Below are positions 1 to 64,000 of a stretch of 64,000 nucleotides of DNA, piece after piece. The DNA comes from Mustelus asterias (Eukaryota). A program made the translations under genes and the position numbers. How positions within the stretch are numbered: the stretch's first letter is position 1; each line of letters begins with the position of its first letter. The DNA is taken from assembly GCF_964213995.1 (NCBI RefSeq), contig NW_027590219.1, positions 372,001-436,000 on the forward strand, in the 5' to 3' direction. The notes under the pieces are model-generated. The model was not told the DNA's origin. It ran no database searches and saw only the letters and a list, made by a program, of their open reading frames with translations.

Positions 1-3000
1 TTTCCCCCCTCCGGCTGAACATCCGTAAGGTGTAACCCCCGGATATGAGTACCACTGGAGGGTTGCATCCCCCGGCAGGTGGACAAACCCAGGGGACGGT
101 GCCCTTATGCTTCAGTGTTTATTTTTTTTTTGTTGTGTACAGTTGTAGTGTTGTGTTAATGTTTGTAGATTTGTAGATTATGATTTGTAAATGGAGGTGT
201 ATTTTGAGGGCAATGCCTGGAAAACTGTAATTGATGATGGACCCTTCCGAAATGGAAGGTAGTAATTGATAAATGGATGGTGTTAGCCATCGGTAAAGTA
301 TTTTTCAGATTTGTTCTTTGTTTATTTGTAATTGTTTTGTAATATCGTGTTTGTACTAACGAATGGAAAATCTTTGCATTGTTTGTGGCCTGGGGGGTAT
401 CCCCCCCCCCCGGATAGAGTGACCCCCGGGGGGTGTGACATCCAGTTGGGGAAAGTGTCCGGGGCACCCAGAATAGTAACACCGGGGGGGTTTTGTTCTC
501 CGGGAGAAAAATTGGGAAGGCAGGCCGAATTGAGTATCCCGGAGAGCTTTTCCCACCGCCCCAGCCGAAAATCCGGAAGGCAGTCCGGATTGAGTAGGTT
601 CGGGGTGGTTTTCCTGTCCCCCCGCCTCCAGTCGAACATCCGTCAGGTGGAACCCCCGGACCTGAGTACCTCTGGAGGGTTGCATCCCCCGGCAGGGGAA
701 AAAACCCAGGAGGCGGTGCCCTGGAGGGCGGCGGATATGCTGCAATGTTTATTCTTGTAGTGTTGTACTAATGTTTGTCACTTTGTAGATTATGATTTGT
801 AATTGGAGGTGTATTGAGAGGGCAATGCCCTGGAAAACTGTAATTGACGATGAACCCTTCCGAAATGGGAGGTAGTAACTGATAAATGGATGGCGTTAGC
901 CATTGGTAATGTATTTTTTCACATTTGTTCTTTGTGTATTTGTAATTGTTTTGTATTAACGTATTTGTAATAAACAAAAAGAAACCAACATCTGTGAGTG
1001 GGAAAGATTGGATTGTCCAGCCAGTCCACCATATTGGCCGTTCGCTTTGCGTGTTGGCCAGTATAGTGTGCTCCAGGCAGGGGGCGGGCAGAGGATAAGG
1101 AGTTCAAGGCGGGCTTAATGCGCGCCTTGCGGTGAGCTTTTGGAAATGTGGCCGCTGGGAGGAACGCCTTGGTCGGCGTGAAGTTTCTGTTTCAAGTGCT
1201 TGGGTTCGTGACTTGTGCAAGAACTTTTTGTTTCGGCTGGGGCTTGTTGAATGCTGCTCTCGCTGGGATTCCTGTGCCTTGAAAGGCGTGGCCCAGGTAG
1301 ATGCAATCTCGGAAGACCCAAGCCAGGGAGGAGCCATTTGGGAACTATGGTTTCGGAAGGTTCAGCCGCGGAAGGTGTGACCCCAGACGGTGCAGCCCCA
1401 GTGGGTGTGATTTTGGAAGTTCTGGCCCGGAGTGGTGGACTTTGGAGGACTGTAGTTGAGCGTTGTCGACTTCGGACGGTGGAATGTTGATGGGCGAAGC
1501 ACTGGAAGGCGATGCCTCCAAAATGTTTCACAATTGTATGGTTGTTCATGGATTGTTTGTTATTGTAATATGTGGTTTTCCTGTTATGATAGTTGGTGGT
1601 TTGTTCCGGCCCCCGTCTATTTTCTTGCGTTATTTGTGGCCTGGGGGGCATCCCCCCCTGGATAAAGTCACCCTCGGGGGGTGTGACATCCACTTGGGGA
1701 AAGTTCTGGGTGGTGAAGCCCCGGATATAGTAACACCAGAGGGATTTTATTCTCCGGGAGAAAAATTGGGAAGGCAGGCCCGAACTGAGTACCCTGGAGA
1801 GACTCTCCCACCGCCCCGGCTGAAATTCCGGAAGGGATTCCGGATTGAGTAGGCGGGGTGGTTTCCCCCATTTCCCCCCTCCGGCTGAACATCCGTCAGG
1901 TGTAACCCCCGGATATGAGTACCACTGGAGGGTTGCATCCCCCGGCAGGTGGACAAACCCAGGGGACGGTGCCCTTATGCTTCAGTGTTTATTTTTTGTT
2001 GTGTATAGTTGTAGTGTTGTGTTAATGTTTGTAGATTTGTAGATTATGATTTGTAAATGGAGGTGTATTTTGAGGGCAATGCCCTGGAAAACTGTAATTG
2101 ACGATGAACCCTTCCGAAATGGAAGGTAGTAATTGATAAATGGATGGTGTTAGCCATCGGTAATGTATTTTTCAGATTTGTTCTTTGTTCATTTGTAATT
2201 GTTTTGTAATATCGTGTTTGTACTCACCAACGGAAAATCTTTGCATTGTTTGTGGCCTGGGGGGTATCCCCCCCCCCCCCCCCCCCCCTGGATAGAGTGA
2301 CCCCCGGGGGGTGTGACATCCAGTTGGGGAAAGTGTCCGGGGCACCCAGAGGGGTAACACCAGGGGGGTTTTGTTCTCCGGGAGAAAAATTGGGAAGGCA
2401 GGCCGAATTGAGTATCCCGGAGAGCTTTTCTCACCGCCCCAGCCGAAAATCCGGAAGGCAGTCCGGATTGAGTAGGTTCGGGGTGGTTTTCCTGTCCCCC
2501 CGCCTCCAGTCGAACATCCGTCAGGTGGAACCCCCGGACCTGAGTACCTCTGGAGGGTTGCATCCCCCGGCAGGGGAAAAACCCAGGGGACGGTGCCCTT
2601 ATGCTTCAGTGTTTATTTTTTTGTTGTGTACAGTTGTCGTGTTGTGTTCATAGATTTGTAGATTATGATTTGTAAATGGAGGTGTATTTTGAGGGCAATG
2701 CCCTGGAAAATTGTAATTGACGATGAACCCTTCCGAAATGGAAGGTAGTAACTGATAAATGGATGGCGTTAGCCATTGGTAATGTATTTTTTTCACATTT
2801 GTTCTTTGTGTATTTGTAACTGTTTTGCATTAACGTATTTGTAATAAACAAAAAGAAACCAACATCTGTGAGTGGGAAAGACTGGATTGTCCAGCCAGTC
2901 CACCATATTGGCCGTTCGCTTTGCGTGTTGGCCAGTATAGTGTGCTCCAGGCAGGGGGCGGGCAGAGGATAAGGAGTTCAAGGCGGGCTTAATGCGCGCC

Positions 3001-4746
3001 TTGCGGTGAGCTTTTGGAAATGTGGCCGCTGGGAGGAGCGTCTTGGTCGGCGTGAAGTTTCTGTTTCAAGTGCTTGGGTTCGTGACTTGTGCAAGAACTT
3101 TTTTGTTTCGGCTGGGGCTTGTTGAATGCTGCTCTCGCTGGGATTCCTGTGCCTTGAAAGGCATGGCCCAGGTAGATGCAATCTCGGAAGACCCAAGCCA
3201 GGGAGGAGCCATTTGGGAACTATGGTTTCGGAAGGTTCAGCCGCGGAAGGTGTGACCCCAGATGGTGCAGCCCTAGTGGGTGTGATTTTGGAAGTTCTGG
3301 CCCGGAGTGGTGGACTTTGGAGGACTGTAGTTGAGCGTTGTCGACTTCGGACGGTGGAATGTTGATGGGCGAAGCTCTGGAAGGCGATGCCTCCGAAATG
3401 TTTCACAATTGTATGGTTGTTTATGGATTGTTTGTTATTGTAATATGTGGTTTTCCTGTTATGATAGTTGGTGGTTTGTTCCGGCCCCCGTCTATTTTCT
3501 TGCGTTATTTGTGGCCTGGGGGGCATCCCCCCCTGGATGGAGTCACCCCCGGGGGGTGTGACATCCACTTGGGGAAAGTTCTGGGTGGTGAAGCCCCGGA
3601 CATAGTAACACCAGATGGATTTTATTCTCCGGGAGAAAAATTGGGAAGGCAGGCCCGAACTGAGTACCCTGGAGAGACTCTCCCACCACCCCGGCTGAAA
3701 TTCCCGAAGGGATTCCGGATTGAGTAGGCGGGGTGGTTTCCCCCATTTCCCCCCTCCGGCTGAACATCCGTAAGGTGTAACCCCCGGATATGAGTACCAC
3801 TGGAGGGTTGCATCCCCCGGCAGGTGGACAAACCCAGGGGACGGTGCCCTTATGCTTCAGTGTTTATTTTTTGTTGTGTATAGTTGTAGTGTTGTGTTAA
3901 TGTTTGTAGATTTGTAGCTTATGATTTGTAAATGGAGGTGTATTTTGAGGGCAATGCCCTGGAAAACTGTAATTGACGATGAACCCTTCCGAAATGGAAG
4001 GTAGTAATTGATAAATGGATGGTGTTAGCCATCGGTAATGTATTTTTCATGGATTGTTTGTTATTGTAATATGTGGTTATCCTGTTATGGTAGTTGGTGG
4101 TTTGTTCCGGCCCCCGTCTATTTTCTTGCGTTATTTGTGGCCTGGGGGGCATCCCCCCCTGGATAGAGTCACCCCCGGGGGGTGTGACATCCACTTGGGG
4201 AAAGTTCTGGGTGGTGAAGCCCCGGACATAGTAACACCAGAGGGATTTTTATTCTCCGGGAGAAAAATTGGGAAGGCAGGCCCGAACTGAGTACCCTGGA
4301 GAGACTCTCCCACCGCCCCGGCTGAAATTCCGGAAGGGATTCCGGATTGAGTAGGCGGGGTGGTTTCCCCATTTCCCCCCTCCGGCTGAACATCCGTAAG
4401 GTGTAACCCCCGGATATGAGTACCACTGGAGGGTTGCATCCCCCGGCAGGTGGACAAACCCAGGGGACGGTGCCCTTATGCTTCAGTGTTTATTTTTTGT
4501 TGTGTACAGTTGTAGTGTTGTGTTAATGTTTGTAGATTTGTAGATTATGATTTGTAAATGGAGGTGTATTTTGAGGGCAATGCCCTGGAAAACTAATTGA
4601 CGATGAACCCTTCCGAAATGGAAGGTAGTAACTGATAAATGGATGGCGTTAGCCATTGGTAATGTATTTTTTTCACATTTGTTCTTTGTGTATTTGTAAT
4701 TGTTTTGTATTAACGTATTTGTAATAAACAAAAAGAAACCAACATC
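1..4746 (+). repeat. Complex tandem array, ~1.87-kb unit (partial 1-992, 993-2866, 2867-4746) built from a unique module C plus duplicated GC-rich (G) and AT-rich (B) modules; possibly the amplified 3' portion of a non-LTR retroelement
   Basis: The junction AATAAACAAAAAGAAACCAACATC ends at 992, 2866 and 4746; module C starts TGTGAGTGGGAAAG at 993 and 2867; the G and B modules each occur six times (some partial). Confidence 0.9.
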
Positions 4747-4755
4747 AGAGAGGTT

Positions 4756-4828
4756 GTTTCTGTAGTGAAGTGGTTGTCACGTTTGCCTGACACGCGAAAG
4801 GTCCCCGGGTCAGAACCGGGCAGGAATG
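4756..4828 (+). tRNA. tRNA-Val-derived sequence (anticodon GAC), probably a pseudogene
   Basis: GTTTCTGTAGTGAAGTGGTTGTCACGTTTGCCTGACACGCGAAAGGTCCCCGGGTCAGAACCGGGCAGGAATG closely follows vertebrate tRNA-Val. Acceptor, anticodon and T stems pair, but the T-loop/B-box is altered (GTCAGAA) and there is no T4 terminator immediately downstream. Confidence 0.8.
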
Positions 4829-4829
4829 T

Positions 4830-5708
4830 TAATTTGTTAATTCCAGCATCTGAAAGTGGGAAGGGGGAGGAAGGTGAGCTGTTGCCTGCCTGCCTGCTGT
4901 CCGGCCTGCCTGCCTGCCTGTCGTCTGGCCTGCCTGCCTGTCGTCTGGCCTGCCTGCCGTCTGGCCTGCCTGTCTTCCGTCCGTCCGCCCACTGGAGGGT
5001 GCTCTCTCCCTGGAGGGAGAGAGGACACGGAGTGACTTTCTTTCTTTTTTCTTTCCATCTCTGGGAGGGAGGACTGCACGTTTCAACATCGAGGGACTGA
5101 GTGGTTGGGCTGGTGCCCTCATCATCAGAAGGTCGGTGCCTGAAAGGGATGGGGGGGTGAAGTAAATTCAGACTGTTTTTTCCATCGGCGGGCGGGCGGG
5201 CGAAGACACCCCGGACTTGAACTGTTTGCGCCCAAAAGGGCTGGAGGAGTAAAGTCCCCCACCCACTGCTGCTGCCCCCAACACCGGCGCCCCCAACACC
5301 GGCACCCCCTCCCCTCTTTCCCCCTGACTGGGGCACCGGCCCCCCTCCGTGCCTTGTCCCTCGTCCTCCCTCCTGCTCCTCCGACCTCCTCTCTCGCTCC
5401 GGGGAGAGAGCACCTAGATCCCCATCCACCTACCCTACCCTCCCTTATTTTTCCCTCCTCTTATACGCCCTGCCGTGGCAGAGCCTTCTCGGCCCACCTA
5501 TGCGGGCGTGGCAGCTGCCAGAGCCCCCGCCGCTCCCAAGGCCCTGCCACCTTTTTCGTTGCTCACGCGGCAGCTCGGGGTGAAGTGCTACGCCCACCCC
5601 GACATGTCCATCGAGGCCTGTGTCAAGGCAATGGCTGGGGTTGTCGGCCCCTCAGCCATTGTCGCGGCCTCTAAGATGTACGGCCGGGCCGTATTCTTTT
5701 TGAAGGCC
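4830..5708 (+). mobile_element. Tx1-clade LINE 5' end: 5' UTR plus ORF1 N-terminus (5475-5708), 3'-truncated
   Basis: Translation LLTRQLGVKC..MSIEACVKAMAGVVGPSAIVAASKMYGRAVFFLK matches the Tx1 ORF1 N-terminal motif; similarity stops at ~5708. The 5' boundary is uncertain. Confidence 0.75.
4884..4985 (+). repeat. Imperfect (GCCT)n microsatellite
   Basis: Repeated gcctgcctgcct / gtctggcct units. Confidence 0.85.
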
Positions 5709-5799
5709 ACCCACCCGCCACATTTATCATTCCCCGCGCGCCGCCCTCTACCTTGTATTGTTCTCGCTTCCAAGTTGAAACCGTCCGTCCGCCGCCGCC

Positions 5800-5965
5800 A
5801 TTACCCGCACTGCGCATGCTTCAGGTCCCGCCCCTCATTCACTCCGATTGGTTGGAGGACCAGCCGCTCCCGCTCGGTCCTCCAGCCCCGCCCCCTCTTC
5901 CTATTGGTCCGGAGCTGGCGTCAATCAGCTCCCGGGCATTGTGATGTGGAGCATGCGCAGTGTCA
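5800..5965. promoter_or_regulatory. CpG-rich promoter cassette upstream of ZNF 6956-8104
   Basis: NRF1-like TGCGCATGC and GCATGCGCA, reverse CCAAT boxes (ATTGG x2), GC boxes (CCGCCC). Confidence 0.6.
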
Positions 5966-6955
5966 TTGCTGTCCTTGGCGCTTGTTTGTCCCGGAGAAGC
6001 GGAGTCAGCGTTAGGCGGTGGCTGGGAGGATTTGGAAACACTTTGTGGATCCGCAAACCCTTCAGAATCATTGTCAGCTCCCTGGTTTGCAGCTGCGGGG
6101 CTTCTCCCTCCCTCCCTCCCGGGAACAGGCCCAGGTTAACGGCCCCATCCTGGCTCAGCCACTGGAGGATGGTTCACATCAGAGGATAGGGGAGGGGGAC
6201 AATAAATAAGAGGTTACACTTTGGCCTCAAATCAATGAGGGTTCTGATCTCTGGGAAGGAAGGAAACCCTGGGAGTTGGGCGGGAAGGATTCACAAACAC
6301 CCGCTGGAGGCCCCAACATCCCCAATAAGACCCATTGGTTTTATTGTCAGTCTGCAGACAGGAGCTGGAGAACTGAACCCAGACAGAGGAGAGGGAGGGA
6401 GAAAACTGGGAGTGGAGGAAAGAAATGGTAGAGATGGGTTTGGATTTCAGCCCAGGGAAGAGGGAGAGTGTGTGGGACGGAGATTTACAGATTTGGGGGA
6501 ACAAGAGAGGAAAAAATGTTCCAGACGAACTAGAATTGTCTGTTCAGAGTTTCTATCGTGTTCTGACAGTGATGACTTTTCTAAACTGTTTTTACAGGAT
6601 ATTGGAAGTGAAAGATTGGCAGACAGAAAACTCAAACCGGACATCACATCTGACAAAGTCATTCAGTTCCTTCGGAGCTGAATATCATTGGTCTTTGAAT
6701 ATAGAAAGAGAAATATTTGTCTGTTCTGCCTGTGGGCAAAGAAATTAAACATCAGTGTGACCGGAAAAGCATCGAGACAAACACACACCCGAGTGAGAGT
6801 GTTCCAGTGAACTGAATGTGGAAAGAGCTTTAACCTGTTACACAGCCTGAAAAAACATCACAGTTCACAGCAGGGTGAAACTACGTGTATGTTGTGTGTG
6901 TGGATGAGGCTTGAACTGATCATCCAACCTGGAGAAACACAAGGGCACCAGCACC

Positions 6956-8104
6956 ATGGAGAAACCGTGGAAATGTGTGGAGTGCGGGAAGGGATTCGGT
7001 TTCCCATCACAACTGGAAGTTCATCGGCGCAGTCACACTGGGGAGAGACCGTTCACCTGCTCTGTTTGTGGGAAGGGATTCACCCATTCATACAACCTTC
7101 TGACTCACCGACGGGTTCACACTGGGGAGAGGCCGTTCACCTGCCCTGTGTGTGGGAAGGGATTCACTCGCTCATCCCACATTGTGACACACCAACTTGT
7201 TCACACAGATGAGAGAATGTTTCCATGTTCTGACTGTGAGAAGAGTTTTAAATGCAAAAAAGATCTGCTGACGCACCAACGTATTCACACTGGGGAGAGA
7301 CCATTCACCTGCTCTGCGTGTGGGAAAGGATTCATTCAGTCATCCCACTTGCAGACACATCAACTTGTTCACTCTGATAACAAACTTTTTAATTGTTCCC
7401 ACTGTGAGAAGAGCTTTAAAAATAAAAAAGATCTGCTGACGCACCAATATGCTCACACTGGGGAGAGGCCATTCACCTGCTGTGTGTGTGGGAAGGGATT
7501 CAGCCGTCCATCTGCCCTATTGAACCACCAGAGAATTCACACTGGGGAGAGGCCCTTCACCTGCTCAGACTGTGGGAAGGGATTCATTAATTCATCCAAC
7601 CTTCTGATACACCAGCAACTCCACACAGGGGATCGACCGTTCACCTGCTCTGAATGTGGGAAGGGATTCACCCGTTCATACAACCTTCTGACACACCAGC
7701 AGGTTCACAGTGAGGAGAGGCCATTCACTTGCTCCGTGTGTGGGAAGCGATTCACTCGTTCATCCAACCTATTGAATCACCAGCGAGTTCACACTGGGGA
7801 GAGGCCGTTCACCTGCTCCACGTGTGGGAAAGGATTCAGTCAGTCATCCAACCTGCTGACACATCAGAGAATTCACAGTGGGGAGAGGCCATTTACCTGC
7901 TCTGTCTGTGGGAAGGGATTTTCTCATTTATCTTATCTTCTGAAACACCAGCGAGTTCACACTGGGGAGAGGCCGTTCACCTGTAATGTCTGTGGAAAGG
8001 GATTTGTTCAGTCATCCCACCTGCTAACACACCGGCGAGTTCACAAACGACTGCAAGGTTTGGATTCTCCACTTATCGATGCTGTTAATCATATCCAGGA
8101 CTGA
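6956..8104 (+). CDS. C2H2 zinc-finger protein, 13 fingers, 382 aa, no effector domain
   Basis: Intact ORF with CxxC-12-HxxxH repeats and TGERPF linkers; ACCATGG Kozak context; upstream acceptor TTTTACAG|GATATT at ~6597. Confidence 0.9.
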   Translation: MEKPWKCVECGKGFGFPSQLEVHRRSHTGERPFTCSVCGKGFTHSYNLLTHRRVHTGERPFTCPVCGKGFTRSSHIVTHQLVHTDERMFPCSDCEKSFKCKKDLLTHQRIHTGERPFTCSACGKGFIQSSHLQTHQLVHSDNKLFNCSHCEKSFKNKKDLLTHQYAHTGERPFTCCVCGKGFSRPSALLNHQRIHTGERPFTCSDCGKGFINSSNLLIHQQLHTGDRPFTCSECGKGFTRSYNLLTHQQVHSEERPFTCSVCGKRFTRSSNLLNHQRVHTGERPFTCSTCGKGFSQSSNLLTHQRIHSGERPFTCSVCGKGFSHLSYLLKHQRVHTGERPFTCNVCGKGFVQSSHLLTHRRVHKRLQGLDSPLIDAVNHIQD

Positions 8105-10369
8105 ATCATGTTCTCTCTGACTTTTTTCTTCTGTTGAGGTTTGATATTCTGAATAAATGTGAAATAGACATTTGATTGAATCATTGTTGTAGATTTTAGT
8201 CTTTTCCATTTGAGTGTTTAACGTCACCAGGCTGGAGCTCAGAAAGGGCAATCTGAGGGAGGGTCATACAGGAGGAACAGAACTTCATTCTAGACACAGT
8301 CCTTCAGGGTCTCGCTGAGAGGGACAAACAGCACTTTGGTCTTTTTCATCACTTTTCACTGACAGCAAAGTCCCCGTGTGGGTGAATCCTGAGGTGTGTA
8401 AGAAATGTGTCCCAGTCGTTCTTTTCCATGGTTCAGAGCTCCTAGACATGGAACAGAAGCTCCTTTACAACTGTGTTTAGAGTCAGGAAGAACAACGGTG
8501 AATGCTGGAAACGTGCTGTCAAAGATTGGTGTAAAACTGGGATCTATTCCTGACTGAGAGTGAAACGGCAGATTTAGGTTTCCAGACTAAAAAGGCAAAA
8601 AAGTCTAAAACATTTTAATGTGTGTGTGTGTCAGTCCTGGTTTATTGACCAGAAACTGGCTTCAAATAAATTGGTTGAAGTCTGCATTAAAGTAGCAGCT
8701 GGAGACGTTCAAAGGAGCCTGTTAACTGCTGGGACAATGAGACAACAATTTGATTCCCAGATAGAGAAGGAGCTGCAGTGTGTGTCCAATAATTCTCAGT
8801 TTTGTTGTGTGCTTCCCACACACTATCCTTTTAAATAAACCTCACTCCTATCAGACTTTAACCATTATAAACAGAACAGAGAGAAGCTGAGCAGCATCAG
8901 AGCCCTGACTGATCATTTAAGAATGAGTGATGTGTTCAGCTGAAGTTTCCTGTTGGTAGTTTTCTGGGTGATCTCCTTATTTTGATCATTCTCAGTGACC
9001 CCTGGGTGTGAACCTGCTCTCCTCTCTTTCAGACATTCAGTCACTTAACATCTCCTCTCCCTCTGAAACTCAATCACTCAACATCTCTCATCTCTCTAAC
9101 ACTCACTGAACGTCTCTCTCTCTCTCTCTCTCTCTCCAGGCATTCACTCACACCTTACCTTCCATCTCTCTTACACTCTAACCTCGCTCCTCTCTCACAT
9201 TCACTTAACCTCTCTCCTCTCAGAAACTGTCTTCATCACTTAATGTCTCTCTATCTTTCTTTCAAACACTCACTCATTTAACCTTCCTATTTCAGATCTG
9301 CTTAAACTTATTCATTGTTTTCTCTCTCTCATTACCTCTTTCTGAAAAAGCACAAACACACTTCATCTCTCTTCGCTGTCTGAGAAAACATCTAATTGAT
9401 GGAGATTCAATCCTCTCTGTTTCTCTCTCCCACTTCCTCTGACAGGCCCTGACTCACTTTAAATCTCCTCTTTTCTAATAACCCTCTTTGGGAAAACTCA
9501 TTTGTTCTCTAATTCCTCCTCATTTCTCCCAGTGATGACCCTCAGTCCATCTCCCAATTCAGTGAATGTGTTAAAAGTCCAAATAATCTCCTTTCTTCAT
9601 TGTTTAAAATGGGAATGGAGGTGAATGTAATGCTGAGACTGGCAGCAATCTGTGTGGTTGTTCTTGATGCTGTCAGAGTGAGTTCACCCTCACAGACAGG
9701 AAGACTGTTCACGGTGATAACATCAAACTGACGCTGGCTGTTTCATTCTCAGGTAACACAACTTCCTGTTTCTCTGCTGCCGGTTCCAAACCTCACATCT
9801 CACTTCTGAGCAGAAAATAAATCCATGGACCACAATCTGGTGAGAACATCTGTCAATGCGGCCGATATCTGTCCACAGAGTCAGGGCAGAGTCACACAGA
9901 TCACATTGTGGTGACATTTACAAATGAGCCAGTTATTTCTATTCAGAGTTTCCATTCACAGATATAACCAGCTGTGTCTGTGGATCAGTTACTGAGTTCC
10001 CTCTGCTCCCCATAGCCAGGAACTGATAGCCTGCTCCCTTATATTCTAGATCATTCTCTCTGTGTTGCTTGTTTCTTCTGTTTCTCAACTTTTATTTTTG
10101 ACCACCTCATCTTTCTGCTTTTTAAAATCTTTCTCAATTTTTCTCTCAGTCTTTCTGTCTCTCCTTTCCTCTGTATCTTTCTCAGGCTCTGTGTGTTCCT
10201 ATTTAATCGGGATGTTCAAAATCAGGGAGAGTTTCTGATTGATTATAGAAGGAAAAACAGGGAGAAAAGCAGAAAAACCCGGCAGGTCCGGCGGCATCTG
10301 TTCAGAGAGTTAACATTTTGAGTCCATATAATTCTTCAAGGCAGGAAAAACATGAGTTATCCATCTTAG

Positions 10370-10720
10370 ATCAGGGAATGTGATGGGGTGATTTAATAGA
10401 GGTGTTTAAAATGACAAGTGATTTATGATAGTATCAATGGAGAGAAATTATCTCCCAGCAGGAGGAGGGTCTGTCGATGGAGAGAATCGATTTCCTCGGT
10501 GCAGGAGGGTCTGTAAGCAGAGGACACAGAGATTTAATTTAATTGACAACAGAATTGGAAGGGGTGATAAGGAGAATTTTTTGCACAATAACTTGATATG
10601 ATCTGGAATGCACAAACTGACAGGTGCTCGAAGCAGGGTTAATAGTAACTTTCAAAGGGAATTGGATAAATACTTGCAGAAGGTAAATTGGCAGAGTTAT
10701 GGTGAATGGGATTAATTGGA
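10370..10720 (+). mobile_element. Old CR1 LINE 3' fragment
   Basis: Degenerate RGDLIEVFK..RGH..WNAL-type RT C-terminal sequence. Confidence 0.5.
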
Positions 10721-11503
10721 CAGTTCACTCATCTTTGTGACATTCTGAATGTTTCTCTCCTAAGGTTTTAATATTTGATCTTTTCGGTAATAATGTGTCT
10801 CAAACAGAAGATTTAAACACTGAGTTTGATGAGCTGTCAGATCTCTTTCCTGTGTGTCTGTGTAACTTGCGAACTAGAGATAACCATGAGAAGAAACTGA
10901 TTATTTTCAGTTCCTCTAACAGATTCCCCTCAGATATCAGAAATCCCTGGAGTTCCCCATGTCCTCATTATTCTCGCCTCGAGTATAACAGCTCTCAGTC
11001 AGGCCGAGTCAGTCACATGTGTCTCTGTCATGATGTTTCCACTTGTATTTTATCACTCACCTCCCAGTGACACTCACCATAACACAGACACCGTAAAATA
11101 TCATTGTTCCCTTACACTTTGTCCTCCTATTATAATCAAATGTTTGTTGGGCCTCTTGTCTCCCTTAATGTCAGATTATCTGCAGTTAAAATGACCTCAG
11201 AGACACTGAAACCGACCTTTCTGATTATTATACCAGACTCCAATCAGCCCCAGGAGCTGCAGTTGTAAAATACAGCAGAATTGGAATAACAGACAGGTTA
11301 TTGTCTGATACTGACAGTGGCAGAGTAACACACACCGGAATCTAAACACATTATATCAATGGACCATGACTCACTCACACTATCAAATGAAACTTAAACT
11401 TTGGTTATGGTGCACTAGATACTGACTGTATTACCATTCCATTGGATCTAATGCTGTGTTCACTAACATACTGCAACGTGACTCTTATTATTTGAACAAG
11501 CAT

Positions 11504-11862
11504 TGTATTTGTTACACTCCGAGTAAGTCAGTGCTTTGCTGTGTTGTCTCTGTGCTCCATCCCCACTCTGATTGTATTGGAGCCTGTGTGTGTCATTGTC
11601 ACACTCAGAGTAAGTCAGTGCTTTGCTGTGTTGTCTCTGTGCTCCATCTCCACTCTGATTGTATTGGAGTCTGTGTGTGTCATTGTTACACTCAGAGTCA
11701 GTGCTTTGCTGTGTTGTCTCTGTGCTCCATCCCCACTCTGATTGTATTGGAGCCTGTGTGTGTCATTGTCACACTCAGAGTAAGTCAGTGCTTTGCTGTG
11801 TTGTCTCTGTGCTCCATCCCCACTCTGATTGTATTGGAGCCTGTGTGTCATTGTTACACTGA
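11504..11862. repeat. Tandem repeat, ~87-bp unit x ~4
   Basis: GAGTAAGTCAGTGCTTTGCTGTGTTGTC recurs at 11521, 11608, 11695 (4-bp deletion) and 11778. Confidence 0.9.
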
Positions 11863-11879
11863 GACTCTGTCACTGTGAT

Positions 11880-12310
11880 TATTGGATAAGCAGCAAGTCA
11901 CCGTCACAATGCCCGGCTGATTGACGGCAGCGTGGACCAATGGGAAGAGGGGGCAGAGCTGGAGGACCGATCTGGAGCGGTTGGTCCTCCAACCAATAGG
12001 AGCGAACGAGGGGCGGGGCCAACTTTGACTCGAGCATGCGCAGTGTGAGTAATGGCGATGGAAAACGGTTTTTATTTTGGGCTCGGAAATCTGTTCGAGG
12101 TGATTGGCGTTACGGAGAAAGCAATGGATCGTCCAGGTGAAACGCTGCGTAAGCATGTTGTGAGAGTCGCAAAATGCGGAAGAGAGCTTCCCGGACCCAG
12201 TTTGCACCGAGCAGGGCTGCAGCTCCTCATGTTCGTCCCGGGTTAACGTTCGCCATCTTTATTGGGGGCAATATGCAGCAGTGCGCACGTGCGGCCGCCA
12301 TGTTTGTAGA
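11880..12310 (+). promoter_or_regulatory. CpG-rich promoter/first-exon region of ZNF 13841-14683
   Basis: CCAAT x2, GGGGCGGGG, GCATGCGCA, and downstream YY1-like CGCCATCTT and CGCCATGTT. Confidence 0.6.
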
Positions 12311-12664
12311 GGGCAATGTTGTCAATCAGTGGGAGGAGCTTGTTCCCCAGTGTTCAGAATGGAGACAACTTGTCCATCAAACTGCATCAACCCTCTGAGT
12401 CCCAATGTCTTATTGATGAGGCAGAGCGGTGACAGAGAAGGAAAATGAAAGGGAAAGTAAAACAGTAAATGCTGGAAAATCTCAGCAGATCTGACATCAT
12501 CTGTGGAGAGAGAATAGAACCAACGTTTCGAGACTGGATGACCCATAGTCAGAGCTTGTACACGTGTAAACAGAGCACGTAAACTTTGACACCTCCATGT
12601 ACCCTTGTACACCTCTATCAATCTACTTTGCTCCAAGGAGAACAACCCCAAGTTATCCAGCCTA

Positions 12665-13030
12665 ACATTGAGGTGTATAAAATTCTGAGGGGCACAGATA
12701 GGGGGGATAGGAAGGAACTTTTCTCTTTAGTCGAGAGGTCAATAACCAGGGGCCTGGATTTAAGTTCAGGGGCAGGAGGATTATAGAAGATGTGAGGGAA
12801 AGCTTTTTCACTCAGACGGTGATGGGAATCTGGAACTCACTGCCTGAAAGGGTGGTAGAGGTGGGAATCATCATCACATTTAAGAAGAATTTAGATAAGC
12901 TCTTGAAATGCCACAGTACGGAAGGTTACACATCAAGTGTGGAAAATGGGATTAGAATAGAACGGTGCTTGATGGCCGGCACAAACATGATGGGCCGAAG
13001 GGCCTCTTTCCATGCTGTAAAACTCTATGA
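12665..13030 (+). mobile_element. CR1 (HER1-like) LINE 3' fragment
   Basis: IEVYKILRG..FFTQ..WNSLPERVVE and a CR1-type 3' tail; a short inverted piece lies just upstream. Confidence 0.7.
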
Positions 13031-13192
13031 TCACCCACATTGGCAGCAAGTTCAATATCATCATCAATCACAACCCCCCCTGTATCTTCACTAACTGAAA
13101 CAATCCATTTAAAAACATTCTTAGTCAAGAATGTAGCCATACTTCTGTTAGACTGGCAGTCTGCATGGAGATTTTCAGCTCTCTGTGTCCAG

Positions 13193-13269
13193 GACAGGAA
13201 GCAGTGAGCATGGATCTGTCAATCAGCCTCAATCAGCACCTTCAGGAGAATTGGGAGGGTGAATATTAG
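13193..13269 (+). other. Putative 66-nt 5' exon (13193-13258) carrying a short uORF MDLSISLNQHLQENWEG(E)Y*
   Basis: Acceptor CTCTCTGTGTCCAG, donor G|GTGAAT, ATG at 13210; near-identical copies at 22281-22357 (-), 25925-26001 and 27620-27696. Confidence 0.5.
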
Positions 13270-13840
13270 ATACAGCAGAGTGAGAATGGAGGGAGAGTGT
13301 GTGGGATGGAGATTTACAGCTTTTGGGGACTGAGAGAGGAAAGAATGTTCCATAGAAACTAGAATTGTCTGTTCTGAATTTCTATCCTGTACTGACTGTG
13401 ATGAATTTTGTAAATTGTTTTTACAGGATATTAGAAGAGGAATCACACTGATAAATCTTAACTATCACATCTCGATCTGACAGAGTCACTCGATTCCTTG
13501 GAAACTAAATATCCTCAGCCTCTGAATGGGAAGGAGAAATGTTTGACCGGTCTGTCCACTGCAAGATTTTAAGCAGCAGTGTGACTGGAAATCTGTAACT
13601 GACTTTGTAAGCAAATATCAACGATAACCCACTACCATCGGACCGGCCTAAGCAGTGTGACTGGAAAAACACCGGGACACAAACACACACCCGAGTGAGA
13701 GTGTTCCAGTGCACTGACAGTGGAAAGAGCTTTAACCAGTTACACAGCCTGAAAATACATTGCAGCATTCACAGCAGGGAGAGACTGTACCGTGTTCTCT
13801 GTGTGGACAAGGCTTCAAATGATACAAGGAGACCGACAAT

Positions 13841-14683
13841 ATGGAAAAACCGTGGAAATGTGAGGACTGTGGGAAGAGATACAAAGCGCCCTCTCTACTG
13901 GAAGCTCATCGGCGCAGCCACACTGGGGAGAGGCCGTTCACCTGCTGGGTGTGTGGGAAGGGATTCACTGATTCATCCACTCTGCAGGGACACCAGCAAG
14001 TTCACACTGGTGAGAGTGCATTCACCTGCTGTCAGTGTGGGAAGGGATTTACTCAGATATCAAGCCTGCAGACGCACCAGCGAGTTCACACTGGGGAGAG
14101 GCCATTCACCTGCTCTCAGTGTGGGAAGGGGTTCAGTAAGTCATCCAACCTACAGAAACACCAGCGTGTTCACACAGGAGAGAGGCCATTCAGCTGCTCT
14201 GCATGTGGCAAAAGATTCACTCAGTTATCTCATCTGCGGGCACACCAGCGAATTCACACTGGGGAGAGACCATTCACTTGCTCTCAGTGTGGGAAGGGAT
14301 TCACTCAATTGTACAGCCTGCAGACACACCAGCGAGATCACACTGGGGAGAGACCATACAGCTGCTTTCAGTGTGGGAAGGGATTCATTCATTTATCAAA
14401 CCTGCAGACACACCAGCGAGTTCACACTGGGGAGAGGCCATTCACCTGCTCTCAGTGTGGAAAGGGATTCACTCAGTTATCTAATTTGCGGAGACACCAG
14501 CGAGTTCACTCTGGAGAGAGGCCATTCACCTGTCCCGTGTGCAGGAAGGGATTCACTCGGTTATCCACCCTGCAATCACACCAGCGAGTTCACACCGGGG
14601 AGAGACTGTTCATCTGCTCTCAGTGTGGGAAGGGATTCTGTGATTCATCCACCCTGCTGACACACCAACAAATTCACAAGTGA
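13841..14683 (+). CDS. C2H2 zinc-finger protein, 10 fingers, 280 aa
   Basis: Intact ORF MEKPWK.. with 10 canonical fingers. Confidence 0.9.
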
Positions 14684-15191
14684 ATATGGGGATTAGATTC
14701 TGCTGTTATTGTTTCTGCTCTCAATTACATCCAGGGCTGCATTTTGTTCATTCTCACAGTTGGCCAATGGGGAGGGTCAGAGGGTTTCTTTCTGCTGGAC
14801 TGGCCGGTCTCATGACTTTGCCTCCAGTGGGCTGATGCTCTTTGAGTCTTGTTGCGAATACCTGGTTTTAAATTTCACAAGGATCACAGAGTGACAGGGT
14901 GTTAGGAAGTTCAGAGATATTTCATCAGCATTTCTGTTTGAAACCCCCCAAATGCCCATCCAATTTCCTTTGTAATTGTTTATTGTCTCCACTTCCTTCA
15001 CCCTCGGAGGCAGCGAGTTCCAGGTCATTACCATTCACTGCATCAAAATATTCTTCCTCACATCCCCCCCCCGCCCCCCCCTGCATCTCTGACCCAAAAC
15101 CTTCAATCTATGTCCCCCTTGTCCTTGTCCCATCAGCTAATGGGAACAGCTTTTCTTTGTCCACCTTATCTAAACCTGTCAGAATCTTGTC

Positions 15192-15540
15192 ATAGAAATT
15201 TCCATAGATCATAGAAACCCTACAGTGCAGAAGGAGGCCATTCAGCCCATCGAGTCTGCACCGACCACAATCCCACCCAGGCCCTACCCCCACATATTTA
15301 CCCACTAATCCCTCTAACCTATGCATCCCAGGACTCTAAGGGGCAATTTTTAACCTGGCCAATCAACCTAACCCGCACATCTTTGGACTGTGGGAGGAAA
15401 CCAGAGCACCCGGAGGAAACCCACGCAGACACGAGGAGAATGTGCAAACTCCACACAGACAGTGACCCGAGCCGGGAATCGAACCCGGGACCCTGGAGCT
15501 GTGAAGCAGCAGTGCTAACCACTGTGCTACCGTGCCGCCC
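15192..15540 (-). mobile_element. HE1-like tRNA-derived V-SINE, CR1-type tail, full length
   Basis: Minus strand GGGCGGCACGGTAGCACAGTGGTTAGC..GGTTCGATTCC (A/B boxes), V-core, CTATGA tail; absent from the paralogous site at ~29293. Confidence 0.85.
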
Positions 15541-16454
15541 TCTATCCACCTCTATCAAATCTCCCCTCAACCTCCTTTCCTCCAAGAGGAACAACCCCAG
15601 CCTGACATCGACAATAAAGAACAAACTAACAGAATATGTTAATACCTGAAATCAAATGGGAATGTTTAATTTCTGTTTTAAGGATATTGTGAATATATTG
15701 TCCTGGACAATAAAGGAATTGGAATAACTCACCTTGGGTGTGGGTGAAATGTGTTATGATCCAGGTCAGAAATCCAAGGTGTTTTACAAAGTCAGCCGAG
15801 CCATAAGATTTGCACTCGAGTGAGTGTAAGATGTTTCACTCCAGGTACGATTTAAGTGACCCACTAGGAAGCTTTTATCAAACAAAGTTAATTTAAGAAC
15901 ACAGTTAAAATATAATTAGAAAATATAGCATAACTTTTACCAATTGCAATAAAAAGCAACCATGATCTTTCTTATATCAACCAGTGCAGCTTAGTGTTCC
16001 AAATCAAATAATCCCTACAAATATACACCCCATTCTAGGCTTTGCACAGAAAGCAGGTATGCTCACGTGATGCTGGATTTGGCAGCTTTTTAACACCTGC
16101 TGTGAATTCGCCCTTAAAATGTTGAATTCAAACTCTGCCTTCCCAGTCCTGGAACTTCCAGCATCGAGAGAGAGAGAGACTGCTTGCTTCTATCTTCCAG
16201 CTACCAACTCAGAGGCAGCAGAATTTTCACTCTGGAGAGAGAGACGACAAACACTGCTTTCAGTTTGCAGTCCAGACAGCTTGTGACAAAATGAAACTAA
16301 AACTTTCTCCTGTTAAGAAAAACTGTCCAAAGACAGCACTGACCTTTCATTCAGGTTCCACCCAACAATTCCAAAAGGATCATAAAACGCCAGGTCACTG
16401 TATTAGCCGAGGCTCAAAATAAACAAGATGCCCATTATATTGCTTTATTATATT

Positions 16455-16773
16455 CATAGAATAGAATCCCAACAGTACAGAAGGAGGCCATTCAGCCTAT
16501 CGAGCCTGCACTGACAATAATCCCAGCCTTTCTCCGTAACCCCACCTGTTTACCCTGCTAATCCCCCGAAACTAGGGTCAATTTAGCATGGCCAATCAAC
16601 CCAACCCACACATCTTTGGACTGTGGGAGGAAACCGGAGCACCTGGAGGAAACTCATGCAGACACGGGGAGAACGTGCAAACTCCGCACAGACAGTGACC
16701 CAAGCCAGGAATCAAACCTGGATCCCTGGTGCTGTGAGGCAGCAGTGCTAACCACTGTGCCACCGTGCCGCCC
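16455..16773 (-). mobile_element. HE1-like SINE
   Basis: Same head, core and tail as 15192-15540. Confidence 0.85.
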
Positions 16774-18169
16774 TAGTTTAATTCTAACTCATTCTGAGTA
16801 AATATTCTCACCAGGTTCTCTGTCAGGACCCTAAGCAGCTTTAATGGTCCGTGATTGCAGAAACTGAGCAGTCACAGGAATGTGGTCAAGATAGTCCAGT
16901 CCCATAATGCCTCACATTCAATCTGCTGTCCTTCAATTATAACATAATATGTGGCTGTATGTAGCTACCTCGGCCATGGTCAACCCCAACACTGCCTTCT
17001 TGAACTGCTACAATGCCTGAGGTGTAAGTACACCCACAGTGCTGTTAGGGAGGGATTTCCAGCTACACATTCCAAAAATAAAATCCCATCTCCCCCTCTG
17101 ACTCACTTTCTGTTAAAGAGCCTGCCAACCCCTCTCACCCACTTTCCCTAAAGTGCATCAATCTCATCAGGAAAAGTCCAGAACAATCAAATATTTTTAC
17201 TGATAAAAGTTTATTAATGAAACAGAACATGGTTAAAACAAACAGAAAATGACTTGAGGATCAAAGACAACCAGAGTAAAAGGATATTCACAATGTTCTG
17301 GACACAAATCGTGTTTCTTCAGCTCCTCTGTACGCTGTTCCTGTGACTCCCCGCTTTGAACACAGGGACACTGAACCCAGGGTCACGTCACCATCAGCCT
17401 CGGCGATCCCCTCCCGAGCCCCGATTGGTTGGAGGCCCATTTCCCAGTCAGTCCTCCAGCACCTTCCTGTCTCTCTATTAGTGCGACGCCCAGGGCAGTT
17501 TCCCAACTGGGGTGCAGGCACCGTTCATCTCAGCAAAATTCAGCCCTCAGCTCCGTCGCCTGGCTGTCATTGACACGAGCAATAGAGAGACAGAAAGGTG
17601 CCCCAGGCTCAAATGGGAAATCAAAACTTGTGTCTCTAAGCCAACACTTCAACATTTGCCAGTCAAATCCATGTTATTTACACTGGGAGCTTTTATGATG
17701 AGATTAATTGAAGTGTTCGGCTAGTCAGCAAGCTCGAGAAGCACTGATTCCAGATTGTTCAATACTCCTACCTTGAATCACAAAAGCTTCTCACTTTATC
17801 CCCTTCCTGAACTGAATTCCATCATCCTGAACAGCTGTGGGTGTCACCTCTCTGTGTAAACTCCTGCCCCTTTTTATAAGGCTCTCTCATTCCTTATTGT
17901 GGGTCAATTCTTTAATGGTTGAGGATCGCTCTGTGATGCAGTGAGTGTTTATCCGGTCAATCAATGTTTCTGATGTCAGTCGGAACGTCCATCGTTACTT
18001 TTCACCTGTTTCTTACTCTGTGTTTTATAAAAATAAAGTTTATAAACTTTTACAGAATGGTCAGCTTTAAGGTTTCTGTAGTTCGTGATGAGGTCATCCA
18101 AAGGTCAAAGCCTCTCTCTTTTCTCCTTCCTGTTTAACTAAGGGTTGTGTGGAATATTCCATTCAGGGG

Positions 18170-18560
18170 GAGGTGGTGGGGTAGTGGGAATGTCTCTGGC
18201 CGAGTAATGCAGAGACCCAGCAAAGGATCTGGGGACAGGCAGCTGGTGGGATTTGAATTCAGTGAATCAATCTGGAATTATATAAAGTTAGTGTCAGAAA
18301 CGGTGAGCATGAAACTTTCATCGATTGTTGTAAAAACCTGTCCGGTTCACCCTATTAATACCCCCTATTAGGGAAGGAAATCTGCCATCCTTACCCGGTC
18401 TGGCCTACATGTGAATCCAGACCCACACAGCGATGTGGGTGACTCTTAACTGCCCCTCTGAAATGGCCGAGCAACTCACTCCGTTCAGGGGCAATTAGGA
18501 GCTGAGCAACATGTGCTGGGGCTTTGCCAGCAGTGTCCACATCCCAGGAAAGAATAAAGA
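18170..18560 (+). mobile_element. SINE of a separate tRNA-derived family
   Basis: Shares GGAAGGAAATCTGCCATCCTTACC..TGGCCTACATGTGA..GGGCAATTAGG with 22885-23270. Confidence 0.55.
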
Positions 18561-19189
18561 ATATTCCACGGAAAGTGATGGGTGATTTGAAATGAACTGA
18601 AAGTAGGTCAGGAGGTGCTCATATCGTCCAGAGCTGCTTTTCAATGGATCCTCCTGTTTAAAATAAAAACACATCAGTGTGCCCCTTTCCCAGACACACT
18701 GACCTTGGAATATCACAATGCTGTTTTTAAACATTCCTTTGTTAACGAATCAGTCATTTAGAATTGTGAAACAGACAGAAATTAAATGTTCCATTTTTCC
18801 TGGGATCCTCCTGTGCCTGGCACCGGTGTCCTGAACAAGGTGATTAACATTCTCTGGGTTAAAGGTTCCTCCTGGTTCTTGCTGTCTGTTGTGTCCTTTG
18901 TCACAGTCGGTACCAGGACATTTCTATTGAAAGGTTGTTAAGAAATTCCAGTGAATTCCAGCCCCTTGTGTAACGTTCCATTTGGTGTGCGTCAGATTCA
19001 GAGATGTCCACGTGTGTGTGAAAAGGGTTCTGGGTCAGGGTTTTAACCCTTCTTTCCCCGTTAGTAACAATGAGCCCTGTATTCAATTCTAAAGTATAAA
19101 GTCCTCATTAGATATCAATTCTACCTGTTATCTACATTTCACCAACCAGTCTATATTTTCATCACAGGACTGCAGTGGGAGCACCGTCA

Positions 19190-19995
19190 ACATCTTACTA
19201 ACTTGATCGATTTTATCGAGGAGGTGACGAAGGTGATCGATGAGGGTAGAGCAGTGGATGTTGTGAACATGGATTTTTCGAAGGCTTTCAACAAGGTCCC
19301 TCATGGTCGGCTCATCCAGAAGATTAAGATGCATGGGATTCACGGTGACTTGGCCGCTTGGATTCAGAATTGACTTGCCCATAGAAGTCAGGGAGTAGTG
19401 GTGGAGGGTGTTTTTCTGGCTGGAGGTCCATGACGAGTGGTGTTCTGCAGGAATCCGTACTGGGACCTGCGCTATTTGTGATATATATATAAATAACTTG
19501 GATGAAAACATGGATGGGTGGGTTAGTAAGCTTGCAGATGACACAAAGCTAGATGGAGTTGTAGATAATGTAGAAGGTTGTCAGAGGATACAGTGGGATG
19601 TAGATCAGCTGCAGATATGAGCGGAGAAATGGCAGATGGATTTTAATCCAGACAAGTGTGAGGTGCTGCACTTTGGAAGATCAAATATTAAGGATAAGTA
19701 TACAGTTAATGTACAGGGGGATCGTGGGGTTCAAGAAAGTTCAAAGGAGATGTGAGAGGTAAGGTTTTTTACACAGAGAGTGGTAGGTGTCTGGAATGCG
19801 CTGCTCGGAGTGGTGGTGGAGGCAGATACGATAGGGGCGTTTAAGGGGGTTTTAAATAAGCACATGAATATGCAAGGAATAGAGGAATATGGACCAAGGG
19901 CAGGCAGAAAGGAATAGTTTAATTTGGCATCATGTTCGACACAACATGGTGGGCTGAAGGGTCTGTTCCTGTGCTGTGCTGTTCTACGTTCTATT
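19190..19995 (+). mobile_element. CR1 LINE RT fragment with internal deletion
   Basis: LTNLIDFIEEV..VD....DFSKAFNKVPH..YINNLD..ADDTK motifs and a 3' tail. Confidence 0.8.
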
Positions 19996-20069
19996 TGTGA
20001 TCTCCATTTAGAAAAAGGAAAGAGAGGCACTGGAGAAGGGGCAAGAAAGATTCACAAGAATAATCCCAG

Positions 20070-20639
20070 AACTGTCATCACTTGTGAACTCACTGGTGTT
20101 TCACCAAGTTTGCTGACTGAGTGAATCCCTTCCCAGTCAGAGCAGGTGACCAGCCTCTGCCTGGTGTGAACTCACTGGTGGGACATTAGTTCCCGAGAGC
20201 TTTTGAAGCCACGCCCACATTTAAAGGGTCTCTCCTGGGTGTGATGATGTTGTGTCTGGGCAGGCTGGATAACCGAGTAAATCCTTTCGCACACACCGAG
20301 CAGGTGAATGGTTTCTCCCCGGTGTGAACTCACTGGTGTTTCAGCAGTGTTGATGATATTCTAATCCTCCTTGAACAGTGAAAGCAGCTGAACGGCCTCT
20401 CCCCGGTGTGAATGTGCTCGGGGATCATCAGTTCCTGAGAGCTTCTGAAGCCGGCCTCTCAGGCAGAGCATTTAAAGGGAGTCTCCTTGGAGTGAGTGGC
20501 TTTGTGTTTCTGCAAGCTGGATGACTGAGTGAATCCTTTCCCACACACAGAGCAGGTGAACGGTCTCTCCCCAGTGTGAACTCGCTGGTGGGACACCAGT
20601 TCTCCAGAGCTTTTGAATCCGCTCCCACAGTCAGAACAT
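20070..20639 (-). pseudogene. Decayed C-terminal zinc fingers of the 21581 gene
   Basis: [26 protein letters not shown] followed by progressively broken fingers. Confidence 0.75.
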
Positions 20640-21581
20640 TTAAAACGGTCTCTCTTTGGTGTGAGTGAGATTGTGCCTGCGCAGGTTCGATGAATGAGTG
20701 AATCTCTTCCCACACACAGAGCAGGTGAACGGTCTCTCCCCAGTGTGAACTCGCTGGTGTATCCGCAGGTTGTATGCTTTTCTAAACCACTTTGAGCAGT
20801 GAGAGCAGCTGAACGGTCTCTCCTCAGTGTGAATGCGCTGGTGGGACACCAGATCCTGAGAGCTTTTAAAACCACTTCCACAGTCACAGCACTTAAAGGG
20901 TCTCTCATTGGTGTGAGTGAGATTGTGTTCCCGCAGGCTGGATGACTGAGTGAATCCCTTCCCACACATAGAGCAGGTGAATGGCCTCTCCCCAGTGTGA
21001 ACTCGCTGGTGTTTCCGCAGGTTGTATGATGTTCTAAACCTCTTTGAGCAGTGAGAGCAGCTGAACGGTCTCTCCTCAGTGTGAATGCGCTGGTGGATCA
21101 TCAGTACCTGAGAGCTTTTGAATCCGCTCCCACAGTCAGTGCATTTAAACGGTCTCTCATTGGTGTGAGTGACTCGGTGTCTCAGCAGGTGGGATGAATG
21201 AATGAACCCCTTCCCACACACAGAGCAGGTGAACGGTCTCTCCCCAGTGTAAACTCGCTGGTGTACCTGCAGGATGGCTAAAGTTCTAAATCTCTTTGTG
21301 CAGTGAGAGCAGCTGAATGGTCTGTCCTCGGTGTGAATGCACTGGTGGGACATCAGATCTCCAGAGCTTTTAAAACCACTCCCACAGTCAGAGCATTTAA
21401 ATGGTCTCTCATTGGTGTGAGTGAGATTGTGTGTCTGCAGGCTGGATAACTGACTGAATCCCTTCCCACACACAGAGCAGGTGAACGGCCTCTCCCCAGT
21501 GTGACTGCGTTGATGAATTTCCAGCCGAGATGAGGATATGAATCTCTTCCCACAGTCCCCACATTTCCATGCTTTCTCCAT
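20640..21581 (-). CDS. C2H2 zinc-finger protein, 11 fingers (4th degenerate), truncated by a +1 frameshift
   Basis: ATG at 21581 (MEKAWK); the ORF ends ERPF* at an extra T in a T run, and fingers continue in another frame. Confidence 0.7.
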
Positions 21582-22884
21582 GGTGCGGGTGTCCTTGTGA
21601 CTCTCCAGGTTAAACAATCAGTTAAATCTCACACAGAACACGGGTACAGTCTCTCCCCGCTGGGAATGCTGTGATGTATTTTCAGGCTGTGTAACTGGTT
21701 AAAGCTCTTTCCACACTCAGTGCACTGGAACACTCTCACTCGGGTGTGTGTATCTCAGTGCATTTCTAGTCACAGCGATGTTTACAATCTTTTGAAGCCA
21801 AGAGGCCAAACAAACATTTCTCCTGCTAGATTCAAAGGCCAATGATATTCAGGTCCCAAGAAATCGAGTCACTCTGTCAGATCTCGATGTGATGTTGGAG
21901 ATTTCTGTCTGATTTCTCCTTGTCTAATATCCTGTAAGTCTGTTTAGAAAAAACATCACAATTCAGAATATGATCGAAATTCAAATCTACATTTCTAGTT
22001 TCTATGGAGCATTCATTAAAGACACAGTCATGGAGCATTAAACTTGCCCAGCAGGGCCTCCCGTATCAGCACACAGGCAGCTGCTTTGTGAGACTGCCAG
22101 CAGTACAGACAAGTCAGAGATAAGGGTGGCCTCAGAAGTGGGATTCATTGTGAAAGCTCAGGGACGGTTGATAAGATGCAGCAATTCTGTGATTCTAATG
22201 AATGTTCTTTCCTCTCTCATTCCCCAAAAGCTGTGAATCTCCATCTCACACACTCTCCCTCCATTCTCACTCTGCTGTATCTAATATTCACCCTCCCAAT
22301 TCTCCTGAAGGTGCTGATTGAGGCTGATTGACAGATCCATGCTCACTGCTTCCTGTCCAGCACAGAAATCAGAACAAATAGGAGCTGCAGTCAGCATTCG
22401 GCCCATCGAGTCTGCTCAACCATTCATTCAGATTATTGGTTGATCTACCTCTGCATTATTTTCCCCACACTGTCCCCCATATCCATCGATATCTTCAATA
22501 TCTAGAAACCTATCAATCCCTCTCTTGAAAATTCTTGATGACTGAGGCTCTATAGTCCTCTGGGGTAGAGAATCCAAAACATCACCACATCCTTGAGTGA
22601 AGAAATCCTTCCTCATCTGAGCTTTCTCTCCATTTTCCAGCCTGGTCCCAATAATTATTGACTCCCTTGTCATTCACAAACTGTCTAACTCATCCTTGAA
22701 TATATTCAATCCCTCCACTGGTCCCTATGGGAGAGAAATCTAGATACTAACAATTCTCTGAGGGAAGAGATTGTTGGAAATATATAATATAGCTGCAGTC
22801 CAAAATTACACAGCCAGATATAATAAGTGTATTTTATTACAGAGCTATAAATAATATATCTAATCTGTACCATATAACAACAGG

Positions 22885-23270
22885 GGAGCGGATAGCCTCG
22901 TCGTATTATCACTAGGCTATTAATCCAAAAATTTAGCTGATGTTCTGGGGACCCAGGTTCGAATCCTGCCACGGCAGATGGTGGAATTTGAATTTAAAAA
23001 CAAAATCTAGAATGAAGAATCTACTGATGACCATGAAATCATTGTTGATTGACCAGAAAAACCCATTTGGTTCATTAATGTCCTTTTGGGAAGGAAATCT
23101 GCCATCCTTACCCAGTCTGGCCTACATGTGACTCCAGAGCCACAGCAATGTGGTTGACTCTCAACCATCCTCCAAAATGGCCCAGCGAGCCACTCAGTTC
23201 AAGGGCAATTAGGGATGGGCAATAAATGCTGGCCCAGTCTGCAATGCCCGTGTCCCAAGGATGAATTTTT
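22885..23270 (+). mobile_element. tRNA-derived SINE, same family as 18170-18560
   Basis: B-box GGTTCGAATCC, shared core, tail GGATGGGCAATAAATGCTGG; a minus-strand tail fragment lies at ~26490-26560. Confidence 0.65.
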
Positions 23271-23889
23271 TAAAAAACAACATCAGACATGTCTCTGTCC
23301 TGTATTAGTTTACTGTCCCCTTTAATATATTTCAGAAATTAGATGGGCACATGAAGGAAATAAAGTTGCAGGGGAACGGGAATATAGAAAGGGAATGGAA
23401 CTGACTGGATTGTTCTACAGAGAGTCGGCATGGATTCGAGTTACTGAATGGACTCCTTCTGCGCTGTAATGACTCGATGAGTGGAAATATATCACATAGC
23501 TTCAGTGTTACATTACAAAACGAGAAATAATTATAAATGTACTTTGTTACAGAACCATAAATAATATCTCAAATCGACAATGTAACAACACTAGGCATAT
23601 CTCTGTCCTATATTAATTTATTGTTCTATTAAATGTCAGCCATCTCCTGGGGAAACCAGCCCTTGAATTGTGAACATTCGGAAAGGGACCATCCTTTTAG
23701 CCAGACAAATCAATGTGTCAAGCTGAGGGAGCAAAGGATGTCAATGTCTTTAAGTCAGAAAGAGAGAGACCTGGGCCAATCTTTCCAGAGTCTGCAGCCT
23801 CCCTGGATTCACTTCCTTTCCCTTCAGTTGCTGCAAGTCCCCAATTTCCCCCAGAATGAGAAAATAAATGGAAAGGGGGATAAAAGAAA

Positions 23890-24398
23890 GTGTTTTACTC
23901 ACAGATGTGGGAGACAGAAGGAAGTTTGAGTCTGTCTGTACTCAATATTCATTCAGAGAGAGAACAGCAGCAGCTTCGCGGGTGAACAAGCTCACTGTCC
24001 AGTTTCCGCATTCAGACAATGGGGGGGGGGCTCTGGTTGGCTGCAGGAGAAAGGTACTTCCGGTCTTCCAACTCTTCCCATTGGTCAATACCTCAGCGTG
24101 CTGGTGGGAAGGGGCGGGCAGCCCTCCGCACATGCGCAGCTTACCCTCTCCCTTGGACACGCGCAGTCCTTGGCCGGGGGGAGGGGGAGATCACGGAGCG
24201 GCTTGGCTCGAGGATGTGCAAGGGGAGAGGAACAGTGGGTGGGAGACCCTCCAGCGTCCGCTCGCCGAGCCTGCGCACTGGAACCCCAGGACGTCATCAA
24301 AGAGCAGGCTGATGTCTATTGGCTGATTCAGGCAGGGCTCCGTTGTGAAGTTGTCCAATGAGCTTCAGAGTGAAACTTCCTCCTCTGGGCCACATCTG
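23890..24398. promoter_or_regulatory. Bidirectional CpG-island promoter with divergent first exons
   Basis: Minus-strand donor ACATCT|GTGAGT at ~23895-23906; plus-strand homologous exon end AAACTTCCTCCTCTG..CACATCTG at 24373-24398; GCACATGCGCA, CCAAT and GC boxes in between. Confidence 0.6.
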
Positions 24399-25526
24399 AG
24401 CGGCTGCTCAGGAATCCGCTCCTCCAGCCGTATGACTTCAGGTGGCTGGCGGAGAGGAGGGCTGTGGACGCCGGGGTGACCAGAATCGGGGATGCGCTCG
24501 ATGGCGGAGGGGCTGGCTGAGCGCGCGGGGACGACCGTCCGGCACGCGGCCAAAGTCTTCCTAGACCTTAGGACGGTCGTGCTCGGCCCCGAAACTGCAC
24601 GCAAACTCGAGACGGCGCAGGCGTGCGGTGGGATCCTGCCCGAGCGTTCCCCTGTTCGGACGGAATTCCACATTGGCCCAAAACCTCAATCCCCCTCCTC
24701 AACCCCCACAGCCTGAGCCGCCTCGCGGAAATGTCCTCCGTGCCTTTTTCTACCGCGCGGAGGCGTTTCCTGTGCGGGCTGCTGCTGCACACCTTCCACT
24801 ACCGCCTCCTCGCCTGTCGCCCGGATACACCTTGGCGGGCCTTGTTGCCGCCGGGCGGCAGAGATCCCCGCTGGAGCTCCCTCTACGGAGGGATCTCCCC
24901 CAATTACGTCGGGGACCTGGGGTGGAGGGTGATGCATGCAGCAGTGCCACACAACCGTAGGATTCACTGGTTCACGGGCTCCGAAGACTGCCCTTTCTGC
25001 GGCCTTGTGGAGTCCGTGGACCATGTCTATGTTGTGTGTCCTAGGCTGCACTCCCTTTATGTTTTCCTAAAAAACCTTTTATTGATGTTTTGTTTGCACA
25101 TCAGTCCCACGCTCCTGATCTACGGACACCCGGTGCGGAGAGGGGAGGGTCGGGATGGCGACCTCCTCGTGAACCTGCTCCTGGGCCTGGCGAAACGCGC
25201 CATTTACCGGTACAGGCAGTGGGCGATCAAGGGGGCCGTCCATCCTGACTGTCTGCCCCTCTACCACGACTACGTTCGCGGCCGGGTGTCCCTGGAGAGG
25301 GAGCATGCGGTGTCCACGGGCGCGGTTGACGCCTTCCGCGCCCGCTGGGCACCGCAGGGGTTGGGGTGCATTATTGACCCTGACAATCACATTTTAATTT
25401 GATGTTTTTAAGTTTCCTTTGTACTTTGATTTCTGTTCGGGCTGTTCCCCCTCCTTTTGGGGAGCTGCCCCTTTTACTTTGTCCTGATTTAATCTGAGTT
25501 TGTTTATTTGGTTTGACCTAAAAAGA
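24399..25526 (+). mobile_element. 5'-truncated Tx1-clade LINE (ORF2 C-terminus with CCHC/zf-RVT, 3' UTR)
   Basis: GDLGWRVMH..CPFCGLVESVDHVYVVC..RARWAP (ORF 24623-25402); ends AAAAAGA; 11-bp TSD GG(C/T)CACATCTG at 24388-24398 and 25527-25537. Confidence 0.88.
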
Positions 25527-25726
25527 GGTCACATCTGGGAGGAAATCAATGTTTCCCCCTTTCTATTTCTTTTCTCATTCTGGGGGAAATTGGGGACTTG
25601 CAGCAACTGAAGGGAAAGGAAGTGAATCCAGTCTGTACATTCCACACATTGTTAGTCCAGTCAGATAGACATATATCTGTCTGGCCGCCTGCATGGAGAT
25701 TTCCAGCTCTCTGTGTCCAGGACAGG

Positions 25727-25924
25727 CGATTCCCTTCTTTTTGAGGTCTGCCCTTTTAATCTATCCCTCATTTAATTTAATTTGGTTTACTTGTTTTGCC
25801 AAAACGATTAACCGAATAGTTAGTGATTTATTTCACGTTGAATTGTTTTGCCAAAAAGATTAACAGAATGTTTATTTGTCCCTCAGTTGATTTGATTTAG
25901 TTTAATTGTTTTACTGAAAAGATT
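25727..25924 (+). mobile_element. Short insertion resembling a Tx1-type 3' UTR end with internal repeats
   Basis: Flanked by GACAGG direct repeats (25721-25726, 25925-25930); T-rich; three TTGTTTT..AAAA(C)GATT repeats; absent from paralogs. Confidence 0.55.
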
Positions 25925-26156
25925 GACAGGAAGCAGTGAGCATGGATCTGTCAATCAGCCTGAATCAGCACCTTCAGGAGAATTGGGAGGGTGAATATTA
26001 GATACAGCAGAGTGAGAATGGAGGGAGCGTGTGTGGGATGGAGATTTACAGCTTTTGGGGAATGAGAGGGGAAAGAATGTTCCTTTGAAACTAGAATTAT
26101 CTGTTCTGAATTTCTATCTTGTACTGAGTGATGACTTTTGTAAACTTATTTTACAG

Positions 26157-26470
26157 GATATCAGGAGATGAGGATTTACAGACTGAAATCTCAAACCAAA
26201 CGTCCCATCCTCACTCAATTCATCGGGATCTGATTATCATCGGCCTTTGAATCCAGAGGAAGAAATGTTTCTCTGTACCATCTGCTTCAGAAAGTTTTAA
26301 ACATCAATGTGAGTGGCAAATCACCAAGACACACACATACTCGAATGGGAGTGTTCCAGTGCACTGACTGTGGAAAGAGCTTTAACTCGTTACACAGCCT
26401 GAAAAAATATTACAGCATTCACAGCGGGAGAGACTCTACTCGTGTTCTGTGTGTGGATGAGGTCTCAACT
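26157..26470 (+). pseudogene. ZNF main-exon remnant (fossil fingers only; coding array lost)
   Basis: Acceptor TTTTACAG|GATATC, then VFQCTDCGKSFNSLHSLKKYYSIH; broken by SINE/LINE DNA after ~26470. Confidence 0.65.
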
Positions 26471-26829
26471 TTGAATCAAAATAATTCTGTGATTTCTTTT
26501 ATTCATTCGTGGGACATGGGCGTCGCAGGCTGGCCAGCATTTATTACCCATCCCTAGTTGAGTCAGAAGGTTTTTGTTTTAGTTTACTTCGGGCACCATG
26601 ATCGGTACATCATAGAGTACATATGGGAGAAGGAAAGGAGAGGGATTCAATGAAGAAGTATTGAACAATCTGGAATCAGTGCTTATAAGAACATAAGAAC
26701 TAGGAACTAGATAATCTCCCTGTTGATTTCTCCTACTGAAATACATGACCTCACACTTTAAACTCAATTTGCCAGGTTTTGAAGACAGAGGGGTGACTTT
26801 TTTGCATCTTCCCCAACGCTCGACTCATC

Positions 26830-27094
26830 TTTCCCAGGCCCTATCCCTGTAGCCCTACATTTCTACCCCACTAATCCACCTAATCTACATCTATTGGGAC
26901 ACAAAGGGGCAATTTAGCATGGCCAATCAATCTAACCCGCACATCTTTGGACTGTGGGAAGAACCTGGAGCACTCAGAAATCCACACAGACATCGAGAGA
27001 ATGCGCATACTCCACACAGATTGTCATCGGGATTGAACCTGGGTCCCTGGCACTGTGAGGCAGCAGTTCTAACCACTGTGCTGCCGTGGTGCCC
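26830..27094 (-). mobile_element. HE1-like SINE, diverged
   Basis: Recognisable head and V-core on the minus strand. Confidence 0.7.
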
Positions 27095-27099
27095 TCTTT

Positions 27100-27500
27100 A
27101 AATAAACTACAAGTACAGATTTCTCTCGATCTACCCTCCTTCTTACATACTCAAACAATTCAAGCAAATTTGTCAAACATGATTTATCTTTCATAGAACC
27201 ATGTTGACGAGGTTTGATTATATTCAGCTTTCCTAAATGATTAGCTATTTGCTCTTTGATTATTGACTCCAGCGTCTTGCCAATAATAGATGTTAAATTA
27301 ACTGACCTATAGTTCCCTGCCTTCTGCCTTCTCCCTTTTTGACCAAGGTCGTCACATTGGCTGATTGCCAATCTTCTGATACTCTCCCGGAATCTAGCGA
27401 GTTCCGAAAAATTTCAACAATATTCTCCACAATCTCTTCAGCAACCTCCATTAAAAAGCTAGCATGCAGTTCATTGGGTCCTGGTGACTTGTCCACCCTT
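27100..27500 (-). mobile_element. CR1 LINE RT fragment
   Basis: DKSPGPNELH..NYRSVNLTSIIGKTLESII..SCLTNLLELFE. Confidence 0.8.
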
Positions 27501-28204
27501 AGCCACTGAAGGGAAAGGAAGTGAGCCCAGTCTGTATATTTCAGACATTTTTGGTCCAGTCATATTGACATATATCTGTCTGGCAGCCTGCATGGAGATT
27601 TCCAGATCTCTGTGTCCAGGACAGGAAGCAGTGAGCATGGATCTGTCAATCAGCCTCAATCAGCACCTTCAGGAGAATTGGGAGGGTGAATATTAGATAC
27701 AGCAGAGTGAGAATGGAGGGAGAGTGTGTGGGATGGAGATTTACAGCTTTTGGGGAATGAGAGAGGAAAGAATGTTCCATAGAAACTAGAATTGTCTGTT
27801 CTGAATTTCTATCCTGTACTGACATTGATGACTTTTGCAAACTCATTTTGCAGGATATTGAAAGAGGAATCGCAGGCAAAAATCTCAACTGTCCTGTCTA
27901 GATCTGACAGAGTCATGTTCCTTGGGATCTGAATATCATCGGCCTTTGAATCTAGAAGGAGAAATGATTGTCCAATCTGTCGATTTGAATAGGTTTCAAA
28001 TGTCAGTGTGACTGGAAAAGCAGCAACACACTGCCACACTCGAGTGAGAGTGTTCCAGTGCACTGACTAAAGGGCTTTAACCAGTTACACCGCCTCAATA
28101 AATATCACATCATTCACAGTGGAGAGAGACTGTACTTGTGTTCTGTGTGTGGACGAGACTTTAACTGATTGTCCAAATAAGACAGAAGCAAGGACACCTG
28201 CACC

Positions 28205-28795
28205 ATGGAGAAACCATGGAAATGTGCAGACTGTGGGAAGAGTTACAGATCTCCATCTCTGCTGGATGCTCATCGGTGCAGCCACACTGGGGAGAGGCCA
28301 TTCATCTGCTCTCAGTGTGGGGAGGGATTCACTCAGTCGTCCAACCTGCAAAGACACCCGCGAGTTCACACTGGGGAGAGGCCGTTCACCTGCTCTCAGT
28401 GTGGGAAGGGATTCACTCGGTTATCTACTCTGCAGACACACCAGCGCATTCACACTGGGGAGAGGCCATTCATCTGCTCTCAGTGTGGGAAGCGATTCAC
28501 TCAGTCATCCAACCTGCGGAGACACCAACGAGAACACACTGGGGAGAGGCCGTTCATCTGCTCTGTGTGTGGGGAGAGATTCACTCAGTTATCCGATCTG
28601 CAGACACACCAGCGAATTCACACTGGGGAGAGGCCCTTCACCTGCTCTCAGTGTGGGAAGAGATTTGCTCGGTCATCCAGCTGGTGGAGACACCAGCGAG
28701 TTCACACTGGGGAGAGGCCATTTACCTGCCCTCAGCGTGGGAAGGGATTCAGAGTTTCATTCTTGCTGCTGAGACACCAACAAGTTCATGAGTGA
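28205..28795 (+). CDS. C2H2 zinc-finger protein, 6 fingers plus 1 degenerate, 196 aa; paralog of 13841-14683
   Basis: Intact ORF; flanks nearly collinear with those of the 13841 gene. Confidence 0.8.
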
Positions 28796-29654
28796 TTACA
28801 TGAGGGTTTGGATTCTCCTGCTATTGTTTCTGCTCTCAATTACATCCAGGACTGGATTTTGTTCATTCTCACAGTTGGTCAATGGGGAGGGTCGGAGGGT
28901 TTCTTCCTGCTGGACTGGCCGGTCTCACGACTTTGCCTCCAGTGGGCTGATGCTCTTTGAGTCTTGTTGCGAATACCTGGTTTCAAATTTCACAAGGATC
29001 ACAGAGTGACAGGATGTTAGGAAGTTCAGAGATATTTAGTCACTATTTCTGTTTGAAACCTCCCAAATGCCCATCCAATTTCCTTTGTAATTGTTTATTG
29101 TCTCCACTTCCTCCACCCTCGTCGGCAGCGAGTTCCAGGTCATTACCATTCGCTGCATCAAAATATTCTTCCTCACGTCCCCTCCTGCATCTCTGGCCCA
29201 AAACCTTAAACCGGTGTCCCTCTCGTCCTTGTCCCATTAGCTAATGGGAACAGCTTTTCTTTGTCCACCTTATCTAAACCTGTCAGAATCTTGTCCACCT
29301 CGATCAAATCTCCCCTCAACCACCTTTGCTCCAAGAGGAACAACCCCAGCCTGACATTGACAATAAAGAACAAACTAACAGAATATGTTAATACCTGAAA
29401 TCAAATGGGAATGTTTAATTTCTGTTTTAATGATTGTGTGAATATATTGTCCTGGACAATAAAGGAATTGGAATAACTCACCTTGGGTGTGGGTGAATGG
29501 AATATATCAATCTGATATCCACCTACAGTCCAGTGAAAGTCTGGAATGTGTAGCTGGAAATCCCTCCCTAACAGCACTATGGGTGTACTTACTCCTCAGG
29601 CATTGTAGCAGTTCAGGAAGGCAGTGTTGGGGTTGACCATGGCTGAGGCAGCTA

Positions 29655-30005
29655 CATAGAATCATAGAAACTCTACAGTACAGAAAGAGGCCATTCGGCC
29701 CATCGAGTCTGCACCGACCACAATCCCACCCAGGCCCTACCCCCATATCCCTACAGAGTTACCCACTAATCCCTCTAACCTACGCATCTCAGGACACTAA
29801 GGGCAATTTTTTTTTTAGCATGGCCAATCAACCTAACCCGCACATCTTTGGACTGTGAGATGAAATCGGAGCACCCGGAGGAAACCTACGCAGACACGAG
29901 GAGAATGTGCAAACTCCACACAGACAGTGACCCAAGCCGGGAATCAAACCCAGGTCCCTGGAGCTGTGAAGCAGCAGTGCTAACCACTGTGCTACCGTGC
30001 CGCCC
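29655..30005 (-). mobile_element. HE1-like SINE, full length
   Basis: Full head, core and tail; TACATA on both sides; empty site at ~16960. Confidence 0.85.
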
Positions 30006-30589
30006 TTACATACAGCCACATATTCTGTTATAATTGAAGGACTGCAGATTGAATGTGAGGCATTATGGGACTGGACTATCTTGACCGCATTCCTGTGAGT
30101 GCTCAGTTTCTGCAATCACGGACCATTAAAGCTGCTCAGCAGGGCCCCTCTTATCAGCACACAGGCAGCTGCACTGAGTAACCGACTGCTAACGGAATAG
30201 GCTGGGATGTGGTGGAGATCAGAAAGTCCTGAGTATAGTGAGTCATTGTGATGTCACAAGGTCAGTTGTTATAAGGTGTCTGGTCCACATGATGAGATGG
30301 TCCAGAGCTGTCCATGAGCTGATCACACAGCCACATGATGCCTAATTGTTAGCTTGATTGGATATGTCTCTAATCGATTCATATTGTGATTAGTTTGTAA
30401 CCAGCCGGAATGGGCTGCAATAAATGGATAAGAATGTGTGATTTTCTATGTTCAGGGTAGAGGTTGCAAGGTGAGACCAGCGACTTGATCCCCTCTGCTG
30501 TAAAATAAAGACCATTTGATGATTGGAACAGACCTGGGTGTCGAGCAATTTGTCTTCAATCATTCTTCACTAAGTGAACCGGCCAAGTT

Positions 30590-30950
30590 TTAGACCATAA
30601 GATATATGAGCAGAATTAGGCCATTCGGCCCATCGAGTCTGCTCCGCCATTCAATTATGGCTGATACTTTTTTCATCCCCATTCTCCTGCCTTTTCCCCA
30701 TAACCCCTGATCCCCTCATTAATCAAGAACCTATCTATCTCTGCCTTAAATCCACTCAATGATGGCCTCCACTGCCTTCTGTGGTGATGAATTCCATAGA
30801 TTCACCACCCTGTGGCTGAAGAAATTCCTCCTCACCTTGGTTCTAAAGAGTCATCCCTTTACTCTGAGGTTGTGCCCTCGGATTCTAGTCTCTTCTACTA
30901 ATGGAAACATCTTCCCCATGTCTGCTCTATCCAGGCCTGACAGTATTTTG
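30590..30950 (-). mobile_element. CR1 LINE 3' end
   Basis: Minus strand RNFFSHRVVNLWNS and a CR1 tail. Confidence 0.7.
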
Positions 30951-31409
30951 TAAGGATTCATATTGTTGGTTCATTTTTGTTTCTGGGGTGGTGAAATGAA
31001 AGTGTGCAATATTTATTCATAAAATTTGTTTTTTATTTGTTTCAGGAGAATGTTTAAAGCTTCTGGTTCATTCTACAAGCAGTGCTATGTCCAGGAAGAA
31101 TGCAGCTCAGGGGACTACGAGCAGGATAATTACCCATTTCAGCCACACAGTTGTTTATCTAAGTGGACTTTAATGGACTTTTGTCTGTCGAAAGGAGATG
31201 CCCTGGGGCTTTGCTAAAAGGATTGGAATGTGGGTTGAGGAATGTGGGGTCTTGTGATGATGGGGTTAATGGGAGGAGTGAGGCGAGGTTTGGAAGTTAG
31301 CTGCAGTTCTGTTTGAAGACGTGAGCTTCTGGAAGCTGCTCTGAAACTCCCTTCCTCTCTTAAAGCTCCAAGATTGTCTACACGTATTATAGCCAGTATA
31401 TTGCTGGCA

Positions 31410-32290
31410 TACTGGGCAGTGAAGAAGGTTTCTAGGATTGCAACGGGATCTTGATCAAATGGGCCAGCGGGCTGATGAATGGCAGATGGAGTTTAATTTA
31501 GATAAATGCAAGGTGATACATTTTGGTAGATCGAACTGGAGCAGGATTTGCTCAGTTAATGGTAGGGCGTTGGGGAGAGTTATAGAGCAAAGAGATCTTT
31601 GGATACAGGTTCAAAGCTCCTTGAAAGTGGAGTCACAGGTGGACAGAGTGGTGAAGAAGGCATTCGACATGCTTGGTTTCATTGGTCAGAACATTGAATA
31701 CAGGAGTTGGGACGTCTTGTTGAAGCTGTACAAGACACAAGGCCACACTTGGAATACTGTGTACAGTTCTGGTCACCCTATTATTGAAAGGATATTATTA
31801 AACGAGAAAGAGTGCAGAAAAGATTTACTAGGATGCTACCGGGACTTGGTTTGAGTTATAAGGATAGACGAGATAGATGAGGACTTTTTTCCCTGAAGCG
31901 TAGGAGGCTTAAGGGTGATCTTGTAGAGATCTATAAAATAATGAGGGGCATAGATCAGCTAGATAGTCAACATATTTTCCCAAAGATAGAGGATTCTAAA
32001 ACTAGAGGGCAAAGGTTTAAAATGAGAGGGGAGAGATACAAAAGGGTCCAGAGGGGCAATTGTTTCACACAGAGGGTGGTGTCTGAAACAAGCTGCCAGA
32101 CGTAGTCGTAAAGGTGGGTAAAATTTGACTTTTAAATGCATTTAGACAGTTACATGGGTAAGATGGGTATCGAGGGACAGGGGCCAAATGAGGGCAATTG
32201 GGACTGGCTTAGTGGTTAAATAAAAGGGTGGCTTGGACAAGTTGGGCCGAAGGGCCTGTTTCCATGCTGTAAACCTCAAAGACTCTCTGA
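31410..32290 (+). mobile_element. CR1 (HER1-like) LINE 3' fragment
   Basis: QRDLDQMGQRADEWQMEFNLDKCKVIHFG; same subfamily as 58187-58860. Confidence 0.85.
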
Positions 32291-33254
32291 TCTGTGTTTG
32301 TTAACTGTATTTAAACCTCTGAATGGATGTTGTTAAGTTAGAAATTAAATTGTTTCCTTTCATTGTAAGTATTGTTCAGCTGTTAATTGTTTGCATTGTT
32401 AGTGTTGTATTTAAACTGTTGTGAATAAAATTTATTTTATTAAAAAATCCCTATTTTCTCATCACTCCTGGAGCAAAGTCTCCTCTCCTCACATTTTTGC
32501 CAGAAAGAAAAAATGTTGGTGTCTAGTCTGGCTTCCTAATAAAACTTGGAGTTCCAGTCTGGTATCCTAACAATGGTTACAGAGTGACCAAGGCTGGGAA
32601 CTAAATATTGCAGAGTATTTGACACTTTGAAAAGCTAGGAAGCTTGGAAAAGGAGGTGGGGTAGCTCTGTTAATGAAGGATGACATTAGTACAGTAGTGA
32701 GAGATGTCCTTAGCTCGAAAGAGCAACACAAATAATCAGACTGGGTAGAGATGAGAAATAGCACAGGAAAGAGGGTGGGAGTGGTCCCTCAGCCTCTTAA
32801 CAGTAGTTACCCAGTAGGACAGGGTGTACAGGACACTGATACAGACTCCCTAAGAATACACGATGTGCAAGTTAACATGGCCTGAAGAGTAAGAAAACAT
32901 TTTGAAATGATCAAGGCACTGACACAGACCTCCATAGACAAATGGATGTTGAGACAATGAAAAAAAAAGCTAAAGGAATTTTGGACTGGGACAATTGAAG
33001 GCTCGGGAGAAATAATACTTCATAACATTTATCCACAAGATGGATCCAGGTGAATGGAGAGCTGGAGAATCTTTTATGTCCACACAATCTACTGCATTGA
33101 TTCAATGTACTGACTGTAACTCAAGAGTAGATCCCTCTCTCCGGGAATCTTGTTTGTGGGGTGTAGGGAGAAAGGGGGGAATGTTGTCCGCCCACATCCT
33201 GTAGGCTGGGGATGTAACACCACACTAAACTGTACGCTGGAAATTTCTCCCTGA

Positions 33255-33475
33255 ATCGACTGCACTTGTGTCTTGACAGGGCAGATGATTGGTTGAAGCC
33301 TCGTCCGCACACACAACATGTGTATGGTTTCTCCCCACTGTGAACGGTGCTTTCTCCTTCCAGGTTCAAAGACCGATGATATTCAGGTTAAGTTAAATTG
33401 GGTGACTCAGTCAGATTCTGATGTGATGTTTGTTTAGAGGTTTTTGGCTGAAAAGTCTTCCCTCCTAATATCCTG
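33255..33475 (-). pseudogene. ZNF remnant of the xEGxST subfamily, interrupted after the first finger
   Basis: NLEGESTVHSGEKPYTCCVCGRGFNQSSALSRHKCS; acceptor CAG|GATATTAG at ~33472; upstream sequence homologous to that of the 40219 gene. Confidence 0.7.
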
Positions 33476-33729
33476 TGAGATTGATTTAAAACATGACAGG
33501 TTGTGAAATTGAGCTGAATGAATCTGGTACTGTAAGGGTCAGCACGAGGATCAAGTGATCAGGAAAGCTGCTGGATTATTGTGAAAACCCAACTGGTTCA
33601 CTAATGTCCTTCAGGAAAGGAAACCTGCCACCCGGTCTGGACCCATGCAAGGCTTTGGTCTCTATGGCTGGAGAGAGACAAAGGTGGGAGGCAAAGGAGA
33701 GGAAATTTGTATATTTATCAAAGATTATG

Positions 33730-34290
33730 AGAGAGTAGTTAGCAAAGCAAATTGGATCTTGAGCTTCATAAACAGAAATATTGATACAAAAATAGGGAGG
33801 TTTTGCTGAATCATTCTCAAGCTCTGGTTAGGTCACAACTCGAGTATTGTGTCCCGTTCTGGTCAGCAGACTTTAGGAAGATGTGAAGGTTCTTGAGAAG
33901 GTGCAGAGGAGATTTACTGGAATGATCCCATCAAAGGAGGCTGAGGGAAGACTTGATTCAAGTTCTGACAGGTTTAGATCACAGACAAAGAAAATATGTT
34001 CCTGTTAGCTGATCATACGAGAATTAGGACAGAGTTTTACATTTTTAGATAAGAGATAGAGGGGGATATGGGGGAGAACATTTTTACACAGTAAGTGGTA
34101 ATGAACCAAAATCTACTGCCTACAAGCAGAGTAGAAATAGGCATGATGAATAATTTCAAAAGGACATTGGATAGACACTTGAGGGAAATAAAGCTGTGAA
34201 TATACAGGGATAGAGCAAGGCAATAGGATTGATTGGATTGCTCCAGACAGCTGGGACTCAGTGGGCCAAATGACCTTTTCTGTAGTCCAT
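33730..34290 (+). mobile_element. Old CR1 LINE 3' fragment
   Basis: KALVRSQLEYCVPFWS..LEKVQRRFT motif. Confidence 0.7.
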
Positions 34291-35039
34291 GAATATTTTA
34301 TGTAGTCTGGTTTTGTAATTTAACCTGGTGGTTCAGATATTGCTCAGGTAAATCTTTGCTACATTCCCTCCAAGGCCTTGTGTCCTTCCTAAGGTTTGTT
34401 GCCCAGAACTGAGCACTAACCAGGGTTTACGAATCTCGGGGCTTTTCCAGTCACACTGAGACCTGAAATCATCTCTCACAGACAGAACAAAAAAACCTGT
34501 TACCTTCCACAATCAGATGCTGCTGATATTCAGGTTCTGATGCATCGAGTGGATCTGTCAGATCACAATGTGATGTTTGGTTTGAGTTTCCTGTCTGTCA
34601 ATTCTCCACTTCCAGTAACCTGTAAATTTACAGAAACGATGACAATCAGTCCAGGGTAGAAATTCACACATTCTTCTCGAGGATTACTAACTGTGATTAA
34701 TTATTTTCCTGGAGAATTTAACACATTTTATCTCATTCTCCAGCCATTAGTTGGCCAATACATCCATCCTTCTGACACACTGCCCCCTTTGGCCAAGTGG
34801 AAAGCAAAAAGACTCATTCCCAATTGGATATATGATTGACTATTATCCGGACAGTCTTTACCCCACTTTCAATGTTTTTATGTGTGACAAAAAAAGATAA
34901 TTACAAAAAAAAATATTTTTCTATTATCTTTCCCAGGGTTTGCACAGAGTGTGTGCTGGAGATTGAACTTCAGTTCCTGGAGACTCCAGTCCAACCCTGG
35001 AGGGTTGGCAACCCATGTCTCCTGCTAACCCCTGACCGG

Positions 35040-35420
35040 GATTACTGAGCATGCACCCTGCTGTTCAAGGCCCCCGATAAACATGGCGGCCGCACATGCT
35101 CCCTGCTGCAAATTGCCCCCCATAAAGATGGCGGCCGCTAACCAGGGCCTTTGACCGGGAGGCGCCTCACAGCTCATATTCTATTCGTGCCAAGACGGGG
35201 CTACTGACTTGTTATTCGGGATCTCAGCTCTCCCTACGGTATTTATGAAGCCTCTCTGCCCGCTCCACTGGCTCTATCCCTCCCCACACAGCCACTGGCT
35301 CCATTACTCAGCTACACTCAACTGTTTGCTTCCAGCTCCTTGCAGCTGGTCACAGTCCGCATGCTCCAGCCACAGCCGGGCGTTGCGCTTGCGCTGGGAG
35401 CTCTTGCAATTTGGATAGGG
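35040..35420 (-). promoter_or_regulatory. CpG-rich promoter remnant homologous to 41310-41780
   Basis: AACATGGCGGCCGC and AAGATGGCGGCCGC (YY1-like), GCATGCTCCAG..GCGCTTGCGC. Confidence 0.5.
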
Positions 35421-36607
35421 CACTTTCTCACCCGTGGTGAATGCTGGGAAAGGACCCCGCCATTGAAATAAGTTGTCACAGAATATAAAATTATGATTTG
35501 GGATTCGATTAGATTGGAGTCATTGGGCTAAAGGACCAACTTCTTTTTAATTAATTGATGGAGCAACTAAGAGCATAAGCCTTCCTCACGGGTGTAATTA
35601 ACATTAGAACGACATGTACAGTTTGATGTAAACTCAGTGGCGTCTCAACAGGTTGGATGGAAAAGATCTTTCTTTCTCCCCATCAGAACAGTTAAACTGC
35701 CCCATGCTGATAAGAATGTGCTTTGAACTTTTAAAGCCAAAGGGTTAACCAGTGAGAAAACTAAGACAATCTCTTTGCTCATGTGAAGTGTCTGAGTGGT
35801 CTCCCTCTGGTGTCCCTTTGTGCTGTTGTGTCAGTAAATGGGATGACTGAGTGAATAAATTTCCACATTCGGCAGGGAAATATTTATTTTCATGGTGGGA
35901 TTTTACCCGTGAGCTTCAAGCGGAGACAGGGATATCAAAACCTTCTGAAATTAGTTTCCTATTCTCAGTGCTCTCCAGTTGAAGAAAAACAAAATCCTGC
36001 AGATCGTAGAATCCCTACAGTGCAGAAGATCATTCAGCCCATCGAGTCTGCACCAACTCTCTGATAGAGCATCTTGCCCAGTCCCATGACCCACTCCACA
36101 ACCCCTCACATTTACCCCACTAATTCCCTTAACCTACACATGTTGGGACACTAAGGAGAAATTTAGCATCGCCAATCCACCTAACTTTCACATCTTTGGA
36201 CAGAGGCTTGAAAGAAGAATTAAAAATGGAAAATTATGGAAATACTCAGCAGATCTGGTGGCATCTGTGAAGGCAGAACCTGAGTCTGTATTTCAGGCCC
36301 AGGGACGTTCATCAGAACTGCACTGCATCAGTGCTCAGATCTGAAACATTAACCTTCTTTCTCCATCCACAGCTATGTTCTGTATTTTCAGCACACTCTG
36401 TTTTGATCCTTGTTTGAAACTCCTGCTCCAGAACTACACATTAGATTTATTAGTGACTGATATTTATTTTAATCTGTCAGCAAGTGGAAACATCTTCCAC
36501 TTGTTTATTCTGTCAAATCTTTTCATTATCTTAAAGGGTCAGAGATTTAGTACAACATTCTTGCTGGGTGTAAACTGTCAGTTCTAGCATTATTCTAGTA
36601 TTTTTTC

Positions 36608-36925
36608 ATAGAATCATAGAATCCCTACAGTGCAGAAGGAGGCCATTCAGCCCATCGAGTCTGTACCGACCACAATCCCACCCAGGCCCTATCCCGATAA
36701 CCCCATGCATTTACTCCAGCTAGTCCCTCTGACACTAAGGGGCAGTTTAGCATGGCCAATCCACTTAACGGCACCTCTTTGCACTGTGGGAGGAAATCGG
36801 AGCACCCTGAGGAAACTGACGCAGACATGGAGAGAATGTGCAAATTCCACACAGACACTGACCCAAGTCAGGAATCAAACCTGGGTCCCTGTGAGGCAGC
36901 AGTGCTAACCACTGTGCCACCATGC
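36608..36925 (-). mobile_element. HE1-like SINE
   Basis: CR1-type tail and V-core; another partial copy at ~36005-36200. Confidence 0.8.
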
Positions 36926-37779
36926 ATCATTTCCAGTCCTTCTAGATCCATTTTATAATATGGAAATCTGAGCTAATCTGAACAGAAAACTCACTATGCC
37001 CAGATGCCTGAATACCACAGTATGTTAGTAATTTTCAAATGAGCTGAATATAAGATGAGATGGAATAAACAGATTCAACGAGCAAGTCTGAAACCCTGGT
37101 TGGTGGTCCGTATACTACACCAATCAATGTTTTTGCACCTGAATCATTCCTTCCCAGAGAGGTGTTATCTTTGACCCCATAAAGGATATTATATACTATT
37201 TGATCAACCTGTCCTGATAGATTCTAGGATTTGTGGACATCCACTCCCAGATCACTGTGTTCCTGCACTCTGTTTAAAATGGTCCCATTTAGTTTATTCT
37301 GCCTCTCCTCATTCTTCCTTCCAAAATTCACCATTGATTCTGAATCACTTTAGGATGTTCTGAGAGTGTGAAAGATTTTAAATAAACGGAATAACTTTCA
37401 CTCCACGTACTGTCCAGTTCTCCTGGTGCAGTGGGACCAACATTCATGTTTTAACTAACATCACCAAAAAAACTGGATTAATAAGTTGGCCTGATTGTTG
37501 TTTGTGGAATCTTATTTTGCTCAAACTGACTGTTGTGAAACAGTAATAACTTGTATTTATAGAAGACGTTTAATGTCATAAAACATTCCAAGATACTTCA
37601 GTGGTGTTTCATAAAGAAACAAAATTGCACTGTGTTCCACAGGCTGATATTAGGGTACAAGCAAAATGTTGAAATCTGAAACAAGAACAGAAAATGCTGG
37701 AAATCTCAATAGATCTGTGGAGAGAGAATAGAGCCAATGTTTTGAGTCAGGATGACCCCGCCTCAGAGCTATTAGGGTA

Positions 37780-38850
37780 GATGGCCAAAAGCTTGATTGG
37801 AGATACATTTTAATAAGCATATTCATTTGAAAGAGGTGAGTTTCGGGTGGATATTTCAGAGTTTCATGCCGATGCCCAGCCACCAATGGTATTTAAAATC
37901 AGCGATGCTAAAGAGTCCAGAATGAGAGGAGCGCTGATATCTCAGAGGGTGTGGAACTGGAGATTACACAGATCGGGAGGGATGAGACCATGGAGGGATT
38001 TGTAAACAAGGATGTGAATTTTAAAATGGAGTCATCACGTGACCAGGTGCCATTACCGGTCAGTGAGCACAGGGGGATGGGTGAACCGGGCTTGGTGTGA
38101 GAAAGCACATGGGCAGAGTTTTGGATGACCTCACATTTCTGTGTGGGGGTGGGGTGAAGGTGAGAGGCTCATCAGGAATGTACTAGAATTGTCAAGTCTA
38201 AAGGTAACATGAGCATGGAAGAGGGTTTCAGCAGCAGATCAGCTGGGGTGGAGACAGGTGACATTATGGAGATTGAACTACCTGCTTTTAGTGATGCTGT
38301 GGATATGTGGTCATAAACTCACCTTGGATAATGTTGCCCAGTGACAGCATGCAGATGAGAAATAAGAGCAGCGAAGGAGAGCTCCTTGGAGAACTCCAAT
38401 TACCAGGATTTTGGAGAGGAAAGGGAGGTCGGAATTGAGGCAGCAGTTTGCAAAGATGGTGGGGTCAATTGTTTTTAAATTATGATTACTGATGGTGAAT
38501 TTAAGAGAAATATTTTTGAATGATATCAGCTAACATGGAGAAGTTGAATGGTCAGCAGTTTTGTGAGGCTGGGATCAAGAAAGCAGGTGGATCTCATGGA
38601 CAGGATGATCTGTGAGGGGGAAGGAGATAGAAGAGAAACTGGAAAAGGATGTGAGTTCAGGGCTTGGTCAAGAAGGAAATTTACAGACAGTTTGGCCCGG
38701 TGGGCAAGTGGAAGGGAGGGAAGCAGCAGAGGCAGTTGATCAGATTGTCTCAATCTTAGTGACAAAGAAGCTCCATAAGCTCCTCACGTTTGTTGTTAGA
38801 GGTGGGGATGGAGGAGACAAAGGAGAGAGAGAGCTCTTCAAAAGGAACTA
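37780..38850 (-). mobile_element. Decayed L2/CR1-group LINE ORF2 fragments (endonuclease-to-RT linker region)
   Basis: Minus-strand remnants such as FTNPSMVSS.. and CFLDPSLTKLL resemble L2 ORF2. Confidence 0.45.
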
Positions 38851-39028
38851 ACTTGTGCTAGTGAAATTATAAAGGCGTAACATTATGTGCAATACAAAGC
38901 TGATTTTTGTGACTTTTATCGAGAATATTAGTCCATACAACTGGATTGGAGTTTATTAAAGTAAGCAGAAATAGACCCTAATGAATATGGTTCAGTCCTG
39001 TATGTGATTAACAGCAAAATCTATTCAC

Positions 39029-40219
39029 TTATTCGTTGTGAACTCGCTGGTGTTTGCACCATGTGGATGAGACAGTGAATCCCTTCCCACACGCTTGGCA
39101 GGTGTGAACTCGCTGGTGTCTCAGCAGTGTAGATGACTGAGTGAATCTCTTCCCACACTTGGAGCAGATGAATGGCCTCTCCGCGGTGTGAATTCGCTGG
39201 TGTGCAGCGAGTTGTTCTGGTCCCCTGAACCGTGTCCCGCAGTGAGAGCACCTGAACGGTCTCTCATCAGTGTGAACACGTTGATGGCGGATCAGTTCCC
39301 CGGAATATTTGTAGCATTTCTCGCAGTGTGAGCATTTAAAAGGTCTCTCAATGGTGTGAACACGTTGATGGTACAACAGTTCCCGAGAACTTTTATAGCA
39401 CTTCCCACAGTCCGGACATTCAAATGATCTCTTGTCAGTGTGAACACTTTGGTGCTTCAGCAGAGTGGACATATCAGTGAACGTCTTCCCACATTCGGAG
39501 CAGGGGAACGGCCTCTCTCCAGTGTGAACTCGCTGGTGTGTTAGCAGTGCAGATGACTGAGTGAATCGTTTTCCACACCGAGAGCAGGAGAACGGTCTCT
39601 CCCCGGTGTGAACTCGCTGGTGCACAATCAGTTCTCCTGATCGTCTGAACCCATTCCCGCAGTGAGAGCACCTGAACGGCCTCTCATCAGTGTGAACAAG
39701 TTGATGGCGCATCAGGTCCAGGGAACTTTTATAGCACTTGCCACAGTCTGGGCATTTAAAAGGTCTCTCCTCAGTGTGAATTCGCTGGTGTTTCAGCAGG
39801 TTGGACAGTTGAGCAAATCCCTTCTCACATTTGGAGCAGGTGAATGGCCTCTCCCCACTATGAACACGCTGGTGCGTCAACAGCCCTGATGATCGAGTAA
39901 ATCCCTTCCCGCACTCGGGGCAGGTGAATGGTGTCTCTCCACTATGAACACGCTGGTGTCTCCGCAGGTGGGAGGATTGACTGAATCTCTTACCACACTG
40001 TTGGCAGGTGAATGGTTTCTCTTCAGTGTGAACCTGCTGGTGTTGTAGCAGGTTGGATGACCGACTGAATGTCTTCCCACACTCAGAGCAGGTGAATGGC
40101 TTCTCCCCAGTGTGAATGCGCTGATGAGCTTCCAGCTCGGACGGCGATCTGAAACCCTCCCCACAGTCTCCACATTTCCACCGTTTCTCCTGATTCTGAG
40201 TGGTGCTTTTTCCTTCCAT
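39029..40219 (-). CDS. C2H2 zinc-finger protein, 14 fingers, MEGKST-type N-terminus
   Basis: Intact ORF; first ATG at 40219; the last finger lacks its linker. Confidence 0.9.
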
Positions 40220-41014
40220 GTTCAAAATTCAGGAATATTCAGGTTACAATAAATGGGCAACTCTCTCTGATCATGATGTTGTGTTTTGTTTGAATTTTCT
40301 GATTGTGAATCCTCCTCTTCTAACACCCTGGGAAAGTGATATACAATAGAAAATACAAGAATGAGAGAGAATCCAGAAAAACAGGTTGTGAAATTGGCAA
40401 CTTGTGGGACCAACACTAGGAAAAGGGACCATGAAAGCTGCCCAGATTGTTGTAACCCAACTGGTTCAGTAATGTCCTTCAGACAAGGGAACATTCCACC
40501 CTGTCTGGACCCAGACAAATTCAGGTCTCTATAAAAACATAAGAGACAGGAGAAGCAGACCATTCAATCTGCCAAGCCTGTCCATCTTCCAATACAATTG
40601 AGGCTGATCCTAATCTTCAACTCCGCTTTTCCACACACTCCCCATATCGTTTGACTCACTGAGATACCAAAAATCCCTTTATTTCATCCTGAAATATATT
40701 CAATTTAGAAGCATCCAGAACCCTCTGGGGTGGAAAATTCTGTCTGATAAGTGTAGCAGAAAGTGGGAAAATGCAGCTATATGTGACACCATCACCTGCA
40801 GATCTCCTGCAGGTCACACACCATCCTGATTTGTCTGACATCCAATACTATTTGAAAAGGAGAAGACCAACGTCATTGTCTTCAGTTTCCAGTACAAACT
40901 CATTAGCCACTGACTCCATTCCCCCTACGTGGGAACTGAGGCTGAACAAAGCTATTCATAAATTCCCAAACTGAGATTCTGAGCACAGTTTCAAATCATC
41001 AATAAGACCGTCTA

Positions 41015-41280
41015 GGGCAGCATGGTGGCACAGTGGTTAGCGCTACTGCCTCATAGTGCCAGGGACCTGTGTTCCCGGCTCGAGTCACTGTGCGGAGACT
41101 GCACGTTCTCCACGTGTCTGCGTGGGTTTCCTCCGGATGCTCCAGTTTCCCCCCAAAGTCCGAAAGACATGTTGGTTGGGTGCATTGGCCCTGCTAAATT
41201 CTCCTCAGGTGCCGGACTTGGGGAATTTCACAGTAACTCCATTGCAGTGTAAGCCTACCTGTGACACTAATAATAAATAA
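41015..41280 (+). mobile_element. HE1-head SINE with alternative (Rex1-like) tail
   Basis: GGGCAGCATGGTGGCACAGTGGTTAGC head; tail TTTCACAGTAAC..TGTGACACTAATAATAAA. Confidence 0.75.
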
Positions 41281-41309
41281 ATAGTTCCACCTCAATACCG
41301 CCCTAGTCT

Positions 41310-41780
41310 CATGTGCTCTGCTGTCTATTACCCTTATAAGGATAGCGGCCGCGCATGTGCTCTGCTGTCCATTGCCCCGACAAAGATGGCGGCGCGCACA
41401 TTCTCTGCTGTCTATTGCCCCCACAAAGATGGCAGCTGCGCATGTGCTCTGCTGTCCAGTGCCCCCTGTAAAGATGGCGGCAGCACTGCCTATTGTCCAA
41501 GATGGCGGGGCTGCAAAATTGATCATAACGCGGGATCTTTAGCGGCTTATTTGTGGTTTGAGACCTCCATCCCTGTTTATGAAAACTCCCTTTCCAACAC
41601 CGGGTTTTATGAAGCCTTCGTTCTCATCCTTCGGCTCCATTTAACCTCACTCACCCGCTGTCTCCAATCAGTTTCTGCTCTCCCCGTGGCTCTGATACCA
41701 CCCCCGTCCGTGACTGCTAACACCAGCATTGCGCATGCTCCAGTCAGAGCGGCACTGCGCCTGCGCAATGATCTACGATT
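41310..41780 (-). promoter_or_regulatory. Promoter/first-exon region of the 40219 gene with tandem YY1-like sites
   Basis: Four to five ~40-bp repeats containing AAGATGGC(GGC); TGCGCATGC, TGCGCCTGCGCA and CCAAT. Confidence 0.6.
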
Positions 41781-41903
41781 ACGAATGATAGGGCTCATTC
41801 ACTCGGTAAAGGCAAAGTGCTGAATATGTTGGAATCTGAAACAGAAACAGAAAAATGTTGGAAAATCGCAGCAGGTCTGACAGCTTCTGTGGAGAGAGAG
41901 TAG

Positions 41904-42010
41904 TCATGATGTGGAGATGCCGGCGTTGGACTGGGGTAAACACAGTAAGAAGGTTAACAACACCAGGTTAAAGTCCAACAGGTTTATCTGGTGTTGTTAA
42001 ACTTCTTACT
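41904..42010. mobile_element. Miniature Penelope-like insertion (inverted termini only)
   Basis: 12-bp TSD GAGAGAGAGTAG (41892-41903, 42011-42022); termini match those of 46869-48443. Confidence 0.75.
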
Positions 42011-42084
42011 GAGAGAGAGTAGAGCAGAGCTTTGACGAAGGGTAATCTAGACTCAGAACATTGGCTCTGTCTCTCCACAGATGC

Positions 42085-42590
42085 TTTGATTTGATTTGAT
42101 TTATTGTCACATGTATTAACATACAGTGAAAAGTATTGTTTCTTGTGCGCTATACAGACAAAACATACCATTCATAGAGAAGGAAATGAGACAGTGCAGA
42201 ATGTAGTGTTACAGTCATAGCTAGAGTGTAGAGAAAGATCAACTTAATGCAAAGTAAGTCCATTCAAAAGACTGACAGCAGCAGGGAAGAAGCTGTCCTT
42301 GAGTCAGTTGGTACATGACCTCAGACTTTTGTATCTTTTTCCCAAAGGAAGAAGGTGGAAGAGAGAATGTCCGGGGTGCGTGGGGTCCTTAATTATGCTG
42401 GCTGCTTTGCTGAGGCAGTGAGAAGTGTAGACAGAGTCAATGGATGGGAGGCTGGTTCGCATGATGGATTGAGCAACATTCATGACCTTTTGTAGTTCCT
42501 TGTGGTCTTGGACAGAGCAGAGCCATACCAAGCTGTGATACAACCAGAAAGAATGCTGTCTATGCTGCATCTATAAAAGTTGGTGAGAGT
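42085..42590 (-). mobile_element. Rex1/Babar-clade LINE 3' end
   Basis: KAASIIKDPTHPGHSLFHLLP.GKRYKSL motif; tail GTGACAATAAATCAAATCAAATCAA. Confidence 0.8.
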
Positions 42591-43639
42591 CAGACCTGCT
42601 GAGGTTTTCCAGCATTTTTGTTTTTGTTGCTTATTCACCCTCCCCGTGCAGGCTGGGTAATAACACAGCCACTGCCTTCAGATATTGTCAAATGCAAAAC
42701 CATCCCTTTTTATCTGATTACGATTTGAACCATACACCTAAAATGATTAAATCACCAGATTAAATACTTTGGATCTGCGCCATCATTCATTTGCATTTGA
42801 TTGCAAGCGAAACAAAGCCCTAAATGTCAAATGCGAATTCACTGGAATCTCAACAGGGGGTGTGAGCAGATGTTTCTTTTCTCAGAAAGAGAACATTTAA
42901 GCAGCACCTCAGCACCAAGAATGCACTGATTGTATATCAACTACTCTGAACTTCCAAAGCTGTTAGCATATTAAGGAAAATGACAGAAGACAGATTTACT
43001 GTTGAAGAATAAACAATACAAAATCCATTACACCTTTCGCTCGCTTCTGCTCTGAAGAACAAATTTAGACTCAAACTATTAACTCTGTTTCACTCTCCAC
43101 GGATCCTGCAAGACCTATTGAGTTTTTCCAGAATTTTCAGTTTTCATTTCAGATTTCCAGCATCTGTGGTGTTTTATGTTCTGGACCCAAATAGTTTCTC
43201 TTCAACTGCTTTGTTCCTGTGTCTCCCAGATTTTGACACAGAGGCACTGAACCTAATGCAGGGTCGTATCAACATCAGCCCTGGTCACCCCACACATGCT
43301 CCGATTGGTTAGGGGTCCATTTCCCAGCCAGCCCTTTAGCATCTTCCTGTATATGGCACCCATGGCAGTTCGTCAACTGGGGTGCAGGCCCCATTATTCT
43401 CAGCTAAATTCAACCCTCAGCCCCACCTGTCTGCCATTTCCCCAAGCAAAAGAAAGACAGGAAGGTGCTGGAGGTTCAAATCGCAATTTGTGGTTCTGAA
43501 CCAACTCTTCATCATTTGTCAGTCAAAAAGATCCTATTTACACTGGAATATTTAGTATTAGATTTTGGGCATGGAGGCTCAGGGTGGGGGCTTTCAAAGG
43601 GTAAATTTCACTTTTTAGCTTTGGATTGGCGATAGTGTC

Positions 43640-44080
43640 AACCATTGTTCAATGAGCAGCATTCTCACCTCTGAGTGAGGAGGTTACGGCATCAAATTCC
43701 ACTCCAGGGACATAAGCTCAGAAATCAAAGCCATAGTTCCTCATGCCAGCACTGAGGGAGTGCTGCACTGTCAGAGCAGCTTTCCTTCAAATAAGATTTT
43801 AAACTGAGGGTCCTGTCTGCTCTCGAAAGTGGATGCAAAAATCCCACAGTCAGTATTTTGAAGCAGAGCAGGGGAGTTATCCCCGGTGTCCTGGCCAATA
43901 TTTATCTCTCAATCAACATCATTAAAACAGATCATCTGGGTATTATCACATTGTTGTTTGAGGGATCTAGCCGTGTGTAAATTGCCTGCCATGTTTCACA
44001 CATTACAACAGTGACTACACTTCAAAAGTACTTCATTGGCTGGAAAGCATTTTGGGATGTTTTGTAGTTGTAAAATGTTA
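43640..44080 (+). mobile_element. Deu-domain SINE (SacSINE1/AmnSINE-like)
   Basis: Core GGGGAGTTATCCCCGGTGTCCTGGCCAATATT; tail AAGTACTTCATTGGCTG. Confidence 0.65.
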
Positions 44081-45672
44081 TCTGATCTTGTTATCTGTAA
44101 TTTAATTGATTTCAGCCACCTGCAACTTGCTATTTAATTAATTCACTTTAGTTCAGATAAGATTTTAACCAATTAAAGCAAAGACAGAATTATCTGGATA
44201 ATAAATTTAAAATAAAGTTTATTAAATGAAAAAGGGTTTTTGAACAGCTTTGAAACAATGATTTTTACAACTTCATACAAGCAATCAGTCTGGAGAAGCA
44301 TAACCCTCTCGGGCTCCTTCTTTGATAGTAATGCTTCTGGAATTCAGCCTTTGGGAGTCTGGCTCCTTCGTTGACAGTAATTTCCCTGAAACTGGGCCTC
44401 AGAAATCTTCAGTACTTGTCCGACAAGGTAGATATTTAGAAATCTATTTTTAGCCCCAAAGTGACCATTACGTCACATCAGAGGTGGGCCTGTTGTAACA
44501 TGACCCATTGGTCAATTTGCTTATTAGATTAATTTATTAATTGGATCCCCAATTACTTCACACAATTGAACTGTTTTATACTATCTCTTTATCTGATTCT
44601 AAAACCATTACTTACCCATACAATATCAAATGTTGATGCTAATCAGAGTCTGAAGGTCTCTCTTGCCAGTACATTTATCATCATTGTACATTCTTTCTGT
44701 TCACAGCAATCAAACTTCTATATTTTTCAGAAAATTAAACACAGTGTTTTACTATAACTACTGATTCATGAATCGTAACACAATTAAGGCTCACTACTTA
44801 TTCAAGCATCTATTACAGACTGGTAGTAAGTGAGAACAGTAATTGCTGAAGGACAAGACATGTTGAAATGTTTAATTTTGCACTCATCAGGACATTCACA
44901 AGAAATGTAAAGGGAACGACAATATATACTTCGTAAAAGGAGAGTTTTGATTTGTTGGCAAGTGGACTCGGATTGGTAGAGGCATTGCCATGTAGACTGC
45001 AATAGTAAATTGATGACTTACAGTTAACTGCCATGCTTTGTTCAAGCTCAAACCAGGCAGGTTGACTCTGATTGGATCAAGGCACTGCCCTGTGGAATGA
45101 ACCACAGGGCTGTTGCTACTCTGTTCAGTTGAAACAAGTGCAATGTGTGTATATGTTCTTTCTGTCTGCAAAGAACAGGGTTCTGTGTATTAATATACAT
45201 ATCTTCTGGAACACATAAGTGCACCACACTGTGAGCCCAACTAGTAAACTGAATGGTCCCCTCCCAACCCTAATGACACAAAGATCTAATGAGACAAATT
45301 TCAGCTGCCTCACTCTCCAAATAACTGAAGCCCCTCATCCCTGATATCATTCTGATAAATCCTCTCTCCAACCTCGAGACTCAATGGGACAGAGAGAAAT
45401 GTATTTATTATAGATCTACCTGTGGTGGTAGGAAAAACACTATTTATTATCTATATTATTTATTAAAATAAATGTCCTTCTTCAGCTTTTGTGGATCATT
45501 TCAGTGGAAATGTGCTCTCCCAGACTCAAAGAGCATCAGCCCACTGGAAGCAAAGTCATGAAACCGGCCAGTCCAGCAAAAAGAAACCTTCCGACCCTCC
45601 CACTTCACCAACTGTCAGAATGAACGTGGTTCAGTCCTGGATGTGATTAACAGCAGAATCCAATCCCTGTAA

Positions 45673-46263
45673 TCACTTGTGAACTTGCTGGTGTCTCAGC
45701 AGGTTAGATAATTGTGCAAATCTCTTTCCACACACAGTGCAGGTGAACGGCTTCTCCCCGGTGTGAACTCGCTGGTGTCTCAGTAGGGCAGATGGATCAC
45801 TGAATCCTTTCTGACACTCAAAGCAGGTGAACGGCCTCTCCCTGGTGTGAACCCGTTGGTGCACCAGCAGATTGCAAGACTGAGTGAATCCTTTCCCACA
45901 GTCAGAGCAGGTGAACGGTCTCTCCCCAGTGTGAACTCCCTGGTGTGTCAGAAGGTGTGATGAATCTCTGAATCCCTTCCCACACACAGAGCAAGAGAAC
46001 GGTCTCTCCCCAGTGTGAACTCACTGGTGTGTCAGAAGGTGTGATGAATCTCGGAATCCCTTTCCACACTCAGCGCAGATGAACGGCCTGTCCTTGGTGT
46101 GAACATGCCGATGTTTCCTCAAGGTCGATGAATCACTGAATCCCTTCCCACAGTCAGAGCAGCTAAATGGTCTCTCTCCAGTGTGAATGCGTCGATGAGT
46201 TTCCAATGCAGACGGGAAACAAAATCCCTTCCCACAATCCCTACATTTCCACGGTTTCACCAT
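45673..46263 (-). pseudogene. 7-finger ZNF gene with an in-frame TGA in finger 3
   Basis: ATG at 46263 (MVKPWK); HQ*VH at 46021-46023; the same frame resumes to the stop at 45673. Confidence 0.8.
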
Positions 46264-46958
46264 GGTGTTGGTGTCCTTGTGTCTCTCCAAGTTTAACAAT
46301 CAGTTGAAGCCTTGTCCACACACAGAACGTGTGTACAGTTTCTCCTCGCTGCGAATGGTGTGGTGTTTTTTCAGGCTGTGTAACTGGTTAAAGCTCGTTC
46401 CACAGTCAATTCAATGGAACACTCTCACTCAGGTTTGTCTGTGTCTCAGTGCTTTTCCAGTCACACTGATGTTTAAAATCTCTTGAAGCAGACAGAATAA
46501 ATAAATAATTTTCCCCCTAGATTCAAAGGCTGGTGATATTCAGCTCCCAATGAATTGATTAAATCTGTCAGATCTTGGCATGACATTTGGTTTGAGATTT
46601 TGCTTTGCAATTTTGCTTTGCAAATCCTCCCCTTCGAATATTCTGCAAAAGTAGTTTCATCACTGACAGGACATGACAGAAATTCAGAACAATTTTACTT
46701 CCTATGGAACACTATTTCCTCTCTCATTTTCCAAAAGCTGTCATTCTCCCTCACAAAAACGTCCCATTATTCTCATTCTGCCGTTCCTTATATACGCCCT
46801 TCCAATTCTCTCACAGATGCCCATTTATCCTGATCAATAGAACCATTCTCACTGTTTCCTGTCCAGAAGTGGAGATGCCAGCATTGGACTGGGGTAAACA
46901 CAGTAAGAAGTCTCACAACACCAGGTTAAAATCCAACAGGTTTATTTGGTAGCAAAAG

Positions 46959-46995
46959 CCACTAGCTTTCGGAGCGCTGCTCCTTCGTCAGGTAA
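46959..46995 (-). ncRNA. Minimal hammerhead ribozyme motif (Penelope-associated)
   Basis: UAC-CUGACGA-A-GGAGC-AGC-GCUCC-GAAA-GC-UA-GUG on the minus strand. Confidence 0.7.
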
Positions 46996-48346
46996 GTGGG
47001 AGTTCTGTTCTCAAACAGATAAAGACGCAAACTCAATTTACAAAATAATGGTTGGAATGCGAGTCTTTACAGGGAATCAAGTCTTAAAGGTACAGACAAT
47101 ACGAGTGGAGAGAGCATCAAGCACAGGTTAAAGAGATGTGTATTGTCTCCAGACAGGACAGTTAGTGAGATTTTGCAAGCCCAGGCAAGTCGTGGGGGTT
47201 ACAGATAGTGTGACATGAACCCAAGATCCTGGTTGAGGCTGTCCTCATGTGTGCGGAACTTGGCTATCAGTCTCTGCTCAGCGACTCTGCGTTGTCGTGT
47301 GTCGTGAAGGCCGCCTTGGAGAACGCTTACCTAAAGATCAGAGGCCGAATGCCCGTGACCGCTGAAGTGTTCCCCAACAGGAAGAGAACACTCTTGCCTG
47401 GTGATTGTCGAGCGGTGTTCATTCATCCGTTGTCGTAGCATCTGCATGGTTTTCCCAAATGTACCATGCCTCAGGACATCCTTTCCTGCGGCGTATCAGG
47501 TAGATAACATTGGCCAAGTTGCAAGAGTATGTACCGTGTGCCTGGTGGATGGTGTTCTCACGTGAGATGATGGCATCCGTATCGATGATCCGGCACATCT
47601 CGCCAAGGCCATCCCCACACTCCCACTTCTTGCCTTCAAACAACCACACAACCTCAAACAGACCATTGTCCGCAGCAAACTACCCAGCCTTCAGAAGTAC
47701 AGTGACCACAACACCACACAACCCTGCCACAGCAACCTCTGCAAGACATGCCGGATCATCGACATGGATGCCATCATCTCACATGAGAACACCATCCCCC
47801 AGGTACACAGTACATACTCTTGCAACTCGGCCAACGTTGTCTACCTGATACGCTGCAGGAAAGGATGTCCCGAGGCATGGTACATTGGGGAGACCATGCA
47901 GACGCTACGACAACGGACGAATGAACACCGCCCGACAATCACCAGGCAAGAGTGTTCTCTTCCTGTTGGGGAACACTTCAGCGGTCACGGGCATTTGGCC
48001 TCTGATCTTCGGGTAAGCGTTCTCCAAGGCGGCCTTCACAACACACGACAATGCAGAGTCGCTGAGCAGAGACTGATAGCCAAGTTCCGCACACATGAGG
48101 ACGGCCTCAACCGGGATCTTGGGTTCATGTCACACTATCTGTAACCCCACGACTTGCCTGGGCTTGTAAAATCTCACTAACTGTCCTGTCTGGAGACAAT
48201 ACACATCTCTTTAACCTCAACGCTCTCTCCACTCACATTGTCTGTACCTTTAAGACTTGATTTCTTGCAAAGACTCGCATTCCAACCATTATTTTGTAAA
48301 TTGAGTTTGTGTTTTTATATGCCCTGTTTGTGAACAGAACTCCCAC

Positions 48347-48383
48347 TTACCTGACGAAGGAGCAGCGCTCCGAAAGCTAGTGG
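48347..48383 (+). ncRNA. Minimal hammerhead ribozyme motif (Penelope-associated)
   Basis: TTAC CTGACGA A GGAGC AGC GCTCC GAAA GC TA GTGG: conserved core, 5-bp stem II, palindromic stem III. Confidence 0.72.
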
Positions 48384-49069
48384 CTTTTGCTACCAAATAA
48401 ACCTGTTGGACTTTAACCTGGTGTTGTGAGACTTGTTACTGTGTCCTGTCCAGAACACAGGGACCTGAAAATTGTTATGCATATAACTGGTCTAAACGTA
48501 CAAGTGCATCTTTAGTGGGCGAAAAGTGTGGGTAATATTATTCGATGTGAGTTACAGAGGTTGGGCGGGGAGGATATTTATTTAGGCAATGAGAGATGAC
48601 ATTGAACTCGCTGCCTTTGAGAGTGTTGGACAGGATGATCAATGATTCCTCAATTTACCTGGATGAACGTGAAAAGTAATAATGTTACAGGAAACGGGGT
48701 TAGGGTATATCGGGATATGGCGGGGGGAAGAGAATGGGACTGACTGGTTTGCTCTGCAGAGATTTGGGCATAGATTCAAGTTGCTCAATATAGTCCTGTG
48801 CCACAACTTTATGATTGGAAATATATAACAGAGCTACAGTACAAGATTACAAGACTAGAAATATAAAGAAATGATCTTTATTATAGAACCATAAACAAAA
48901 TATGTACCATATAATACTTGGCATATCTATGTTGTTACAATCCCCGTAAAGACCTTGAAAACAAACAAATTCCCAGAGAATCCCAATGGAATAAACTGAA
49001 GGACAAGGTTTCATTTTAAAAAAAAACTTTATCTGTAACGATCGAATTAAAATCAACATAAATGAATCA

Positions 49070-49515
49070 GAATGCTGCCAGGATGGAACCTTTAAGTTAT
49101 GAAGAGAGCTTGGATAGGCTTGGATTGTTTTCATTGGAGCAGAGAAGACTGAGGGGTGACCTGATCGAGGTGAATAAGATAATGAGGAACATAGGCAGAG
49201 TGCAAAAGGAGCTGTTGTTCCCCTTAGTTGAAGGGTCAGTCACGAGGTGACATAGGTTCAAGGTGAGGGGCAGGAGGTTTAGGGGGAGATGTGAGAAAAA
49301 ACCTTTTTCCTCAGAGTCTGGAATGCGCTGCCTGGGAGGCTGGTAGAGGCGAGCTGCCTCACATCCTTTAAAAAGTATCCGGATGAACACTTGGCACGTC
49401 ATCACATTCAGGGCTCTGGGTCAAGTGCTGGCAGATATGATAAGGTGGGAGTTCACCTGTCGGTGCAGACTCAATGGGCCAAAGGGCCTCTTCTGTGCTG
49501 TATGATTCTATGAAT
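49070..49515 (+). mobile_element. CR1 LINE 3' end
   Basis: LSYEESLDRLGLFSLEQRRLRGDLIEV; ATTCTATG tail. Confidence 0.8.
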
Positions 49516-49716
49516 CATGAATTAACAAACAGTATCTGAATAGACAGGATAAATTTGACTTTAAAAAGCTCAGACAATAAAAACACGTTTCACAAAATCA
49601 CAAACATTTCCCCCTCACTATATTTGGCTCTAATTCCAGTTCCAGAGAATTTCTCTGTCTCTGTATTTCCCAGGGGAAGAAAGAAAGTGTTTTACTCACA
49701 GATGTTGTCCAGAGGA

Positions 49717-50314
49717 TGAAGTTGGAGTCTGTGTGTGAAGTTTGAATCTGTGTGTGAAGTTTGAGTCTGTGTGTGAAGTTTGAGTCTGTGGTGAAGTTTG
49801 AGTCTGTGTGTGAAGTTTGAGTGTGTGCGTGAAGTTTGAGTCTGTGGTGAAGTTTGAGTCTGTGGTGAAGTTTGAGTCTTTGTGTGAAGTTTGAGTCTGT
49901 GTGTGAAGTTTGAGTCTGTGGTGAAGTTTGAGTCTGTGTGTGAAGTTTGAGTCTGTGTGTGAAGTTTGAGTCTGTGGTGAAGTTTGAGTCTGTGGTGAAG
50001 TTTGAGTCTGTGTGTGAAGTTTGAGTCTGTGGTGAAGTTTGAGTCTGTGGTGAAGTTGGAGTCTGTGGTGAAGTTTGAGTCTTTGTGTGAAGTTTGAGTC
50101 TGTGTGTGAAGTTTGAGTCTGTGTGTGAAGTTGGAGTCTGTGTGTGAAGTTGGAGTCTGTGGTGAAGTTTGAGTCTGTGGTGAAGTTGGAGTCTGTGGTG
50201 AAGTTTGAGTCTTTGTGTGAAGTTTGAGTCTGTGTGTGAAGTTTGAGTCTGTGGTGAAGTTGGAGTCTGTGGTGAAGTTTGAGTCTGTGTGTGAAGTTTG
50301 AGTCTGTGGTGAAG
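49717..50314. repeat. Minisatellite, 18/20-bp unit TGAAGTTTGAGTCTGTG(G/TGT), ~31 copies
   Basis: Contiguous tandem units without spacers. Confidence 0.95.
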
Positions 50315-50319
50315 CTACA

Positions 50320-50850
50320 AACAGAAGCTGTTCTGTTTCAAATCAAACTGCGGGACTTGGAAGAATTTGATGGGAAGAGATTTTGCAAAGTCCCCTCCCC
50401 CACTCCCTCAGCTGGCAGCCCAGCGCGCAGGCGCAGAGAGCGCTGCTGAGCCGAGCTGTCCGGAGCAGGCGCAGAGAGCGCTGCTGAGCCGAGCTGTCCG
50501 GAGCAGGCGCAGTGCGGCTGCCGCCAACGGTCGCTCTCGATCTCTTTTTGGAGCCGCCGGAGAGAGAGGGGGGAGGGGGAGATCACCGAGCGGCTTCTCG
50601 CTCTGGCCGGAGCCGCCAGCCGGTTGCCTGGAAACCTTGGCTCGAGGGGGTGCAGGAGGAGGGGAACAATGGGTGGGGGCGGGGCTCCCGGGTCCGCGCG
50701 CCCGGGCCTGCGCGCGCTTTGTCCCATTGTCTGAATGTAGAGTTCAGCTGCTCATTCCTGCCCAGCAAAGCTGCTGCTGCTCTCTCTCTGAATGAAGATT
50801 GAGCTTCAGACAGACTCAAACTTCCTCCTGTCGGCACCATCTGTGAGTAA
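50320..50850. promoter_or_regulatory. Bidirectional CpG-island promoter between the 46263 (-) and 52625 (+) genes
   Basis: GC-rich with GCGCAGGCGCA motifs and a GC box; plus donor CATCT|GTGAGT at ~50842; minus donor at ~49694-49699. Confidence 0.62.
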
Positions 50851-51269
50851 AACACTTTCTTCTCTCCTCCTTTCCATTTCTTTTCTCATTCTGGGGGAAA
50901 TTGGGGACTTGCAGCAACTGAAGGGAAAGGAAGTGAATCCAGGGAGGCTGTAGACTCTGGAAAGGTTGGCCCAGGTCTCTCTCTCTGAAAGACATTGACA
51001 TCCTTTGCTCCCTCAACTTGACACATTGATTTGTCGGCTAAAAGGATGGTCTCTTTCCTAATGTTCACAATTAGAGGGCTGGTTTCCCCAGAAAATGGCT
51101 GACCTTTAAGGGGACAGTAAATAGGACAGAGATATACCTAGTGTTGTTGTGGTACATATTAGACATTATTTATGGTTCTGTAATAATTATTTACTATTAA
51201 TTCTACATTTTAATATGTACTGTATATCTTTACAGTCCTCGCGATATAGAGGAGATCATTCAGCAACAC

Positions 51270-51617
51270 GGCGGCACGGTAGCACAGTGGTTAGCACTGC
51301 TGCTTCACAGCTCCAGGGTCCCGGGTTCGATTCCCGGCTCGGGTCACTGTCTGTGTGGAGTTTGCACATTCTCCTCGTGTCTGCGTGGGTTTCCTCCGGG
51401 TGCTCCGGTTTCCTCCCACAGTCCAAAGATGTGCGGGTTAGGTTGATTGGCCAGGTTAAAAATTGCCCCTTAGAGTCCTGAGATGCGTAGGTTAGTGGGA
51501 TTAGCGGGTAAATATGTGGGGGTAGGGCCTGGGTGGGATTGTGGTCGGTGCAGACTCGATGGGCCGAATGGCCTCCTTCTGCACTGTAGGGTTTCTATGA
51601 TTTCTATGATTCTATGA
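51270..51617 (+). mobile_element. HE1-like SINE, full length, young
   Basis: Nearly identical to the reverse complement of 15192-15540; intact A and B boxes. Confidence 0.9.
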
Positions 51618-52029
51618 ACTCCATTCCTTACCAATGCTTTGTCGAGCAATCTCGTCAGCTCTATTCCTCCCCATATAACTGTACTTCTGTAAGTTCATTT
51701 ACTTCAAGTACTCATCCAATTTCATTTTGAAATAATTTGTCACTGCTTCCACAATCCTCATAGGCAGAGATGCAGATTAAGATTACTCACTGTCTGGATA
51801 ATTTTCTTCCTCACATCCCCTGCCACTGTGCTGCTAATTAAGAAATAGAGTATGACATATCACACATTTGTCATTCAGGTTTATACACGTGATATTAAAT
51901 ATATATTCCAGCAGACTGCATATTGAGGTTTTCAGGTTTCTTTGAAGCTGTTGAATTGCTCCTTCACTAAAATTGTTTGGCTGAATATTTAGTACAGCAG
52001 AGTGAGAATAGAGAGAATGTGTCATGCAG

Positions 52030-52265
52030 CATGGTGGCACAGTGGTTGGCACTGCTGCCTCACAGCTCCAGGGACTTGGATTCGATTCTCGGCTTGGGTC
52101 ATTGTGCAGAGTTTGTCTATTCTCCCCGTGTCTGCCTGGATTAGAGGGATTAGCAGGGTAAATATGTGGGGTAATTGGGATAGGGCCTGGGTGGGATGGT
52201 TGTCAGTGCAGACTCGATGGGCCAAATGGCCTCCTGCACTGCAGCGATTCTGTGGTTTCTATGAT
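52030..52265 (+). mobile_element. HE1-like SINE with internal deletion
   Basis: Head and tail present, centre missing. Confidence 0.7.
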
Positions 52266-52624
52266 CAGGGTCGATTTTTGTTTAGGAACGATAGAGGAAA
52301 GATGATTCCATTGACACTGGAAGTATTGCTTTTGAATTTCTATCCTGCCCGACAGTGATTACTTTCATGAACTCCTTTTACAGGGTATTAGAAGGGGAAT
52401 ATTTGCAGACAGAAATCCCAAACAGTGTAACTGGAAAAGCACCGAGACACACACACCCGAGTGAGAGTGTTCCCTTGAACTGACTATGGAAAGAGCTTCA
52501 ACTAGTTACACAGCCTGAAAACACATCACACCATTCACAGGAAGGAGAAACTGTACATCGTTTTATGTCTGTATGAGGCTTCAAATGATCATCCAACCTG
52601 GAGAGACACAAGGACACCTGCGCC

Positions 52625-53887
52625 ATGGAGAAACCATGGAAATGTGGGGACTGTGGGAAGAGATTCAGATCTCCATCAGAGCTGGAGATTCATCGACGCA
52701 GCCACACTGGAGAGAGGCCGTTCACCTGCTCAGAGTGTGGGAAGGGGTTCAGTAATTCATCCAACTTATTCAAACACAAACGAGTTCACACTGGGGAGAG
52801 ACCATTCACTTGTTCTGACTGTAGGAAGGGATTCAGATCCCTATCAGAGCTCGAGATTCATCGACGCATTCACACTGGAGAGAGGCTGTTCACCTGCATC
52901 GAGTGTGGGAAGGGATTCACTCATTCATCCAACCTTCTGACACACAAGCGGGTTCACACCGGGGAGAGACCGTTCTCCTGCTCTGTGTGTGGGAAGGGAT
53001 TCAGTGATTCATCCACCCTGCGGAAACACCAGAGAGTTCACACTGGAGAGAGGCCGTTCACCTGCTCTGACTGTGGGAAGGGATTCACTCAGTTATCCAA
53101 CCTGCATACACACCAGCGAGTTCACACTGGGGAGAGTCTGTTCACCTGCTCAGAGTGTGGGAGGGGATTCAGCAATTCATTCAACTTGGTGATACACCAG
53201 CGAGTTCACACTGGGGAGAGGCCATTCACTTGCACCGTCTGTGGAAAGCGATTTACTCATCCATCCTCCCTGCGGACACATCAGCGAGTTCACACTGGGG
53301 AGAGGCCATTTACTTGCACAGTGTGTGGGAAGCGATTCACTCAGGCAGCCAGCCTGCGGGCACACCATGTCACTCACACCGAGGAGAGACCCTTCAAATG
53401 CTCAGCCTGTGAGAGCAGCTTCAAAATAGCTGCTGATCTGAGGGTCCATCAGCGAATTCACACCGGGGAGAGACCCTTCAGCTGCTCTCAGTGTGGAAAG
53501 AAATTTCGAACATCATCCAGCCTTCGGACACACCAAAGAATTCACACTGGGGAGAGGCCATTCACCTGCTCTCAGTGTGGGAAGAGATTTAATGATTCAT
53601 CCACCTTGCTGACCCACCAGCGAGGTCACACTGGGGAGAGGCCATTCACCTGCTCCGAATGTGGGAAGGGTTTCACTCGGTCATCCCACCTGCTGACACA
53701 CCAGCAGACTCACACTGGAGAGAGTCTGTTCACCTGCTCTCAGTGTGGGAAGGGATTCAGTAATTCATTCAACTTGCAAACACACCAGCGAGTTCATACG
53801 GGGGAGAGACCATTCACCTGCTCTGAGTGTGGGAAGAGATTCATTCAGTCTTCCCACCTGCAGACACACCAGCGAGTTCACAAGTGA
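52625..53887 (+). CDS. C2H2 zinc-finger protein, 15 fingers, 420 aa
   Basis: Intact ORF, GCCATGG context, canonical linkers. Confidence 0.92.
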
Positions 53888-54964
53888 TTATGGGGGTTGG
53901 ATTCTGCTGTTTCTGCTGTTGTCCATCACATCCAGGCCTGAACCATGTTCATTCTGACAGTTGGTAAAGTGGGAGGGTTTCTCCGGCCAGTCTCAGAACT
54001 TTGCTTCCAGGGGGCTGATGCTCTTTGAGCCTGGGAGTGAACATTTCCACTCAATTTATCCGCAATAGCTTATGAAGTACATTTATTTTATCCTGGATAA
54101 TAAATACTGTTCTTCATACCACAACAGGTAGATCTGAAATAAATACATTTGTCTCTGTTTCATTGAGTCTACAACACAGGGCCAGGCCAGTCGGCTGAAT
54201 TGGTCGATGTCAGTATTTATGCTCCACATGAGCCCCCACCCACCCTCTTCATCTCCCCCCCATCAGCATATCCTTCTATTCCTCTCTCCCTCATGTATGT
54301 ATCTAGCTTCCCCTTCAATGTATTCATGCTGTTCACCTCAACCACTCGCTGTGGTGGTGAGTTCCACATTCTCACCACTCGCTGGTAAAGAGGTTTCTCA
54401 TTAAATCTTATTTGGATTATTGAACTGCTTTGTTATCTTTAAGACCTTTCATCAGGTCACCCATCATTTTCTGTTGAATGAAAAGCAGCCCTGGCCTTTC
54501 CTGAAGGTTAAATGTTCTCAGTTCTTCAATATCACAGAACCATATTGACGGGCTGGTCAGATCTGTGGCAAATGTCCAAAGATGTGCGGGTTAGGTTGAT
54601 GGGCTATGCTAAATTAACCCTAGTGTCAGGGGGATTAGCAGGGTAAATATGTTGAGTTATGGGAATAGGGCCTGGGTGGGATTGTGGTTGGTGTAGATTC
54701 GATGGGCCGAATGGCCTCCTGCGCTGTAGGGATTCTATGAAATGGAATTTAACCCTGAACACTGTGAGGTGATGCATCTATTCATTAAATGTTACTTTAT
54801 TAACTACCTACTAGTCAGTAACAGATGATTGAATAAGTGGTGAGCCTTAATTGAACTGCAATTAATGAATCAATAAATCTGTTATATTACAGACTGAGTT
54901 TTATTTTCTGTAAAAATGTAATAGTTTAATGACTGTGGATGTAAATGTGCAATGAAGATAAAGA

Positions 54965-55290
54965 TGGAGTTGTATCCAACACAAAGAAAGATAGTTGTTG
55001 TTGGACATCAGTCATCTCAGCTCTGGGATATCACTGCAGGAGATCCTCAGGTTACTATCCCAGGCCCAACCATCTTTAACTGCTTCATTAATGACCTTCC
55101 CTCCATCATAAGGTCAGAAGTGGGGATGTTCGCTGATGATTGCACAATGTTCAGCACCATTCGTAACTCCTCAGATACTGAGGCAGTGCATCCTCAAATG
55201 CAGCAAGATCTGGACAATATCCAGCCTTGGGCTGACAAATGCCAAATAACATTTGTGCCACACAAGTGCCAGACAATGACCATCTCCAAC
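54965..55290 (+). mobile_element. CR1-group LINE RT core fragment
   Basis: GPTIFNCFINDLPSII..MFADDCTMF..QQDLDNIQPWADK. Confidence 0.8.
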
Positions 55291-55299
55291 AAAAAAAGT

Positions 55300-55565
55300 T
55301 AAAGTAAAGTTTATTTAATAGTCACAAGTAGGCTTACATTAACACTGCAATGAAGTTACTTTGAAAATCCCCTTGTCGCCACACTCCACACCTGTTCAGT
55401 TACACTGAGGGAGAATTTAGCATGGCCATTGCACTTCACCAGCACGTCTTTCAGACTGTGGGAGGAAACCCAATGGGAAGAACGTGCAGACTCCACAGAC
55501 AGTGACTCAAGCTGGGAATTGAACCCGGGTCCCTGGTACTGAGAGGCAGAACCACTGTGCTGCCC
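55300..55565 (-). mobile_element. HE1-head SINE, Rex1-like tail
   Basis: Reverse complement of the 41015/57832 type; a further partial copy at ~56240-56437. Confidence 0.7.
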
Positions 55566-57419
55566 CAAGGGATTCTTTAGAATCCAATAAAGAGATGGTA
55601 TGAAACAGTTCTATTGTATTCCAGTCTAAGACAAGAAGAAGTGGTTGTAGGTAATTGGGGATCAATTAAATTAATCATTTAACCAAACTGACCAATTGTC
55701 AATGGGCCGTACTCTGACATGTAGTCATGGTCACTTTGGTGTTGAAAGTGATTTCCAAAGGTCCAAGTACCGAGGCTGAATTCCACAAGAATTACTGTCA
55801 AAGAAGAAGCTCGAGAGGGTTCAGCTTCTGCAGACTGATCACCCACATGAAGTTGTAAAAGTCAATGTTTTAAAATTGTTTAGTTTTTCTTTCAATAAAT
55901 TTCTTTTTAATTTTATTAATTTTATTAATCAGAGAATTCTGACTTTACTTTAATTAGTTAAAGTAGTCCAATCCAAAGTGAATTTATTAAATGACATTAG
56001 TGGGGTGGCTGAATCAATGAGTCAATTGAGTTACAGATAACAAGATCAGGTAGCATAAATGTTCAATTTAAAACCTGCATTTGTACAGCACCTTTCACAA
56101 CCACAGGACACCTCAAAACGCTGTGCAGCCAATGAAGTACTTTTAGTTACCATCACATCACCATCGTGGCAACTTCCAAGTCCACCCAGAGGGAGCAGCA
56201 CGCATTAGCAGTGAAGGAGCTGCTATTAGCACCAATAGTGAAGGAGAATTTAGCATAGCCAATGTACCTAACCAGCACGTCTTTAGAGTGTGGGAGGAAA
56301 CCGGAGCACCCGGAGGAAGCCCACGCAGACAAGGGGAGAACATGCAGACTCCACACAGACAGTGACTCAAGCTAGGAATCAAACCCGGGTCCCTGGCGCT
56401 GTGAGGTAGCAGTGCTAACCACTGTGCCACCATGCTGCCTCATATCCTGAATCTTCATGATCATTACTTGGCTGGGACGCTTCAGCATGAAAGAATTCCA
56501 ATTACTTGTCAGGCGAAAGGGGTCATGTCCAATAGACTTGTTAAAGACAAATCACTGTTAGATTGCATTGGGGTTTATGTGATCAGGTCTTGGTTTTATG
56601 AACCAGGTCTGTATCAGACTGGAGATGTGTCTTTGATTCTCCACAACAGTTGAAGTATCCTTACTAAATATCCACCACAACAGTTCACCCAGAAATCTGA
56701 GGTTATTGTGATCACAGCCCTTCAAACTGTTACTGATACAATCACCAAATATTCTGAAAGCTCCTTTGGTTGTAATTCCCTCACAGAAAACCTACCCCTC
56801 TGGGGGAGAAAACACAGCTTCTCCACAGCAGAAAGGAAACCACTCCTCACCACTCCGAACTCTGAATGATTGGGGATGTTGCTGGTAAGTGTCCAGGACA
56901 AATTGCTATTTGTGAGGTGAAGGTAGATCAGCAGCAGGAGTAGTGAAGGGAGTGATGGTAATAACCAGGCAAACTGAATCACCAGGAAAGCTGCTCCAGA
57001 GGAGATTCCATGGGATCCACCCAAAACACAACTGTTGGGACCGACAGACTCCAGGAAAATGTCATTTAAAAACTGGTCAGGACGCTGACCCAAATGTGAC
57101 TGTGGGTAAAGAGAGTGGGCACGACTGAAAAAACTTCTCCTCGTCACTTACAGCAAGTAAGGACTCACTTATCTGACAGCTTTATTTTTAAATCACAAGC
57201 GTGGTTTGAATTTGACTTTAGTCACACCTTAGAAAGGAAGTAGTATAAGATCAAAGCAAGGCATATTGCTTGTTTTTTGACTCCTCAATATTATACAAGA
57301 TGATCATACTATTAGCAGCTGAGGATGCATCAGAATGTCCATCGGCACCTGAAGCTGTGCCTCATCTGTGTCCAAACTAATCAGATCCTGCAAAATGCAT
57401 TGTCCCAATTAACACATCC

Positions 57420-57700
57420 CATCTTATTGATCTTCCTTGGGAAACACTGCAGCTTGATTATACAGGCCCACTCTCCACACTAAAAGGAGGAGACTGGTAT
57501 ATCCTGCTAATTGCAGCTATGTTTACCTGGTGGATTGAAGCTTTCCCTGTTTGTAAAAATGATGCAGATACGACAGCTAAAATCTTGTGCGAACAGATCT
57601 TTACCAGATGAGACATCCTGAAATGGATGGAGAGTGATAATGGTTCTCATTCCTCAGCAGAAATAATGTAACAGCTCTGCAGGCTTTGGAAAAGAAAAAA
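57420..57700 (+). mobile_element. LTR-retroelement/ERV integrase (rve) remnant
   Basis: Manual translation from 57435: PWETLQLDYTGPL..YILLIAAMFTWWIEAFPV..TTAKILCEQIFTR*DILKWMESDNGSH; first two DDE aspartates present, two stops. Confidence 0.75.
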
Positions 57701-57831
57701 ATCCAGAAAAATAATTTTGAAAAAAAAAGATTAATTTCATATTTATCCAGAAATAAAGCCCAGTTGAGTTAGGATGGTTATTCCTGTCAGAAACAAAACC
57801 TGACTCAGAATGAACATTGTTCAGTCAAACT

Positions 57832-58135
57832 GGGTGGCATGGTGGCACAGTGGTGAGCACTGCAGCCTCACAGCACCAAGGACCCAGGTTTGATTCCCTT
57901 GGGTCACTGTCTTTGTGGAGTCTGCATGTTCTCCTCATGTCTGTGTGGGTTTCCTCTGGGTGCTCTGCTTTCTTCCCACAAAGATGTGCTGGTTAGGTGC
58001 ATTGGCCATGCTAAATTCTCCCAAATTCAGTGTACCCAAACAGGCGCCAGAGTGTGGCAACCAGGGGATTTTCACAGTAACTTCATTGCAGTGTTAATGT
58101 AAACCTACTTGTGACACTGATAAATAAACTTTAAA
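57832..58135 (+). mobile_element. HE1-head SINE, Rex1-like tail
   Basis: Head GGTGGCACAGTGG; tail TTTTCACAGTAACTTC..TGTGACACTGATAAATAAAC. Confidence 0.8.
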
Positions 58136-58186
58136 AAAAACAGCAGTACTGACAGGAGAAGCCTGTGGGTGACCAGTTGTATAGTT

Positions 58187-58860
58187 GGAGGATACTGTGT
58201 ACAGTTCTGGTCACCTTTTTATAACTGTGTACAGTTCTGGTCACCCTATTATACTGTGTACAGTTCTGGTCACCGTATTATACCGTGTACAGTTCTGGTC
58301 ACCCTATTATAACTGTGTAATACACAGTTATAATAGGGTCACCCTAATATGGAAAGGATATTATTAAACTAGAAAGGGTGCAGAAAAGATTTACTAGGAT
58401 GCTACCGGGATTTGATGGTTTGAGTTATAAGGAGAGGCTGGATAGATTAGAACTTTTTTCTCTGGAGCGTAAAATGCTGAGGGGTGATCTTATAGAGGTC
58501 TATAAAATAATGATGGGCAAGGTCAGCTAAATAGTCAATATCTTTTTCCAAAGGTAGGGGAGTTTAAAACTAGAGGGCATAGACTTAAGGTGAGAGGGGA
58601 GAGATACAAAAGGGCCCAGAGGGGCAATTTTTTCACACAGAGGGTGGCGAGTGTCTGGAACAAGCTGCCAGAGGTAGTAGTAGAGGCGGGTACAATTTTG
58701 TCTTTTAAAAAGTGTTTAGATAGTTACATGGGTAAGATGGGTATAGAGGGATATGGGCCAATGCGGGCAATTGGGACTAGCTTAGGGGTTTTTAAAAAAA
58801 GGGCAGCATGGGCACGTTGGGCCGAGGGCCTGTTTCCATGCTGTAAACCTCTATGACTCT
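58187..58860 (+). mobile_element. CR1 (HER1-like) 3' fragment with reiterated 5' junction
   Basis: Collinear with 31750-32290; TACTGTGTACAGTTCTGGTCACC repeated four times at its 5' end. Confidence 0.85.
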
Positions 58861-58883
58861 CTGACTCTCAGCCAATCTCCAGA

Positions 58884-59310
58884 GTCACTTGTGAACTCGC
58901 TGGTGTCTAACCAGGTTGAATAACTGAAGGAAGCTCTTCCCACACTCAAAACGTGATGTGGAGACTCACCTGATGAAGGAGCAGTGTTCCCGAAAGCTCG
59001 TGCTACCAAATAAACCTGTTGGACTTTAACCTGGTGTTGTGAGACTACTTACTGTGTCCACACTCAAAACAACTATTCCCCTGTGTGGACTCACTGGTGT
59101 CTCAACAGGTTGGAAGGGCAAATCCTTTCCCACAAATGGAGCAGGTGAATGACATCACCCTTGTGTGAATGAGTCGGTGATTCAGCATTTCAGGTCGGCT
59201 TTTAAAATTTTTACACGTTTAGAACATTTAGAAGGACTATTTTCAGTGTGAAGAAATTAAATTTCAGTGAGGCAGGATGACAGAGCGAATCCCTTCGCAC
59301 ACACAGGTTA
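58884..59310 (-). pseudogene. Heavily decayed ZNF array 3' end
   Basis: Reverse complement CACCAGCGAGTTCACAAGTGA (HQRVHK*) and finger-like remnants. Confidence 0.6.
58953..59057 (+). mobile_element. Miniature Penelope-like insertion containing a hammerhead motif (58967-59002)
   Basis: 13-bp TSD CCACACTCAAAAC; CAC-CTGATGA..GAAA-GC-TC-GTG. Confidence 0.78.
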
Positions 59311-60039
59311 GGGTCTGGAATTCACTGCCTGAACGTGCGGTGCAGGCAGATTCAATTCAAGCACTCAAAGGGGAGTTACCTGAACAGGAAGAATGTGCAG
59401 GGATACAGGGAGAAGGTGGCAGAATGGAACTAGTTGAGTTATGCATTCGGAGAGCTGGTGCAGACATGATGGGCCAAAACTTCTGCACCAAAACTCTTCA
59501 GTGACTCTGAAATCTTTAAAAGCCTAAAATGCTGGAATAAAACTCAGCAGGTTCAGCAGCATCTGTGCAGAGAGAGAAACAGAGTTAACATTTCAGGTCT
59601 GTGACCTTTCCTGTGAACTGGGGAAAGTTAGAAATGTAACAGGTTTGGAGAAAGGGGCGGGTGGGACAGGGACTAAAGGAAGGTCTGTGAGAGGGTGGAA
59701 GACAGGAGAGATTGAATGAGAGAAATGTGAATCATCCCAGAGCCAATGGAGATGGAGCGAGAGAAACAGGAGCTGTGTCTGGAGCAGGGGGGCTGCCGAC
59801 TGAAAGAAGGAAAAATGAAACAATCAAAGAGAAAGAAACAGAACGGGCTGAGAGTTCACTCTCTGAAACTGTTGGACTGAATGGTGAGTCCAGGAGGCTG
59901 TAAAGTGTGGAGGGGGTGGGTGAGTGGGAGGATCTTCTCCTGGACCTGCTCTAGACCGTGGTTAAAACAGTAACCAGTAGATCCAGGATGGGAATGGCAC
60001 TGTGAGGCAGCAGTGCTAACCACTGTGCTGCCCTGCACA

Positions 60040-60985
60040 TTTGTCAACATTATACTACATTTGCCAGTTCTTTGCCCACTTGCTTAACCTGTCTATGTCT
60101 CTTTGTGGCCCCCTTGCATCCTCTTCACAACTTATTTCTCTACCTATCTTTGTGTCATCAACAAATTTAACAACCATGCCTTCAGTTCCTTCTAAATCAT
60201 TGATATAAATGGTCAAAAGATTGAGGTGCCAGCTGCTCACCATAACCCTTAATTCCTTTACTGTTCAAAAAACTATTCATCCTTGCCTTAAAAACATTCA
60301 ATGAGGTAGCCTCAACTGCTCCACTGGGCAGGGAATTCCACACCTTTGGGTGAAGAAGTTCCTCTTCAACTCAGTCCTAAATCTGCTCCCCTTTATTTTG
60401 CCATGCCCCCTAGTTCTAGTTTCACCTGCCAGTGGAAACAACTTCCTGCTTCTATCTTATCTATTCCCTTCAGAATCTTGTATGTTTCTGTAAGATCTCC
60501 CCTCATTCAAAGTTAAAGTTCATTGATTAGTCACAAGTCAGGCTTAATTAACATCAATGACATTACTGTGAAATTCCCCTAGTCGCCACACTCTCGCGCC
60601 CGTTCGGTCAATGCACCTAACCAGCACATCTTTCAGACTGTGGGAAGAAACCGGAGCATCCAGAGGAAACAGACACAGGGAGAATGTGCAAACTCCACAC
60701 AGACAGTGGCCCAAGCCTGGAATCAACCCCAGGTCCCTGGCGCTATGAGGCAGCAGTGCTAACCACTCTGGAATCATGCCACCCACGAATTGGAATTCTT
60801 CTGAATTCCAATGAGTATAGTCCCAGTCTACTCAGGCTCTCCTCATAAACCAACCTAGTGAATCTTCTCTGCATCCCTTCCAATGCCAGTATATCCTTTC
60901 TCAAGTAAGGAGACCAAAACTGTACACAGTACTCCAGGTGTGGCCTGACCAGCACCTTGCACAGCTGCAACATAATCTCGCTGTT
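60040..60985 (-). mobile_element. CR1 LINE fragments interrupted by a SINE (60508-60785)
   Basis: IYINDL..KFVDDTKIG; [21 protein letters not shown]. Confidence 0.75.
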
Positions 60986-61311
60986 CATAGAATCATAGAA
61001 CCCCTATCATGCAGAAGGAGGCCATTTGGCCTATCGAGTCTGCACCGACAACAATACCACCCAGGCCCTATCCCCGCAACCCTACATATTCTCCCCACTA
61101 ATCCCTCTAACCTACGTATCCCAGAACACTAGGGACAATTTAGCATGGCCAATCAACCTAGCCCGCGGATCTTTGGATGGTGGGAGGAAACCCACGCAGA
61201 CACGAGGAGAATGTGCAAACTCCACACAGACAGTGACCCAAGCTGGGAATCAAACCCAGGTCCCTGGAGCTGTGAGGCAGCAGTGTTAAGCACTGTGCTA
61301 CCATGCTGCCC
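60986..61311 (-). mobile_element. HE1-like SINE
   Basis: Head, core and CR1-type tail. Confidence 0.8.
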
Positions 61312-61513
61312 ATGTTAATGCATTGCCCGTAACACCATGCACCTGTTGAATTCATCTGCCATCTCCTTACTTTCCATTATTAATGGCTAAAACTCACTTT
61401 CTATAGGACAAACATTCACTTTGTCAACACTTTTCCTATTTAAATATCCAGAACCACTGACTATCCATCTTTATATATCTAGCTGCCTTTCTCTCGTACT
61501 CTAATTCTTCCCT

Positions 61514-62026
61514 CACAGTGAAAAGAGACCGGTTAAATGTCCAGACTGCGGGAAGGGCTATAAAAGTTCTGAGGAACTGCATCACCATCAACATGTTCAC
61601 TCTGATGAGAGACCATTCACATGTTCTCACTGCGGGATTGGCTTCCTGCGATCAGGCGACCTCTCTGTACACCAGCGAATTCACACTGGGGAGAGGCCGG
61701 TCACCTGCCCTGTGTGTGGGAAGAGATTCACTTGTTTATCCTCTCTCACTTCACACCAAGTTGTTCACACAAATGAGAGACCGTTCAGATGTTCTGACTG
61801 TGAGAAGAGCTTTAAAAGCAGAAAACTTCTGCTCGCACACCAGCGAAATCACTCTGAGGAGAGATCGTTCACCTGCACTGAGTGTGGGAAAGGATTCACC
61901 CGGTCATCCATTCTGCTGAGACACCAACAAGTTCACAGTGAGGAGAAGCCGTTCACTTGTTCAATGTGTGGAAAGGGATTCACCCAGTCATACAACCTGG
62001 TGAGACACCAGCGAGTTCACCAGTGA
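61514..62026 (+). pseudogene. Headless but open 6-finger ZNF segment
   Basis: Open frame [18 protein letters not shown] with no N-terminus; 3' flank homologous to other ZNF genes. Confidence 0.7.
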
Positions 62027-62807
62027 TCACAGGGGTGTGATTCTGCTATTATTGCTGCTGTTAATCACATCCCAGACTGAATTATGTTTCTGATAGAGTT
62101 TATTTTTGATGTAAATTGGCCCTGTTGGACTTGGGGTGAGCCCCACAGCATCTCACATTCATGTGTCAATAAATCATCACACCTGCATACTTTGTTTTAA
62201 ATTTAAATCACTCAAACTGTATTGAACTAAAGATGACCAATAAACAGATCACAGTTCAATCCTGCAGTTCTAAAATCTGTTTTCTCATTTGAATTTTGGT
62301 CATCTCATCTTTATCATAGAAGAGTCAGAGAATCCCTACAGCATAGAAGAGGTCAATAGGCCCATCAAGTCTGCAACAACTCTCTGATCGAGTATCTTAC
62401 TGAGCCCCTCTCCCCCGCCCTATCTCCATAAACCCACACATTTCCCATGGCTAATCCATCCAGGCTGGAGCTATTTGATAGGCGAGCTGTTCAGTCACTG
62501 TGCGGTGTCTACATGTTCTCCCCGTGTCTGCGTGGGTTTTCTCTGGGTGCTCCAGTTTCCTCCCACAGCCCAAGAGATGTGCTGATTGGGTACATTGGCC
62601 ATGCTAAATTCTCCCTCAGTGTACCCGAACAGGCGCTGGAGTGTGGTGACTTGGGGATTTTCACAGAACTTCAATGCAGTGTTAATATAAGCCTACTTGT
62701 GATGATAATAAATAAACTCAAACTTGTCAGATTTTGAAGGAATTAGTCTGAAAGCAAACTCAGCGGTTTATGTCCTCAGACTCTGGTCCCTGCTGTAATG
62801 AATACTC

Positions 62808-63712
62808 TAAGAAGTTTAACAACACCAGGTTAAAGTCCAACAGGTCTATTTGGTAGCAAACGCCGCAAGCTTTCGGAGCGCTGCTCCTTCGTCAGGTGAG
62901 TGGGAATTCTGTTCACAAACAGGGCACAGAGACACAAACTCAATTTACAGAATAATGGTTGGAATGCGAATACTTACAGCTAATCAAGTCTTAAAGGTAC
63001 AAACAATGTGAGTGGAGAGAGCACCAAGACAGGCTAAAAAGATGTGTATTGTTTCCAGACAGGACAGCCAGTGAAACTCTGCAGGTCCAGGCAGGCTGTG
63101 GGGGTTACAAATAGTGTGACATGAACCCAATATCCCGGTTGAGGCCGTCCTCATGTGTGCGGAACTTGGCCATCAGTTTCTGCTCAGCGACTCTGCGCCG
63201 TCGTGTGTCGTGAAGGCAGCCTTGGAGAACGCTTACCCAAATATCAGAGGCTGAATGCCTGTGACCGCTGAAGTGTTCCCCAACAGGAAGAGAACAGTCT
63301 TACCTGGTGATTGTCGAGTGGTGTTCATTCATCCGTTGTTGTAGTGTCTGCATGGTCTCCCCAATGTATCATGCCTTGGGACATCCTTTCCTGCAGCGTA
63401 TCAGGTAGACAACGTTGGTCGAGTTGCAAGAGTACGTACCATGTACCCAGTGGATGGTGTTCTCAGGTGAGATGATGGCATCTGTGTCGATGAACCGGCA
63501 CGTCTTGCAGAGGTTGCTGTGGCAGGGTTGTGTGGTGTCGTGGTCACTGTTTTCCTGAAGCCTGGGTAGTTTGCTGCGGACAATGGACTGTTTGAGGTTG
63601 TGCGGTTGTTTGAAGGCAAGAAATGGGGGTGTGGAGATGGCCTTGGCGAGATGTTCGTCTTCATCAATGACATGTTGAAGGCTCCGGAGGAGATGCCGTA
63701 GCTTCTCCCACA
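62808..63712 (-). mobile_element. Penelope-like element 3' fragment (GIY-YIG) with mutated hammerhead at 62864-62898
   Basis: NVVYLIRCRKGCPKA*; collinear with 47600-48440. Confidence 0.85.
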
Positions 63713-63724
63713 GTCTGTAAGATG

Positions 63725-63870
63725 TGATGGTTAGGTGCATTGGCTGTGCTAAATTCTCCCTCAGTGTACCCGAACAGGCACCGGAGTGTGGCGACTAGGG
63801 GATTTTCACAGTAACTGCATTGCAGTGTTAATGTAAGCCTACTTGTGACACTAATAAATAAACTTTAAAC
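63725..63870 (+). mobile_element. SINE 3' half with Rex1-like tail
   Basis: Same tail as 57832-58135; another copy at ~62490-62720. Confidence 0.7.
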
Positions 63871-64000
63871 TATAAAAAAAACTTTAAAAAGTCACACACC
63901 ATCCTGACACTGTCTGACACCCAGTACTGGATAAACAGAAATGTCATCCAATTAAATATTGGGAAGATGAGTCGGAAAAAAACTCCACTCTCCAGCCACT

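Follow-up and report, generated by a model that had tools for sequence, protein, structure and literature searches.

What is the array of hairpins at the start of this stretch of Mustelus asterias DNA, and do the letters GAA and AGUA that recur in it serve a purpose? A preliminary description of the window, i.e., the whole 64,000-nucleotide stretch analysed, had taken the array for a candidate structured RNA. We found that window positions 1-4738 hold the last three of five tandem copies of a non-coding retroelement, whose units are 1.3-1.9 kb long and are divided from their tandem neighbours by a 15-bp target-site duplication. Both the array (start at G000:C187:367,374) and tandem unit 3 begin upstream of the window. 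We are close to certain that the array consists of tandem insertions of a non-coding, non-autonomous, site-preferring retroelement. Its parts and their surroundings are as follows.

1..984, + strand: 3' part of tandem unit 3 of 5, with the end of G1 (1-109), B (110-359), G2 (379-722) and the terminal B (to 984)
498..544, + strand: G2 hairpin 1, GAA 506-508 opposite AGUA 533-536, canonical geometry, z -5.0
552..611, + strand: G2 hairpin 2, GAA 567-569 opposite AGUA 593-596, z -5.1
625..678, + strand: G2 hairpin 3, GAA 634-636 and AGUA 665-668, letters conserved, closing pairs non-canonical, z -1.2
985..999, + strand: first 15-bp target-site duplication, zinc-finger exon 1 end plus likely GT splice donor (994-999)
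1000..2858, + strand: tandem unit 4, with C head (1000-1545), linker, G1 (1629-1979), B (1980-2230), G2 (2246-2603) and terminal B
2102..2135, + strand: B hairpin, GAA 2106-2108 opposite AGUA 2128-2131, next pair C.U
2859..2873, + strand: second 15-bp target-site duplication
2874..4738, + strand: tandem unit 5, with C (2874-3420), G1 (3504-3854), short B, linker, G1 (4130-4480) and terminal B (4481-4738)
4130..4480, + strand: one G domain, a long basal helix around four hairpins, five-fold repeat of AGUA arm and GAA(A) arm
4739-4752, + strand: degenerate third target-site duplication
4755-5715, + strand: tRNA-Val-like head (4755-4829) fused to the 5' part of the likely helper LINE, with an ORF1 fragment at about 5450-5705
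6598..8045, + strand: neighbouring C2H2 zinc-finger exon with an AG acceptor at 6596-6597, given as context outside the element

The C head of unit 4 (1000-1545) is non-coding, and its first 130 nt contain CCAAT- and GC-box-like words. The terminal B of this unit ends in a polyadenylation-signal-like hexamer and a short A-rich tail. The GT at 994-999 is likely a splice donor, judged by its consensus and the gene layout.

A genome search with one G-domain 19-mer revealed 390 exact copies. The copies are young (95-100% identical), their number per locus varies, and 19 of 30 target loci examined were empty of the element. Dispersed copies show variable 5' truncation, a fixed 3' end and their own target-site duplications, which measure 10-18 bp at dispersed sites and 15 bp at zinc-finger sites; the A-rich end of the copies lies on the + strand. 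Considering the 5' truncations, the A-rich 3' end and the 10-18 bp target duplications, the template was + strand RNA. Since the copies are products of target-primed reverse transcription, a + strand RNA with several GAA/AGUA internal loops existed, as had been supposed in the preliminary description. The four hairpins quoted there are all present where it placed them, and the hairpins are real; they belong to the 3' half of a retroelement, however, and not to a stand-alone RNA gene.

No Pfam match was found in five ORFs of the element, no protein match for an old-copy ORF among 1.84 billion representatives, and no reverse transcriptase ORF joined to the element in the copies examined. A protein-coding origin was rejected, there being no match to Pfam, helper ORF2 or the representatives and only sub-threshold Atlas scores (0.76-0.77). 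The element has no head derived from tRNA, 7SL or 5S, which sets it apart from classical SINEs (the tRNA at 4755 is part of the insertion that follows), and the T-runs within C argue against transcription by polymerase III. Single dispersed copies carry the same G domain, many units have an internal G-B duplication, and G, the B hairpin and the repeats in C have one short ancestral repeat in common. The G domain is older than splice-donor targeting, and subfamilies have switched targets.

In C2H2 zinc-finger genes, the first nucleotide of young full-length copies directly follows the likely exon-1 donor, and these copies lie in sense orientation and often in tandem. The target or a one-mismatch variant preceded the C head in 112 of 114 cases examined and followed the 3' end in 89 of 139. 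One subfamily, found outside the zinc-finger sites, has brought along about 30 nt from the end of exon 1 together with the donor, which is a 5' transduction. All subfamilies lie near zinc-finger exon 1, the 5' side of a Myb-like transposon ORF or an LTR-like repeat. When 3' ends were tallied by lineage and target (152 of 171 ends could be classed), TCC sites accounted for 22 of the 23 ends in the lineage with a 2-nt deletion, and zinc-finger and CC sites for none, whereas ends without the deletion were at zinc-finger (74), CC (18) and TCC sites (10, of which 7 were old-subfamily copies). The two lineages are 98-99% identical, and this inheritance of target preference by the element lineage points to priming by the 3' read-through of the RNA. 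A search for spliced retrocopies as a sign of donor use gave one ambiguous match. Among sequencing runs, none of RNA was listed as containing the element. No joint of exon 1 with exon 2 was present among the joints listed for contigs from four sequencing runs of unrecorded kind, which give neither strand nor level, and exon 2 of the gene chosen is interrupted by another repeat. In the organism D run, the target was covered and the element was next to absent; for organisms D and E, shares below 0.2 are not evidence.

A LINE with an intact ORF1 and a 1304-aa ORF2 containing EN (an APE endonuclease) and RT had 18 of 21 examined 3' ends in zinc-finger exon 1, and seven ended at the same nucleotide as the retroelement. 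This intact LINE is likely the helper, and its sequence features suggest that it is Tx1-like, of the Tx1 clade. The insertion with the tRNA-Val-like head (to 5715) has the same target as the array. As with SINEU, the element has a target in common with a Tx1-type LINE and is inserted in tandem. The 3' end of the helper is unlike B apart from an A-run, and no G or B match was found in it, so that a tail in common with the partner LINE, as in a SINE, was not seen. A tblastn search of helper ORF2 against the element unit, which bears on descent from an internally deleted LINE, gave no significant match, and no homologue of the C-terminal part of ORF2 scored. In genome searches for a parent LINE, in which the best 40-150 candidates each were scored, none of 20 dispersed young, 15 old and 20 ancient loci had a LINE ending in a G/B tail.

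The hairpins at 498-544, 563-600 and 2103-2134 each fold alone with GAA opposite AGUA in an internal loop, and their z scores against dinucleotide shuffles are -5.0, -5.1 and -3.0, respectively. In the clean hairpins, GAA and AGUA adjoin the outer stem with their G and their final A, respectively, which is the position needed for a sheared G.A pair. AGUA opposite GAA within a helix, with the G.A beside one stem, was found in hairpins 1 (of G2), 2 and B, and the B hairpin (2102-2135) is nearest to the textbook sarcin-ricin layout. The canonical closing pair that the sarcin-ricin/loop E class requires is not present in every copy: next to the sheared G.A, 13 of 27 copies of hairpin 1 have A.C, and hairpin 3 has pyrimidine.C. 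The hairpin at 625-678 and its G1 twin have pyrimidine.C mismatches beside the motif and are no more stable than shuffles (z -1.2 and -1.3), and G1 hairpin 1 (4255-4303) has a z of -0.6. The fourth, weaker hairpin has lost both halves of the motif in most G2 copies. A fold-based scan passed nine AGUA sites on the + strand of positions 1-4750, compared with one on the + strand and none on the - strand of the other 59,250 bases; per 620-nt module, one and two sites passed, while 1000 shuffles of each gave 0.016 and 0.022. GAA/AGUA hairpins are therefore enriched in the array above chance, which bears out the preliminary description in kind, whereas its count of three clear hairpins per G and about ten per unit is reached only if the non-canonical cases are included. 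The G hairpins are paralogous arms of a single five-fold repeat, with an AGUA arm opposite a GAA(A) arm.

Covariation, whose absence had been named beforehand as one of the results that would tell against the structured RNA, was not significant across 27 homologous copies: 65 hand-drawn pairs scored 0.134, no better than the 0.129 of shuffles (53/500). These pairs were 90.8% paired in the 27 copies, and the changes were mainly one-sided wobbles. A long-range helix, P5, was the least well paired (81%) and was rejected as probably wrong; in its place, the ancient copies point to a fourth local hairpin. The swaps from Watson-Crick to G-U pairs noted on the + strand do exist, but the strand asymmetry read from them is weak. 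The ratio of G.U to A.C was 11 to 14 among variants common to at least three arrays (young copies, not significant), 16 to 6 (p=0.05) among variants in at least four of 27 diverged rows and 15 to 16 among the singletons of these rows. RNAalifold energies were about equal on the two strands, and the G domain at 4130-4480 had folding z scores of -2.5 (+ strand) and -1.5 (- strand).

The GAA/AGUA letters are more conserved than their surroundings. Across five subfamilies, they differ at 1 of 28 positions, compared with 145 of 477 elsewhere (p=0.001); p was 0.065 when the two subfamilies that had first drawn attention to the motif were left out. The same letters were variable at 7 of 20 positions where they do not face each other, against 1 of 28 where they do (p=0.006). 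Shared variants affected 2 of 21 motif positions and 85 of 164 other unpaired positions (p=0.01), and singleton rates were similar in the two groups, that of the motif being no lower. Variable positions coincide with predicted bulges. By eye, the AGUA arms are retained in copies whose identity with the old subfamily is 62-79%. In the B hairpin, the motif is kept while the closing pair alternates between C-G and U-A. In old copies, once inserted, motif and stem positions decay like the others. Selection probably acts on the GAA/AGUA motif.

We propose, with a probability of roughly 0.45, that the 3' half folds and that its conserved GAA/AGUA loops are protein docking sites that capture the reverse transcriptase of the co-resident LINE. 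An improbable alternative is that, in the same retroelement, the hairpins and facing letters are a by-product: a five-fold duplication of a self-complementary core would make neighbours pair automatically, and homogenisation or low mutability would keep the letters. The single ancestral repeat behind G, the B hairpin and the C repeats agrees with such an origin, as do the non-significant covariation, the ascertainment-free p of 0.065 and the non-canonical closings in several loops. It is harder to reconcile with letters that vary when not facing (7/20 against 1/28, p=0.006), with a motif singleton mutation rate that is not lower and with a B motif that stays through the C-G/U-A switch. We also consider it unlikely that the domain is a constitutive transport or stability element with no docking of reverse transcriptase, through which an unspliced polymerase II transcript (unused 5' splice site, intronic 3' end) escapes nuclear decay and reaches the cytoplasm. 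Every subfamily does lie near polymerase II promoters of multicopy sequences, the T-runs in C speak against polymerase III, and the G-B duplication in many units suggests that dosage matters. However, Rfam contained no match to any export or ENE family, the domain predates splice-donor targeting, and the export elements known to us use other internal loops.

Much less probable is that the repeats act as DNA, i.e., as CpG-rich, arrayed binding sites for transcription factors from which the next tandem copy is driven, with folding incidental. G has a high GC content, is repeated and precedes the next unit, and short conserved words could be factor sites; however, conservation falls on the letters opposite each other in the fold, G.U pairing on the + strand accommodates many of the changes in stems (16 against 6), and single dispersed copies have the same domain. 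Loop E of 5S rRNA binds the zinc fingers of TFIIIA, and the host genes here encode C2H2 arrays, which would suit an RNA kept by host selection for a function of its own, e.g., a multivalent decoy for TFIIIA-like zinc-finger proteins. This is close to the decoy or localisation role first suggested, for which we found nothing in support, and the youth of the copies (95-100% identical), their variable number per locus, the ordinary decay of motif and stem positions in old copies and the movement of subfamilies between targets make it very improbable indeed.

The docking proposal starts from two findings: a + strand RNA was the template of target-primed reverse transcription, and young full-length copies lie in sense right behind the GT donor-like site of zinc-finger exon 1, often in tandem. 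Transcription may start from a host polymerase II promoter or an upstream copy, with the donor left unspliced, and the enzyme would be supplied in trans by the intact EN/RT LINE, whose end falls on the same nucleotide. Read-through bases past the 3' end would then pair with the nicked target, so that each lineage favours sites resembling its source site. The least certain step is that the bulged-G (loop E) loops may bind a ribosome-associated or LINE protein, comparable to Alu and SRP9/14. A wider, doubtful generalisation is that these elements form an ancient unnamed class of promoter-less retroelements with a multivalent loop-E scaffold for hijacking, to which the first splice donor of a large protein-coding gene family offers a harmless, self-renewing landing pad; a few bases past the 3' end would reprogram the target, and lineages would hop between target families with the enzyme unchanged.

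RNA genes, microsatellites and transposons are the listed sites of LINEs with a site preference and of their passengers; in the shark, a LINE and a passenger alike aim at exon 1 of a zinc-finger gene family. The landing of the passenger just inside a likely intron suggests a safe-harbour strategy in protein-coding genes. Two lineages that are 98-99% identical and use different sites represent a natural test of RNA-templated target choice, a question relevant to programmable insertion by retrotransposons. Should the loops prove important, non-autonomous RNAs would have a further means of winning a LINE enzyme in trans, in addition to SRP9/14 and heads derived from tRNA or 5S.

That no named element fits was upheld by Rfam, which has no matching family: the array gave nothing at gathering score and only chance-level matches at E<10, and covariance models (hammerhead, IRES, SECIS and others) did not match. 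By eye, and judged by the consensus features of these classes, a hammerhead core was rejected because the conserved G8 is absent, and a SECIS because there is no second GA in register. A metagenome pattern scan gave 0 matches. No description of the element was found in the literature searched; Repbase and Dfam lay outside this search and may already hold a name.

The closest known system is SINEU of crocodilians (Kojima 2015), which, in the portion of the paper available, is a non-autonomous family with U1/U2 snRNA heads and a preferred Mariner transposon target, attributed to Tx1 LINEs via their common target preference (PMC4494074). The two are alike in tandem insertions that sandwich a target duplication, lack of a polymerase III promoter, 5' extensions and, as proposed in that portion for SINEU, transcription from flanking promoters (PMC4494074). 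The shark element differs in having no snRNA head (Rfam), in preferring the exon-1 donor region of a protein-coding family and in its repeated loop-E domain. The likely helper, whose clade is judged from sequence features, resembles Tx1-clade LINEs as a two-ORF EN/RT LINE inserted in tandem at a multicopy target. Tx1L, Keno, Kibi, Koshi and Tx1-Mar target transposons, snRNA/5S genes, satellites and microsatellites, and the targets listed in the available portion of the source include no zinc-finger gene exon (PMC4494074). SVA with its MAST2 5' transduction (PMC4494074) and Alu, which docks at the ribosome through SRP9/14 (bioRxiv 10.1101/2024.12.16.628748), are, as far as the accessible portions of these sources go, similarly composite and non-autonomous, with host-promoter transcription and a folded RNA domain that reaches the LINE enzyme in trans. 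In contrast, the shark element has neither a 7SL/Alu domain nor a poly(A) tail, and its docking is conjectural. AGUA/GAA is one of four sequences derived for the sarcin-ricin/loop E (bulged-G) motif in the accessible portion of that study (PMC1865062), and its strand register fits hairpins 1, 2 and B. The element differs in that the GAA strand lies 5' of the AGUA strand, the flanking pairs are often non-canonical and a module of transposon RNA carries 4-6 motifs, here known from sequence and predicted fold. In L1, the choice of site is shaped by how well the 3' end of the RNA pairs with the nicked target, with poly(A) priming on T-tracts, according to the accessible portion of that work (PMC3649969), whereas in the shark element lineage-specific non-A bases appear to set the preference.

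The hairpin array lies in a C2H2 zinc-finger gene cluster that surrounds the window (genome, 3.68 Gb). It consists of five tandem units, reaching 4.6 kb upstream of the window. Every unit begins with the same 5' head (C), continues through the hairpin domain (G, forms G1 and G2) and a following domain B, and ends with the same A-rich tail; a 15-bp duplication lies between units, and the differences between units are due to internal G-B duplication. At least 150 C copies at 95-100% identity and 390 exact copies of one G 19-mer were found in the genome. Dispersed copies are truncated at many points on the 5' side and flanked by 10-18 bp duplications, a pattern characteristic of target-primed reverse transcription with a + strand RNA as template. 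The analysis detected no coding capacity in the element. The family is a real retroelement family, both young and ancient, with an unusual target: it was copied through RNA, inserts in sense, shows a target preference and has its insertion site in common with an intact LINE.

Among C heads and 3' ends at loci chosen by element searches, which favor young copies, 112 of 114 examined heads come after the 15-bp target or a one-mismatch variant, and the target then follows 89 of 139 3' ends. The heads are preceded by exon-1-type sequence in 44 cases (11 in a transduced subfamily) and by the tail of the previous unit in 68. Exact matches to the target pattern number 147; of 30 sites fetched, 19 were empty and ran on into a pyrimidine-rich stretch. 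Because the target has a consensus GT donor, is preceded by promoter-like words and is followed a few kb downstream by an AG acceptor and a zinc-finger exon, we read it as the putative splice donor of zinc-finger exon 1. The element inserts in sense just inside this putative intron and restores the target behind itself, and the tandem arrays arise because each insertion regenerates the target. On contigs C3, C19 and C26, copies of one subfamily have an LTR-like head together with the final ~30 nt of exon 1, indicating that upstream-started transcripts have been retrotransposed.

A 225-nt LTR-like head with TATA-like and polyadenylation-like words was seen at L074-L075 (C19), L078 (C26), L207 (C13) and L209 (C16), in a subfamily found outside zinc-finger clusters, where it makes up tandem arrays over 14 kb and has extra short B-end repeats. 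Loci L190, L112, L151, L154 and L212 show other short insertions at the zinc-finger donor site used by the element, and also a mid-age subfamily that begins at C position 132 after a different 170-nt piece. On the - strand, a zinc-finger donor-like site directly adjoins 32 tandem copies of a 19-nt repeat (window 49,717-50,314) that resemble amplified exon-1 sequence.

The likely helper LINE, which ends at the same nucleotide as the element and is presumably a Tx1 element, is intact (ORF1 of 762 aa, EN/RT ORF2 of 1304 aa) and abundant in the same zinc-finger clusters. Zinc-finger exon 1 contains 18 of its 21 examined 3' ends, and seven are at the element's own nucleotide. Its 3' UTR showed no likeness to G or B. 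A tRNA-Val-headed fragment of this LINE follows the array (window 4755-5715). The block at window 4755-6600, comprising the tRNA-Val head, an ORF1 fragment, a promoter-like region and a zinc-finger exon, was near-identical at 10 of 10 fetched loci (L052-L061), so this gene unit has been multiplied as one block; the exon 1 beside the array may come from a rearranged gene. Intact LINEs with the 1304-aa ORF2 also stand in tandem in zinc-finger exon 1 at L062-L073 (e.g., contig C90:1,856,400-1,870,300 and C75:16,071,800-16,093,000); they resemble the target exon at their 5' ends, some have a tRNA-like head, and they seem to form a separate gene-targeting LINE family, so far undescribed. At window 25,500-25,545, a 3' end of the helper LINE is joined to another zinc-finger donor-like site.

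A target class could be assigned to 152 of 171 element 3' ends. In a lineage with a 2-nt deletion, 22 of 23 ends were at TCC sites, while zinc-finger and CC sites had none; the TCC ends occupy 13 places, some of which are probably copies of a single event. Ends lacking the deletion comprised 74 zinc-finger, 18 CC and 10 TCC sites (seven of the last in the old subfamily), and 27 ends had no clear deletion marker. Site choice is thus inherited by the element lineage. Since these lineages are non-coding and nearly identical, the preference most likely resides in pairing of the RNA's 3' read-through with the nicked target; the available part of PMC3649969 describes the same pairing principle for L1, with poly(A). 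The element would be transcribed from host or upstream promoters and mobilized in trans by the helper LINE, its 3' read-through bases priming at the target.

The four hairpins quoted in the preliminary description are present (window 498-544, 563-600, 625-678 and 2103-2134). The array is real, with fewer canonical loops than claimed: three hairpins placing GAA opposite AGUA fold well alone (z -5.0, -5.1 and -3.0), whereas hairpin 3 and hairpin 1 in its G1 form are no better than shuffles. A fold-based scan passed 9 AGUA sites in window 1-4750 compared with 1 in the other 59 kb, and shuffled modules averaged about 0.02 sites each. No Rfam family matches the array. The whole G domain is more stably folded on the + strand (z -2.5 and -2.8) than on the - strand (z -1.5). 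The two strands give consensus folds of equal quality, and the G-U swaps said to favor the + strand show an asymmetry that is borderline at best. When ancient copies are read by eye, their G consists of five repeats, each with one AGUA arm and one GAA(A) arm, and folds into four hairpins with a basal helix closing them. In young copies the motif is gone from this helix and, in the case of G2, from the first hairpin as well. Variable hairpin positions fall in predicted bulges. The pair closing the B hairpin is C-G in all four distinct ancient forms caught by our pattern and U-A in old and young copies; AAA replaces GAA in two of these four forms, a variant also derived for the loop-E motif in the available part of PMC1865062. 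The B region of ancient copies at L272-L291 contains an additional, shorter hairpin domain resembling G, and these copies often lie in an LTR-like repeat.

Across 225 distinct G copies from 57 arrays, shared variants occurred at 2 of 21 motif, 39 of 126 stem and 85 of 164 other positions (p=0.01 and 0.008), and singletons at 9, 54 and 57, respectively. Five subfamily majorities differed at 1 of 28 motif positions versus 145 of 477 elsewhere (p=0.001) and versus 7 of 20 where these letters are not opposite each other (p=0.006); excluding the two subfamilies where the motif was first spotted gave 1/28 versus 80/467 (p=0.065). Three results count against this constraint: covariation was not above shuffles (65 pairs in 27 copies), the consensus folds do not favor either strand, and the G-U asymmetry is borderline at best. 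Selection on the GAA/AGUA motif is likely, not proven, and the loop-E scaffold is probably under selection. In the leading reading, the loops would act as docking sites like Alu's SRP9/14 domain, a precedent described in the available part of bioRxiv 10.1101/2024.12.16.628748. Competing with docking, in about this order, are a role in export or stability, a neutral by-product, a DNA enhancer and a host decoy.

Old-subfamily copies are dispersed and 75-83% identical to young ones. Several lie just upstream of what we take to be a Myb-like transposon ORF (~50 nt upstream at L226, L227, L228, L233 and L234), the DNA transposon presumably being Harbinger-type, and they may have been amplified together with it. 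The layout is the same in ancient copies, whose identity to the old subfamily is mostly 62-79%; no RT ORF attached to them was found. Sequencing-run contigs from another organism (F) span C, G and part of B; one piece has 18 differences over 515 nt, and another has 43 differences plus 23 gaps over 469 nt. The family is therefore not confined to Mustelus asterias.

Among the articles listed in the literature searches, none described a zinc-finger-donor-targeting element or a loop-E array in a retroelement. The shark SINEs listed in the available part of PMC3747384 are tRNA-headed only. The element's head does not fit classical SINEs or SINEU, and its tail is not common to the helper LINE; in how it works, however, it resembles crocodilian SINEU as described in the available part of PMC4494074.

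Follow-up and report, generated by a model that had tools for sequence, protein, structure and literature searches.

The window analyzed here, a 64-kb stretch of DNA, opens with an array of long tandem units that stops just short of a tRNA-Val–like sequence. This raises the question of what the repeated unit is and whether the tRNA-like sequence is its target. An earlier note had read the array as the ends of a truncated or non-autonomous retroelement directed to tRNA genes. The junction words behind this reading were borne out, with AATAAACAAAAAGA at 969, 2843 and 4723 and AACCAACATC at 983, 2857 and 4737, and neither string occurs again within the 64-kb window. Likewise, nine bases (4747–4755) separate the last 10-mer from the tRNA-like sequence at 4756–4828, and the Tx1 fragment in the window does end in AAAAAGA (25520–25526). 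Reading of the upstream sequence revealed that the array comprises five units and begins 4613 bp (∼4.6 kb) before the window, with unit lengths, in order, of 1241, 1841, 2486, 1859 and 1865 bp. The array as such is confirmed. Each unit is built of a ∼625-bp head and one to three copies of a ∼620-bp sub-repeat; in unit 4 the sub-repeats start at about 1635 and 2251, and its terminus is AATAAA followed by AAAAAGAAA. The word duplicated between units is likewise genuine, but is the 15-bp CCAACATCTGTGAGT (985–999 and 2859–2873) rather than a 10-mer, and the element 5′ starts, at 1000 and 2874, follow it directly. Support for a structured 3′ part is weak, with a folding z of −2.05 for the GC-rich sub-repeat part and |z| < 2 in 14 of 15 120-nt windows. 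The features of the locus are collected in the table.

Table. Features of the window bearing on the array and its target site
Feature	Position	Strand	Details
Unit 3 of 5, 3′ part	1..984	+	Three sub-repeats; starts 1501 bp before the window; end AATAAACAAAAAGAAA
Target duplication, 15 bp	985..999	+	CCAACATCTGTGAGT, ZNF exon-1 end and splice donor; GT 994–995
Unit 4	1000..2858	+	∼625-bp head (module C, without protein match) and two ∼620-bp sub-repeats
Target duplication, 15 bp	2859..2873	+	CCAACATCTGTGAGT; GT 2868–2869
Unit 5	2874..4738	+	Head and two sub-repeats, which start at about 3510 and 4136
Altered target copy	4739..4753	+	CCAACATCAGAGAGG, 5′ junction of older tRNA-headed Tx1 insert
tRNA-Val–derived head of Tx1-type element	4756..4828	+	Degenerate; anticodon GAC; altered T-loop/B-box
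Tx1 5′ UTR and ORF1 start	4829..5708	+	TGCC-type repeats in 5′ UTR
Downstream C2H2 zinc-finger coding exon	6920..8104	+	
5′-truncated Tx1	24380..25528	+	ORF2 C-terminus; end AAAAAGAGG
Empty target	50815..50848	+	End of ZNF exon 1 with its donor; GT 50843

A genome-wide search with the unit gave 319 candidates, the best 40 of which are at least 99% identical. There are at least 181 exact full-length 5′ starts, about 99% identical to one another, and 179 of these 181 are directly preceded by CTGTG[AG]GT; the base before the start is always T. This motif corresponds to the splice donor of exon 1, CCAACATCT|GTGAGT, in multicopy C2H2 zinc-finger (ZNF) genes. Where the outer 5′ flank of an array is known (53 arrays), it is ZNF exon 1 in 50 cases and an LTR in three. 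At the other end, the donor, or a further insert stacked on it, marks the outer 3′ boundary in 46 of 56 cases, and 25 of the 56 arrays with a known 3′ flank pass directly into ZNF intron 1. As the 15-bp duplication contains the whole donor, the site is renewed by every insertion, and hence units stack.

The same data bear on the tRNA-like neighbor. The Tx1-clade element Dewa uses a multicopy target, tRNA arrays, and a Dewa-like element inserting upstream of tRNA-Val is what the earlier note had envisaged. Consistent with this, six of the 56 known 3′ flanks enter tRNA-Val–like sequence and six more enter a tRNA-Asp/Gly–like passenger. Against it, 44 of the 56 arrays have neither neighbor at their 3′ junction, and all 30 canonical-type tRNA-Val loci examined (30 of 72 found) are free, for 1.5 kb around, of the unit, of the 10-mer and of the target. 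Moreover, the tRNA-like sequences belong to other inserts, which end in AAAAGAGG followed by the target (L090 and three of six passengers read). With these 30 canonical-type tRNA-Val loci free of the unit and 50 of 53 arrays starting in ZNF exon 1, we regard the tRNA-targeting model as refuted and scarcely credible. The sequence in the window scores 45 bits with Rfam and is called tRNA-Val (GAC) by ARAGORN, and it differs from the canonical-type copies at 10 to 12 of 73 positions, T-loop/B-box included. The altered target copy before it, CCAACATCAGAGAGG, occurs at 20 of the 23 paralogous loci read where no array is present. Behind it, the ORF1 start (5475–5708) is about 94% identical to intact Tx1 copies and breaks off at ∼5709, and the Tx1 head and zinc-finger exon form a cassette that recurs, 97 to 99% identical, at 19 of 20 loci fetched. 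The tRNA-Val–like stretch is thus the front end of a Tx1-derived insert that entered this ZNF site earlier, and it is probably not a functional host tRNA gene.

Several features identify the unit as a non-autonomous non-LTR retroposon, as had been supposed: target duplications, a fixed 3′ end, 5′ truncation and a lack of reverse transcriptase (RT) or endonuclease coding capacity. Single-unit insertions on target (n = 24) are flanked by a perfect 15-bp duplication in 11 cases, by one with a single mismatch in five and by one with two to four mismatches in seven; one is mis-registered. At loci L176 and L183, the duplications reproduce exactly two rare variants of the target, CCCACATC and TCCACATC. 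Ten off-target loci, 256 to 1498 bp long, share the 3′ end AAAAAGAAA and vary in 5′ truncation, and 13- to 15-bp duplications are present at six of the ten (five of nine distinct insertions) and absent at four. Because our sampling was weighted to top-scoring full-length copies, truncated off-target copies are under-counted.

Multi-unit arrays, variation in sub-repeat number and some identical paralogous loci might instead point to an ordinary satellite, or to a single insertion multiplied solely through segmental duplication of the ZNF genes. The heads, however, have a mean identity of 98.7% (105 copies), compared to a mean of 79% for the exon-1 flanks (49 flanks, which fall into 17 clusters at 95% identity). 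An element 99% identical between flanks 79% identical, copies on large contigs that are truncated and have duplications of their own, junction words that follow the local target and the existence of dispersed single copies make this explanation highly improbable. As a sole mechanism it is refuted, and DNA-level duplication is a secondary contributor. The earlier note had offered either a defined element or unequal crossing-over to explain its identical 5′ junctions, and both apply: the 5′ end is defined, as the starts behind one motif show, and a sister locus shares about 2.8 kb of upstream sequence at 98% but has a different 3′ flank, its array ending in ordinary intron 1. Our favored reading, to which we assign a probability of roughly three in four, is that the unit is a dispersed, non-coding 1.2- to 2.5-kb retroposon at the ZNF exon-1 splice donor, whose RNA is likely a read-through product of the host promoter and is likely reverse transcribed in trans by a Tx1-clade ORF2.

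Splicing at the target site is suggested, for related species, by contigs from other organisms that are probably, and here assumed to be, RNA. Among the 24 of 155 loose ends listed, contigs from X1 (1), X2 (4) and X5 (5) end at 50843 and contigs from X5 (2) and X13 (7) at 50832. Beyond these points they read CATCT, then GATAT..., as do the exon-2 starts after the acceptors in the window; the exon 1–exon 2 joint is thus read from loose-end sequence and not from one contig crossing the full intron. Unspliced intron contigs are present too among the probable-RNA contigs.

We next considered the source of the enzyme. ORF, profile and homolog searches revealed no RT or endonuclease coding in the unit, and tblastn against intact Tx1 proteins gave no meaningful match that would reveal a coding parent. 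These searches brought up a Tx1 partner candidate, but no coding parent carrying the unit. All 17 Tx1 copies fetched contain a 1304-aa ORF2, and that of the candidate partner L104 has both endonuclease (APE) and RT domains and is 48% identical over 1297 aa to Xenopus Tx1 ORF2 (P0031). Inserts ending in AAAAAGAGG use the same −9 position as the unit, with duplications of 12 to 16 bp, and in another ZNF gene the truncated Tx1 at 24380–25528 occupies the homologous exon-1/donor site. This shared position and similar duplication length uphold Tx1 machinery as the likely driver, and they make the intact Tx1 family, which shares this nick position, a likely partner candidate. Against this pairing, most of the intact full-length Tx1 copies read terminate not at the donor but at a second exon-1 site, ∼45 nt further upstream.

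Alternatively, the unit could be the 3′ part of a different autonomous LINE, its head being what is left of the end of ORF2; a truncated copy of that LINE would have become a master gene behind a ZNF promoter and would be moved by the LINE's own enzyme. The unit and intact Tx1 share no alignable 3′ tail (beyond AAAAAGA after a T-rich stretch, the best blastn match, located elsewhere, has E = 0.14), and off-target flanks differ slightly: the unit has CCA or TCC, and 15 of 21 Tx1 copies have NCA. In addition, a 93-codon frame in the head is open in nearly all of 150 copies scored of 325 candidates. Searches gave no support to a resemblance between this frame and LINE ORF2 C-termini: only clones in its own genome matched (150 of 325 candidates scored), and there was no match in Pfam, in a longer-protein homolog search, among 1.84 billion representatives, in the ESM Atlas (best 0.81) or to a profile of 25 Tx1 ORF2 C-termini. 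None of the exact 5′ starts runs on into non-target sequence, and we consider a different LINE unlikely. The sub-repeat pattern had 0 matches in metagenome contigs. Within the unit, Rfam gave no match at gathering score, and hence no tRNA-, 5S- or 7SL-derived Pol III head, and no ribozyme family matched; two snoRNA matches fell below gathering score and were taken as chance.

How a non-coding RNA might return to one site is suggested by the copies in LTRs. These carry a 25-nt exact match to the ZNF exon-1 end and donor. The 5′ flank of one, L151, consists of about 249 bp of recipient LTR and then about 160 bp of C19-type leader (99% identical), the switch falling at a shared 10-mer; a similar switch is seen at the C26 locus. 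LTR copies in which an exon-1 tail and a donor-LTR leader are joined at a homologous point support read-through from a host promoter and an R2-like 5′ annealing, and the uniform 5′ junction (179 of 181 starts) together with the captured leaders would fit a template RNA bearing a host leader. In the mechanism we propose for the trans-mobilized retroposon, the unit RNA would likely arise by read-through from the host promoter, presumably by Pol II. An enzyme, likely the Tx1-clade ORF2 acting in trans, would nick 9 nt before the GT and prime on the AAAAAGAAA end of the element. The cDNA would then extend into the host leader and pair with homologous sequence at the recipient locus, which would account for the invariant 5′ junction. 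Since positions −9 to +6 of the donor are all duplicated, the insert comes to lie within intron 1, behind an exon 1 whose donor is still perfect, and the next copy again has a fresh target.

The specificity might also be due chiefly to homology of the leader, together with selection and open chromatin at promoters, in which case a loosely specific nick would be widespread and full-length integration would need leader annealing. Off-target sites have just three bases in common with the donor site, every non-LTR off-target copy read is 5′-truncated, and one subfamily, having acquired a leader from an LTR, is found again in LTRs at three loci. However, the −9 position is also used by leaderless short inserts (micro Tx1 tails and tRNA-derived passengers), evidence that the nicking preference is real. 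We hold this version possible, at somewhat less than even odds; it is a refinement of the best explanation and not an exclusive alternative to it.

Unequal recombination among near-identical copies would alter unit number and exchange flanks. Barring assembly mis-joins across the repeats, the array in the window likely has the promoter and exon 1 of one paralog group in front of it and, behind it, the cassette of a different group. A converted exon-1 leader as the sole cause of its mismatched 5′ flank was rejected, because the mismatch to all 18 empty cassettes reaches through the promoter. We tentatively suggest, as a reading less likely than not, that a promoterless retroposon acquires the leader of the host promoter in front of it (ZNF exon 1 or LTR) and homes by this RNA leader, which guides full-length copies to homologous sites. 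It would be splice-neutral through donor duplication, and its near-identical copies, placed alike in many paralogs, would provide recombination joints that swap promoters and first exons among zinc-finger coding exons, speeding evolution of the family.

Zinc-finger families have mostly been studied as transposon repressors (PMC10547256); here, transposons colonize such families and may reshuffle them. A splice donor in a protein-coding gene family would extend the range of safe sites, its safety coming from duplication of the donor. The LTR copies provide a natural experiment on a 5′ leader redirecting integration, which bears on the joining of LINE 5′ ends, and the intact ORF2 copies of the candidate partner make leader-guided integration testable.

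In full-text searches, with Repbase and most subscription papers outside their scope, we found no description of Tx1 or a passenger targeting ZNF exon 1. The closest parallel is the crocodilian SINEU with Tx1-Mar, in which passengers share the Tx1 target, are often tandem and have no recognizable common 3′ tail, and transcription from flanking sequence has been proposed; small-RNA–derived heads are also described in some Tx1 families (PMC4494074). The unit is likewise non-autonomous and tandem, likely transcribed from flanking sequence, and has a target in common with Tx1 but no alignable tail in common beyond AAAAAGA. SINEU elements, though, are mostly < 500 bp, with snRNA heads and a Mariner transposon as target (PMC4494074), whereas the unit is 1.2 to 2.5 kb, lacks a small-RNA head and targets a protein-coding splice donor, and the Tx1 head at the ZNF site is tRNA-derived. 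Xenopus Tx1L and the candidate partner have the same domain order and both prefer a repeated-sequence target, which for Tx1L is the Tx1D transposon (PMC4494074); the unit encodes nothing recognizable. R2 is autonomous, resides in 28S rDNA and forms its 5′ end by an HDV-like ribozyme (PMC3774820 and PMC5035012). In contrast, the host of the unit is a protein-coding family, presumably transcribed by Pol II, and the ribozyme families of Rfam are unmatched in the unit. To our knowledge, SVA has no fixed target, whereas the unit returns to one host site. SVA is moved by L1, and its 5′-transducing form (MAST2) is otherwise like the unit in being ∼2 kb, non-coding and trans-mobilized, with a captured host promoter and a variable internal repeat (PMC4494074).

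A scan of the whole 64-kb window, G000:C187:372001-436000, confirmed the motif positions claimed in the earlier note (table). The array lies in a cluster of C2H2 zinc-finger (ZNF) genes and, once DNA upstream of the window is included, comprises five units of 1241, 1841, 2486, 1859 and 1865 bp, each built from a ~625-bp head followed by one to three ~620-bp sub-repeats. The element ends in AAAAAGAAA, and the bases 3′ of this end vary with the local target (CCAACATC, TCCACATC, GCCACATC and CCCACATC). Thus, the 10-mer is a duplicated target, as had been proposed, and not an invariant internal part of the repeat.

Coordinates of features in the window (plain numbers) and at other loci
Feature	Position	Strand
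AATAAACAAAAAGA, sole occurrences in window	969, 2843, 4723	
AACCAACATC, sole occurrences in window	983, 2857, 4737	
28-nt motif, unit sub-repeat and Tx1 5′ UTR	4423-4450, 4989-5016	
tRNA-Val-like head	4756-4828	
Donor beside minisatellite	49699	minus
19-bp minisatellite, ~32 copies	49717-50314	
GT of empty target site	50843	
Stacked Tx1 3′ fragments	G000:C187:366113-366547	minus
Unit with short A run	G000:C181:462356	minus
Units behind LTR segments	G000:C19:82811000-82828500	
tRNA-Arg-headed inserts	L107:8692-8766, L108:8694-8768	
tRNA-Val copies with short Tx1 tail	L216:1466-1540, L218:1484-1558	

The target of the unit is the ZNF exon-1 splice donor. We surveyed 69 array segments from the top-scoring matches, a sample biased to full-length copies. 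Outer 5′ flanks, readable in 53, were ZNF exon 1 in 50 and an LTR in 3. Outer 3′ flanks, readable in 56, had been expected to be tRNA genes, but only 6 were tRNA-Val-headed Tx1, whereas 25 were intron 1; the others were micro Tx1 tails (6), tRNA-derived passengers (6), LTR (4), off-target sequence (4), exon-1 copies (2), another insert at the donor (1), a site upstream in exon 1 (1) and the inside of another unit (1). Empty target sites occur within the window, and contigs of four probable-RNA runs from other organisms were aligned to one of them. Among the rows listed, at least 19 contigs depart from the genome at or just before its GT, reading CATCT and then GATAT..., the exon-2 start after acceptors present in the window; contigs covering the intron were also found. 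The 15-bp duplication extends from −9 to +6 of the donor, so that, by sequence, exon 1 retains its donor, the insert falls in intron 1 and a fresh target is left between units. The AATAAA of the element could shorten host transcripts. Elsewhere in the window, a minisatellite lies immediately 5′ of a minus-strand donor and, read as its reverse complement, corresponds to part of the ZNF exon-1 motif.

The proposed targeting of tRNA-Val genes did not hold: neither unit, target nor 10-mer was near any of 30 canonical-type tRNA-Val loci, out of 72 found. The tRNA-Val-like sequence beside the array is the head of a passenger. It differs from canonical-type copies at 10-12 of 73 positions, T-loop included; downstream of it come a Tx1 5′ UTR and an initial stretch of ORF1 ~94% identical to intact Tx1 copies, whose own tRNA-Val-like head is more decayed (22 differences). 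This head occurs at 30 loci; among the 23 read, it directly follows ZNF exon 1 in 20 and a unit in 3. A single head-plus-ZNF cassette accounts for 19 of 20 fetched loci, and the remaining one (L090) continues to a Tx1 3′ end and then the target. Other tRNA-derived passengers (Arg; Asp/Gly-like) with a Tx1-tail end stack at the same donor, which explains the apparent tRNA association. At two loci a ~130-bp tRNA-Arg-headed SINE-like insert with this end occupies the same donor with a ~14-bp duplication. Away from ZNF sites, two tRNA-Val copies, each joined on its 3′ side to a short Tx1 tail and bounded by direct repeats, are likely template-switch retrocopies.

The unit is a dispersed young retroposon. 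Its head has 319 candidate matches in the 3.68-Gb assembly, the best 40 at ≥99% identity, and its exact 23-nt 5′-end pattern has 181, of which 179 are preceded by CTGTG[AG]GT; in none is the preceding base other than T. At 10 loci away from the usual site, 5′-truncated copies (256-1498 bp) all share the unit's 3′ end. Duplications of 13-15 bp flank the copies at six of these loci, of which two represent one and the same insertion; the other four have none. Heads average 98.7% identity, compared to 79% for 49 exon-1 flanks forming 17 clusters, indicating that the copies were not simply carried along by gene duplication. Self-targeting also occurs: at L143, L158, L163, L170 and L182, a unit sits within the ~60 bp at the start of another unit's head. 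On C181, one unit terminates in a brief run of A, after which come an exon-1 copy and a further unit, suggesting a polyadenylated template.

We infer that Tx1 is the partner of the unit. Intact Tx1 copies are numerous, and all 17 fetched encode a 1304-aa ORF2 that has endonuclease and RT domains and shares 48% identity with Xenopus Tx1 ORF2. For the RT region, the highest identity among the 120 homologs listed was to a stingray protein (78%), and the DNA probably comes from a cartilaginous fish. Inserts ending in AAAAAGAGG share the −9 position at the donor. Against simple pairing, no 3′ tail beyond AAAAAGA could be aligned significantly between the unit and intact Tx1, flank preferences differ slightly, and the intact Tx1 copies read mostly end ~45 nt upstream of the donor. 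Genome, protein-homolog, domain-profile and metagenome-contig searches found no coding parent of the unit. Duplications of 12-16 bp flank 5 of 21 dispersed Tx1 copies; the dispersed copies closest to the intact one favour TCT-type flanks and more diverged ones NCA-type. Intact copies at L101, L105, L114, L115 and L117 form tandem stacks at the second, upstream site, their 5′ ends including a diverged ZNF exon-1 copy. At L168, L178, L180, L181 and L183, the last 15-17 nt of Tx1 alone lie between two donor 15-mers. Three stacked Tx1 3′ fragments occupy the donor of a head-to-head neighbour gene that shares its promoter region with the array. A 28-nt motif common to sub-repeat and Tx1 5′ UTR (75-84%; marginal, E = 0.14) is possibly a shared hairpin.

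Three LTR loci carry, in front of the unit, 25 nt that match a ZNF exon-1 end and donor exactly, so the template RNA likely started in exon 1, 5′ of the unit. At one LTR locus, L151, the 5′ flank changes from ~249 bp of duplicated recipient LTR to ~160 bp with 99% identity to the leader of the C19 LTR; this switch lies at a shared 10-mer, about 25-30 nt beyond a TATA-like box. A similar switch is located further along at the C26 locus; from the shared leader, transfer would have run from C19 to C3/C26. These switches fit a mechanism in which a host promoter would drive transcription of the unit and the cDNA end would anneal to homologous recipient DNA, a step postulated for R2 (PMC3774820). 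Such a mechanism would account for the starts being uniform and for some of the imperfect duplications (11 of 24 are perfect). On C19, at least seven units each lie behind a duplicated 212-bp LTR segment, with extra ~168-bp tail duplications, and the last LTR copy continues into putative retroelement coding sequence.

As far as and including the promoter, the upstream flank of the window's array shows no match to any of 18 empty cassettes; the five other arrays before the tRNA-Val-like head show this mismatch to varying degree. A sister locus on C160 has ~2.8 kb of upstream sequence in common at 98%, but there the array gives way to ordinary intron 1; in four paralogs (94%) the donor is empty. 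The array in the window thus likely arose by recombination between arrays at two ZNF loci, although its apparent recombinant flanks may reflect mis-assembly.

The unit does not belong with satellites, autonomous Tx1, classical SINEs or Dewa-type elements, and searches of full-text papers listed no description of the ZNF exon-1 donor as a target. The unit works in like manner to SINEU with Tx1-Mar (PMC4494074) and resembles R2 at its 5′ junction (PMC3774820).
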